Assembly (NCBI GenBank): GCA_035084275.1 | Contig: CM068748.1 | Span: 16,058,001 to 16,122,000 of the forward strand | DNA length: 64,000 bases | Reading direction: 5' to 3' | Source of the DNA: Hydrolagus colliei | Lineage: Eukaryota | In this document: in pieces, positions 1 to 64,000 of the stretch | How the letters are laid out: the number at the start of each line of letters is the position of its first letter | Numbering within the stretch: position 1 is the first letter of the stretch | The notes under the pieces: generated by a model | Told to the model about the DNA's origin: nothing | Seen by the model: only the letters and a program-made list of their open reading frames with translations | Database searches by the model: none | Position numbers and translations under genes: made by a program

Positions 1-289
1 TCAAGTCATATAAAGATAGAAGTGAAAAATAGCTAATTGGATTTTCCAGACCTCAACGAATAAATGACTGGGATAGTGGTATGTAGACACAGCAGATTGC
101 GCTTGTGGTTGTGACCAGAGATTTGTATCTGCATATTTATAATCTGTGGTACAAATTACCTGATCTCAGCCTTGAGATCACATTTAGCCTTAGCATTCCT
201 GGGTTTGGCCAAGGTTCCTGTTTCTAAAACCTGTACAATGACATCTTCCAGGAAGCTTGTACGCACGATGATTGTGAGGATGGCTTTGG

Positions 290-660
290 GATTCCCTGTG
301 ATGCAGGAATTTTTTCAAGGGTTTGCCTTGGCTAGTGTATGTGTGGGGGTTAGAGGAATTCTAGAAGAGAGTTCTAGAGAGTAAGGTGAGAAGAAGGGGT
401 GACTTGAAAAGATGGCACATGTTGGCACAGTGGAGTGAGTGGGCAGGGGAATAAGATTACAAGTGACCCCATAGATATGGTTGGGAAAAGTTAGGAAAGG
501 TTTTGATGGGAAGAGGGAGGATCTTTAAAGTCAATACTCTTGAAGTTAGGGAGCTAGTGGAACTGGGGGAGATAATGTGGTCTGTGAAGTTTTGGATGAT
601 CTGGAGCTTGGAGATGGCATGCAGTGCATTTACGATGACATGTCTAGAGAATGACAAAGG
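290..660 (-). mobile_element. Degenerate L2-type LINE fragment
   Basis: Minus-strand translation contains KLQIIQN, like the other L2 RT-end copies here; boundaries approximate. Confidence 0.5.
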
Positions 661-1739
661 TTAATGTTTACATGGTCTGTGAAAGGAAAGGTTTGATGGG
701 CCAAATGGTCTTATCAGTAACTCACTCTGAGTCTGTTTCTATATTCAATGACTAATCCCTACATATCCATCTGAACTTCTGCTTGTCTGACATGAACACT
801 ACTTTTTTCACTTCAATAATTTCAATGTTGCATTAGATTTGCATCAAATTTGACAATGATTTCTCCCTATCAGACTTGACACAAATTCTGCAATGAAGGC
901 AGGCTGTGAAGCACAAAAAAATGCTATGTTTGTTATGCTCTTGTCCCATTTAAGATGCCCTTGCGATTGGTTCCAATATAATTCTGTGGACCACAGGGTT
1001 TGCGTTTATTTTCGTGCAGATAAGGAAAAGTTTCAGTGCAAAATGAGACTTCACATTTCTGAATCTGCTGCACTGAACCTTAACTAAACGCACACAGATA
1101 ACACCAATGTCTCTGGGTAACAGTGTTTAACTTCTGCACTAATCATTCTGATTTAGGAAAATGAACATTTCTGAGGCCAAAGGTTTAGTATGTTAGTAGA
1201 AATAAAGCTGCAGATATGCTTATTTCACAAACATCATTCCGGTGGCAGTGCATCAGAGAGAAAGTGATCAATGTCTTGGTTACAAGCCTTGACATCATCA
1301 TCATCATAATAATCCTTGCATTTACCTTGTCATTTCTCTGACATCCTTTTCCCCATACACTAATCAATAGATAAAAATTGACTGTGTTTTTAAGAATGAT
1401 GAAACATTGCATATTTGAAATGAAATGGACTATAAATTTGACTGAGAATAAATTCATAGGAACTATGTGTGTGGAACCTATGAGAATTCTAAATGCTGTG
1501 TCATGAAGAAGCCAATGAGCAATTTAGCCAATTGTCAATGACAATGGTTCTTTAAATTGGGTAGATTTAAACATTATTGTCTCAACATTAGCAAAAGTAA
1601 GACTGGTTGTTGTTGGTGGAGATCTAACACACAGTGATAACAGGGAGACTGATCCTGCAAGTTGAGGCAGGCTTATATGCCAGTTGTAGGCTGGTTCCCT
1701 ACAGCTGGTTTATGGGAGGTAGGGGGGGTGGAATTGTGA

Positions 1740-2021
<282 letters not shown>

Positions 2022-3308
2022 TAAGTAAAAAGAAGTTTGATTTACAGAGTGTAATGAAAGTCAGAAATGCCAAAGAAAGTTGCCCATCTTGCCATGCTCT
2101 GTTCCACCATCAGTTTAAGTGGGACAGACAGAGACCCTGACATCCTATCTGTGAGTAAATCTCAAAACAGGATTTAGCGATGCTAGCAATCCTTCCCTTT
2201 TTATAAGTAAATTTCCTATTAGATGTGGAGAATGAAAAGTTTGGTAGCGCTAGCGTCCTGCGAACGTTCAACTTCAGTAAATAAAGAAATCTATGTTAGG
2301 GAAATTTGTATTTATATTTGTACGTCGATAAGATGTGAAAAGCGCTACATCAAATGCAAGGATTATATTATTATTGTATTCTTTGGCTGAGCATTTGAAC
2401 AAAGTTTTATCAATGGGACAAAACAGTTCTCAAAATTATGGCCTCATGATTAAGATACTGCTTTATCCTAATTTAAGACTTAAATCTGGGAAGTCTTTGA
2501 GTTGTCATGTTGTTGTGTTTGTAATGTTGGCCAACGGCAACGATTGAATTAATGTGAGCACTGATGACTTAATTTGTTACCTGTGGTTCCAATCATCCGT
2601 TCTGCTGGAGTAACACAACAGCAGGGGATAGTTGCAAACTAATCCCAGCAGCATCTCTAATTGCTAATTTATCTCATCTGAAACGTGGACAACAATTATG
2701 TGTAGAAATGAAGTATTCTACTTTATCTGTTTTTCCCACAAGGCACAGCAACCCGCAAACAATTCATACCCCTAAAAATCTATCTCTACACATGGACTGG
2801 TAGACATTTACATTTTGGAAGGCCATATAACCCATCCTGCCTGCATTGGTAGTAAGGGTTGGGCTGGAAAACAGACTTGCTAAACTAAAGATGTGTGTAT
2901 ACTGTAATTTTCCCCTCAGGACTCTGATATTTATCGGCAAGTTTTAGTTTTGGCTTTTGAAGTAAATCCCCAAGTGAGCACATAAAGGGCACAAGGGAAT
3001 TTGTAAAATAGGTTGTGTGAAATTTATTTCTGCTATTTACTGAGCAGAATATAGCATACACTAAAGCTACAAGAAGATTGTAAATAAAAGTACATAATGT
3101 AAACATAGTTTGTGGAAATGCAGTCCACCTTATTGAAATTGTATTGTTTATTGCCCTGTAAATTTATATTCTATATGATGCAATTAAATGTATAAACAGG
3201 AATGAGACTTTGCCATAATCTGAAAGATTTGTGTGCAAATTGGGTCAAATATGAATTTAAATTGGGTAGACTTTTCTTCTAAGGGTGGCTTTGTTTTATA
3301 TACTCTAG

Positions 3309-3644
<336 letters not shown>

Positions 3645-3941
3645 TAGATGCTGTTTGTTTGGAAAACTGTACTTCAATAAACTGTACAGAACATATAGCA
3701 TGTCATGTGGAAGAACCCAGTATCATTAGAATTGTTATCTCCTAGAAACGGTTCTAGTCTCACAGTTCAGCTAATCTGCAGAGTGAGGAAGGAGGAATAC
3801 AGAAAAGAAGGGGAGAGGGAGAGTCAAAATTGGCTAACCTGCGAAATGCAACTGGATATATTTAACATTTGTAACATTTTGACTAGGTTATGTTTCAAGA
3901 ATGCATTGTTGTATATACAATTAAATGTGGTTGTTGAATAT

Positions 3942-4342
3942 AACAACAACAACAACAACAAATTACATTTATAGAGCGCCTTTCACGTCGGGAGGACGTC
4001 CTAAGGCGCTGCACAGGAGGCGTGTGACCTGAGCTGGGAGGGGAGTGTTTGGGAAGGGGTGAAACACGAAGGGGGGGTAAAAGAGTTCGGGGTGGAACAG
4101 AAGGCATGATCGAAGAGGAAAGTCTTCAAACCGGCCTTGAAAGAGGAAAGGGAAGAGACGAAATGGAGGGATTGAGGGATTGCATTCCAAAGGGTGGGAG
4201 CGGAGAAACTGAAGGCCCGGCCTCCGATGGTGGGGCGGTTCGGGCGGGGGGCTTGGAGCAGGCCAAGTCCTGTTGAACGGAGGGTCCGGGTGGGCGTGTA
4301 GGGGGAGAGTAGATCGGTTAGATAGGGTGGGGCAAGGCCGTG
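3942..4342 (-). mobile_element. 5'-truncated L2-clade LINE (ORF2 C-terminus, 3' UTR and (TTG)n tail), well preserved
   Basis: Minus-strand HGLAPPYLTDLL...GGRAFSFSAPTLWN...FKAGLKTFLF; (AAC)n on + at 3942-3960; CpGs retained. Confidence 0.88.
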
Positions 4343-4916
4343 TATATACAAGAATAGAAACAGTTTTCAATGGTTGAAAAGTATGTCACACATGACTCTT
4401 TGGGCTAAAATGACAATACATAATGCTAGAACATTATACGAGCAGAAGAAATGAGCTCCAGTGGAGTTCTGGAATTTAAGGAAGAAACCAGTCGAAACTG
4501 TTGAAATAAAATTCTCCTCTGTCTGATTAGTGTGAATTCGAAGCATTTAAATTCTAGTTCGCCGTGGGCAAAGGAAGGTATTTTCCTGAGATGGGCAGGC
4601 TGGAGGAAGCATTGATCCTTGTTTAAATGTATTCTTTGAAACTTTTACTGGTTGTATATATATCTGGTGAGGATAGTACTGTTTTATTTGTTCCCTCTGT
4701 GGCGTTTTTTCTTGTCTTAACATATTAAAACGTTTTCCTCGGATAAAAGGTATATACTTTTTTTTAAATCACGTTTTTTTAAAGCATCAGTTTATCATAA
4801 ATGACGATGTTCAGTAAGGATGTTTGAGTCTGTAACATATTAGTATATTATTTTAAAATGTTCTCTCCATCTGCTTTGCCCCGTTTCACTTGCTCTTTGT
4901 GTTTCCCACGTCTCAG

Positions 4917-4999
4917 ATAGAGTCAGCAGATGCCTGTCTTATTCTGACTAATAAATACTGCGGAGATCCTGATGCAGAGGATGCGTCCAACATTATGAG
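4917..4999 (+). CDS. KCNMA1: KCNMA1 exon, 83 nt: [27 protein letters not shown](R)
   Basis: tctcag|ATAGAG...ATGAG|gtaagt. Confidence 0.97.
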
Positions 5000-5982
5000 G
5001 TAAGTAGGGAAGGATCTGTCACTGGTGAAACTGAAGGTCATAATTGGTTTATGAAGGCTGAACTCCCAATATTTCCTGTTCATTCAATATTTACAGGAAT
5101 TATTCAAATATGTATTCGTTAATTGAGAGATTTCTCAACTTTGTTTTGTGAGTGCAGAGATTGTATGTGTGAGTGGGAGGTGGGAGGGGCGATGAAATTC
5201 TTATTGTTGCTGAGTGTGGGTGACTTTGAGGAATATATGCTTAGAATGGGAAAACCCCAAATAGAAAACACTCAAACCAGTCAAGTCATTGAACACAGCA
5301 ATGAAAGGAATTCCCTGTTTTATATGTTTGGGACTCTCAAAGTTGTTCTACTGACAAACCTGGATGCAAGATTTGACAAATAAAAAGGTTAGGTTGTAGC
5401 AAACATGCGTGTTAAAAGTCTGTAGAATGCAGAAGGTAAAGGACAGTGAAAGAGGTAAGGAGATCCATAGCTTTAAGATCCTAGGAAAGAACACGTTGGA
5501 ATGAGTTTTGATACCAACACAATGATTATACAGGATGTATGAGATCTGCTTTTGGTGCTTAGGCGAGGAATCCCAAGAGTGTACATTTCAACCTCAATGT
5601 GTTACAATTCATGAAAGGGACACCTTCCTAATTTGTGTTTCCTTTGAAATGTAGTTTGCAGCTGGACTGTAATGACTTCATCCACATCCTGCTTCTCAGG
5701 AAGACTTTGTCGAATTGCTTTCACATATACAAATATACATTTTCCAAATTGTCCTTATTTGAGAATATTCAAAGTCAGAAAATAAGTATTTAAAAGCTCT
5801 GATTGCCCCGATGAATGGATAATTCATCAAAATATTGTTTCAAAAAGCCTCAAACCACTGATAAATGGATATGGAAATTGAGTCTTGTTGGAGATGTGAA
5901 TTTTATTCAGTGTTTTAGCTAAAGCATATGTTTTTTTTCCAAAAATCATCCAGCTCTTAATGAATGTTTCTTTCTCATTTAG

Positions 5983-6052
5983 GGTAATATCCATCAAAAA
6001 CTATCATCCAAAGATAAGAATCATTACGCAGATGTTACAGTATCACAACAAG
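5983..6052 (+). CDS. KCNMA1: KCNMA1 exon, 70 nt: [23 protein letters not shown]
   Basis: tttctcatttag|GGTAAT...AACAAG|gtcggc. Confidence 0.97.
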
Positions 6053-6777
6053 GTCGGCGCACTTTTAATTGTATTTATCTGCTCAGATTTGTGTTTGGAA
6101 ATGTCTAAAAAATAATTGGCTGTTTTTTAAAACTTTTAAAGTTGAATTTATTGAACACACCATCTTATTGACACCAACATCCTCATGCTTAAATTCCCTT
6201 CACTCCCTAGCACCTCTTGAACTCTGTATCTTCTGCTACCTTACTCGTCTGCTTGCCACTGCAGCTCGGCGACCACAGCTAACAATAATACAAGTTGTAT
6301 GGTAAACTGAAACGGCGTTCCAGAGAGAGTTGTTCCTGCTGGTTGATGTTTAGTAAAATGCAAGAGAACGTTAGCATTTCAACCATGTCAACAATTGTTT
6401 GGTTGCCAGTTACATAGAATCTATGTAAAGTTCTATCAGCTGCCTCCATCCTCTGCACAGAGCGTTCCCGATTATTAGCACATTGTAGATCAATGCTAAA
6501 ACGTACCTTCTTAGACTGCTGTCATTGCCAAAAAAAAAGGAACTATCTGCTCCATACAAGGGAAAAGTTTGTGCTGAACTCTGGGGTTATTATTGAGCAC
6601 GCTTTGCAAGCAACTGATTTGTCTTCAGAACTAATCACGCAATGAAAGATTGACTACAGCTGACAAACAGCACAGGATAATATCTATTTCTAGTTCCTAT
6701 TTAGGAATAATTTTGAAAAATTTGAAGATATTTGGCTCACTGGAAAGTGCGTGCACAACTATTACATGTGCATAAAA

Positions 6778-7095
6778 GAGTCCTATAGCTCGGTGGTTAA
6801 ACACACTTGCCTCACAAATGAAAGATCTAAGTTCTATTCTCAGCACAACAAAATGTTGGGCAAGTTTCCTCACTTCACAAGCCTCTGTTTACCCAGCAAT
6901 GAGCAGGAACCAGGTTGTTAGTCGATTGGCCGATCACTTTTCCAATGATAATAATCCCTAAAAAAAATAAAAAAAGTAATTAGGGCCCTCAATCCATGAC
7001 TTTCTGTGAGACACTACTGTGTGCAATTGTCACATTTCGCCCACAAATATACAGTAAATTCACTTTACAGTATATTCTGACATCTAGAAGACATG
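6778..7095 (+). mobile_element. tRNA-derived SINE
   Basis: GAGTCCTATAGCTCGGTGG head with A/B-box-like motifs and TTGGGCAAGTTTCCT core shared with the copies at 10.7 kb and 30.9 kb. Confidence 0.75.
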
Positions 7096-7290
7096 AAACA
7101 ACAACAGCAAAATTACACTTTTTATAGCACCGTTCAAGTCAGAAGAATGTCCAGGCCCTGGACAGTCATTGTTTCAGACCTGAGCTGGGGTCGGGGTTTG
7201 GCAGGGTGGAGGGAAAGGGAGGGATTTGGGGTGACAGAGGGGACTGTCAAAGAGGAGGGTCTTGAGGCGGAGGGACTTCGGGATAGAGTT
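7096..7290 (-). mobile_element. L2 3'-end fragment
   Basis: aacaacaacagcaaaattac tail and gacctgagctggg segment shared with 3942-4342. Confidence 0.7.
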
Positions 7291-9428
7291 CCAATGAAAA
7301 GCACTGTAGGATTATTATTATTACAGCTAGCAGTTTGCTGGTAATGATGAATATGATTTTCTGATGCTCCCTTTACATTCACCCTCCAAAGAAACTTTGG
7401 CACTGTACCATGCAATTAGATTTAATCATCTTAAGACAGAAACACAACACGCATGTTTTGCTTTTATACATGTTTCAGAGGAAGTGTTCTCTGGAGCCGC
7501 TTGCTATCCATCACTTGTTCATACAGAAGCCATTATCCCCCTGGGCTCATATCACAGAACATGGCATTAAATTAGGCACATCCAGCAATTTGTATGATGT
7601 CCTTTCACGTTAGGAGGACGTTCCTAGACGTTGGACCCGAACTGAGGGAAGGAATTGGGGAGGGTGGAGGGCAGGATGGAGGGTCAGTGTGGCTCTACCA
7701 TGTGAATGATGTGGCTAAACAAATAATTATTTTTAAGGAATATGACTTCCTGAGATTTATCGCATTGTTTGAACTAGTCCCAGGCTATCCACAAATATTT
7801 CTATAACATCTATTCACTCGCCAGTATCTCACCTTGATTAGGAAAATTCAGATGAATAAAAAACTTTTATATAGTGCACTGAAAGGGATCAGAACAAAAA
7901 CGTGAGGCCAGAATGCAAGGCACCAGTGCATTTAACTTGTTTCTGACCAGTGTTTTAAACCGCAGCTCTTATTCATTCTCACGGTAAAGCTCACAGGCAA
8001 AAAAATATGTATCTGGTCAGCTGGGTGTCATTCACACATGTGGAAACCCATCAAGAGTTATGCAAACCAAGCTGAGAATTCCATACATCCCACCTATACA
8101 TGGAAATTCCAGAGATAAATTGTTGGAATGAAATGCGCACTCTCCCAGGAGGGATACATCCTGCTTACCTAATTCTGGAAAATATTAAGCACAAGTTAAC
8201 AAGAGCCATGGCTTGGGGACCCCAGAGTGTGTTTGGGGGTATGCTAAAACTGCATAGCTTGCCCTTGAGGTGACGTAAGGCCCAGAATTCCTCCCAGTCA
8301 AATTCTGTGTCACGATAGAAATTACTTTCCGCAGTTCTTCAAAAGATCTGACTTACAAGTTGAGACTAAATTTAAAGAATTTTCCACAATCTGCAGTCTT
8401 TGTTTAGAAAAAAATGCTTCTGCAGGCTAGTGAGGCAGAATTTGAGGCCTCCGGTTGATTAGCTAGCATGATTATTGATTGGTTGGTGAATTTTCACCAT
8501 CTTCTCTTTCTCTGTGAGGCTTTGCTTAAGGTGTTAAGAAGCTGTTTGAAATAGTTGCTTTAAACAATGCAAGTATTGTTACTTCAATAGTGTCTGGAGC
8601 TAACACATCACACCAGAGAAACTAAGTGTCTTGCCTCAGTGTGTGCACTGATTTTTGAGATTGTTAAAGGATAAATTAAATTATTGCTGGGTAAATGAAC
8701 ATTATGGAATGCAATTGTCTGCCAACTCCTAATAACTTTCTCAACACAACATTGTTGTGTGTTCGATTGCTGGGCATGAGTCAAATGAAGGCGTGAAAGT
8801 GGTTCAGATCTGTGCGTTCCTTTCCACAACAATTTAAGAAAAACGTTCTTGTTTCACTTCTTACTTTGCCTTTGTGGGCCTAAATGTGTTTATTTTCCTT
8901 TAATGGACATTAACGCAATGCCACTAACAGAGGTGGCTCAAGCTGATTTTATTGCTGTATTCAGATTTTGCACCCAATTTGCACAGAATTTCACCTTATA
9001 TAAAAATACATCTTGCTTTTAAAATCCAGATGCACACTAAAAGGTTGGTTGATTAAGCACTGTACTGTCAGGTTCAGTACAGTGTGAACAGGATGCAAAG
9101 TTTGCAATGGATGTGCTGCAGCTACCTTACATCTTTGCAGCTCATTGCAGGACAAAAATCCTTTGCCGGTATTTTTTGTATTAATAATGAAAAATAAAAC
9201 AAAACATTTAGTGCATAAGATCTGAGGTGCTCAGGGGAGTCCACGGACGAATTGACAACAGATGTGAATACAGATTTAACTGCAGACTGTTAGTTGTGTG
9301 GGTTCTCAAGTGCCTCTAGTTGCAAAACGATTGCAAAGAAAAACAAAGATGCTTATTGTGATCCCATCAACCATTGTGAATATTTCAAAATGTATTATTA
9401 AATCAATGCAGCAGAATGTGTGGATTGA

Positions 9429-9692
<264 letters not shown>

Positions 9693-9959
9693 TGAATAAA
9701 AAATGTAACTCGAAGGAAAACTAGACAACCCGGAGAAGAAATGTTATAGTTGCTTGTTTTTTTTAACAGCAGGTGCCTCAAATACTGTTGATGCTCAGTA
9801 GTTAACCTGGTACTGCAATACTGTACTACTGGTTACACAGCAAATCTGTGCTAATGTGCTGATTCAGTTTAGATCACCAGTTCACAATTTAGGTGTTTGG
9901 TGTCCTTTTTTTTTAAAAGCATTGAATATAAAGAATACTGTTGAATAAGAAGATGTTTA

Positions 9960-10772
9960 ATAATAATCATAATAATATTGTTTACATTTGATAAAGCGCC
10001 TTATCGCATCTTCAAGACGTCTCAAAGCGTTTGACAAAATATATTGTCAAGTGAATTGACTATATTTTGTGGGCAAAACACGACAGCCAATTATGCACAG
10101 CAGTGTCGCACAAACAGTCGTGGATTGAATGACCTATTTATATAATAATACTTGTATTTGATGTAGCACTTTTCACATCTTATCAACGTCTCAAAGCGCT
10201 TCACAGAATATACTGTAAAGTGAATTGACTGTATATTTGTGGGTGTTACGTATATAACATATATATTTTTTAAGGAATTATTAGCCCAGAAAGACTAAAA
10301 CCCAGATGTTTGTAACTCTTGAGTAGTACTGTGCAACTGTAATCCACATACTGTACCTTCAAGGAGTTAATACCCATATGCGATTGATTCCCCTTCCATC
10401 TGTTGCTTTGTTGTACACCAAGAAGCGGTTTATCTCGTGCTTTACTTTGACGGATCCTGATGTTGCCAATGCTTAAAAAAACATAAAACATACATTCGGA
10501 AGAGCTCCAGCAAAGGATCAGAACTGATAGACCTCTGAAAGTAGAGCTGTCATCTTTCAAGTTGATTTAAAAAAAGGACAGGACTGTAACTGCTCCTATT
10601 CCAAAGTACTGTCCAAACATTTAAGGGATTATTAACCCCCAGAAAATGATCCACCAATACCTTCTGCTAGGTAACAGTGTAGATTAAGAAAGTTTGCCCA
10701 AGGTTTCGCCCCGCTGGGAATTAAACCCTCTCGCTTGCAAGGCAAGTGCTCTAATCGTGAGCTACAGGACTC
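9960..10772 (-). mobile_element. tRNA-derived SINE: two tandem 3'-tail copies (about 9960-10250), with the head at about 10670-10772
   Basis: Repeated gacgtctcaaagcg...gtgaattgact...gtggg blocks; the head reads GAGTCCTGTAGCTCA on the minus strand. Confidence 0.7.
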
Positions 10773-12423
10773 CATATACAGGAAACCTGAATATGGACTT
10801 CAGAGACAACAGTAATGTAATGTGCGCAGCTGAATATCACACTGATTAGATACCTGAATAAAGCATTCCTCAGCCCAAAAGCAAAAATATCCATTTGGAA
10901 AAATCTGGTTATAAATTTACAGTCATCAACTGTTGAAAGATCTTCAAATACAATATTTACACTGTTGAGGCTTTGACATGTGAAGAATCCACTATTCAGA
11001 TTTACCACAGTGGAAAGTATGGTGTGGACTGCCATATGATTCATCTATGAAACGATTATTTATATACCTAAGTGGCTTCCATGGAAATTTATTTTATGAA
11101 GAACAAGTACAACCTGATTGTGAACTTAGCACCTTAGCTTCAAATGGACAGACTGTATGATTGTTATTCAAATCCATATTGTATCTTTAAGTACTAGAGG
11201 ATGATTTTTTGTGTGTGTAGTCTCTGGTAGTCAGTCATTGAATGCTGGGGGCATTTTTATGCAGCTTTGGAGATATTCAGCTGGCAGTATTTCAGGTTTC
11301 CATTGTGAAACTTGGACCACCAGCTGGAAGTATTGTCCTGGGGAAGCTGTGCACAAATTCTATTTTAATACAAATTGATCCATCCTTAAAACAATCCTTG
11401 CATGTTATTGCTCTTCAATCTTTCTCACTGCAATACCGTACCATTGAACAATGACAAAAATGTTCCCAAAGTAATTGGCTCCATTCCCGCAAAATGATGC
11501 AAAGCCTTGTCCAATGCAATGGTCTGGCTGTCAAGGCTGCCAGAAGATTTCAAGGCCTGTCACAACATGTTGATGACCACTAAACTCATAATGACATCTG
11601 CAGACCTCTGTAAATCTGTTTGCACATAATTTGGGGCTTACCATTCCAACTCCTACAAATGTATCCAAATCCACAAAGGAGGAAATGATTGTCCAACTCT
11701 TTTGGCTACTTTGGCCCACATGGATGCCAATTAACAAATTCTCATACAAGGCTAACTTTATGATAAAAATGCAATATTGAAAACAGCAGTTAAGATAATT
11801 GCTTGGAAGGGGAAGCATATCCATTTAACTGAAGGATATCCCAAATAATTCAGCCTGTTGAGCTAGAATAAGAACATTCATATCTTAGTGGATCTACTCA
11901 GAGTTTCACCCATTAAATGATAAATATATATAATGTCTTCTTTTTTAAAAAAAATGGTTTTAGCAATGTTGAACCGATTTTGTGAAAGCATGTTTAATCA
12001 GGAAGGTTTGTGAATGGTTTCAAATGAGCCTATGAAGACTGGCCCTCTTGAGAGTCAGAAGGGTCAAACCAATGGACTGTCCTTAATGGAGAAGTACCTC
12101 AATAAGTGGTTGTCATTGTTCAACTAACGTAAGACACACTACATATTCTGATTAGTGGCATGTTTTTGGTTACGAACTACTAAACTAATACAATCCAGGT
12201 CTTCTATGTTGACCTTGGAGAAAATGTAAAATAGTAAACAAGTGTGCATGAAACACCCATGTATGTGGAGGTACTAATGATTTTTTCTCCAAATTATTCT
12301 GTGGTCTATTTGCAACAAACCCATCTTCATATGTGCATATTGAATATCTGGGCCCACGTAATAAAATACCATGATAAGTGACTTAACATTCCAGACCCAC
12401 AGGTGTTTGCATGCAAACAGGTA

Positions 12424-12620
12424 GAGTAAAAGCCTGTTTATCCGGCACCCGATCAACCATAATTTACGTATAACCGGCATCGAAAAAAAAAGATCCGCAT
12501 TCGATTAACCGGAATTTATCCAGGAAATTATTTTTTTGGCGTTTTCGGACGAATATCCGGCACATGCTTTAACCAGCATTGGCCAGGTCCCGAGGGTGCC
12601 GGATAAACGGGCTTTTATTG
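12424..12620. mobile_element. 197-bp Tc1/mariner (pogo/Tigger-like) MITE
   Basis: 27-bp TIRs (GAGTAAAAGCCTGTTTATCCGGCACCC vs reverse complement CAATAAAAGCCCGTTTATCCGGCACCC, 3 mismatches); TA at 12422-12423 and 12621-12622. Confidence 0.85.
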
Positions 12621-15600
12621 TACTATGCTGAAAGCTTTCAAAATACATACAGAATGGAATTTCAGGTCAAGTGAGTTGTTACTTGTACTTTTGGAGCTGT
12701 GCATGCGTCGGTGCAGCTATCTTCACTACAAACGTATGTGGTATTTGTACCACAAAAGTATTGACTTTTTCTATGTTTCCCATAGAAATTGAGTGTTCTG
12801 GTTACAACTAGAACAATATGTGCCATAATTAACAAGTATTTTCGCAGCAATGGATGATAATTTACCATGGTCTGCCTTCTAAAAATACTTCACTTTATTC
12901 TATTTGTAGATCTGAAAGTACTTACTGTCAAAGTTTGAAAGGATACTGCACAGGTGGTACTCTGAAACAGAGATGCCATAGCTATAGGAGAAATGAATGA
13001 TCCCAAAGCATCCCATTGAAAGACCTTCGGAGAAGTTGAGGGAGCACTGAATGCTGATGTCCCAGAACAATGTACAAGAGAGTTACTGGTTACACATCAG
13101 AATAGTGAACAGATTTACTGTAGATGCAAGCTGTTCTGCAAACTGTATCAGTCCAAATACATAATATTGTCCAGTAGGTCCATACTGTGCATTTAGGTGT
13201 TATCAAAGAAAACACGGGCATATAAATTGTTGTTGGTTTTCTGATATAGGGCCAAGTCCTTCATCTTACGTGAGTTCAGACAATGGTGTCTTATTGGCAA
13301 GGCATATCCTCACCTAATAACAATGTGAAGGGATCATAGGATAGCAATCAGGAATGGGAAATCTGGTGTGATTTCCCTTCCACTTTCATGGCAGAAATCA
13401 ACAAAGTCAGCTCAGACCAAGCATGTAACCTGAAACCTATATGGTTCTTTGCCGCACGATGCAGTGCAATTGCCCACTGAACCATTGAGGCAGCCCTGTG
13501 AGTGTGCTTTCATTGTTCATTTAAATTGGTTTAGATTTTGTGGGCAGTAAAAGTTTGCAGAGTATTTACACTGGTCATCTTTAACAAGCGTTTAAACTCT
13601 AACCATGTGTGGCTGTCCTACAATACTGTTAAATTTCTCTGCTTTAATTGCACCTTGATCCATAATGTGGTGGTACAATTTATGTACCTGAATGATTGAT
13701 CTTTTGAGAGACAGTGTATAACATATAAGTGAAACCAATCCATTGGATTTTATGATAAGCACATTTTATATATAACTGCAATTGACATTCCTTTCCTACC
13801 ATTGGTTAATGCGCCTGAAGCTTCTCTCAGACAAGACCTTGATTTTGTAATTTTAGAAAATAAAACAGACCTTACCCATTAGGACCAGCCCTTAAACAAT
13901 AGATTCACTTAGGCTGCCTGCTCTATGATTCATTTTAAAGTAAACACAGGACCAGAATCATCTGATTTATTATTCGAGTTTCTACAGTATTCATATGGAA
14001 CCTTTTACTTTTAACATTTGGCAAGCAATGAAAAAGAATTTGACTTCTAATATATTTTTAAAGTTCAGCATGCATTTGTAATAAAACAGATTTTTTCTAA
14101 AAAACAATGAGTAATGATTTCAATAGAATTCACATGCTAGTTTTCTATGAGTGCCTGCAGTTACGGTGTTCTAGTCAACTTTTCAGGGTCAATTTATCTC
14201 AACATTCAAGAGCATTCCTTAAAATAGAGATTATTCAAACATTTCAAATATTTTATTACATGTGCTGAGCAAATTGGGTTCACAATTAAATTACATTAGA
14301 AAGTAAGATTTTCCATTGAAGGATAATATCAGGCCAAATTTGGGTCATGTATCTGACTTGCTTCTTTTCAACAGATAACTTTCATCAAACTACTCTGAAG
14401 GATGACTGCAGTTTTCATAGAGTTGCCTCTGAGACTTAATTGAAATATGTGCCGAACCTGAATATTTCTGATCTGGAGAAACTAATGTCACAGGTGGCAT
14501 ATAAAGTCTGTATAAGAGTTTAAGCATCTCTACTTCTCGAAGGAAACACTTTATCATTGTTTTTTTTATGAGAGTTGAGGAAATTGGCTCTCAGTTTTGT
14601 CTGCACTGACCTATGTTGATTGAACCCAATTCCATATCTAGTAGCTCTTAAACCTGTCACGATGACCTTTTCCTGAAATAAAATAAATCTTTAAATCCCT
14701 ACAGCAATATTTGAAGGTATCATATCAATGCACCTAACAAACGATATACCCTCACATTTAAGCCTTGCTTAAACTTATTACAATTGAAGCGCACTACAAA
14801 TTATCTTTTTGTACCTGACCAACATATATTTTCTCTTTCCTTGACTGCAGATTTTCTCTTCCCCCCACAATCCCCTCCACTTCCCTAAAGGCATTGAGTG
14901 ATGATCACATATGACATTTGTTTTAGGTTTCCATGAAACCTGGAAACCTAGAAAACTGTGTTCTGGTGTTACATGTGAGCACTGAAATTTAATATTTGTA
15001 AGTTCAATGATGGGGCTATGCCTGGTTCTGTCATAACATTCATTAGGTAGCAAAAAGAAGATAGAATCCAAGCAAATTTATCTGCTGTCTAATCCATGGG
15101 TAATCCATTTAAAGTGAGACCCAATATTCTGGCCCCCATCCTACTTCCCAATAGTCAAATACCCCAACTAAAATCAAATAACTCAACCAGCAGATTGAGG
15201 TTTGAACGTTGGACTTTATGGTCCAAACTCACAGCTGGAACTAATGGTTGAAACGGAAAGTATGAATACATTTAATGTACCAGTGAAGGAGAAAGCAATA
15301 CTCAAATGGAGTACTGTACAAACAAAAACATTGACCAATTAGGCTGAATGGCTTAATTCAATGTTGTATATTCTATGTAAGTATGTGTGCTTTCATGTTC
15401 TCATCTAAAACATGATTATTGGTCTGAATATTACTTGTACACTTTAGTACTAAAAAAAACCTCCAGAATGTTTGTCATCTATATACAGTATTTAGAGGCT
15501 TTGTTAAAACAGCAAACAAGAGATTGTTGTGTGTTTTATCGTTACGACCAGTATGGTGTGCACTCAGCCAATCATACTGATTTATGCAACAACTAATCTT

Positions 15601-18600
15601 ATACAGGAATATACTGCTTAGACCTCAGATTATAAAGTTAACGATGGATATGAGTTTAAAGCAGTATATAGTGTTATGTTTTCATGATCACAACTTTAGA
15701 TCCTGGGGAGATTGTTTTTTACGTTCAGTTGATTCACATGAGCTGTGACATAGCAGCTCCTAGTAGCACAGACTGTGTCTTTAGCTACAGGGATATTTCT
15801 GTCAGTTCTTTAGAAGCCTAAAGTGTCTGTATCATTAAGGAAAGGCTGTATTTCCTGCATCCATAATAGCAAAAATTGAGAATTAAAAGTCATAACTTTC
15901 CTGGGAGTGAAATTGTACTCTGACAGTATCCACAGAAAAATTCTATGATTGCCTTCTAATTTAGGTAACCTTCAATGCCCTTAACGAAACATTTTACTTT
16001 TACTTAAACCTTGACGATAATGGTGACATAGGAATGGAAATAGGTTTTGTAAAAATCAGTATTGGGTGTTTCCTTCAGCACTACACTTGTCAAGGTGCAT
16101 TATCATTGGGAGCATAGTCCACCAGCAATTTTAAACATTGTCTCACCTGCTATTTTCTTTTCAAAACAATAAGAGAACAAAGGTTAGTGGACCTTTTAAA
16201 ACTACCAATGTTTTGAATACTCTCTGAAGTCTCATTCATGGTAAGGTGTGAATGAACTGTTTATTCAGTGTGCAGTGTTTCCCATTGCAGTCCGTCTAAT
16301 GTCAAAATTACTTGTGTTCCCCTGAACAACTTGAATGGCTTTCTAAAGTTCAAAGAACAGACGTGCATTGTGGAGTGTGAAAGCTGTTCAGAAAGAGCTC
16401 TTAATTCTGAGGGCAGAAACATCAGAAAGTTGCACCTCAGGTTAAGGGCAAGAGAGCGAGAGGAATCATAGAAAACCATTGAGTTTCATAGATGCCTGGT
16501 ATCTGCCATTTTGAAATCATCAATGAGTTACTGGTAGTGTTGTGTCCAATTTCATTTTCCATTCTCTACTTAAACCTTTACACTCTGCTGTGTATGTAGT
16601 AGTTTATGTATTAATTATCTGCTACTATTCGAAAAGTTGAGGGAGTTTAGTTTCTCCGAGTGTTCTGGCTAACAATCTCCGAAATAAAGTTATTCATTCA
16701 CTCAATTGTTGTTAGTTGGACAGTGTTGTGTGCAAATTGGTTGCTTTGCCTGCCTACAAACTACAGTATACAGTTACTCCATTTTATAGTTCATCCTGTG
16801 TAAAGCTTTGAGAAGTCCTCCTGATGTGAAAAGTCTTATGTTTAATGAAAAGATTATTATGAATTAATCTATTTTTGGTGGAAACTGCTCAATCTGAAAA
16901 AAACTTGTATTTTTCAATGCTCAAGATGAAACTGTAAAACCAAACCTGGTACTCGGATTGGTCAGGCTGAACTTGTCATTTGTATACTTGGTAAGTTAAT
17001 GCATTTTGCATAGGCTTGAGAGGAATGACCGAGAAAGCAAAAAAGGTTAGTTCTCTTAAGCATGTACTTGGATGGCATTTGATAAGATGAAGCCAACACT
17101 ATTTACAAAATCATGACAAGCTTGGTAATCAACTGCTCAAAATAGGCAGATCTCAATCTGCATTATATGCTTTGGCAGCATAATGGTGTCAATTAGCCTG
17201 CATCAAGCATAATTCATGCGCAGTATTAAACCCTGTAAGTCCAACATATGTTTAAGACTGTGTAGAAATGTTCCCAATCCTGTGGGATGCAAACCCATCT
17301 TGAAAGTCTTGCATTGGTGGTTTTCCTGGATGTTTGCCCCAAAAATCTGATGCCTTCAAACTTTTTATTAGATTTATTTTATTAGATAGCTCAATATTTT
17401 ATTTGATAGCTCATACTTCAACTCTGGTCACTCTGAACTGATCTTAAGAATCTACTGGAGGCACCAAACGGTGATGAATGACATGTTTAGGCTGTCTGGT
17501 ATCAACAGCACCGATGTATTTGGTGACAACGGCCTACTTCACTTCCTATCTGCCCCACCATCAATGATGGGCTTTCAGTCATAGCCTGTCCTCTGGAACT
17601 CCATTCCCTTCAACGTGTGTCTGAAAGCGTACCTCTTGTGACTACGTATTTGATCATCATGTGACAATAGACTTGCTATAAATCGGTGTGTGAAAATACA
17701 CAGTACATTGTGTCTGGGTATTTTAACAGAGTTAGTGATCAGTACTTGCTGAATCAATGAACGGCCTCTTTTCCGAAGACCAGGAGAGGTGCTATAGGAA
17801 GAAAGCCACTTTGTCATTGGATTTTAGTTTAAAGATAGATTTTAAGGATTGATTTATTTGTCCATTGTTAGCAAATTACACAATTAGGCAGATCTGGATG
17901 CATCTTTCTTCAATGCAAAGATGGCTATTGAAATATCCAAATCAGTATATGTTAAATAACAAATATTGTTATTTTGGACATAGAAATCTAGGCTATGATG
18001 CATTATGTAATGTCTTAAAATCTCAAGTGATCTATACTTATACATCTATGAGGGTGGGGAACTTTTTCTTAGGACTACACTGCAGGGCATTGGACATGAA
18101 TTGGTTAATTATCAGACTCTGAGGAATGCTTTGTTAACATGAATGAAGTAATTAGTTTAGGTAAGGCTTCACATCATTTCAAAACATACATATATCATAC
18201 TTGTCACCAAGTTAAGAAAAGACGTTAGCTTTTTTTTCCAAAGTGTACTGGATAATTTACTGTTGTTGCATGGCTTTTATTCGCCAGTTGAATCTCCAGG
18301 GCCACGGCTTTTAACAGAACAGTTCTGCAGGCCAAAGCTTTTAGGGATTAAGGGAATAATAAAACTTCCTCTATTGGCTGCAGGAGCACTGAACCTGTCT
18401 GGGAATTAAAAAGTTGGATCCCATCCACCATCTTTATTAATGACAGCTGTTGTTTGTTTATTCACGTTCCGCTGAAATAACTAATCACCTGGTGATCCGT
18501 TGATGAAAAATGATTTGTTTTAATCAAAATCTCATTCGAGGGTTAAGAAAACCTGAAAATGATCAATCACTTGGTCTGTGTTGTCACTCAAGAATTTGGT

Positions 18601-21600
18601 GTGAAGGGAGTTTATGGAGCATTTTGGAATCCAAGTGCTGATTTCATCTTTCAAAATTAAGGCTGAAAATAAATGGTGCATATTAAATGTGGAGTTGATA
18701 AAGTGCCAGGAACACTTTGACAAATCACTACATTACCTGCTCTTGTTCAAATCTTTTCTATTTTATAATTAAGAAAAACTGATTTCCATAATATCCAGGC
18801 TTTAAGTAACAAACTTGAATTTAAAAAAGAGTTTTTGTTAGTTTTAAAAAAAGTTTCAATACTCTCAACTGTTAACTTTAACCAAACCACCTGGAAATTA
18901 TTAAAAATTGTGATGTATTTGGACTTTGTTCAAGCAATACATTTTCTGAAGCATAATAATTTGCACATAAATCTACCAAGTCTGAGGAGAATTCCTGAGT
19001 ACTCTCTGCCAGAAGTGCTTTGCTTTGGTTCATTGTGGGAACTCTCATTGTACTGTACTTTTAATTGAGGTACACTTTTTTTGCCTTTGACTGCTTCCAC
19101 TCGTTCTGGCTTTGGTCCCTTTTCATCTTACAGATTGATTTACTGATTCTGAATGCCTCAGTTACAACCTCAAAAATCAACATCATAAATTACAGCTAAT
19201 TTGGGACCTTTTCCTGAATTACTTCAATTTCCCCCCTTGGCAGTAGTTCTCCCCTGCATGTGGTTTCCTTTTTTTTTAACCCACAATTTTACAAAGGCAC
19301 ACATACTTCAATTCACATCTCTTCTTTTGCCTTAATGCAGTAAACTCAAGTCATCTAGTTTGAAGAAAGAGAGCACAAAATTAAGACTGTGTTCAAAGTG
19401 AGTCTTTTATATCCTGATTGTTTTCTCAACGTTTATTGGAGTGCGAGTTTGTAGAGCTGGTTTTCTTTCAAAAGTTTCAGTTTGAAGGATTTCTGGTCAT
19501 CTCTAGGGTCTGTTTTCAAAACAAGCATGACAGTAAGTTGCCTGTGGCATTCAGCATGTAATTCAGCTTTTCAGATGTGGTTTTAAATAACTTTTGGCTA
19601 GATTGCTGCAGTGCGAGTATTCCCAGTATTAGAAGGAAATTTAATGATTCACAGGCCTCCCCCGTTCTTTTTTTCTACCGTATCCAAGTGTTCAACACAA
19701 TATCAGTGTATCACAAAGACGGATTAACTTTAACCCAAAACAGAGGTAATGATTAACTTTTCAATATCTGATTATCCATTAGACAGATCTGTGTCACAAT
19801 CTGACAGAACTATATTCGAAAGCTAGGTACTGTAGTTTTTAAATAAGTCTTGTGTCCTGGCTTTTTTGTAATCCTTAGCAACTTGTTTCAATTGTACCCA
19901 ACCTTTGTCTGTGACTTATAATTATGCTTTACACCCTGATACCTGTGACTTCCTGCCCCTTATTATATCTGAAAGCATTTCCCTGGATTTACTTTCTCAT
20001 TCCATTTTAGCATCTCTGATCTTGGCTGTTTAACTGCAATTCTGACGGACATTTTAACCTATATACAGAATGTTTGCCAATAAAGGGAAACAGGACTGCT
20101 CCTACCTGTGAAAACAATGACTTATCTTTCTTGTGAGCAAAAGAGCAGGTGGACTGCCCCATCATTACATGAAAAAAATATACAATAACAACTAAAAAAA
20201 AACTTTTAGTTTTTGCAGAATAAAAGTTCAATCAAATCACACTGCCCCTTGAACATATATTTGTCAGGATCAGTATTGGCTCAGAGTCATGCCATACTTT
20301 TGCACTTCAAGTTTGCTTTCCGAGTCATAATATAAAAAGTCCAGTGTTCCCAGAGTTGAATTTCAGAACATCCCACTTGGAGTTGGACCTCCTATAGTAG
20401 GCCATGAGCCTATCTGCTCCCATTCTCTTAACACTATCCTGGAGTCCCTCTGATTTACTCTTTCCCTCATATTGTTCAAGGTCCATCTCAGGACATACCA
20501 TTTTGACCATGCTTTCAGTCTTCTATCTTTTCCCCACCCCACTTGGCTTCCACTCGCAGCTCAAGTCCCAAGCCTTGGGAGATCTTCCGATATGAAAGGC
20601 TCTGTATAATTACAAATTTGTTATGTTTAGCATCAGGCTTTATTGTAGGCACAAAACATTGTGAGAAGTTTACTTTAAGATCCCCACTGCTGAAATGGCA
20701 GTCACGAAAGCACCAAAGTCGCCTGATGTTCAGAGGCATATCCTGGCCTTCACAGCCATTATTTGTGAATTAAATATCACAGAATATAATTATGACATTG
20801 TTTCATGCATGTGTGAAGTTCTGCCTTCACCTGTCAACTTAATGTGGTAATGTTAGGACGTTTTTGTGTGCCATCAGTCATTGCAGGTGACCTTGGAAAA
20901 TGTAACTGGGGACGTGGCAAAGTTTTGGGCTGCAGCAAAGCCACATTTTGAGTCTCAGGAGACGCATTGTAAAGACATCACAAATGTTCTACTGAAATGG
21001 TTAAACACATTCATCCATCAGTTATAGCACATGAAAAAAAAGGCATTAAAAAAATGTGTTTTGAAAGCAGTCATGAACTGTCAGCACTCTTAAAGTTTTA
21101 ATTTTTATGACTGGATTGGAAGGTTAAATTAATCTCATAGCAACTGCTTGTGGTTCACAATTTTTCACAGGCTTCATCTCTAGTGTTAGGTGGAGGAGGA
21201 AGCCTGTGAGATGACGTACTAATGAGAAACTGTCGCTGTGGGAGGTGAGGTGACAGAAATGACTCAGACGGTGAGCTGAGATACAATCAGTTACCTGCGG
21301 GGACCATGAGCGACAATTTAAAACACATTCATGATAATTATTTCATCAAAATTACTCATTTCAGCCATTAACGCTGAGCATTTCAACTGTGACCTTGTTC
21401 TGGAAAAATACTATTTAATATTATCCTCCAGTTAACATTATTTAACCATGGTTTTAACACCACAGTTCTCTTGCTCAGAGAAAGATACGTTGTTTTTTTA
21501 ACAACAACAACAAAATTGCATTTGTACAGCTCAAAATAGCTTAAAAAACGAGACTCCCAAAATTGTTTTTAAAAACAAGTGCAGGATTATTATTAGTGAA

Positions 21601-22019
21601 TTTGTTGAGAAATGCAGTTCTAATGATTATACTGATTTTTAAAATGAGATTTCTTATATTGGAATTTGACCCAAGGATACAAAGCAGTAGAAGCCTCCAC
21701 TGATAATGAGAAACACAAAATAAAGTCTGTTGTTGCAATGTGCTTCATATGGAGTGAAATTATGAAATTATTACCAGCAGATAGTACAGATCTGAATTCT
21801 CACCGGTATTGGTTAATCTATGTGAATTTATTGGACACTTTATTGAAGGTTGCTATCTCAGACATTTTAATGTGTCTTTACTGAATTCCAGCATTTTTCA
21901 CAATTAAGCCACTTTGAAATTTGTTTTGCTTTCTGGCTTTTTCGTTGATATTTTGGACTTGGTCAGTTCCTGAATCACTCCATATACAGTATTACCCTGG
22001 AGCTGGTCACTATGATAAC

Positions 22020-22350
22020 AATAATCCTTGCATTTGATGTAATGCCTTATCACATTGACAAAATTCTCGAAGCTCTTCACAGGATTTTTACTGTAAAGGG
22101 TAGGCAAACTGTGTTTTGCAGCCGAACATGGCAACCAATTTGTTCACAGCAACCTCCTATAAGCAGCCATGAAGCGAAATGACCCATGTTATCTTGAGGA
22201 TTGTTGTCAAGGGTACTGGAAGAAACAAAAGTTATCAATCATGACACAGGATCTTTAACATGAGCAGGCACAGATAGGGCCTCAGCTGAAGGACAGCACC
22301 ACCAACAATGCAGCGCGACATTCGAGTGTTAATGTTGACTGTGAATTCAA
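22020..22350 (-). mobile_element. Degenerate SINE, probably Deu-domain type
   Basis: Shared ccttgcatttgat tail and ggatctttaac...gaaggacagcac core; approximate. Confidence 0.5.
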
Positions 22351-24842
22351 AGGCGGGCAGGGGGCAAAGATCTCTGTGCAAGATCAAAGGGAAACATGCC
22401 CATCAATCGTACACTGATCCCAATATTAAAGACACCGAGTGACCCCCCCCCCTCCCGCCCCCCCCCACGCTCACCCCCATCATCTCTTCAACAATCCAGT
22501 TGAGTTCAACAGCTCATTGTATCATTTTGTAGGATAGCTGAACTATCCTGCAATAACACTGGCAATAAATCTGTGGGAATTGTTTCAGAATTGAATGGAA
22601 AAGAAGTGATAGGGGGCACTGCAGCTTTAAGCTGCCTTGTGTAACAGATTGTCCTGGCTCTGCAAATGTTGATCCAGCTCTGTCTGCTGTCTCTCATACT
22701 TCATCGATCAGCAGGCTCCTGACAGTGGAATTTTGTCGTGACAAGCAACATTTCATTCTGAAAGGTTTCTACTGCACAGTTATACCGCTGCTTAAAAACA
22801 GCTCTGAGAGCATTTAGAGTGTTGGGACTAGCAAGCCGTGTGTAATGCTGAATAGCTCAGCCGTCCTGTTACCTTGACTCTGCTCATGCTGACATTTTTG
22901 GAATAGAGTGAGTGATACTTTTAGGCACTATAAAAGAATAATCACATTAGAGAGCTTTCCAAATCTTTTCCTAAGTTAACTGACGGACGCATAGGCTAAC
23001 TTAATTCTTTTTACGGAACCATGCAAATAGCCTGGCAGTGCATTTCATTGCTTCACTGACTTGAGGCATTGTGCTATTTTCCCCCTCCTTCTTATCTTCC
23101 CTTGTTCCCATTCCACGTGTGTAAAACGGGACCTGATTGCAGGTCTGTCTGAGGGAGGTTCATGAGGAGGCAGAGGTAATATTCTAGGGGTTTAAGGAAT
23201 CCCTTATCCCACTGCCTTCTGTGTCCTGGAAAGACACATTCGCAGAGAGTTGAGAACAGAGCACTTGCACCCAACATACTACAGGTATTTCTCTATTTCC
23301 TAAACTTTGAGGCATCTAAAAAAAAGGTGTGGTCAGTATGTGGAAAATATCCACATTACATTATGTTTTTCCAATTTATTCACGTCTGCTCTCTCAGCAC
23401 CCTCCTTCACTCGAGAGAAATCATCCCGGGAAGATTCTAATGATTGGGATTAAAAGCCGAGTACCTTGGGATATCGGATTCCAGGACTAAAGGATCAAGC
23501 CTGCGAGTTCTTGTAGGGTAGTTTTAGTTCTCGTAGTTAGGAAGTATGATGCGGAGTTAAGGTGCTGTAAATGCTACATGAAATATATCCCAAATTTTGT
23601 CAGATGAACAATATAATAGTCTTGGTGCTAGTTTCTCCTTTTGAGGCTGTCTTTGATAAGTGGTGTAATTTTCTCTGCCTCATCCATTACTTCTCTCATA
23701 GAATAGTGAGAAGTGATGCATATCCCATGGACTAATCACAAGTGCAGAATACAAAAGTACCAATTAGTTGGGCCGAGCGGCGTCATCAGCCATCATTAAA
23801 TTGAACATATTGTTAATTCAGGAGAATATGCGCGTACAGGTACATAGTTAGAACAACAACTTGCATTTATGTAGTGCCCTTCACGTCAGATAACATCATG
23901 GAGTGCCAGATAATGTCTCCAAGGCCCAGGTTTAACTGTGGCGTTGTACCAAATATTTAAGGTCAAACTATAGGTCAGTGGCAGGACTTTTGCAGCTTTA
24001 ACAGGATATGGAGGAATAGAGATTCTTTGTTCTCGTCTTATTAACTCCACAAGCCAAAGTCCTAAAGGATAGGTGGTCACAAGTGGTCAAGCAAATGGAA
24101 GCTCACCATACAGTGCTCTGAATGGTAACTAAAGTCCCATCTAAAGACCTTCCTTTTTGATTGTGCTGATGGTCACCTCCGCCTGGCTCAGGGTCAGATT
24201 CCAACACTCTCAAACCCTCTGGGACGCAACTCTGTGTCAAGGATGCTATATAAATGCAAGTTTTTGTTTTAACTTGTGTGGTTTAATTGATAAGACTCCA
24301 GCAATAACCCAACGCATAGTTTGGGGTCCTGAAGTCTTGGCTCTCACTAACTCGTGTTTGATCCTCTCTGTAATAGGCATCTAGTGTGCATTCCATTCCA
24401 GATAGAGGGAAATTTCCATGTGTACACAGTGTACATATGTGGAATTTGCAATCTGGTTTGTTTACTCTGAAAACAAGTGTCAGACAACCATCTGACCAAA
24501 AAGGAGTAATCCCAGGTTATTATATTATTATGCTTAAATGCAGGTTAAAACTGCTACTTTAATCCATCTTCAGAAGAAACAACACCAACCCTCCCCAGCC
24601 CCCAACTAGACTAGATTTCATATGGCTTTACAGGGCAAGATTGTAAATTTGTACAGACAATGGGGTAATGTTTAGTGGATTAACAAAACAAATCTCAATT
24701 CACTTCAAAGGATAACAAAATGGTTTGGTTGTATTGACATTATTCTGAGCTAGTTTGCAGCCCACGCTTCAGATATGGTCAAAGTAAAATCAACAGTTTT
24801 GGTCACAGATTCTTCAATGTTCTTTACTTGTTTCCATTGTAG

Positions 24843-24953
<111 letters not shown>

Positions 24954-25919
24954 TAAGTAATGTACTAACCAAATGCTTCCAGAGGTTCTACCCTTATTTC
25001 TAGCTCTGCAATTAAATAACAAGTGAGGAATTGTAATAAAAACTCTGAATGATTCCAAATAAATTGGACGTAGATTCAGGGAGAATGCTGATTTCATTTG
25101 TGAATATAGAAAGCTTGTTGCAGGAATATGAATTACAGTATGCTCTGCAATTTGAATAAATCACAAGGAAAGTAGGAAAGTATTATTGATGAGATTAGTG
25201 AAATGTTATAAATCCTTGATTTGATGTGTCTCATTTTAGTTAATGTTCTTATAAATTGTAAAGCCCAATGTATCTAATCCTCTGCGGTTTTCACATCTTG
25301 GAAGACATTATCAAGCTAGATGCTCTTATCACAGTGGACTTTAACAACAGGCCTTGTGCTGAGATATCGTTGGTATACTGACCTCTGAAGGACAAGATGA
25401 CATTGCTTAGGGGCAAGCCTGTGTTGAGACTTCCAGTTCAATGGTCTTTTGTCTCTTTCTCCACAAAATTGGAAGTGCAAACCTGATTTTCTTTTAAAAC
25501 TATGTTTTGTTGGTGACTGGAAAGAAGTGTTATGTTTGTGCACTTCAGTGTGCATTTATGAAGCTATCACATTCCCCCTCAATTCTTGTACAGTGAATGG
25601 CCAGTGTACCCACTATTTCCTCTTAGTTTCCTTACCAAAGGTGAGCAGTAGCTCACTTGCAAAGGGATGAGAATTGTTAACAAAACAATGCATTAAGATA
25701 TTTTCATTTTGATTCAGGATAGTTTTTTTTAGATTATTTGAAGATTTTCCTACTGCTTTTGCATTCTAATTGTGTTGGACTGAGATACACAAAGTATTCA
25801 CTTTGGAATGAAGCATCAAATTTAACCTAACTCCTCAGAATCATAGAGATGATCATTTAAATGTTTAGCCAGTGAAGTACTATCTTGAATAATAAAAATG
25901 GAGGATGGTAGGGTAGACG

Positions 25920-26125
25920 CTAGGTAGACCCTCTTTTTTGACCGTGCCTTGAGCTGCCCTTCTACCTCTCTGTCCTCCCTCATTCTAACCCTGCCTCCCC
26001 TCACTCTAACCCTGCCTCCCCTCACCCCATGCTCAGGTCTGACTCCTGACTGTACAGCTTCTTGGGACGTTCTTCCGACATGAAAGGCACTCTAAAATGT
26101 AGTTTTGCTGCTGTTGCTGTTGACT
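25920..26125 (+). mobile_element. L2 3'-end fragment with an internal ~21-bp tandem duplication (CCTCCCCTCACTCTAACCCTG)
   Basis: gggacgttcttccgacatgaaaggcac tail; tandem unit at about 25974-26025. Confidence 0.65.
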
Positions 26126-29100
26126 AGAAGGTTAGACTGTTGCCCTTTTGCATTTGGGATCTGAGATCAGATCTAACTTTAATGCATTCCAACTTTTTAT
26201 CTGCCCTCCAGCACTAGTTCTCTCTGTTGTGTACGCTCTTGCTGTCTCTCTCTCTCTCTCACACACACAAAGTAGGTTGGCTAATCTCGAGCAATTTTGT
26301 ATTGGATACAGAGCTGCTCACAATTAAGCACATATGGGTAATATAGTACACTGGTTTCATGGATGACTGGGCTGAGAAGTGGAGCTCTTAATCTGTTTGG
26401 TGGTTGACACATTCCCAGGGCAAAGTAACAAGAGCTTTGCAGTTCATTTCCACTGATTTGCTTGCACTCATGTTACACCTGCAGACAAGTAAAAGAGGAC
26501 AAAAAACATGGTATGAATTTATTTCCTCTATTGGGTGAAACTCTTGCAGTGATATTGGCTCCAAATCCAGCTGCTTCCAAATCAGGCTTGTATAAATATT
26601 CCCCAATTAAGTCATTTAACTGGTGAGATTTTCCCCATCGTTCCTTGTATATCAGTGTAAGATGTGGGCAGGCAATTCAATATTCTTAAGTGTATGCACA
26701 GGGTCAGGGCAAAGGCGAGCGTAAACATTGGTGGGGAATCAAAATCAATTGAGCTTAACAAATCAGAATTGAATGATTCTCCCAGTGAAAGCGGAGTATT
26801 TAAAAGCACTAAGCCTTCTGGATGGTAATTATAGTTCAGATATCTGATTTACCCCAGGGATATGCTGATTACTTTATTACCAGAGCAATATTCATCACCA
26901 AACAACAGTCGTCTTGTCATGGTAATGGCTGCTTATGAAAGTCACATCATCTGATCTCGTGGGGTTAATGAGATTTAAACAAGGAGGGGCTGTTATTGTC
27001 GGTTAATGATGCAGTGCTTCAAGGAAGTGATGATCAATGGATCCAGATGGTTCTAATGAGATTTAGAAATCGCCTAAAAATCTTCGTTTGACACATAGGT
27101 TTTGCCTAGAGACTCAATTATCCTGTTTTCTGGTTCAAATTAAAAGGGCTCATTATTCATACACTCTCTTGTCCTTGCTTGTGTGAGATGGATAACTCCC
27201 ATCTTATTCTGTTTAATTAAGCCCTATGATAATCAATATACCGTATTGTGTATCATTGTGCAAATTAATCCATGTTAACATTACAGTAAATACAGATGTT
27301 TTATGAAAAAATGTTGTGAGGGAGTATGGTATAATTAAATAGATGAGAAGTTTCTAAATGTAAATGCTGCAGCTGATTACCATCAAAATGCCACGGTCTC
27401 AATGATTTCTATTCCATGTGGGAATGTATGCCAAGTCCCGTTACAAAGTCTACAGTTAAATGACCTGCTTGAAATTCTGGAGGGCGCATTTAAGGTTATT
27501 TCTCAGCAGATTGTTTAAGTCATTGCAGAACAAATGTTAAAAATCCCATCAGTCCTCAGAAGCCGAGCAAAATCTTTACAATCCGAGATTGTGGAAGAGA
27601 TTTTGATAGAGATATTGACTTTGAATTGATGCTGGTTATTCATTGAAAGATATTAGTACAGTGTATTAAGAGTTAGTGGTTCAGGTGTGTATTATGCACA
27701 CATTGTACATTGTACTGTGAGAATTTATTCAATTTCAGCGAGCACTGACATCACGAATGTTTAGTGTTTTATGTCATTGCTGACTACTCCATTTTATTAA
27801 TTACCTTGATATTGTATTGAAATATTTAGACAGTCAATGATTGTTCCAATCTCAAGATGACTGATAATTATTTTGTCTAATTGATCAGAATTATCATTCA
27901 CTCAAAACATTTCAGATATTGATCCAATCTTATTTGGATTCCTCTTCTACTTATTACATATCCCACAGCCAAACACTTCAAACATTAGTTTTGAGCCATA
28001 ACCTTTATAATCTTCATGTTTTACACAGATGTTTAATCTTATCTATTTTGTGAAGTTGTTTAATAATGATTAATAATGATTAAACAACTGATAAAAATAG
28101 TTTTATGAATTTTTAAAGTAAATATGCTGCAGTAACTTCTTTATAAGAGAGCAAAGTGATGAACGGCAGGGCCAGAGCTGGAAACATTTGCTTTCTTGAC
28201 ATTTTAGATGTGTTAATTGACGCCAACAAGTAAATATACACAGAGAGAAATAATATGGCTAATTATTCTATATTTTTATTAATTCACTCGGGGATAAAGT
28301 TGAAATTCTATGGAATATGCATTCATAATTGTTAATATTCTACAGCAAAAATGCTCCCGGCAGGTGAGCTGATTTATAGCAGACTAACTAGTACAGTTTG
28401 CAGTTTCAAATCCAGCGGGTGAACATTCTTTACAAGTGTGTTTGTGCATGCATTGAGCTGTAATGAAATGAAAAGTTGGCAGTGTATTTGACTAGTGAGT
28501 TGTGTTTTTCCAGAGTAGAAGTGAGGCCTCATGCCCTTTTGATACTGTGAATGATAAAACAGAGCATGCCACGAGTTCTAGCACTGTCAGGTTTATAACC
28601 ACCAGTAGAAATAATGCGGACTGACCATAGTGCTGATTCCACATGAAATTAGAATTGTTCAGGATCCACACACACCAAGCACTGTGATATAAATAGCGTG
28701 TTTCCCAACATCCTTCCTAATATAGTTGCTTCTCCTTCAGCACATAGGTACCCGAACTGTGTTCAGAAAAATGTTCCGCTCAGTTCTTTCTGTAACACAT
28801 AAAAACTGCCATGAAAAGTTTCACTTGTGAACTGTGACGTTGGTGTGGTTCCCAAACACACTTTGTTCCCCTCCCACCAAATCACAGAAGGCACAACTCT
28901 GATTGTTTCTAGATTGGAGAGATATTTGAGACCCTCACATTATCCTGGTTTCTTAATGCTTCTCCAGATGGACAGCTTTGTACTCATGATTATTATTCCT
29001 CTACACTTTCATCCTTTCACATGAGCTAGGTTTTGTTTAAGTGTAATTGTTTGGGAAGTCAGAATAATCTGCTGGCATCCATAACCTTGTCCTGCAGTTG

Positions 29101-30004
29101 TTGTATCAGCAAAGCTCATTCCAGTTGGCTAACTACTTAATGTTAGGTGACACCGTGCTTTCCATTTGATAATGTTTAATTGTAGACACTTTTGATTACA
29201 TTGGAGCTTAAACTCTTGGCTTCTCCTCATGGTGGTTTGTATGTGTCTGCAATCTAATTAATGAAAAACTATTGCTTTAACACATTGTTTGGCCTTGGAT
29301 TGGATCCAGGACACTTATTGCACGTGTAAAAAGAAACAGAATGTAAATGCTTTTTATGGCATGTGATCAAACACCAGCGGAAACAAATCCAAAATGACAG
29401 GGTGATAACACAAAGCAGCCTCAACTGTTCTTTGAACCATGCATCATCTTCCCCCATCCCCCCAGCCCTGCACCACCTTATTTCCCCATCAGCTCGTTAA
29501 GATGTCACTTTAAGATGTCCTCCTGATCTGAAAAGTGCTATAAAATGTAAGTTGTTGTAGTAAGCGCTCTGGGACCCTGTGTGCGAGGGCGTGACCTCCT
29601 GTAGCCCCATTGTCAGGGTACAGGTGAGCTTGGCGAGCTATATTATTTTGGCGGATTTCCAGACTCTTCGAGCTTTGTGTCAGTGTCCAGTCCCTCCCTC
29701 TCGCATCCGAGGAGGCCGCACAATTTCTGTTACAGAAACCATGAATTTTTATTGGCCACAATCTAGTATGGGTCAGTTCTTCATGTATAGTTTTTTTTAA
29801 TCAATAAAGTGAAAAAATGAATGTTTGCAGTAAAATATACCTCAATAGCACTAATCAACTCTTCCCCCCACCACACAATCACACAATGCTGTGAATTGTC
29901 ATAAAATGGTAAAGCACTTGTCCTGATTATGAGATGGCTTTAGCCATTGTACAGAGAAAGAGAGAACCACAATCAATAACTGGCACTTTGTCTCTCACAA
30001 ACAG

Positions 30005-30073
30005 GTTGTGCTATGTGAAGCTGAAGCTGCTGCTGATAGCCATAGAGTACAAATCAGACAAAAGGGAGAGCAG
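30005..30073 (+). CDS. KCNMA1: KCNMA1 exon, 69 nt: LCYVKLKLLLIAIEYKSDKRES
   Basis: aaacag|GTTGTG...GAGCAG|gtgagt. Confidence 0.96.
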
Positions 30074-30399
30074 GTGAGTGTTCCAGCATTTGTTGTGAAT
30101 CATTAATACTTAACTGCTAATTGCTCACTGGATCTTTCCAATCAAGGAGTTTGGTAAAATGTTGACTCCTAATACCCAGTGCAGTACTATGGTTACTATG
30201 CAGCAAGCATTTTTAACATTGTTTCACAGTGGCATCTCAGTTCTTATCTATAGCAGGGAACAGGAAATCTTATAATGCACACAATACAATTATCGTAATC
30301 GTGTGGTGTTTCACGCGATTTAGTTTATCAAGCTAATATGAAAAAAAATCCCAACTGATGATTTTTATGTCCTCCCACCACCGCCCATTGATGGGCAGG

Positions 30400-30638
30400 A
30401 TACTGGAGAAACTCCATTCTCTTTTTGAATGTTGCCATGGGATCCTTAACATCCTAAATAGGCAGACGTGATCCCGGTTTAATGTCTCATTCGAAGGATG
30501 GCGCATCAAACAATGCAATACACCCCCAGCACTACATTGAAGTGTCACCTTAGAATGTGTGATTCCGTGACCCAGCATGGAGCTTGAACTCACAACCTTC
30601 TGACTCAAGTGAGAATGCTACCACTGAGCCAGGCTGAC
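30400..30638 (-). mobile_element. Deu-domain SINE (SacSINE1/AmnSINE1-like) with tRNA-derived head
   Basis: Minus strand reads GCTCAGTGGTAGC...GTTCAAGC, then CCTTCGAATGAGACATTAAACCG...GGATCCCATGGCAAC...GGAGTTTCTCC, matching the Deu domain as recalled. Confidence 0.7.
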
Positions 30639-30661
30639 ACACAATGTGCATGTGCTTCCAA

Positions 30662-30980
30662 ATAACATAATAATAATCCTTGCATTTGATATAGTGTTTT
30701 TCATGTTTTCTAGACGTCTCAAAGCGCTTCACAGAATATAATGTAAAGTTAATTGACTGTATATTTATGGGCGAAACGCGGCAGCCAATTGCGCACAGTA
30801 GTGTCCCACAAACAGTCGAGGATTGAAACGACCAATTTATTATAGTTTTTTTTGGACAGATTATTATTTGGCATGTGGAGTAAGGAAACTTGCCCAAGGT
30901 TTCACCCTGACCTGCCTGGATTTGAAACACAGGTCTGACGCTTGTAAGGCGAGTGCTCTAACCACTGAGCTACATGACTC
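30662..30980 (-). mobile_element. Near full-length tRNA-derived SINE
   Basis: Head GAGTCATGTAGCTCAGTGGTTAGAGCAC, TTGGGCAAGTTTCC core and (TTA)n tail. Confidence 0.8.
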
Positions 30981-31930
30981 CACAAACATCGGGGAGAGTT
31001 TAAATGGAAACAAAGAGGCAAATATTTTGCTTTGTATGCCAGGGTTCATTATAGATTCTGCTACTTTGAAATGTGCAGTGAGTGAATGATGCTGATTAAA
31101 AGCCCTTTCTAAATATAGCCTCTTAATGGAAACAGGCTTTATGTCAACCAAAGTATTCCTTTATCAATTCATTCCCATTTAGTAAGTAAGCTATTGATCA
31201 TGTACTGATCCTAATTGTCAGTAACGTGTTCAAGAACTAGAGCCATTGACCCGTTTCTGACACTAGGCTTGCAGTAGTTGAGGAAAGTAGCCTATGAGCT
31301 TCTTTGGATCTGTTGAATAGCAATAGCACAATCGGTTGAAACGATCATGCTGGTTAGACGTAATCGCACCTGAAAAACCTTCACCGACCTCAAAGGAAGT
31401 TTAACCACGTGCAAACAAAAGCCATTCCTTCCATTTGCAGACTGAGAATCACCACTATGTAGCATTTCCTACATCAGATGACATTTAATCCCACTTTTAG
31501 CAAAATGATCTGGTGAAAAAGCATTTAAACAATAAGCACAAGATGACTACAGGCATAATCTTGGTTGTGTCAAATGAGCATCCAGTGAAAGTGACGAAGG
31601 TATGCTGGAGGAAGGAGATGGGTGGGACAGATTGCTTTTCTTCTATGGTCAAAGCTAGCAATACCATTAACTGTTGGCTTTCTGAAGCACATTTCACAGT
31701 AAGTCCCTGATGTAAGGTTCACAGGTCTATAGAAGAACACCTTGTATTATAATGGGTTGAGTTACAGTGGGGCTGGCAGTCAAATTTCCATGTCATCAGG
31801 TCGCCATTGAGTCTTTGACATACGCTAAATGCTGTGGCAAAGTGAAAAATCTAATTAATAATTGTTGAATGCAGAAAGCTGGCTGTTCAGTTGCGTTCCC
31901 AGTGAGGTTGCTTGTCAGGAGGCATTCTGC

Positions 31931-32345
31931 ACAATAACAACAAGAAAATTACACTTGGATAGCACCTTTCACATTGGGAGGAACGGTGGAACCACAGGCA
32001 CCTGTGTGCCTTGCACAGAAAGCTGGCTTGTCAGAATCGGAAGCTGGAAATATTCTGCATGTTTGGTCTGAAGGTCCAGAGTATGGGGCAGAGAGGCTGA
32101 AAGCCCGGCCACCAATGGTAGAGCGGGTCGGGCGGGAGACATGGAGTAGACCAGAGCCTGCTGAATGGAGGGGGCGGGCAGGTTGATAGGGAATCAGTCG
32201 GTCCGAGAGGTAAGAAGGGGCAAGGCCGTGAATGGCCTTAAAAGTGAGGACGAGGATCTTGAATTCAATTCTCTGGGTGGGGGGAAGGGAATAGGAAGAC
32301 AATGGAGCCGAGCGAAGGTGGGAGTGATGTGGTCGCGGAGCTTAG
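31931..32345 (-). mobile_element. L2 fragment (ORF2 C-terminus and tail)
   Basis: IEFKILVLTFKAIHGLAPSYLSD...GGRAFSLSAP on the minus strand. Confidence 0.85.
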
Positions 32346-32870
32346 TTTAGCTTTTCATGTGACAAATGGCACCTCTGACACTGTAGCACAATGATAATTT
32401 CTGACAAAGTCTGACAATTTCAAAAACAGGAATCACGAAAGATTCATAAATACTGAATTCAACCTATAATTTGATGCATATCACACCAGCCCACCAACAC
32501 TGCACCGTGACAGATCTTGAAGTGTATCATATATTCATGTACTGTATAATATTTTCATATTTCACTACAATATATAACAACGATGTGGACTAGAATCCCA
32601 ACTCTCCCCTTCATCCCTGTCCTTCACAGTATTGTGTGCTTACCATGAAAAATAATACAACATTCAAGCAAACCCTGTGTGTTCTCATCTGCAATGCTTT
32701 GATCTTGTGTTTTTTGTTTTTTTGCTTATATTGGTGTTTAGAATGAGAAAAGTGTTGTCTTGTTTTTTTGTCAAGAAAAAGATTTTCTCACTCTGCTTTG
32801 TTTTTTGTTGTTGCCACCTGTTTGTTTCTACCAAAGTGTTTGATTTGAAATGTTCTCTTGTTCTTTGCAG

Positions 32871-32882
32871 AATTAGAAAGCG
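32871..32882 (+). CDS. KCNMA1: Alternative 12-nt microexon, orthologue of the SRKR insert (gives RES-RIRKR-ILINPG)
   Basis: ttctcttgttctttgcag|AATTAGAAAGCG|gtatgc; symmetric phase 2; lies at the known SRKR splice site. Confidence 0.88.
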
Positions 32883-35235
32883 GTATGCCCTCTTCATTCA
32901 CTCACCTGCAAAAAAAAACCTCAACCCTACCTTCCTTCAACTCTTCCTTTTGATTTCTAACCCAATTCCTATAAAGCTAATTATTTGTTTTTCATCAAGT
33001 CAGGAGTATCATATAAATTTTTCTCCATTTAAAAAAAATCCATGCAAAAAAGCATTTCCTTTCTTTACTACCAAAGCAATAATTTCCTTTGTGGTAAAAA
33101 TCTACCAATCCACAGCAGTGTCTTATGGTTTTTTTCCTTGTCCAAGCACAGATTGTGATCATTCTTGCTTCATAAAATGTTTGTACTTTACTCCTCCCCT
33201 TCATTAATAATCCTCACCTCCATTAATCGTTTAATGTAAATGTCCATTGCAGCTCATGTGCTGCCTTCGTGTTACTCGTCAGTGTCTAACTGATGTCGTT
33301 TTCCATTATCTTCTTTTAAAGTACACCTGAAGTTGCCCATAATTTTGCAAAATTAGGAATATTTGAAAATCTTGCTAACTAACGAGCCAGTATTTATTTT
33401 CTGTCTGATTTATACCGATAGTTTTTGAGAAACATTGAGAGTAACAGATCACATTTCGTGCTTCATATCGATTTACCTCAAGTTTATTTAAAAATCATTG
33501 GCTATATTGTGGAATTTTATTTGACATTTCCTTGAAGTTTTTTATTGCATTAGCATGCTTGTCAATGATTTATTCTGTTCACGTCAAAGATCACCACTTG
33601 CCCTGTTTGCTGCTTGACACTGAGTGAAAAACATCATACGTGAAACAAAATATTTTTGGTGTTCCTTTATACGGACACCTGTTTGCTATTTACTTTCATT
33701 TTTTCAGACCAGGTTATCCCTTTCTTTTCTCTCTTCATTGAATTGCTCTCACACTCCTTCCCCACACCCACATTTTGCTACTTTGTATCTGTGCTTCCTT
33801 TTACCTTTTGCTTTGTGTCTGTCCCTCACCTCCTTGCTTTGTGTGCCTCCTGTGTTACGTGCAGTGGCTATATTTACAACAAAAGTAAGTTACTTCCTGT
33901 CAGTATTGTATTCAATGATACAACTGCAGCGAAGTTACTGCAGTGCCTCCTACCTGTTCTGTGATGTGAAATAGTTTGTTGTGGATGCATGCAATCGTAA
34001 TTCACAGCCTGAAAGACTACCAGATAAACTTGCTTCTGGAATTTCCACTTAATTTTACATCATTTAACCACAAATCCACTAAGGTATAAATATGGGACAG
34101 TAAAAGGCAGTCTCTATAAATAAACAATTTCTCATAATAATAATAATAGGTTTAATGTCTGCAGAGACCTGATCTCCCATTGGCTGTGTGTTAATCCCTG
34201 AACACTGGCAGATTCTAGGAAAAACTGAATTACGCTGACAGTTTTTATAAAATCACTTGATTTGAATGATGGACCACAAAGGAGCTTCCATCCTCAATCC
34301 ATACAGAATCATCTGATCTTATCTGAGATGACAATGAGGAGGAGGGACTGACCTTTTAAGTAACACTTCTGTCTATCCAAGATGCTTTGAATTATTAAAC
34401 GACACCTGTACCATTGTAGAAGAAATTGTAACAGGTACACTTTACCTACATTAAACAGAGTAGGACATGTTGAATAAGCTAGATAATCGAGAGCAGCACA
34501 CTTAATTTTGCTTTCCTTCAATTAATTCATTAATTAGGACAAATGATGATAACTGCAAATTGCTACATTTCCAATGAAATTCTGAAACTTGCCTGAATTA
34601 ATATATGCCACTGGATTGGTAATTTGTGGCTATGCATTAACTTAATTTCAAATAAATCACCATTTTGTGAAAGCAACACAATAGTAAATTGCTATTTGAT
34701 CATTGCAGAAATGCAGTGAAATGTACATTCTTCAGTTTCTTCAGTTGGTGCAATAATATTTTTTCTGAATATACAATCAATCACCATTATATTTGGAAGC
34801 AATACTGAAGTAGAGGTACGTAACCAATGAAAGGCCTCTATTCTCGACCAGTACAAGTAATGACCTTAAAAGCCATGAAGAGCAAGAGGTTAAATCCTGG
34901 AAGCAATTTTACTCTTTCTTTTGAACATGCCATGTCATGTCCCAAGTGCGTTTTTCTTTTCTGTCCTCTTTTTGAGCAGAAAACTGAATATCTTGTCCAA
35001 CTACAAGTATTGGGAGTGCCCAGAAGAATGAGCTGGATGTTTATTCTGAACAGTTGGGGTTATTGCATGATTTCAGTCTGCAGTCTGATGCCATACTCAA
35101 GCATTGTGAAACTCGTCAGTGTATCAGCCATCTCTTTCCTTTGGGCCAGGTTAACAAAGCTAATGTATAGATAGCTGTGCTGTGTACTAGTTATAATCTA
35201 GATTTTTATTACCTTTTACATTTTGTGCCTTGTAC

Positions 35236-35269
35236 TTTAAGCTATGTACCATTATGTACATAGCTTAAA
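35236..35269. repeat. Perfect 14-bp inverted repeat with a 6-nt loop
   Basis: TTTAAGCTATGTAC-cattat-GTACATAGCTTAAA. Confidence 0.85.
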
Positions 35270-36084
35270 CAGTATTAATGAATTACGTTGCAAATAACTT
35301 TTCAATCACTGGGGAATTGTACAGGCTATGGTAATTGATTTTTACCATGATGTTTACTCCAGTCTTGAAAAGAAACATCAGATAACAGATCTGATAGAAG
35401 TCTATAAAATGTTGAATAAGTTGAAGAAAGTAAACACCCCAAAATTGTTTTCTTTCCTGTGACAAGTGAGCAGGCAGGATAGGAGAAAACACATTCATAG
35501 TTGTGAAGGGCAAGTTGAGAACAGACACCAGGAAATATATGTAAAATATTCCCGTACACTCCTTGTGGATAGCTCAGAAACAACCTGCCTGAGGGCAAGA
35601 GATCATCGATCTTCTCAGTTGGGAAATGTATCATGTTATGGGGAGTGAGCACGCTCAATACGTGAAGGAGGTAATTTGGGTCCCATTGAGTTGGAAAGTG
35701 TGTTTTGGAGGGATATAATGGCAAAGGTACAGGAATAAGCAGCTTCAGAACTATAATCTTTACCTGAATTAGAAACAGTATTTAGTTTGGAGTTACCAAC
35801 ATCCAGAAGAAGGATTTTTCTTTTCTTCTGCTTTGTTATCAGAAAGCTATAGAATTGGGTGAGTTAGAACTTATTTTGGGAGATGCTGTCAAGCAGATGG
35901 TATTTTGCTACCCATATATCTAAATATTAACATAGTACAATAATCCACTTCATTTAGGCATCAATTGAATCATTCACCATCATCTGTGCAGTATATTCAG
36001 CCATTGAACTTGATCAGGAGTTAGTGCAATCCATACAAAAGTGACTTACATTGCAGTAAAGATGCTTGTACCAGTCCCCTTTGA

Positions 36085-36249
<165 letters not shown>

Positions 36250-36921
36250 TAGGTGCTCCCTCTGATAAGAGAAATTCTCGTCTACTTTCACTTAATTGTT
36301 TCATGTGCTAAATGCGGTGAATAAAATCTGCCCTTTTGGTTATGGGTGAGGGGTAGAGCTTTCATGCACCGTTATCCAAACTTGTATGAGAATGAATCCC
36401 AGTCATTGCTATTAATCCAGTGATTGAACAATAAAAATCTTTAAACTATTTTCTGAACAGGTCTTGCAGTGATAGCAACTCTTTAAACATTATAGCCGCT
36501 CAATGAAAGATTATGAGGTGTGGGACCAAGTTTTGGACTCTCAGCTGGAAGGCTGAGATCCAATACCAATTTTGAGCACCAAAGCCACAATTACTGCTCG
36601 GCACTAAATTGTCACTACAAGGACAGCTGGGGTGGGGAATGGAAATTCTTAATCAGTGCATTAGGCCATGTTACGAGTTTTGGTCAAACATTGTGGCTGT
36701 TGGAGACGATGATAAAGCGATAACCATTACCCGATGAACACATTTCAGGAAACCAGTTTTGAAACATTGTTGTCATTGTATTGTAAGGTTCGACAAAAAA
36801 AATTGGTTGGATTAGCTGCAGAAAATATTGAGATGGGGGATATTATACAGATGTTGAAAAGGTCTCTTGCTGAGAGGTGCGGAAAATGTGACAGCGGAAG
36901 GTTATTAAACTTGCACTGTAA

Positions 36922-37125
<204 letters not shown>

Positions 37126-38059
37126 TAATTCTCTTATTTTTTTACCTGGAGTCAATTTGCTACTGTGCCTGAATGTGTTAAAATTAGCAAGATTTTGCAG
37201 ATATTGCTGGGGTAACTTGTCTGTTGTGCAATGGTTGTTTTTTTTTACCAGTTTGTCACTTAAGATGAGAGATAAAATAGAGCAGTTAAAACTCCATTTA
37301 GCTACCCATTAGATATTAGATATACAGAGTACACTATAAATGATCAGTATTTAAAAGCAGCAGGCTTTTATTTTAAACAGTTTTGAAGTGTACAGGTGCA
37401 CATTTTATTGCATCTCCACCATTAATTATAGCCCTCATTTGGCCGGGGTTTGTTTCAGCAGCAATAAAAAAATGTTATAGACAATAAACCTTTCGTTCTT
37501 GATGTGAAAGGAGGTCAGTGCATTTGAAAAGTCAACTCTTACTAATTATTGAAAGGCAAGCCTTTATATGTTGTAAAAGCAACGTTGTTTTTATCCTCTC
37601 CTTAAGATAATTGTCAAACGAAAATATTTTGAAATAAAATGGCTCTTTATTTACAGTTGATCCATAACCAATTCTTTAAATAGAGGCTCTTTCTCTGATC
37701 TTGAGGTGTTTTCTTCTCCTGCCACAAAATATGCAGCTGATTGGGAGAGCAAAGCAGTAAACCAGGTTACACAGTCTCTGCTAATGCCGCTCAAAAGTTA
37801 ATCCTAGAAAATTCTCAAAGGTAGCCCTGGGCAGAGACTTTCTCACCCAATGGCATAGTTGTCACCTGCCCTCTCAGTACACTGAGAGCCAAATTCACCG
37901 CCCCACCCAAAAAAAAGCAGTGGCCGCCTACTCTAACCTACTTGAATAAGTATTAAAAACAATCAAGTAAATGGGAGTAACATTTCATTGGGTTCTTTTC
38001 AGAGATGCCTTGATCTGATGTAATGGCAAAGCAGACATTTTCAGATTAATATAATCCCA

Positions 38060-38205
38060 TCACTGCTGTGTGCAATTGCATGCTGGTTTCCCCCCCACAA
38101 AATATGCAGTCACTACACTTTACAGTGTATTATGTGAAGCACTTTGAGACATTTTGAAGACTTGATAAGGTGCCACATTAAATGCAAGAATTATTATTAT
38201 TATTA
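38060..38205 (+). mobile_element. SINE 3' half
   Basis: gtgcaattg...cactttacag...gaagcactttgagac...(att)n, the same as the other SINE tails. Confidence 0.65.
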
Positions 38206-39273
38206 CTGTAAACAAGGAATCGGAGAAAATTAATGGATATTGAGCACCAAAGTGATTAGACGACTAACACATCACCTCCCCCCTACCCCCCACCCCCAAA
38301 AAATATATAAAAGGTTTGTGGAGAAGAACAACGTTTCAAAAACGAGGAGATCAAATTTGAGTCTATTAATGATGTGATGTGGAACAGATGTATAAATAAA
38401 ATGACATGATTAGTGAGGCTGAAGAAGGAGCTTGTCAGAACTAAACTGCCTCTGTTTGAAAACTCTAGAGATAATGCTCCAAGTCAGCTGGAAAAACAAA
38501 GACAAACCCTTGCCAAATGTATTGTATTTTGCAGCCCATAATGGTGGATCATACAATATGCAATACATAAGTACCAGGAAGATGTGGATGATTTAAAAAA
38601 AATACACACATCATAGGATCTGCTGTCGCACTTAGAACCCAGTTCCAGTAGATTTATCATTACATTGGCATTAGTCATGTCACATTGTTAACATATACCT
38701 GACCTACTTAACCACTTGTCCAAACCTGTTAGGCCCATTATTAATAATTTAAACAAAAAACTTGGTGCATCAGCAGAGGTCAAGAATAATTAAAGTGAGT
38801 AGGCTTTATCTTTTTAAAAAGACTGCTTGAAAGCTCGACAAAAATTCATCTTAAAAGTATCATTATTTTTTCATATTAATCTAAATAATTCAAGGACAGT
38901 ACAGAATTTGCAAGTAAAGGTTCATATTAGGGGGGAAATAGCTATTTTGAATTTTAAACAAGACCTGCCATATAAAAGAAAATGACTCAACAGAAAAACA
39001 AAATGTGTGTGTCTTATTGTTTAATATGTACATTTCTTTCATGTATGTGAACTTGGTTCCTAAACATTCATGGCTTTTTGACATGTGCCACTGTCATGAT
39101 TTCTGTGATAGGAGATAAAGAACAAAGATGTGTTTATTGTCCTGATATCAGGCACTCAAACGTCCATGTATGAAATGATTGCAAGTATCTTTTGATGATT
39201 GACATAATTTTGATTTATTTTTCTCCTTGCTGCCTATGGAACATGAAACTGTAATTTAACTGCACACTGATAG

Positions 39274-39282
39274 TGATCTATT
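39274..39282 (+). CDS. KCNMA1: Alternative 9-nt 'IYF' microexon (TGATCTATT)
   Basis: tgcacactgatag|TGATCTATT|gtgagt; symmetric phase 1; encodes L-I-Y-(F/S); upstream TGC at 39261 and downstream TGCATG at 39361. Confidence 0.9.
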
Positions 39283-42200
39283 GTGAGTAAAAATGGGTTC
39301 CCTGTTGCCCACAGTGCGGTCCAACCTGTCTTCCTTGAGCAGAGGTTTTTTTGTGTGTGTTGCATGTGTAGCAGTTACATCATACGCACACATCATTTTG
39401 AACACGTACCCACAGATCACCCTGAATCTGTAGAGAATACAGCAGCCAGAGTGGCAAGCTCCTCGTGTAATAAGTGATTCAATTCGAAACCAGGGAATCG
39501 AAACAACAGATCATAGAGGGGGGAAGGGGCTCACTCACCTAGAAATCAGTAGCCGTTTGGCTGGGCTTTTTGTTTGTTTATTAGCATTGATCAAGATAAA
39601 ATCAACACAACATTCTTACTAAGTTTCAACCTTTTTTTGGTGCGTTACAGGGCAGGTGGGTGAGGTTCAGACTTGCTGCAGTTTTGTTGAAAGGCAGTGA
39701 GAAACCCCATCAACTAATTGACATATCGTAAGAAGAATGGTGGTGGAATTCCATCAACCCTTCTCTCCCCCCAATTAAGTCAAATATGTTCCTCTCCTCT
39801 GGAGGCCTTGGTTGAGTGTTACAAAATGTTTACATAGACACCTGATGGCCTTTTCCATTGAGGAGCAGGTTCGCTATTCGTGCAGCAATAAACAGCCCAT
39901 TGCTCGATGAGCAACCCCTAAACTAGTTGTGCAGTTCAGAGGAGGGTCAGAATTTTTGCATCATTCAGGCAGTGATGCATAAAAAGTAGCAATTCCGCTA
40001 CTTTGAAGAAAAGCTGTCCACAATGGTTCCAAAGAAGGCTGAGATCTACGTGAAGGAGTGTTTTGTGAATTTTATTTTTGAATCCTTACAAATATCATTT
40101 GAACCCCACTTGGGCAGAACTACGGAAATATTGCCTCATTGGATTCCGTTCCTGTAATCAGGATCAAATGGGCTGATTCAATGTGGACATTTACAAGTTA
40201 ACTAAACAAGGCAATTTCTAGCTTCAGTTAATGAAAATGCTACTGGCCAAATTCTCCAATTCTAGAGAAAGCGAATAGCTGTTAAATGCTTACCAAGGAT
40301 AGACTGAGTGGTGAATCATTTAGTTGGTCATGAATTTTATGCTGCTGCTGTATTTTCTGCTGTATTTTCAAAGAATTTACAATAATCTGTGGGAAGCCCC
40401 ATCAATTAAGAAAGTTTACACAGGGGGTGTTGGGGGTGTGGTATCAATCAAACCAATTCTTGTATCCTGCTTCTACCCCAAGGCCGTTTCCTCCATTTAT
40501 TTATTTTTGTGTTTGTAATCACTAATACTTACAGAATTGAAATGAATTTGCCCTCATTTCAATTTGTGTTGGTAGTTGGGCCCTTTTTTTACTCACTACC
40601 CATGACTAGACCCTCACAGCTTTCACATTTTTCAGAGCTCATGCTCTCCAATGCAGATCCACTAGATGTCCTCAGAGACCAACCCATTTCTCCTTCTCGT
40701 TTTCCTCTGGTCTCCAACCGTACACTGCAGGTTTCCCCGAATGACACAAAAACATTTTGAATGGCAGAATAACCATGTTTTTGCAATGAATCCATATGGC
40801 AGTTTGTGTGTTGCGTTAGTGGAAGTATTCTTCCAGTGTAGCACTACATGCATAACCATCAAGACTAACATCTCTCAACATGTCATGTCATTGTGTGAAA
40901 GTTGCTACTACTGTTTGTGGTTTTTCTCTCTCCCCTGACCACCCGCCTCCTCCTTCCTCAAAACACAACAAATGCAGTGTGCATTACAGCATGGAATTTT
41001 TTGAGATATGAGCGCTAATGTTAACATTGATGAATGCTTCAATCCAATAACCATTTTTGAATTTTTTTTCATTTTTTTATTGCCAAGGTTGAAGCCTGTT
41101 TTCTCAGCATGCTGTGATTTCGGTAGTTGTGCATGGATTAAGAAACAGCACCTCCGGTCTTCCTTTTTATTAAAAGAATTACGAGCTCATTCATACGCGC
41201 GCATATTTATTATGTGCATCTTGTGAACGATTCCCCAATGAGCAGAGAGATTAATTGGCTCAAGTATTTGGTTTCATTTCAGGAAACAAAATCAAAATGG
41301 TTTGTCTCCCTCAAGATTTTGTTCCTTTTAAAAAGTGCCGGATTCAATTAATGTCACATTGAAACAATTGGTGTAGTTCTAAGGAAGACAAGAGGTTGAG
41401 CCACCCAGCATCACGAGCATTTATCAGGCTTTTCATGCTCCTTTCCTAATTAAGATACCAGTGCTAATGACTGGCCTTGGCATTTGCATTGAACAGGCCT
41501 GACGCTGCATGATGTGATGTTTTTTTCTCTCAGCTAACGGGTACTGTAAACAACCTTTTGCTGAAAGCTTAAACATTTTACCACTCAAAACCCTCAAAAT
41601 TGCAGAGAAAGGGGTTTCTGCTACAAATCCCTCTCATTCATCACCCCCTCCCCCTGCGCCTTTTTTCCTCAGTCATAGAGGTGACCCTTCCTTGGCCAAT
41701 AATTTTGATATAAATGGCCTTAGGTCAGTGCTTGACTCAGTTGAGAGCTTGGAATATTATGTCTGCGGTGTGACATAATGGCTTTTTCAACAAAAGTTGA
41801 TACCTTTCCATTTTTTAAAAAAAGTACTGGGGTTAATATGAAAGAATAAGGCTTTATGTTTATTGAACAAGTGCATCAATTAGCACGATTACCATTACCA
41901 TTTCGACATCATGTGCTTGAAAGAATTAGATCTGTATTTTATGAACTAGTAAAATCTGACTTGTTCATTTCTCTCGCAATAATTACAATGAACATGTTAA
42001 TTGTAATCAAATTTCTATGAGCATCCTGTGCACATCCCCCCAAAATGTATGACAAAACTACTTGGAAAAAATGTGTATCATGACTCAATTTCCTACAATT
42101 GCCTGTTTTTTTTGCTAAATTGTTATAAAACGGGATGCGCGTGTGTTCTTGAACAGATCTACGATTGAAATTCATGCAAACTTCTTGTGGCCCAGTGGAA

Positions 42201-42469
42201 AAGTTGCCTCGCTGGCAAACTCGATTGCAAACTTGAAAATACTTTAAAGTGTTTATCATCAATTTCAAAGTGATATGCTGAAGTTTTTTCTTTCAACTTG
42301 TAAAAATGACTTCTTGTTACTGTGCTTCATTTGAATAATCTGGCTCTTCTTCCTTGTCAAGCCTGCTAACGTTACTAAGGCCTATGTTAGTTCCCTTGTT
42401 GATTCCTTCCAACTGCCAGACTAAATAACCTTGCCATTAACCTGCTCCTCTTCCTCTCCTTCCATCGAA

Positions 42470-42480
42470 AACATGATTAT
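42470..42480 (+). promoter_or_regulatory. CaRRE1-like splicing element (AACATGATTAT) between the polypyrimidine tract and the AG of STREX
   Basis: 10/11 match to the CaMKIV-responsive consensus CACATNRTTAT, at the same position as in mammalian STREX. Confidence 0.65.
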
Positions 42481-42482
42481 AG

Positions 42483-42656
42483 CCAAGATCTCCATCTACA
42501 AGAGAATGAAACTCGCATGTTGTTTTGATTGCGGAGGCTGTGAGCGTGACTGCGCTTGCATGTCAGGCAGTGTACATAGTAACATGGACACCCTTGAGAG
42601 AACCTTCCCACTTTCTTCTGTCTCTGTTAATGATTGCTCCACCAGTTTACGTGCCT
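42483..42656 (+). CDS. KCNMA1: STREX alternative exon, 174 nt: (P)KISIYKRMKLACCFDCGGCERDCACMSGSVHSNMDTLERTFPLSSVSVNDCSTSLRA(F)
   Basis: gattatag|CCAAGA...GTGCCT|gtaagt; length and sequence match STREX; symmetric phase 1. Confidence 0.96.
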
Positions 42657-43984
42657 GTAAGTTTAATACCATGCTGTTCCATGTCAATTGTTTGTGGAGT
42701 CGTCCCTTTTGTGTTGTATTCTGTGGTCCAGTGAGCTGGTTTTTGTTTGGCTGCTGCTGCTGCAGTGTTCAATGGGCTTCCTAGTGTAAAATGTTGGCTA
42801 TATGTGCTTTGCTTGAGCATGGGTCTGTACATGTGCATGTGAGACCCACTGTGCAGTGTTGATGTTCTTGGTACTGCGAGGTACTATTGAAATGCATTTT
42901 TACTCCATGTTTTTGAATGTTGTTGTGAATAAGCTATGGAGAAGTGACTTTATTAAAGTTAAAGAAACTGGCAGAAAGTGGTGCGTGCACAACCCTGGGG
43001 AAAATATGTTGTCGAATTTAGCTACTTTCTTTCCAATTATTACTTTGTTGTCTTTGTTTATGCAAATGTTCTGTTGTCTTCTCTCTCTTTCTTAATTTTC
43101 TTTTTCTTTCACAAGTACAAAACAAGTACAAAACCCCCATGGCCTGGAACAGTGGTAAATGAGATATACAGCAACTCATTTCCATTCAGTCCCTGTTCTT
43201 GGCTGTTATTTTGTGTGTGTGTCAACTCTCCAACTCCAGGCTATTAGTCCTCAATGCATTGCAACTTGCTTGGTTCCACAGCACTTTGTACTTGCTACTA
43301 GTGGCTTAGTTCAATTGCATCCCACCTAGCTGATGCACCCACTGTCACTACTGCACTAGCACAAGTGTGAAACTTAGCCTTCAGATTCCTGCCCAGGCAG
43401 AAAAGGCAAAACCACTTCAGATTTATCTCCCTGACAGGTACCCGGAACTCCAGATTTAATCTGCTGGAGGAGGACGATTTGAGTTGGTGTGTGTGTATGT
43501 GTATGTATAATATATATAATTATATGTTCTTATGCTCTTATAAATATATATAAGTTGGGGAGTGGGAGGGGTGAAAAGAGAAGAAAGTAAAATAATTCTC
43601 CTACGTGCAGCAACAAAAGCTGTCATTATCTCCTGTGGGGAGGGGGTGGAGAAGAGTGGGTAAAACTAGTCTAAAGTATCTTGCAAAAATATAACTTTAA
43701 TGCCTTGCCAGACGTTGTGTAGATTTAGGCAGCTATTCGTTCCCTTGGCCTGAAGCTTTTGCTAGTTTTATACAGACAGTTGGATTTGCAAAATTCAAAT
43801 GATGAATTAAAATATTTGAGCCAGCTCTGCTGTGGTTTGACAGACCTCTGTAAAAAAACAGTAATTCTGTCATTTTGAGTTCACAGTGTAATGCCCATTT
43901 CCACTTGGAGGTCACATTCACTTTGGATCAAGTTGATCTGAACTGAGCAAAATCTCTTGGCAATTAGGCTCCCCTCTGCCCAGA

Positions 43985-44260
43985 GTCACATAGAGTTACA
44001 CAGAGTGATACAGCGCGGAAACAGGCCACGCAGTCCAACTAGTCTATGCTGGTGTTTATACTTTACACGATCCCCCCATCCCTGCGATTTCCCTCTCCCA
44101 TTCCTTATATTCCTTTCTCCCTTATGTATAAAGTTTTCTCTTCAAGCACTGGTGCTATTTGCTCCAACCACAGCTTCTGGCAGTGAATTCCACATTATTA
44201 ATATCCTCTGGGATGAAGAATTTTTTTCTAAACTTCCTATTAGCTGTCTCCAGAGAATTC
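43985..44260 (-). mobile_element. CR1-like LINE 3'-end remnant
   Basis: catagagttacac...ggaaacaggccac and ggcagtgaattccac...gatgaagaattttt pattern typical of reverse-strand CR1 ends. Confidence 0.55.
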
Positions 44261-44419
44261 AGTGAGCTGGGACACTAGCCTGCGTGAAGGTTGCTATTCA
44301 AATGCAATTCGTTGTAGTTGTATGATACATGTGTTGTGATATTTTTCCGGGCTGAATGTTTCTGAGTATTCAAATCAAACAGTTTAAACAATTCATCATC
44401 TAAATCTCTGATGCCGGCA

Positions 44420-44835
44420 TTCTAGTCCACATCAATCTGCCCTCTTGTCTGCACAATCCAGTCCTTGCCAGTCTCTACTAGCAGATCATGGAAGATTGAT
44501 TTGAAGGTCCTCATCCACACCTACAATGGCACCTTTTTATCTCTCTGACCCTCTCCTACCATACTCCTCCACTAGCCCTTGCAACTTGTCTAATTTGGGC
44601 TTATTCCACCCTCTCTGCCATCATCTGTGGCAGAGCCTTTGCTTCCTATGCCCCTAAAGCTCTGAAACTCCTTCCTTTATCAATCCTCCCTTTCTACCTT
44701 GCCGCAAACCCTACTCTTCAAATGCAGCTATTGGTGGACTGCCCTCCCACTTCCCACTCTCTCTTCTCCCTCTCCCATGTGTCAGACGTTATCCTATGTG
44801 AAGGGCATGATATAAATCCAGGTTGTTTTTGTTAT
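44420..44835 (+). mobile_element. Degenerate L2 fragment
   Basis: ttgaaggtcctcatcc...gtggcagagccttt...gtgaagggcatgatataaat plus ttgtt tail. Confidence 0.6.
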
Positions 44836-47800
44836 GAGGAAGCATGAGTGTTTACTGCAGCTTAGTTTGTCTCTGAATCTACACAGCATATGGAAATTCC
44901 AATTGGTACAAAGCAGTAATGTGCAAAGGCAGAAGCACACGTTTAACTGTGTGTGACAGGAACTGTATCCAGATCCTTAAATAGCATGAGCCCCGGTATA
45001 AACAGATATGGTATTACTTAGTATTTCTTTACTTAAACGTAAGTTGTGATATTTGTTGAGAAGTCTACAAAGTGCAAATCATTTTTTAAACTTTTACTTT
45101 CTTTTTAAGATCAATGCCCACACCTATTCTGCCTTCAATTGTAATGATTCATTTGACTTGGGTTCCAATCCAAATAAGACAAAAAGTTTATCTCTCCTGT
45201 CAGATTGGTAGTTCGAAACTGTAAATCACATACAGTAGAAATCCAAAAAGAAGCATAAAACGATTCAGAGCCTTGTTTAACTGAAATATTTTTCCCCCAT
45301 CAAAGAACAGTGAGTGGCAATATTCCGATTTTCATTAAATTAATATGAGCAGATGTGAAATGTTGACTATTTGACAATTAGAAATGGCAGCAGTGGGGGT
45401 TGAATCAAAGAGAGGTCAGATGTAGAGATCACATTTCCTTTCTTACATTCTTCAGCTGCTCTAACAATCAGATTGAATTAATGTCAGTTCAGCTATGATG
45501 ATTTTTGCCCTTTGTCTTTTACTGTGGTACTAGATTGCTTCCCTAGATACTCATTAAAGGTCATTATATCATTACTTGGCTTGGTTTCGGTGTGGACCCC
45601 AGTAAGGTTAGCACACTTCATGGTTTTGTTAGACAATTTTCTTTCATTACAACACACGTTTTTGATATTTCAGTGTGATCGCATAACCCATTCCATGAAT
45701 TGTCACAAGCAATAGCAGTAACTACCTCTGACTTTTTCTGGCCATCTTGCAAGCGCAGACTGCATTTCAAAGGGATTTCAGAGAATCCACAAACTGAAAT
45801 CCAGACTTTCACTTGTACGGTACCAAAGACAGACTTTGTTTCTTGAACTAAATCGAAGGCTCACTGCCCTTGATTGTAGCTCATAATATTTAATTTGCAG
45901 TAGACCAAATAACACAGGGAAAAGCCACAATTGAAGCAAGCATTTGAAACACTTTTTCGTAGTATTTTCTCCCTTGTAAAATGCACGGGACAAGCATACA
46001 CCTCAAGCAAACCTGTATTTTGTTTTGGTTTCCAGTAAGTGACATCTGTTTCAGGGTCATTTCGAGCATGTATTTACAGCAAATACAATCACATATTTTA
46101 GTGACATTTGAAGAAAAGCTAAGATGCTTACATTGCGATCCTTGTCCAGTGGTTTTGTCCACAGAACTGTTGACATGACACAGAAGCAGCTGCAAGGTGA
46201 TATTACCACAGACAAACTAGTAGTCAAACTGTAGGGAGGTGGGGTGTGTGGTGGGGTACATGGACAAAGAGCAGTGATTGGTGAGGGTACAAGGAGATAA
46301 ATTACTGATTAGAAACTGCTGACTCTACAAGTTGCTTTGAGAAAATAAGCATTATAAAATGGTGGATTAACATACCATGTCACATAATGGTAAACATAGG
46401 GATTTGTTCCCATTATTTCCTCTCTCTCCTCCCACCCCGTGAACCTAATCAAAGCTGAGGCCTTGGGAGTGGTACAGAAAGTAGGGATGGGCAAGGATAT
46501 CACCCATGGCTGTTCTCACACTGTTGATTCTAAAGCAGCATTGACAGAGGCCTGGGAGCAGCTAGGCTGTCTGCACCCTTAGCCAGGAATGGTATGAAAC
46601 AGCGGAGAGACCTGGAGAGGACAGAAAAATGACTTGAAACTGTGGAATTGAATGAAAAAACAAGGGCCATAAATCTACACATAACTTGATGCAGTGTCTG
46701 GCACTTTATGGATACACAACAATAGGAACAGGAAGAAAGTATTCAGCCCATTGGGCCTATTATTTCAGTTTGTTAGATCCCTTTTTCCCCAACTTTGCTC
46801 CTTTCCAGCGCCTTAGGAAATCCTCCTGACGTGAAAGGCGCTATACAAGTGTAATTTTGTTTTTGTTGTTTCCCCTTCAGGCAAGGAGGGGAGGAGGGTG
46901 GCTTGAGGTGGAGGCAGTTTCAAGACAGGCACATAGATTAAACGGATCATGTTGAGTAAACCTGCTACCTGGCATTGTACTTGGACCTCTGGAACATCAA
47001 GGTGGCTGGCACATCACAGTTGTCCTCTGGGTCGTCCCACCACATTGAAGGAGGATAGCCATCAGATAGCTTACAAGGAGCCTCTGAGGCTTCGGACAAC
47101 AGCTGTTAGAAGACATTAGCCATAGTCCAGGTTCATAAACACACATACAGGCTTGGTATCCACTTTGATTAATGTGCAGAGAGTGAGCAGTTGCTGCTTA
47201 GCTTATGAATATCCTTTGAACTGACAGAACTATCATTCAATGGATTGGTTGTGGGGGAGTCAATACTATAGGCAGGCAGTATTACTCCCCATTGAGAGTG
47301 CACATTTCATTCCAGACACTGGGAAATTTCCTCATGCCTGTGGCATACATATGTAGAATACTCAGATCTGTTTTGTATACAATTAACCACAGTGATGTTA
47401 CAGACGTTCAGCTGACGAAAAGAAAAACTCGTTTCTTTAACTCATTCAATTGTTTGGTGGGGGGAAGGGCATTCCACTGTTGCTATTAAGTGAGTGACCA
47501 GGGTCTTGAGTTGAGGGAGAGAGCAGTAGGGGACAAACATCTTCACCCGACTCTTCTCCACATCTTGTAGTGAAAGCTGGTAGTAGATTTCCTATCCACT
47601 TGTCATCTCAGTCATGGCTGACATTTGGTTCAGCACGGTTATATAACGCGGAGGTAGAAAGTACTTTAGTTTTTGAAAGAGTGAAAAGGAAATGCTGCAA
47701 TCTTCAGGAAACTCCCCAAATCTGGAATTTTAAGAATGGTAAATCACAGCGGACAATATTATTTTTATGGAAAAAAAATTAAATGTTAATCTGAATGGAT

Positions 47801-49239
47801 AGTTGCTGTCAGTTCTTTTGTGAAGTGGAACAAATGGCATCTAATGCTGTATCAACACATTAACAAAGCAGATTCGTACTTGTAATTGACCACTCTAGAG
47901 CAGCAGAGACAAAGGAAAGCTGTTTCCTTGTTTGAAGCTGCTTTCTTATTATTAAGGCAAGTGTGCCTTAATAGTGAAGGATAGAAGGTTGGAATTGTTC
48001 AGAGAGCACTAGGGTGTCAGCAGAGCAATTGCTATTAAATTAAAAATATTCCAAGTTAAGGTAAAAAAAAGACAAAAAAATGCTTTTGACTTAGCTGGAG
48101 AAACATTCCACAGTTATATTGGAGCTCTGACACAGATGACAGCCCTCCTTTCATTGCAGTGTTCACAAGTGATCTGAGCTCACTTCCAGCAGGATTTGGA
48201 GCAGGAAACCACATTACATTTACCTCTCCAAATCACATTAGCCAAGGGTTGACGAGAGCTCTGCTAAGGTGCAATTAAATGCATGCTCAGAGCTCCACTA
48301 ACCAAAGCCAAACTCCAGTCAGCTTCTGCAGCGATGAACTGGTCTTGTGGATAATGCTTGAATAACATTTTATTCAAGCTAATGAATAATGCTCAAAAAC
48401 TTTTTAGAAGCCATTCTATAAGAAACAATCTGGTGAAATCACCTTCTCGGTGAATTCAAGTGTCATTTGCTTTTGATTGTGAACGCAAAACACTATTTAC
48501 CCTCCTGCTTAGCGTTGATTCAGTGACATTTATGTATTAAATCGACGTGTAAAGCACAGTGTACGTAAGGTTAAGACCTGAGGTTTAGACCTGCTCAAGA
48601 ATCAAACTCGGGTCCTCTTGCTTGTGGTTCTACAAGACTTCTGTTGTGCATAAGTTCTGATAAGATGAATGGAGGATTGCAGAATGCCATTCTGTTCTTT
48701 CCATTCCAATATGAGTCTGGTGAAAGTACGTATTGCAGTGCACGATTCTACCCAATTTTGCCCTGCAGGAGTCTTCTCCCAAGTGTTAGATTGCCGTAAA
48801 TCATCTCCACCCAATCGTTGTATGTAGACGTCTTGTCCCAAGTGTAGGATTACAGTGTACGTTCCCACTGACTCCTATTATGTATAATTCCTGATCCAGG
48901 CACAACCCTGAGCCAAATAGAACATTGCTTGGCAAATGAGTTCTTTCTTTATCAGGGTTTGACTTTATTTAGCTGCAACAAGCTAGTCTGGATGTTAGAC
49001 CAACTGTGAAAACAATATTTTAATCTTATTCAATCTGACATTTATTCTTCTTTTCTGTTAGCATTTGTAGAATAAAAAAGTGCAAACAATACAGGGCGAT
49101 CCAAATACTTTTGACATTTTTCTATTAACTTTTACTTATCTGTACCTTATTTCCAACTGTGCTGTTTAAATTAATATAAAAATCTGAACCAATACCTCAT
49201 CCCTTTTGGGGCTTGGAACTCGCAATATAGATTGACATT

Positions 49240-49540
49240 CTACTGAAGTGCTAGGGGTGCTTTACATTGTCGGAGGAGCAATCCTTTGGATGAGACAATA
49301 AAACTTAAAAATGCCATAGCCCAATTCCAAAAGTGAAGGAAATTTCTCACAGTGCCCTGGCAAATATATTCCCCCTGATAAAATTGGCCAATCACCTATG
49401 GCTATTGGTGGGTGATTGCTGCATGCACATTGGCTGCTGTGTTTGCCCTTAAATAGTCACTGCACTTCACAGTAACATTTTGTGAAGCGTTTTGAGACAC
49501 CTCAATGGCTTGATGAGGCACTGCATCAAGTACATGTGTA
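49240..49540 (+). mobile_element. Degenerate Deu-domain SINE
   Basis: cattgtcggagg...ctttggatgagac...gccctggcaaatat followed by the SINE tail. Confidence 0.6.
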
Positions 49541-49619
49541 ATTGCCATCATTTCTTATGTAATTGCTCAACCATAAATGAATTATTCAATTACAAAAATT
49601 GTTACCTGCATAATTTTGT

Positions 49620-50042
49620 TTTGTTAAATTGCCTTCCCAATTCCTCCCTCCATAGGCTGCAGATCATCCAGAACTTTGCAGCCCATGTCCTCCACCATTC
49701 CAAGCTCCACAACACCAAGTCCCTCATTCTCGCCCGTCTCCATTGGCTCCCCATCATCCAGAGGATTCAATTCCAGATCCTGGTCCTCACCTTCAAAGCT
49801 CTCCACGGCTTCGCCAAGACCCCCCTCCCCTCACCTTTGTGACCTCCTAACCCCCCACCAATCTGTCCACTCCCTCCGCTCAGTGGGCTGTGGCCTGCTC
49901 CATGTCCCTGACCCACCATCAGCGGGCAAGCCACTCTGCCCCATACCTCCGAAATTCCATCCCGCAATCCCTTTGCCTTGGGACGTCCTCCCGACATGAA
50001 AGGCACTATACAAATGTAATTTTGTTGTTGTTGTTGTTGTTT
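49620..50042 (+). mobile_element. L2 fragment (ORF2 end, 3' UTR, (TTG)n tail)
   Basis: LHRLQIIQNFAA...LARLHWLPIIQRIQFQILVLTFKALHGFA; tail ttgttgttgttg. Confidence 0.88.
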
Positions 50043-53000
50043 GCATGCTTTTTGAGAATCAAAGCGGATTTGGCACTGCCAATCATAGTGAACATCTGAC
50101 AATTAAGTCACGTTAACGGCAGCACAACTGGCAACAGAGTAAAGTGTCCTATGTTCTTCCCCAACAAATTCACTGAACCCGAACTTTACAAGAGCAATCC
50201 CCAAAGTTGTGACACTTCCATTTTCTCTGCCAGCCACCCGTATGCCCTCTTTGGGTGAGATGGCAACATTGTGCAAAATCAGCAACAGTTTTAATTTCTG
50301 GAAGCACAGACATGTGGAAAAAGATTGAGAGCAGAAACAAATTGTAACTGGAAATTGTAACAAAGGGCTTCTGGTCCCTGTGTACATTTTATGTGAAGTG
50401 GCCTTGTAACATTTGCTTACCTAAGTAAGCAATTATTTTTCTGCACAAGAAGAAATATAAGTCTCGTGATATGTTAATGTTATGAGAATCAATTTGACTC
50501 TTTTTTAATTGACAAGAACACTATTGCTTTGCACAATATTGGAGGTGAGCTAGGAAATGAGTAGAACGGCACAATATGGGTATTTCGATCCATCAACTAT
50601 ATATAAGTGCAAATTGAAACGATTAATGTATAAACTAAAAGTGCATTTATCATCACAACTATCCTGTTGAACTCTTACAAAGTTAAAATCATGGAAAACA
50701 TTATTGTCCCATGGAGAACAACTCATTATTTTCTAAGCAGGCAGCTGTTTGACTGGTGGCAGAAAAAAATATATTGCAGATGATATTGGAGCTGTACAAG
50801 CATCTTTCATGTACTGTCAAGGCATTGGACAGTAGGTTCGGGAATTAATTTATTAAACAGTTAATTAATTAATTATTTTATTGTTTGTTTGTAAGAAACC
50901 ACTTGATATTGTGATAAGAAGACAATAGGATTTTTTTTCAAAGATCAGTTCAAAGGCTTCTTTCTCAGAATTTCCCTTGTGATCAGTTGGCCAAAGTAGC
51001 CATGATAAAAGGTAGCTTCCAAATCCCAAGCTTCCCTCAGAGGAAGCATAGTCTTGTAGCCTTTACTGACGGGCAGATGCTAACTTGATGTTAGTTAGCC
51101 CAATAGAATCATTTAGCATCTCGTACAAACCTGAAGATTTGTGGTAAATAAAAATTGCTTGTCGAGCATTGTTGTTGGGCTTTGCTTACCCATTTATACA
51201 ACTGCGATCCTAAAAAAAAGACAATTTACATCCCTGCTTTGCTTATGTAAACAACCAGGCTACCACCATTACATTGTCAAGGCATTTGACACATAACTCT
51301 GACAGGTGCTTCTCCAGTAAAGCAAATTGACAGTCAACAATCTTAGAAATTGATAACTCATCACATTTCATGGTTGTTTGTGGGACTGTACTGTCACAAA
51401 AATTGCTGTCACGTTTTTATGGCAAGAAATTGCATTTGACATTAATTGCTAGTGACGAGTTTGTACCATTCTAACATAAGACACAATAAAAATTTATTTG
51501 CTTAAACAATTGGAAACGAGAAAAGGTAATTTCACCTTTTTTGCCTAGCCCTGTTTCGACGAGCCGACATCACATTCATGGTACCTGGTAGGATGGTAGT
51601 CATTAAGTTAACAATTCTTAAGTGAGAGTTAGTTCTATTTTTAGTTGCATTTAACTCAGATCAAATCTTTGGCTGCAAATATTTTCAGTATGGATCAAAG
51701 AAAAGATCTTTGCAAAGAGACCTGTCACTGTGCATTCTATGGTCTGCCAGATTAAAAGGGCAAGTGCACAACTCATTGATTAGCTAAGACTCATTAGCTT
51801 ACAGTTCTAAAATTTTACTTAGGGTACTGTGAATAGGAAATTTAGGTCCTTTTCAGCTTAATAATTGTTGTTTTGTTTGCTTTTGGGATGGGGTGGGGGT
51901 TGGGAGTGGAGCAGTATATCTTATTTTGTGTATATGAAATCCCTATGTAGGTCTAAATACACCATAGGCAAATAAGTAAGGTGTTATGTACTCTGTATAA
52001 TATTTAACACATAAATGCCCCAGACATGGGAACTATTCCTTTATTAACTGCAAACCTATTTCTTGGAACTGTTAGCCTGGTATAAACATGTTAAAGAGGG
52101 TGTTGCATACAACTGGTCGTATAAATGTAGCCTATGTAGGCCAACCGGAAGAGATACTGAAGCTTTAAGAAGAGAGGTCAGAAATTTATATTGCTAAAGG
52201 CAATTGTTAGCGCGGGGCTTGTTACTACTGTGTTTCTTACTAGGGTCACTGGAAACTAAATAGCGAGTGGCTTGTTGTGATGTGGACAGGCTGGAAATGA
52301 TGCTGTCCGCATCTTGCGCTGTGAATTCAGTGGAAGGTTTATATGTGGTGACATGGAAATTATGTTTGCATTTTCATTTTGGTAGTGCTGCTGGTTGTCA
52401 TGAAACTCACACTGACAGTTCTTTACCACCAGGCAGTAGATTCTTCTTGCAACATGTTTTGTGCAAGACAGATGCTACACAGTTATTTTTCAGAGTCCTT
52501 TTGCTCCGGACTATTCCAAGCGACAGATGCCAGGACAAGAACTGTTTCCCATGAACATTTCTGTCACAGCTCTGCCTTGAGCCCAAAGTGTGACCTTTTG
52601 TGAATAAAACAAAACCTTTTATGAAGAAGCGAAAACCTTCATCCAGAGCAAGCTCAAAGCAAATTTCAGGTCCTGTTCCCTTTCTCCGTCCACCTGGATT
52701 AGATGTCTAGTTTCACCCCAGCTCTCCAAATGCAGGCAGCAATCGGCCTTGTCACTTTAGGATTTAATAATTGTCGTGAGGCAGTTCTTATGTGAGTTTT
52801 ATGCAAATACGTTCGGGAGAGAAAAGGATGCAGAGAAGCAATTAGATTGCCCAGGAACTCTTGCATGCTCAGTTCTGGATAGTCACCACACTTTATTTTT
52901 ACTGTCAAGACTGTTTGCAGCTTATTTAGGTCTTATCTTGATCATAGAATTTAGCATAATGTTTGGGGGATGGGGTTGATTTTTTCCAGTGGAAATCTGG

Positions 53001-53795
53001 CGGGTCTGATTTTTAAGTGGATGAGCAAACCCTCCTTCCCTGCTGGGCTCTTCCTATCCTCCCTTCTTCCCTCTGCCTTTCCCTACTCTAATTGTAGACT
53101 TTTCCCCCAGCAGTCCACAAGGAATTGAAGTGGATAGGAATGTTCTGGCACAGGATGCTGACTGCATGACGGCAATAAAAACTGCCTTTCGTCTGCCTTG
53201 TGCCCTGTTTCCTTGTATTGTAGTCAACCACGACATAAGGTGGTACAGGTGCACAGGTTGTGAACTTTAAAGCAAACTGAGCCAACACAAGCAGCACCCT
53301 GCCATTTCTCCCTTGCTCTGGTCTACTGATCGAGGTAAGAGAGACACACCTGTGCACTGTTTGGAAAATCCTTGAGGTTGGCATGCTTTGAGACGAACGG
53401 GATGCATAACATTCAAAAAGCATTTGCCGATAATGGCACCCATTATATATACCCTTGGTTCATTTCACCAGAGATAGAATTTAGACTCATGTGGAGTATA
53501 AACACTGGCATGTATTTGTTGGCACTGTTTTGTGCCAACAATATACTGTACAATCTGTGTAAATCTATGTAGAATGTCTGCTGGAGATGAACGGCATTCA
53601 AAGTAGCAATTTTCGGGATGAAAGCTCAAAGCGTAGTGCATACTCATGTCGACCGTTGAAAATCAAGTGGTTTGTACTTAATGCATCTATTCCCCCCCCC
53701 CCTTCTGCTTGTCATGGACAATCTCTCATGGTGCATGACACGCATTTATTGTTATCCCCTTCCTTAACCTGTCATTTTCTTTCCGTTGTCTTCAG

Positions 53796-53828
53796 CAAAG
53801 TATAACTATAACGGATTTATCACCTCAA
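53796..53828 (+). CDS. KCNMA1: Alternative 33-nt linker exon: (P)KYNYNGFITS(I)
   Basis: cattttctttccgttgtcttcag|CAAAG...CCTCAA|gtaagt; strong splice sites, frame-preserving, phase 1; resembles YGYNGY inserts I recall from non-mammalian Slo1 isoforms. Confidence 0.8.
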
Positions 53829-55394
53829 GTAAGTCATTGATTTGTCAATAATTACTAATTTTTCTGTTGCCTCCCACATGGTTTATTTCTGAATCCCTTC
53901 TCATTTAATCCATTTGTCTTGCTGCCCACAAATGTCATTAGCTTCATTCTGTTTCATCAGTATCGTTCCTTCTGAGGCAGCCCAGTGATCACTCAGTTTT
54001 ATTTACAATCTGTTTAATCGCTGGGATTTGGGGATCTGAGGACACCATTGTTCGAGGCTGGTGACCTTTTTGACAGGTGAAGCAATTTGAGTTTGCCTAA
54101 CCAAGCTATGACATTACCATGGTAACTGGCCCTTCCCGCATGTACCTTGTCTTGGTCCCTCTCCCCCTGACCTTGCTTCTGTGCCTGTCTCTCTCACCCC
54201 CTGGCTTTTTCCCTCATCAATTCCCCCCACTCCACATTCTAGCCTTGCTCCCGCTCTGGTCCTGCAATCCTCTCTAGGTTAGACTATGCCTCACTTGCAT
54301 CATCTGATCAGTCACCACAATCCCAAGTTCGATTGATTGATGCGAACGTTTTCAAAACATTCAGGCCTGTTTAATCAGATTCTCTGCCTTCACCTGAGCT
54401 CATACACATATCTAAGGTCAAATGCTCTTAATCCTTACATGCTGGCCTTGAAACTGAACATATCTGCTTCAGCGCATGCTCGCCCCACATTTCCCAAGTA
54501 CCGATGTCAGCAGTATTTGGGGGAGCTTTCATTTCTTCAACTCCTGCTCATGGCAAGTCTTACAAACCCTGGTCTGTGCATAGATCAAAAATAATTGCTA
54601 CACATGGTTAAAGTACCCGCTGAGCTGTCCTCTGTCACTTTCACTGCTCCATCTGGATTTGCAGTCTGCTCAGATTTAAAATTTCTAATTTGAAAATGAA
54701 ACTGGAAAGGTCCTCTGTGGGTTCTCTTAGCCACGTGCAGGGGAGTAAGCTACGGGAACCACCAGGTTACATTTTTGATCTCATGGTCAAAAACATGAGA
54801 ACAAATGACCTGGACACTGAATTTAGAGATTGCAGCCCTTATTCTCTGTTGACAATTTCTTTTTCTTTGATGTCATTCATAGTTCACTTTTTACTGTTAT
54901 GTTGAAACAAAGTACAGTACTCATTTCTTACAGTTGTGCACTGTTGAGGGGTGATGGGGTGGTGGAGAGAGAGTGAGAGATATGGAGGCGTGAGAGCAAA
55001 AGAGGAGAATTTTGTGTTGAAGAATAGCAGTGATGGTTGACAGAGAGTGGAGTATTAGTCTGTCTCTAGGTGCAGCTATTGACTATTATGCAATACATGA
55101 GTTATCTCAAACTCCACAACATTGCATGGCTAAATTAATTGATGACAGTCAGAATGACAGTGTAACAAATGTGCAAGAAAATTGTGTTTGTGTGCAAAGA
55201 AAAAGCTGTTGAGGTTTTCAGTATTTTTGAGATTGAATGTTCAAATAATCAATCCATCCTTTTGTGCAGAGCAGCAGTGTGGTCACTGTGTTTGTTACTC
55301 ATAATCAGAACTGGTTGCTGCATCTTAAAACAAAATGCACGGCACAATTATGTGAATGTAAATGATCTTTCTACAAATTCTAGTATTGCTTACA

Positions 55395-55925
55395 GCAACA
55401 ACAAATTACATTTGTATAGCATTTTTCATGGCAAAAGAATGTACCATGGTGCTGGACAGTCAAGAATTTACATCCGAGCTGGATGTTAGGATCAAGAGGG
55501 GTGAAGAGCAGGGAGGGTGGGGGTGGGAGGATGATTAAAGGCCCTGTCAGAAGAGGAAGATGTCCATTTAAGGAGGCAAGTGAGGAGGACAAGGCGAAGG
55601 GATTATGGGATGAAGTTCCAAAGGTTTGGGGTAGAGAGGTGGAAGGCCTGACCAATGATGGTGGGGGGGGGCACACGATAGTCCGAAGGTTCGATAGTCC
55701 GAACATACAAATTTCCTATACCCAGGGCAGTTACCGTGGTTACCGCTCGATAGTCCGAACCGACAATGAAATAAGGTTTGTTAATCCGAACATTTCCATC
55801 CTTAGGGTTAGGGTTAGAGTTAGGGTTAGGGGAAGCTTCGGACTATCGAGCTATAACCGATGGTGGGCAGCCAGGCCTGGGGACATGGAACAAGCCAGAG
55901 TCCACAGACCTGGTCATTTATCTGG
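55395..55925 (-). mobile_element. L2 fragment interrupted by a MITE
   Basis: aacaacaaattacatttgtatagc tail; similarity to 3942-4342 resumes after 55859. Confidence 0.7.
55666..55858. mobile_element. 193-bp MITE with a 9-bp TSD (Mutator/MuDR-like) carrying telomeric repeats
   Basis: TSD GATGGTGGG at 55657-55665 and 55859-55867; ends GG-N8-CGATAGTCCGAAG on both strands; TTAGGG-type units at 55802-55831. Confidence 0.85.
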
Positions 55926-56234
55926 TATTGTTTTGAACCTTGATTTCTAGTTACAATGAATTGCATGTTGGTGGGTATCAAGCAGTCTGTTTTGAATATT
56001 GGATGAATTTCACAGACAGCAGGTGGTGCTACAACTTAAGGAATAAACTGTGACTGAGATCACATACAAAGTGCACTTATTGTACTATAGACATGATAAC
56101 AAGTTTATTTCCTTATTCTCTTGTTTATTTTCCCCAAGTATTTCACAGCCCTACAGCCATTGCAAATGTTCCAATTCAAGTCAATTAAATAAACTGCAGA
56201 CAGATCTAACCTCTCTTATTTTTCTTTGTAAGTC

Positions 56235-56520
56235 TATAAAGTTTTACAACACCCAAGGAGGCCACCTTGAGCTTAAGCCAACTCCCCACTGCTGGAGCTA
56301 TCTGCTCACAGCCCATTGCCATTGCTCTCCCCCCTCCCCCCATACATAGGCCTTTTGTTTTGTTTCTCCTCTAGTATTTATCCAATTCCCTTTTAAATGT
56401 TGCAGTGGAATCGTCTTTCAACAGCTATTTGGGGAAAGCCATTCATATTGTAACAATCAAGCAAACATTTTCTTCTCATCTCCTTACCCCATGCTCCCTT
56501 ACTCCCCACCTTTTTTTCAT
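56235..56520 (-). mobile_element. CR1-like 3'-end remnant
   Basis: aaggaggccacc...ttatccaattcccttttaaatgttgcag pattern; approximate. Confidence 0.45.
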
Positions 56521-57964
56521 CTCGTGAAAAAAATTAAATTTCTGAAGCTTATCCTCTGTTTTAGAGTTTTTAGATGGAATCTGATATTATCCTGTAACCA
56601 AAGTTGCAATTCCAATTTACAGTGTTCGTGCTTATGGCGGAAGTGTAACTTGTGCCTCTGTAACATTAGGGAAGACGGTCTGTTGTTTGTGCTTTTGGCT
56701 AATGTAGTGTTCAGTAGTGGAGTTGCTAGCAATGCTTTAGCACGTGTTGCTTTACCAGCCACCGAACAAAGGCCCTTAAACTCTCAAGTTAACCAGGCTA
56801 GAGAATATAAATAATCAGGTTCAAGGAACGCCACATTTTTGTGGATGAAACACATATTTTTCTTTTTGTATCTGATCTTTCAAATTGCCAACCAGTCTTT
56901 ACATAACTGATAAGAAATGCGCGGCAAGCTCATCATCTGCTTCGTTTCGCGCAAACAGACAGCAGCCGTCTTGATCATTCTGGATCCTCTGTGAAACTGC
57001 CACACTGCGTATTCTCAAACTAATGCTGTATATGTTTGACAACGTACAGATGAATCCAGGAGTTATCGGTGCGGGGGTTTGAATCTAAGCGGCAGCTGAC
57101 GTTAGAATCAGCCTCCATGTATAGCTCTAAGCTAGTTCGGGGAAGCTGTGCTGCTGTGGTATGAAGGATTTTTTAAAAATGCCTTCAGTAATGTGTGGAA
57201 GAGAAATATTTTTCACGAAAAAAAGCCATTGGCCTGCATTAAAATTGAAATGAGCTTCATAAGTAATTCTGAAAATTTGTGACACTTTGTGATCATTTAA
57301 CTAAGATCCAAAATAATGACTGCATTAATTAAAACCCATCCAATTACCTGGGATTAGCTATTAAAAGCTGAAGTATCAAATGTGGAGTTATATATCTTCG
57401 AGCTGTTTGCTTCAGAAATCTAGTCTGCCTCAAGCATTTGATGTGAATTTTATACGTCTTTCAAAATCGAAATTGCAAAGACTTTTTTCCATAGGAAATC
57501 ATAAATAATGCAATGGCAGTAATGCAATATTTATTTTTAACAAGTTAATTCATGGGGAGATGCTTGTGATTATTCATGGGGCGATGTTTATGTCATTAGA
57601 TGCGATTAAAGATGTTTGCTCTGAATATTTATATTTATTATTGTGCATGTCTCCTGTGCCTCTCTAAAGTTTAAATTAATCACACTTCTGGTTCAAATTA
57701 TTTCATACCATTTATGGGGCATTGTTTATTACGATTTAGTGTTACTGCACTTACTGTTGAAACTTGGATATTGGTTGCTTGTACTCTGTGGTCTGACCAT
57801 GTTATCAAACTGTTGGCGAATATGGGAAAATCTCCTTAAAATTTGGCATCAATATGATCTGAGATTGGTGTCACCTGTCACTAATACCAATAGTTTGACA
57901 GATAAGATGCATTTTCTTTATAAATGTCATAATCCTGGGTCCATGGGCTTGGTCAAGTATTAGC

Positions 57965-58050
57965 GTGTGTATGTATGCATGTGTGTCTACATGTGCTGTG
58001 TGTATACACATCCGCATGAATGTATATATGTGTGTGTGTATATGTATGTG
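57965..58050. repeat. Imperfect (GT/AT)n microsatellite
   Basis: gtgtgtatgtatgcatgtgtgt...tatatatgtgtgtgtgtatatg. Confidence 0.7.
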
Positions 58051-58619
58051 CAGTGGAGGAAGGACTAAACTGATATCATACCTCTAAATAATGACATAAA
58101 GTATTGAAGGTAAATTAACTGACTTTAAAGCCTGTCGAAGTAGGTCTTTGACCACTACAGTTAATGTCTCTCTCATGTTGGCATCAGTGCCTTCTGCTCC
58201 GGAGATATTCGGCTTGCAATGTTGTGTTGTCGCCGGCGGAAACTTGACATCCTTCTCTGTCCTGCAGTATTTGTAACTCAGTACTTGATTGATTTCTCAG
58301 GAAAGGATATACAGTACTTAGGTTAAGGGCTTATTATTGAAAGAACAAGTTTGTAAAATATTGTTCCGAGTAATGCATGAAATACTCCAGAGTCATGGTG
58401 TGGGTATGGGTGGGAGGGTCTGAGAGATGTCCCATTTGTCTCCTCCCCAAACTGCAATCTGGGTGCTGCTCAGTTACATGCTTTGCAGGAAGAAAGGGGA
58501 AGATTATTTGTCTTGCTCTCAACATCACAATCTTTGCCACTGAGCACCATGACACGTGGAGAACAAGGTTGCCTCGGTGATCAAATGTGATCTTGCTTTG
58601 ATGGTGTAAGGCGGAGGGG

Positions 58620-58950
58620 CTCCAGGATACAGATCCGGAGGGTGGGGGCAGAAAAGTCAAAGGCTCAACCACCAATAGTGGAGCAGATAGAGTGGATGTG
58701 GAGCAGATGGGTACCTGCCAAGTGGGGGAGCGGATAGTTGGTAAAGATTTAGTGGGTCACAGAGGTTTACCCCACCAGCGAAGCCAGGAGAGAATGGGGG
58801 TGATCGACTCACGGAGTTAAGATAGGAACTTACAAACAGGGATACAAGGAGGCAGGTCAGCAACCCAGTGACATTATTCCAGGTGACTCCTTTCAGGTGG
58901 GTCAAGAGTGACGTCACCTATAAAGGAGATCTCCTGCCTGCCTTCCTTGA
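58620..58950 (-). mobile_element. Degenerate L2 fragment
   Basis: ggagggtgggggcagaaaagtcaaaggctcaaccaccaatag resembles the GGRAFS-coding segment of the other copies. Confidence 0.5.
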
Positions 58951-59547
58951 AGATGGTGGGACTCACAGAAGAAATATTTTTATATTCAATGTTTTTTTAT
59001 TTTTGCTGGAATCCAATTGGCCAAATTTATTTGATTGATTTATGCCTTAATGATTGATACCGATGACGGAAACTAGTCATTTGCACTATGATACACTATT
59101 GTGCAAATGGTTAAAAAAAAGTGTAATGATAGTCACAGGAGAAGGTGATGGAGATAATGAGTGTGTGACATTAGACGGTAAGTATTCATGCACACTGGGT
59201 CTGGCGGTGCTGATGCTATCCAGATTGTGAACTGTAACAGCAAGTAAATAGAGGCCTGGCACACCGTACGCTTGTTCTTCCATTCTCCAACTTGTCATCG
59301 CGTTACCCCACCTCAAAGGTTACAACTGAGATCAGACCTGGGTATTGATTCATCTTGCTGACGTTTGGCATTCTATGTTTTCCACATCTGTTTTGCACTG
59401 ACAATTTAACTGCAATGGGTATTTTTTTTTCTGTTGTTACAGAAATGAAACAAAAATGCCCATTTTTGCCAACAATAACATTGTGAAAATGCAAATGCCT
59501 CGTTGTGCTTTGTTTCTTAATGTGTCCACTTTTTTTTTACTTGGCAG

Positions 59548-59835
59548 TAAAGGATGAAGCTGAACCAGGTTTGCTAAATGACTCACTTAAAGCCCGCTCC
59601 ACCAAGTCCCACACATTGTCAAATGCTGTACCTATTACAGAAGGCCCTGAAGCCGTGCGGCTTGTTAATAACCGTAAAGGAAGCCTCTACTTGTCCAGTG
59701 ACTCTTCACTCAGGCGCCTAAGTCTGCTGAATACAAGTGATCAAGGAAGAGGTGCCCAGTGTAGGTTACAGCGTGCACGCAGCTTGCCTGTGAAATACAG
59801 ATACCACTCCAACAACACTACATGCGACGATCTCT
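59548..59835 (+). CDS. KCNMA1: Alternative 288-nt (96-codon) linker exon: (L)KDEAEPGLLNDSLKARSTKSHTLSNAVPITEGPEAVRLVNNRKGSLYLSSDSSLRRLSLLNTSDQGRGAQCRLQRARSLPVKYRYHSNNTTCDDL(F)
   Basis: ttttttttacttggcag|TAAAGG...GATCTCT|gtaggt; stop-free in the required phase-1 frame; length divisible by 3; TGCATG at 59881. Confidence 0.78.
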
Positions 59836-60349
59836 GTAGGTTTCCCCTCGACTGCACTTGTCAGCCAGTGCAGATACATATGCATGAAATTCTAGCTTTG
59901 GGTGTTTTTATTTTGTTCCCCCCCAAAACCCAAATCTGCCAAGTGATGATAAGACAGTGGGGCCCTCCAGATGTGATCCTTTTCTGATCTGGTGTGAACT
60001 CAACCTCTGCTCAATAGCAACCTAGACATGGGGGAGATGGGGAGTTGGGGATTGGGGGGATAAGCAGTTGGAAGAAGGGGGAGTTATGATCTTACATAAA
60101 TAAATCAAATTTCCTGGTTAGTCCAAAAAAATCTTCATTATAAGAACTGCTATTTTCTGAGTTTATTCCCATGTAAACTTCATTGTGTTTTGAAGTTTAA
60201 GTGAGCTTTGGAAAATAGTTGCGTTACAATCGCTGCAGTTTTGTTGTGTTGATGTAACATATTGTTGAGCAAAAATTTCAGGATCCCCCAAAAAACAGAA
60301 GCAAAGTTATATCATATCTAATCTAATTCGTCACTAATGATTGTCGACC

Positions 60350-60490
60350 TGTGCCTTCCTGTGCAATTGGCTGCTGGGTTTCACCCACAAAATACATAAT
60401 CACTACACTTTACAGTACGTACTGTGAAGCGCTTTGAGACATCTTGAAGATATAATAAAGTGCTATATCAAATGCAAAGATTATAATTTA
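60350..60490 (+). mobile_element. SINE 3' half
   Basis: gtgcaattggctgc...gaagcgctttgagac...gctatatcaaatgcaa. Confidence 0.7.
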
Positions 60491-61784
60491 GAACTCTTTC
60501 TATTTACTGTATGTAAATATCTGTTGCTGTAGATTCTAACCCACCATTGTACACGTCACTCTGTGTACATTATTCAGAGGGTGCAACCTCAAAGTTTGAA
60601 GAAGCAATGCACTGTCCCAGTACAATGATACCGAAAAGCATAGACAAATCTCTTAGCAACTAGGAAATAAAGAACAAAATGACATTGCAAATGAGGATTG
60701 AAAACAGCTTGAGTTTTTTTTTGCAATAATATATTACACCTTTAAAGGAAAAGAATACGTCTTTCCCAGGTTTTGTGGATCACTCTCTCGGGGAATCATG
60801 TCATCTTATCACTTGCCAGTAATAACAGTTTGAAGTTTGACTAAACATCTTCCAGAAAATGATTGAGAATTCCCATGCCAGAACTTTTCTTTTAACTTTC
60901 AAACCAGACAGCATCCCAGTCCACCCATATTAAACAACCCTTGAAATTATTTTCTTTCCAGCTACAAGTCTGGCCGTGGCTCGAGTCTTTTGTAGGCAGT
61001 CACACTTTAGGAGTTTTTTTTAAAAAAAGAAATATTTTTTATAAACTAATCTCTTTACTAATTCCATACTAGACAATATAGCCAATTACACACAGAAAGT
61101 GCTGGCAGATGTCATTACTAACAGATTAAAAGTCACAGTGAAATGCAACTTAAATGATCAGGCTGGATATTTGAGTTGTGTCTAAGCAAAACTTGCACAG
61201 TTAAAATAATGCAGTCCACTTCAATGGAGGAGCTTTTTTTGCTCTTTTGTCATGTGCCATTCTTTGATTCAGCCTCGTAGCTATATACACACTCACACAC
61301 ATACACACCTACAACATTCATTTTGGGAGCCTGAGCTAGTTTCAGTTTGGCATGCCTTCCTGAGAGCTCAAAAGGGTTAGCAGAGTATATGGGAGCAGAG
61401 AAATGTGTAGTAAGCAAACCCCAGACAGTAACCTTGTACAGTACCAAGTTATTTTCTTTTGCAATTCTGTATTTCCATTTATTTCTTTGCCAGTGATGGA
61501 CCATCCTTCCTGACAATTACTTGAGGCATTGTTTTTATATTCTCTCTATCAGCTCTCCTCTCATCACTCAATTCTAACTATTTTGTTTCGCTCAGATTGT
61601 TGTACAGTACCAATATATGTGGCTACTCTCTGTAGGATAGTTGAAATTGTGAACAAACAATTGAAAAAAAAACATCCTTTATTTCTTGATGTACACAAAG
61701 ATGTATATGTGTATTTGTGGGCCTGTTTTTCCACAAGAATATACAGTGTCTCCATTTTACGGTACAACTTTTATAACTCCATCA

Positions 61785-61870
61785 GCCCCATCCCGACCCC
61801 AACTCGGATCCGAAACACTGACTATCCATGAAAGGCGTTATACAAATGTAATTTTGTTGTTGTTGTTGAA
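61785..61870 (+). mobile_element. L2 extreme 3' end
   Basis: catgaaaggcgttatacaaatgtaattttgttgttgttgttg. Confidence 0.7.
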
Positions 61871-62955
61871 GCACTTTGAGATGTCCTTCCATCTTGCAAG
61901 GTTCTAAATCGAATGCAAGGATCATTGTTATTTTATCATTATTGATCCCAAAAGCCCTTTATTTGAAGGACTCAGGAAATATTTTATCCCTTCAATAAAT
62001 TCATGAATGCAGTCTGACTTTTCATGAATTTTTCTGAACCATGTCGTAAGCAAGGTTTCGGCTGAATTTAACAAGATATCCAAATCTCTTATTCAGTAAA
62101 TGTAAACCTTGAACTGAATGACAGATGAGATATACAGAGACAATGTGGTGTGGATTTAAAATCTTTGGAGTGTTAAAATGTGGCTAATGTAGACAACTTG
62201 AATTAATAGTGTCTTCTTAATGGATTAAATCCTTGGGTTACACTTTGCCTGGCTTTTTAACGGGCAACTCCACTGTCATTCTTTGAAAGGCTGGAGATTA
62301 CACTTGGTAGGATTTTCTCACACACTTGTTTGTTTTGCTCAATCCTGCAAATTCCTTCATAGTTCCTGTAGTCACTGCTGGTTTAACATTGAAGGCTGTG
62401 AGCCGGAAACAGCGCGTTAATGCTGCACGCTCTAGAGTGACACCTTCTTTAACCCGAGTGGTTTGATTTCTACTTAAAAAGAATTGTTGTCGTATTTTAG
62501 ATATTTAACCTGTACAAAGTCTTCAATTTTGTTATTTACGCTTTCTGAATGGGGCAGTTGGTTCCTTCACCCTCAGCCACCCAAATTAAAACTGTGTGCC
62601 TTCCCTGTGAGTCCTGTTTTGATAAACATTGTTTTCAACTTTCTTTTAATTGATATCATGTGTGTGTATGTGTGTGTTTAGTGTTTAGCAATATTGAGTG
62701 CTAGATTACCTTAGTCACGCCTTTAGGATTTTGAACTGGTTTGTTTTTGATTAATACGTTAGACCGTACTTAGTCCTCATTTGATTTGATTTTCTTTTCC
62801 CCGAGTAACCCGTTCATTGCTATATAGTGGAGATCTTTAACTTTCATAATGAGTCACTTTCTGTTTAAATATGCATTTAAAAAAAAAAAAAAAATTCCAT
62901 TTCGGGCATACTTCTGAAAATGGCTCCTAAACTCACATCTTCCGTATGTTTGCAG

Positions 62956-63055
62956 TTGCGGTTGAAGATCAACGTCCATCAACACTGTCACCCAAAAAAA
63001 AGCAGCGCAACGGAGGCATGCGAAATTCACCCAACAGTTCACCCAAATTGATGAG
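62956..63055 (+). CDS. KCNMA1: KCNMA1 exon, 100 nt: (L)[32 protein letters not shown](R)
   Basis: tatgtttgcag|TTGCGG...TGATGAG|gtaaga. Confidence 0.95.
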
Positions 63056-64000
63056 GTAAGAAAAGACAGCTAAAGAACTCTCTGTCTGAAGAGAAAGGGA
63101 GCGAGCGAGAAAAATCCTTAAAGGCTGAAGTATTTATTCTGTCAGGCTGTCAGCGGTTAATGATAGAGCTGAAAAATTTCTGTCATGAAAGAGGGTAGGC
63201 AAAGCTGTTAGAGAGAATGCAGGCTTTAAACTCTCAGCTGTCACCTCAGTCTGTCCACATGTATTTCTTAAACAGCAATGGCACTAATGACAGCGGTAAC
63301 CAATCAGAGAGACTCATACGGTTACCTTCCCTCAGGCTATTCCCTGTGTCTACGAGTCCCTTGGAGTACTGTTTTCTGTACTTGAGGCCATATGTGAGAT
63401 GTATCGTAACAATGAAAAATGAACCCAAATTTTTACATTCCTTTTATCTTGTCCATTTGCATTAAATTGTCGTTAATTGATTTTGACTCCGAGGAGAGAG
63501 AAATGGCGCGGGAGTGGGAGGAAGCTAAATAATTGGCAGGTTCGGTAACGGGAAGTTTACGAGCTGGTGATGAGTGAGGGGAGCACTTGGTTGCTGCCGT
63601 GTCACGGGTTAACCTGCACTCGGTGTTTGACAAGTAAACAGCTTCATCCACTTAGCATATGAAACAATCATACAAGAAAATTGCTTGGGGTTTACAGAAG
63701 CTCCAAACCTTATTTTTTGCTGAACAGAAGGTCCCTGTTTACCATGTAAAATATGCACCAACCTCTTTTGATCTCTACACAGTATTAATTCCGAGGAGTG
63801 GGTTGAACTCTTATGGTGCGCTTCAAAGCTGTGCCGAACTTTTGCCGCTGTAGGGTAATCCTTTATATTAGTGGCCCTCGGGTGGCTGAATGACAGGTCT
63901 CCTGTGCTAGGTGGAGCTTTCTCAAGTTGTAGCCTTCAGCAAAATGTGGAATTACTGAACAGAGAATCACCCGGGCTTTCAGAAATCCGTTTCCCGCAGA

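Follow-up and report, generated by a model that had tools for sequence, protein, structure and literature searches.

The closest described system is the STREX insert of the vertebrate BK channel. In mouse STREX, the adjacent cysteines C12:C13 are reported to be acylated (PMC4122160; PMC3256903), and S636 has been described as the PKA site, within a linker predicted to be unstructured (PMC3256903). Insert positions follow mouse throughout this work, Ser3 being S636 and C12:C13 being C645:C646, according to the same source (PMC3256903). It also reports that the removal of nearby basic residues raised the palmitoylation of STREX, and it considers that C649 (C16) might be palmitoylated too (PMC3256903). 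Reviews state that the hypoxic inhibition of STREX channels requires C23, S24, and C25 (PMC8727448; PMC12346439) and that the STREX cysteines increase inhibition by oxidation (PMC8727448). The hypoxia response has been reported as independent of STREX S-acylation (PMC4122160), and the replacement of Ala by Thr in the ERA motif reportedly eliminates the response of BK to stretch (PMC8117780).

The second system to be considered is the iron-sulfur site of ferredoxins. The sequence CxxCxxC has been described as the core cluster-binding heptapeptide, with a loop that favours residues of positive phi (PMC3320576). Three ligands of the ferredoxin cluster are said to come from this heptapeptide and the fourth one from a remote cysteine, mostly found as Cys-Pro (PMC3320576; PMC10946529). 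Short Cys-spaced peptides, all-Gly ones included, are reported to form [4Fe-4S] in vitro, and in the working maquettes the x3 gap precedes the heptapeptide instead of following it (PMC10946529).

An initial annotation of the STREX exon of Hydrolagus colliei had proposed that an additional cysteine creates a ferredoxin-type spacing, and that this STREX may bind an Fe-S cluster or Zn, possibly in competition with palmitoylation, acting as a splice-selectable O2/redox sensor. We have followed up this proposal computationally in the window, i.e., the whole stretch of 64 kb that was analysed. The additional residue, Cys19, is real, and it is a variant that recurs within a well-known exon; judging from the comparison of sequences, it is unlikely that this STREX works like a metal site.

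The STREX exon and its gene context

The exon under study is the STREX exon of KCNMA1, an in-frame cassette located between the exon that encodes the heme motif CKACH and the next exon of the RCK1-RCK2 linker (Table 1). The bases 42518-42559, which read exactly as the initial annotation gave them, lie in frame within this exon and translate as CCFDCGGCERDCAC. The complete peptide of 57 residues is identical to the STREX of Callorhinchus milii kcnma1a (XP_007896679.1; 100% identity), and it shares 88-93% identity with the remaining matches listed. When it was used to search the PDB sequences, the matches were BK alpha chains only (best E about 1e-24).

Table 1. Features of KCNMA1 in the window that are relevant to STREX
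Feature	Position	Strand	Remarks
Upstream constitutive exon	37044..37120	+	Heme motif CKACH at 37057-37071; identical to C. milii
STREX alternative exon, KCNMA1/kcnma1a	42483..42656	+	174 nt, phase 1-1; AG acceptor, GTAAGT donor
Ser3	42491..42493	+	Mouse PKA site S636; invariant in 85/85 taxa; inside polybasic stretch
C12:C13 dicysteine	42518..42523	+	Mouse palmitoylation site C645:C646; invariant in 85/85 taxa; C13 opens the proposed motif
Gly18 codon GGC (Arg elsewhere)	42536..42538	+	Gly in 2/85 taxa: Hydrolagus colliei, C. milii
Cys19 codon TGT, extra cysteine (Ser in most vertebrates)	42539..42541	+	Cys in 7/85 taxa, Ser in 78/85
C23-A24-C25, in place of the mammalian hypoxia motif C-S-C	42551..42559	+	Sequence comparison
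E38-R39-T40, instead of the ERA stretch-sensitivity motif	42596..42604	+	Thr40 at 42602-42604
Downstream constitutive exon	62956..63056	+	4/31 residues differ from C. milii

The STREX exon has one match in its own genome, where KCNMA1 is single-copy, and the exon after STREX likewise matches once; given these single matches, a duplicate downstream exon or a paralogue was rejected. The remaining exons of the RCK1 region are found in order within the window, and the gene runs on into the next 40 kb. Compared with C. milii, there are five differences in the 377 residues compared in the window, one of them being a boundary artefact and the other four lying in the exon after STREX; with five further differences downstream of the window, the total is about nine. 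In that exon (62964-63056), the 4 changes fall within 31 residues, and the ten other exons of the window show zero. Two alternative exons were also observed. A candidate mini-exon of 9 nt (39274-39282), flanked by AG/GT, explains the LIYS junction of the C. milii isoform P0002, and an alternative exon of 33 nt (53796-53828) encodes KYNYNGFITS and is identical to that of the C. milii isoform P0131. The predicted protein models of C. milii exist both with and without the STREX exon, and in skate, the electroreceptor form of BK is reported to lack STREX (preprint 10.1101/274449).

The exon is conserved at the DNA level as well. Compared with a contig from a distant fish (L002), it is identical at 150 of 171 bases and at 16 of the 20 four-fold sites, and the acceptor is also conserved. 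Since the DNA itself is conserved, including the four-fold sites, the slow change of STREX need not reflect protein constraint alone. Splicing control is reported to act at the STREX acceptor (PMC9456152), and the conservation of the exon and acceptor DNA is in keeping with the idea that this control restricts which substitutions become fixed. About 55 intron bases upstream of STREX (42425-42482; L002:446-498) are strongly conserved with respect to the same contig, and this stretch corresponds to the location of the hnRNP L/CaMKIV element in rat.

Cysteine layout and distribution of Cys19

The STREX peptide of H. colliei contains seven cysteines, at insert positions 12, 13, 16, 19, 23, 25, and 51. 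As the initial annotation described, C13-x2-C16-x2-C19-x3-C23 forms the spacing CxxCxxCxxxC, the residue after C23 being Ala and not Pro; bird STREX and the BK chains of the PDB have Arg-Ser at positions 18-19 and six cysteines, and the CKACH motif, placed there about 30 residues upstream, begins 33 residues before C12 (36 with the IY mini-exon). In the common STREX, position 19 is the sole site where one added cysteine completes CxxCxxCxxxC. The same S19C substitution also creates the spacing CxxxCxxC starting at C12, the spacing known from radical-SAM enzymes.

To put this pattern in perspective, the four-Cys codon pattern occurs twice in the DNA of the window, where 0.27 occurrences are expected, and 4 of 100 shuffles reach two. 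The second occurrence (27686-27718) is intronic and was taken as chance. When the peptide itself was shuffled, the exact motif appeared in 0.4% of the shuffles of the 57 residues and in 6% of those of the 14-residue Cys cluster, whereas any of four Fe-S-type spacings appeared in 12% and 57%, respectively. Thus, the cysteine spacing alone is weak evidence, because more than half of the cluster shuffles give one of the four spacings and because CxxxCxxC arises together with the motif.

The distribution of Cys19 was analysed in a residue table with one STREX per taxon. Its 85 taxa comprise 8 cartilaginous fishes (including H. colliei), 6 ray-finned fishes (including L002), the lungfish, 8 reptiles, and 62 birds, taken from the best 120 of 687 matches, the best 120 of 632, 3 short matches, cluster members, and L002; isoforms lacking the STREX exon, Logan fragments, amphibians, named teleosts, lamprey, and mammals lie outside the table. 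Mammalian STREX was represented by three PDB sequences, all with Ser19 (8Z3S, 9JO3, and 6ND0 list STREX). Among the matches listed, the seven taxa with Cys19 are H. colliei, C. milii, Scyliorhinus canicula, S. torazame, Melanerpes, Dryobates, and Pogoniulus. Ser19 is found in 59 of the 62 birds and in four of the eight cartilaginous fishes listed, namely the batoids Leucoraja, Rhinoraja, Mobula, and Hemitrygon. Cys19 is thus dispensable, since 78 of the 85 taxa carry Ser. Residues S3, C12, C13, C16, C23, and C25 are invariant in all 85.

A homologue search among short proteins returned 3 fragments, zero of them with Cys19; the single fish-like contig found in a metagenome scan, L002, carries Ser19; and a search of the ESM Atlas matched hypothetical proteins only, with scores of at most 0.78. 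Two observations on single residues deserve mention. C51 is replaced by Tyr in the cormorant and flamingo records (2/85), the sole loss of a canonical STREX cysteine among the named taxa (P0247, P0248). In woodpecker STREX, Ser19Cys is the sole difference from the common bird STREX, to which the barbet adds S29N (P0005, P0006, P0159). The woodpecker and chicken sequences thus isolate residue 19 alone and constitute a natural one-residue comparison.

Parsimony changes were counted on a textbook tree, typed by hand, with 38 of the 85 taxa. This tree requires 31 steps overall, and 37 of the 57 sites show zero; site 24 has the most (5), followed by site 19 with 3 steps, each of them between Ser and Cys. 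By this count, the Cys19 of piciforms arose separately from that of cartilaginous fishes, where it may represent the ancestral state or the outcome of one or two gains. No gain of Cys was found at any other site among the 85 taxa, although a single base change would suffice to turn 15 other codons, 7 of which lie at variable sites, into Cys codons. The chance of two Cys gains sharing one site would be, as a rough and uncomputed estimate, 1 in 8 to 1 in 16, which is suggestive, not strong.

These results do not support the lineage-specific character that the initial annotation attributed to Cys19, which is also present in Scyliorhinus and piciform birds and absent from the four batoids; only Gly18 is restricted to the two chimaeras among the 85 taxa. 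Regarding whether the residue is fixed or ancestral, both chimaeras carry Gly18-Cys19, but Cys19 extends beyond them and its root state for jawed vertebrates is ambiguous on the 38-taxon tree. The residue is shared by C. milii, and the taxa lacking it include near relatives of its carriers among cartilaginous fishes as well as birds.

STREX is nearly invariant from bichir to birds, and the sites that do vary, 19, 24, and 40, touch the reported redox, hypoxia, and stretch determinants. Site 24 is S/T/A/P in 73/6/5/1 of the 85 taxa. Chimaeras, bowfin, and Varanus have Ala there (42554-42556 in the window), sharks and rays have Thr, and the lungfish has Pro. Ser24 is absent in 12 of the 85 taxa, H. 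colliei included, so C-S-C is not a universal feature of STREX, its Ser being missing in 11 other taxa too. Thr40 is found in all 8 cartilaginous fishes sampled and Ala40 in 77 of the 85 taxa. The chimaera STREX (C19, A24, T40) is predicted to retain PKA/palmitoyl control and to lack both the mammalian-type hypoxic inhibition and the chick-type stretch sensitivity.

Possible roles of Cys19

We consider it probable that Cys19 is a tolerated Ser/Cys swap in an exon that works as in mammals, likely with no stable metal cofactor. Because S3, the basic stretch, and C12:C13 are conserved, the mechanism described in mouse would probably extend to the chimaera STREX. The polybasic stretch around Ser3, which the exon completes and which has 10 Lys/Arg in 21 residues, would draw the linker towards the membrane; C12:C13 would be acylated by zDHHC enzymes, and phosphorylation of Ser3 by PKA would release the membrane anchor. 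Site 19 would admit small side chains bearing OH or SH and no others, and with Cys one base away from two types of Ser codons, the ferredoxin-like spacing would be a by-product of a new cysteine in a Cys-dense stretch. The high changeability of site 19, its Ser in the great majority of taxa, and the invariant anchor residues make this reading likely. Several facts count against it. That site 19 changed three times, always between Ser and Cys, that no Cys was gained elsewhere, and that this is the only motif-completing site hint at something more than tolerance, and Cys19 has been kept in two chimaeras, two Scyliorhinus species, and three piciforms. The swap leaves the invariance of C16, C23, and C25 without full explanation, and Gly17-Gly18, between C16 and C19, would suit the loop geometry reported for cluster binding (PMC3320576). 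If Cys19 is indeed a tolerated swap, its significance is small, since we deal with a known exon and a natural single-residue variant already in RefSeq.

A less probable, tentative explanation is that Cys19 has been selected as a thiol that tunes the channel in the absence of metal, by oxidation, by a disulfide (C16-x2-C19), or by S-acylation, and that it possibly offsets the loss of Ser24 in cartilaginous fishes. This would account for a repeated Ser/Cys change confined to one site, and it agrees with the reported contribution of STREX cysteines to inhibition by oxidation (PMC8727448). It also fits the increase in palmitoylation reported when basic residues are fewer and the suggestion that C16 may be palmitoylated as well (PMC3256903), as Gly18 takes away a basic residue beside C19. 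The compensation of Ser24 does not match the distribution, because piciforms have both C19 and S24, and batoids, bowfin, and Varanus keep S19 without S24. A covariation of C19 with the loss of S24 was rejected from the 85-taxon table. To our knowledge, chimaeras, catsharks, and woodpeckers have no evident ecology in common.

It is improbable that Cys19 completes or strengthens a physiological Zn or Fe-S site of the unpalmitoylated STREX, as a splice-selected redox/O2 sensor in which Zn would be as plausible as Fe-S. The heptapeptide CxxCxxC is present as C13-C16-C19, position 19 is the unique one that completes the longer motif, and the spare cysteines (12, 25, 51) or other subunits could supply a fourth ligand. 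The in vitro assembly of [4Fe-4S] on short Cys peptides (PMC10946529) and the normally palmitoylated cysteine string protein, whose disease mutants reportedly receive Fe-S from ISCU by misloading (PMC10903463, citing Naseri 2020), point in the same direction. Against it, the Pro is missing after C23, neither the STREX exon nor the complete C. milii isoform P0127 contains a Cys-Pro, and the Fe-S-type motif occurs once in that isoform, with no second motif. In ferredoxins, the x3 cysteine of the motif serves a second cluster. The fourth ligand reported there is a remote cysteine, the x3 gap of the maquettes lies on the opposite side (PMC3320576; PMC10946529), and C51, the candidate for such a remote ligand in STREX, is replaced by Tyr in 2 of the 85 taxa. 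Moreover, C13 is one of the two acylated cysteines (PMC4122160), and Cys19 is missing in 78 of the 85 taxa.

Profile and sequence searches gave the same picture. No family was found in a Pfam and NCBIfam profile search at E<=10, in which the HMMER filters drop weak matches, and no ferredoxin was matched in the PDB sequences. The pattern of two separate CxxC typical of regular Zn Cys4 sites is absent, since both CxxC overlap at C16, and there were 0 matches to Zn-finger Pfam families. AlphaFold2 modelled the 57-residue STREX with low confidence (pLDDT 52.7) as helices with zero strands, and Foldseek found no match with this low-confidence model. The AlphaFold2 model of the full-length C. milii BK, built on a 28-row alignment, has a pLDDT of 26.9 and says nothing on order or disorder in STREX. 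No literature joining STREX with iron-sulfur was found in a search whose coverage leaves out subscription journals, and broader searches, some of them crowded by papers unrelated to STREX, found no Cys19 STREX variant in the portions of text they reached. Judged by its sequence, the STREX of H. colliei is not a member of a ferredoxin family, and the bacterial-type site envisaged by the initial annotation finds no backing. The O2 sensor and its competition with palmitoylation fare no better, since the hypoxia motif reads C-A-C here and STREX S-acylation is reportedly not needed for the response to hypoxia; for the latter reason, a switch between metal and palmitate would differ from the hypoxia route already known. 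Should a metal site indeed be completed by C19, this would give a chemical mechanism for the redox/O2 sensing of STREX, and the channel would be a rare vertebrate example with an Fe-S or Zn switch.

Even more doubtful is the broader version of this idea, according to which C13/C16/C23/C25, together with the Ser or Cys of position 19, would form a latent metal site in all STREX, filled on PKA-driven depalmitoylation, cartilaginous fishes and piciforms independently holding its high-affinity Cys19 form. Finally, that the Cys19 codon is an assembly error or a private variant is scarcely conceivable, and the possibility of a sequencing error raised by the initial annotation failed, because two species share Cys at residue 19: the C. 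milii records contain an identical 57-residue STREX though both genes differ elsewhere, and the same Cys19 is present in five further species.

Comparison with known systems

The exon of H. colliei shares its position, length, and phase with the vertebrate BK STREX known from mouse (S636, C645:C646, CSC). It keeps S3, the basic stretch, and the six canonical cysteines, with 91% identity to bird STREX. It differs from the STREX common to birds, gar, and turtles in M2I, R18G, S19C, S24A, and A40T; S24 and A40, both changed in the chimaera, are the residues reported as needed for the hypoxia and stretch responses.

With the bacterial-type [4Fe-4S] ferredoxins, it shares the x2-x2-x3 spacing of cysteines and a Gly after the second cysteine. 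Unlike them, STREX lacks the Pro and a second motif and matches none of the ferredoxin families, it is an acylated linker predicted to be unstructured, and the third cysteine of the motif is missing from most of its orthologues.

The mutants of DNAJC5 (cysteine string protein alpha) also contain a normally palmitoylated Cys cluster able to take up Fe-S, and are a precedent for the idea of competition (PMC10903463). However, this precedent is pathological: it is reported for mutants and leads to aggregation, not to a physiological sensor (PMC10903463). The sequence of the protein is unrelated to STREX.

Within BK itself, a further known system is the heme-regulatory motif CKACH, which shares the RCK1-RCK2 linker with the STREX cysteines, about 30 residues upstream of them. 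The addition of STREX is reported to raise the kcat of the heme-dependent peroxidase activity of BK about 2-fold (PMC12346439), an effect that needs no Cys19, since it was seen with the human STREX of Ser19 type. In contrast to the STREX cassette, CKACH is constitutive, and it is invariant here.

Follow-up and report, generated by a model that had tools for sequence, protein, structure and literature searches.

Splice site C2 of the BK channel is a textbook example of how splicing can change regulation by kinases. In Xenopus, Kukuljan et al. are said to have described in 2003 a variant, xSlo99, with a 99-residue insert at one splice site. In the accessible part of PMC3989361, inhibition by PKA is taken as a sign of channels that contain the STREX insert, and the 29-residue mammalian insert that we discuss below is the known +29 C2 variant (e22 in Table 1 of that paper). 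The available sections of PMC3393747 list this form as '+29 aa, hbr5', with its occurrence in rat skeletal muscle, and use the name e22 for another form. Furthermore, 14-3-3 dimers often bind two tandem sites in disordered regions, where they act as coincidence detectors (PMC2860806, available part), and 14-3-3gamma lowers the expression and activity of BK according to the passages available of a 2026 review (PMC13694676).

Here we analyse a long cassette exon at site C2. Our open-access searches returned no description of it; the key subscription papers lie outside this scope, and absence from print is not implied. The accessible portions of PMC1562363, PMC2803478, PMC10995336 and 10.1101/274449 likewise contain no account of it. 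The exon is largely annotated already, in automated gene models, and the novelty lies in the dissection of its motifs and in its history, not in a new system.

The window, that is, the whole stretch of 64,000 nucleotides that was analysed, carries ten constitutive KCNMA1 (BK/Slo1) exons on the forward strand between positions 1908 and 63055, which were located by exon translation, PDB search and tblastn with named proteins. Joined in silico, these exons form one open frame of 323 codons that is 88-96% identical to named BK proteins spanning the full length. The exons of the RCK1 region are found in order, as in BK alpha subunits, and a PDB search with the exon translations returned BK matches (E 1e-16). 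Splice site C2 (SS2) corresponds to the intron from 37121 to 62955, which lies within the RCK1-RCK2 linker directly past the CKACH heme motif; the preceding exon ends at 37120 in phase 1 with the junction C/GTAAGT. This intron contains four cassettes: IYF, STREX, a 33-nt exon and the 96-codon exon (Table 1).

Table 1. Features of the C2 region in the window; a slash in a sequence marks the exon-intron junction.
Feature	Position	Strand	Details	Basis or status
Upstream constitutive exon	37044..37120	+	CKACH heme motif; ends CGCKR	
IYF micro-exon, site C2	39274..39282	+	9 nt	pattern scan
STREX exon, site C2	42483..42656	+	174 nt	PDB match E 1e-24
33-nt exon, site C2	53796..53828	+	33 nt	homology match E 0.015
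Acceptor of the long exon	59518..59547	+	candidate branch point TTAAT, T tract, CAG	sequence
Long KCNMA1 cassette exon, site C2	59548..59835	+	288 nt, phase 1/1, +96 residues	named KCNMA1 homologues
First 29 codons, variable	59548..59634	+	likely counterpart of mammalian e22	homology via newt, chicken and tarpon; directly weak
Block 1, LVNNRKGSL	59661..59687	+	PKA-type serine codon 59682-59684	112-117/117 per column
Weak in-frame internal GT, C/GTAAAG	59674..59679	+	if used, 42-codon form without either serine	candidate donor
RRLS	59712..59723	+	dibasic only in the window species	1/105 distinct cores
Block 2, L-x-R-A-x-S-L-P-V-K-Y-R-Y	59766..59804	+	serine codon 59781-59783	mode I 14-3-3 pattern, Leu at −5
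Donor of the long exon, GTAGGT	59836..59841	+		position used in homologues
TGCATG, RBFOX-type element	59881..59886	+	46 nt past the donor	lead only
Downstream constitutive exon	62956..63055	+	starts in phase 1	

Several further observations concern the neighbourhood of the long exon. Sturgeon and teleost models have homologues of the 33-nt exon, often placed directly before the long exon, and none was found among the bird or mammal proteins examined. The downstream exon starts two codons early at a tandem acceptor (62950-62964), where the usual second AG is GG; this adds Ala-Val, and a grouper model has the same two extra residues. The STREX acceptor (42458-42482) has a purine-rich tract in place of a pyrimidine tract, which presumably recalls the calcium-responsive element described for STREX. 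At site C1 (30074-36161), a strict 12-nt scan found no SRKR micro-exon, and the junction reads ESS, not ESR. Other C2 inserts, of 27 residues in teleosts and 51 residues in a snowfinch (models of the P0208/P0197/P0084 group), have no match in the window intron. Elsewhere, Rfam gave two weak tRNA-like matches of 30-33 bits on the reverse strand (30907-30979 and 10706-10771), probably SINE heads, and an open frame at 49656-49880 resembles what we take to be the tail of a LINE-2 reverse transcriptase.

A preliminary description of this DNA had proposed a stop-free, phase 1 alternative exon in the linker, and its boundaries proved exact, with a T-rich CAG acceptor and a T/GTAGGT donor. The exon lies between the exon ending in CGCKR and the EDE/EDQ exon; it is in phase 1 on both sides, its length is divisible by three, it contains no stop and it has AG and GT ends. 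When the flanking exons are spliced in silico, the frame is open with or without the 96 codons. At the acceptor, a beaver read-through model (P0201) has the same L-A-V-K signature. At the donor position, spliced and unspliced versions part in four of five pairs (pufferfish, darter, chicken and gar); in the fifth pair, from a mormyrid, the divergence point is ambiguous. Database models with and without the long exon exist for birds and teleosts. As for chance openness, 92 of the 8511 windows of 96 codons in the same frame of the intron are open, and by arithmetic 71 of these belong to the long exon's own frame of 166 codons.

Homologues were collected by several searches. The long-protein search gave 179 matches from 333 candidates (the best 120 of the 179 were examined), short proteins searched with a profile yielded 76, and 36 came from scanning 1.84 billion representatives in full. 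Since the exon set already contained 33 of these 36 and the other three read as the same exon, we rejected the idea of a module in unrelated proteins. Among the matches listed, those with a name are KCNMA1 models, and the unnamed gene models share their Pfam domains. The insert occurs at the same site in sturgeon, gar, teleosts, newt and many birds. Thus the preliminary description was right to call the exon ancient, and the similar teleost sequence that it mentioned exists, as teleost KCNMA1 models carry the same block. Among named proteins, both blocks were found in 92 of 101 from birds, 13 of 33 from teleosts, 4 of 4 from gar, 1 of 1 from sturgeon and 1 of 1 from newt. None of 11 mammal, 4 frog and 3 squamate proteins has both; these zeros say little, as all of the frog and squamate proteins and most of those from mammals represent other isoforms or are fragmentary. 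No named protein of a shark, bichir, coelacanth or lungfish is among the exon matches. Since the exon is present in ray-finned fishes and tetrapods, it was probably already present in their common ancestor. In the exon tree the teleost sequences form two clades, and thus both teleost gene copies appear to have kept the exon.

In the same tree the window exon has a long branch (0.81) and is placed, without firm support, between tetrapods and sturgeon/gar. Such a branch, together with a donor (TCT/GTAGGT) that is not optimal, might be expected of a relic that is no longer spliced in the window species. We regard a relic as very improbable, as the frame is intact, both splice sites are at homologous positions, both blocks are unchanged and a near-identical copy (P0002, 98%) differs only outside the blocks.

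The sequence TGCATG past the donor is presumably an RBFOX-type element. Within 150 nt, TGCATG is found at three of the four cassettes and at none of the ten constitutive exons (Fisher's test, post hoc: p 0.011 for either side, 0.066 for downstream only), which hints at RBFOX-type control of the cassettes in neurons or muscle. Separately, the read-through proteins P0101, P0123 and P0125 and their relatives represent three frames of a conserved intron element 3' of the exon in one teleost gene copy. Taken together, these protein frames imply a TGCATG and an ACTAA motif, the first of which matches the TGCATG at 59881. Donor-like dipeptides in the read-through frames (70 of 72) were given no weight, as they come without a control.

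To describe conservation, we profile-aligned the 194 matches of three exon searches without any motif filter, which resulted in 117 distinct rows; as these are mostly percomorph fishes and birds and were selected by homology, the conservation is inflated. The columns that are at least 95% conserved form two islands, LVNNRKGSL and L-x-R-x-x-S-L-P-x-K-Y-R, and the remainder is variable; in the first 36 columns none reaches 85%. The core of block 2 is kept in 110-115 of 115-116 rows per column (L 112/116, R 113/116, S 115/116, P 115/116, K 115/115 and Y 114/115). Within it, positions −5, −3, 0 and +2 are fixed, with one change of Ser to Thr, and position −1 is free (R, C, L or H); in tetrapods the sequence is RALSLP. 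From serine to serine, the spacer between the blocks measures 22-56 residues (33 in the window) and is always in frame among the 105 distinct cores. In eight further cores one block only was matched, some of them being truncated and some diverged.

These observations bear on whether the blocks matter as protein or as RNA. The exon might mainly be a spacer of length or charge in the linker, or the blocks might be kept as RNA splicing signals. In the window species the Arg codon of RKGS does hold the in-frame C/GTAAAG, so that block 1 overlaps a GT, and internal donors are used in mammals and in a hawk model, where a similar donor gives a form of 26 residues. We nevertheless consider such a role unlikely. 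Both blocks stay in one frame despite a spacer of such variable length, and the changes are conservative at the protein level, which indicates selection on the protein.

The consensus for PKA is R-R/K-x-S, and the preliminary description saw RKGS (59673-59684), RRLS and RARSLP (59772-59789) in an exon rich in basophilic motifs. All three translate as claimed, and the first and last are strongly conserved among the 117 distinct homologues: the PKA pattern R-[RK]-x-S at RKGS and the mode I pattern R-x-x-S/T-x-P are each present in 102 of 105 distinct cores. The richness holds for these two sites only. RRLS is specific to the window species, with Leu in 88 of 108 sequences at the corresponding column 55, and the idea that it is a conserved site for PKA was rejected. 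When the peptide was shuffled 20,000 times, at least two R-[RK]-x-S/T arose in 3.2% of the shuffles, one R-x-x-S/T-x-P in 8.0% and the two together in 0.4%. Because the motifs were picked after the fact, this evidence is modest and suggestive only, and conservation is the real evidence. In the available part of PMC2860806, several CaMK-group kinases favour Leu at −5; thus the 14-3-3-type serine, with Leu at −5 and Arg at −3, fits CaMK-group kinases better than PKA.

The conserved blocks could also be docking motifs for another partner, such as a scaffold, a trafficking adaptor or the gating ring, so that the kinase look would be incidental or would only modulate binding. The conserved stretches of 9 and 13 residues, with V-N-N and K-Y-R-Y among them, extend further than the 14-3-3 consensus and would suit docking, as would the hydrophobic L-x-L-x-L patch between the blocks. 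On the other hand, the fixed Leu at −5, Arg at −3, Ser/Thr at 0 and Pro at +2, with a free −1, closely match the basophilic 14-3-3 pattern, and we judge docking to be possible but doubtful.

A Pfam search of the insert found no domain, and a PDB search up to an E value of 10 found no relative. AlphaFold, run on an alignment of 9 sequences, gave a pLDDT of 57 and a pTM of 0.11, with no secondary-structure elements. Given no Pfam domain, no PDB relative and a fold of low confidence, we rejected a folded domain or known family. We infer from the model that the insert may be a disordered loop that projects from the gating ring.

The reading that we favour over docking, a spacer or RNA role and a relic is a conserved BK cassette at the STREX site that adds 96 residues and whose two motifs would form a two-kinase phospho-switch recruiting 14-3-3; judged from the sequence, its chances of being right or wrong are about equal. 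PKA or PKG would phosphorylate the serine of RKG-S in block 1, and a CaMK-group kinase (of the CaMKII, PKD, MARK or AMPK type) that of L-x-R-x-x-S-L-P in block 2. The second site would serve as the anchor of a 14-3-3 dimer, which would also grip either the first site, at a distance of 33 residues, or the same site of an adjacent subunit. Surface delivery or gating would then be altered only in channels that include the exon, and inclusion would likely be biased to neurons or muscle. Some points speak against the switch. Fixed positions reach as far as +7 in block 2 (VKYRY) and begin at −7 in block 1, which is wider than recognition by kinases or 14-3-3 needs; block 1 has no Pro at +2; and the reported effect of 14-3-3gamma concerns mammalian channels, which by our reading would lack the blocks.

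We turn to the mammals, where the preliminary description thought the exon possibly lost. A search of shorter proteins with the chicken region gave 74 matches from 168 candidates, including 11 named mammal proteins, none from a monotreme or marsupial. Three of the 11 (two beaver models and one partial chimpanzee model) contain the 29-residue C2 exon, and the chimpanzee model reads through past the donor of this insert. We compared these sequences with 3000 shuffles each. For the 29 chimpanzee codons, the number of shuffles that scored as well was 0 against newt, 0 against chicken, 333 against gar, 1329 against tarpon and 2630 against the window; for the beaver insert it was 0 against newt and 12 against chicken, with no other match. 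The chimpanzee read-through part alone gave 22 against tarpon, 24 against chicken, 126 against gar (weak), 415 against newt and 2624 against the window, and its match is to the residues that lead up to the NN of block 1 and to the NN itself. When the two parts are joined, 41 residues align gap-free with chicken, newt and tarpon (0/3000 each). Past the NN, RKGS is gone and the chimpanzee frame then ends.

Compared directly with the window exon, the mammalian exon has no significant alignment (2630 and 2781 of 3000 shuffles as good). A gapless alignment that starts at the acceptor gives a weak match, with identity at 6 of 41 positions; 41 of 5000 shuffles did as well, with three registers tried, and NN falls at the same codons. 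A donor after codon 29 is absent from the window exon, in which there is no in-frame GT between exon lengths of 21 and 126 nt. In mammals the exon was likely shortened through an internal donor after codon 29, with the loss of both blocks, and e22 is likely the cut-down remnant of the first third of the long exon. We thus rejected a complete loss in favour of truncation, given the 29-residue insert and the decayed chimpanzee trace up to NN: the motif blocks are gone, as had been suspected, and the first third is likely kept. Furthermore, we infer from one read-through protein that the ancestral exon may have had a short and a long form, of which mammals kept the short one.

Combining both parts, the BK linker of ancestral bony vertebrates may have contained a coincidence switch that was selected by splicing, set by two kinases and read by 14-3-3; fishes, amphibians and birds would keep it, and mammals would have lost it when the internal donor after codon 29 became the used one; e22 would be the stump, and the motif part would have decayed into the intron as a readable fossil. 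We put this forward tentatively and think it somewhat more probably wrong than right. If it is true, 14-3-3 acts on the BK channels of chicken and fish through a direct and optional input that is absent in mammals, the orphan 29-residue exon of mammals gains an evolutionary origin, and BK has an extra regulatory input in the non-mammalian hair cells and neurons used for studies of electrical tuning. A specialisation for electroreceptors found no support: in the available part of 10.1101/274449, the assembled skate sequence is without the STREX-site region and the ampulla clones are without STREX.

Lastly, we compare the long exon to known systems. The class IIa HDACs have tandem 14-3-3 sites, where two basophilic serines, both conserved, lie in a disordered region and one of them has Leu at −5, Arg at −3 and Pro at +2 (PMC2860806, available part); the putative sites of the long exon are known from sequence and differ in being optional by splicing and in sitting on a tetrameric channel. 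STREX is a cassette at the same site of the RCK1-RCK2 linker and alters kinase regulation, as we propose for the long exon. However, its 58 residues are of unrelated, cysteine-rich sequence, a character that the long exon does not have, and it is a separate exon in the window. The Xenopus xSlo99 insert, which we take to be probably the same exon, is similar in length, its reported 99 residues being close to the 98 added in newt and birds. Because of this reported variant, the word 'uncharacterised' in the preliminary description is doubtful. The mammalian +29 C2/SS2 exon shares the site and the acceptor signature, and its sequence aligns with the first third of the long exon of newt and chicken (0/3000), but it stops after 29 codons and has neither block; a link between the two is plausible. 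Closest are the predicted KCNMA1 isoforms of chicken and other birds, newt, gar, sturgeon and teleosts (NCBI/UniRef), which have the same site, splice positions and two blocks and are, among the matches listed, 38-53% identical to the window exon; they carry no functional annotation on the insert, and the window exon differs from them in its own first third and the extra dibasic RRLS. We conclude that the long exon is real and ancient, that it represents a long version, outside mammals, of a BK splice cassette already known, and that its two motifs are credible as regulatory sites.
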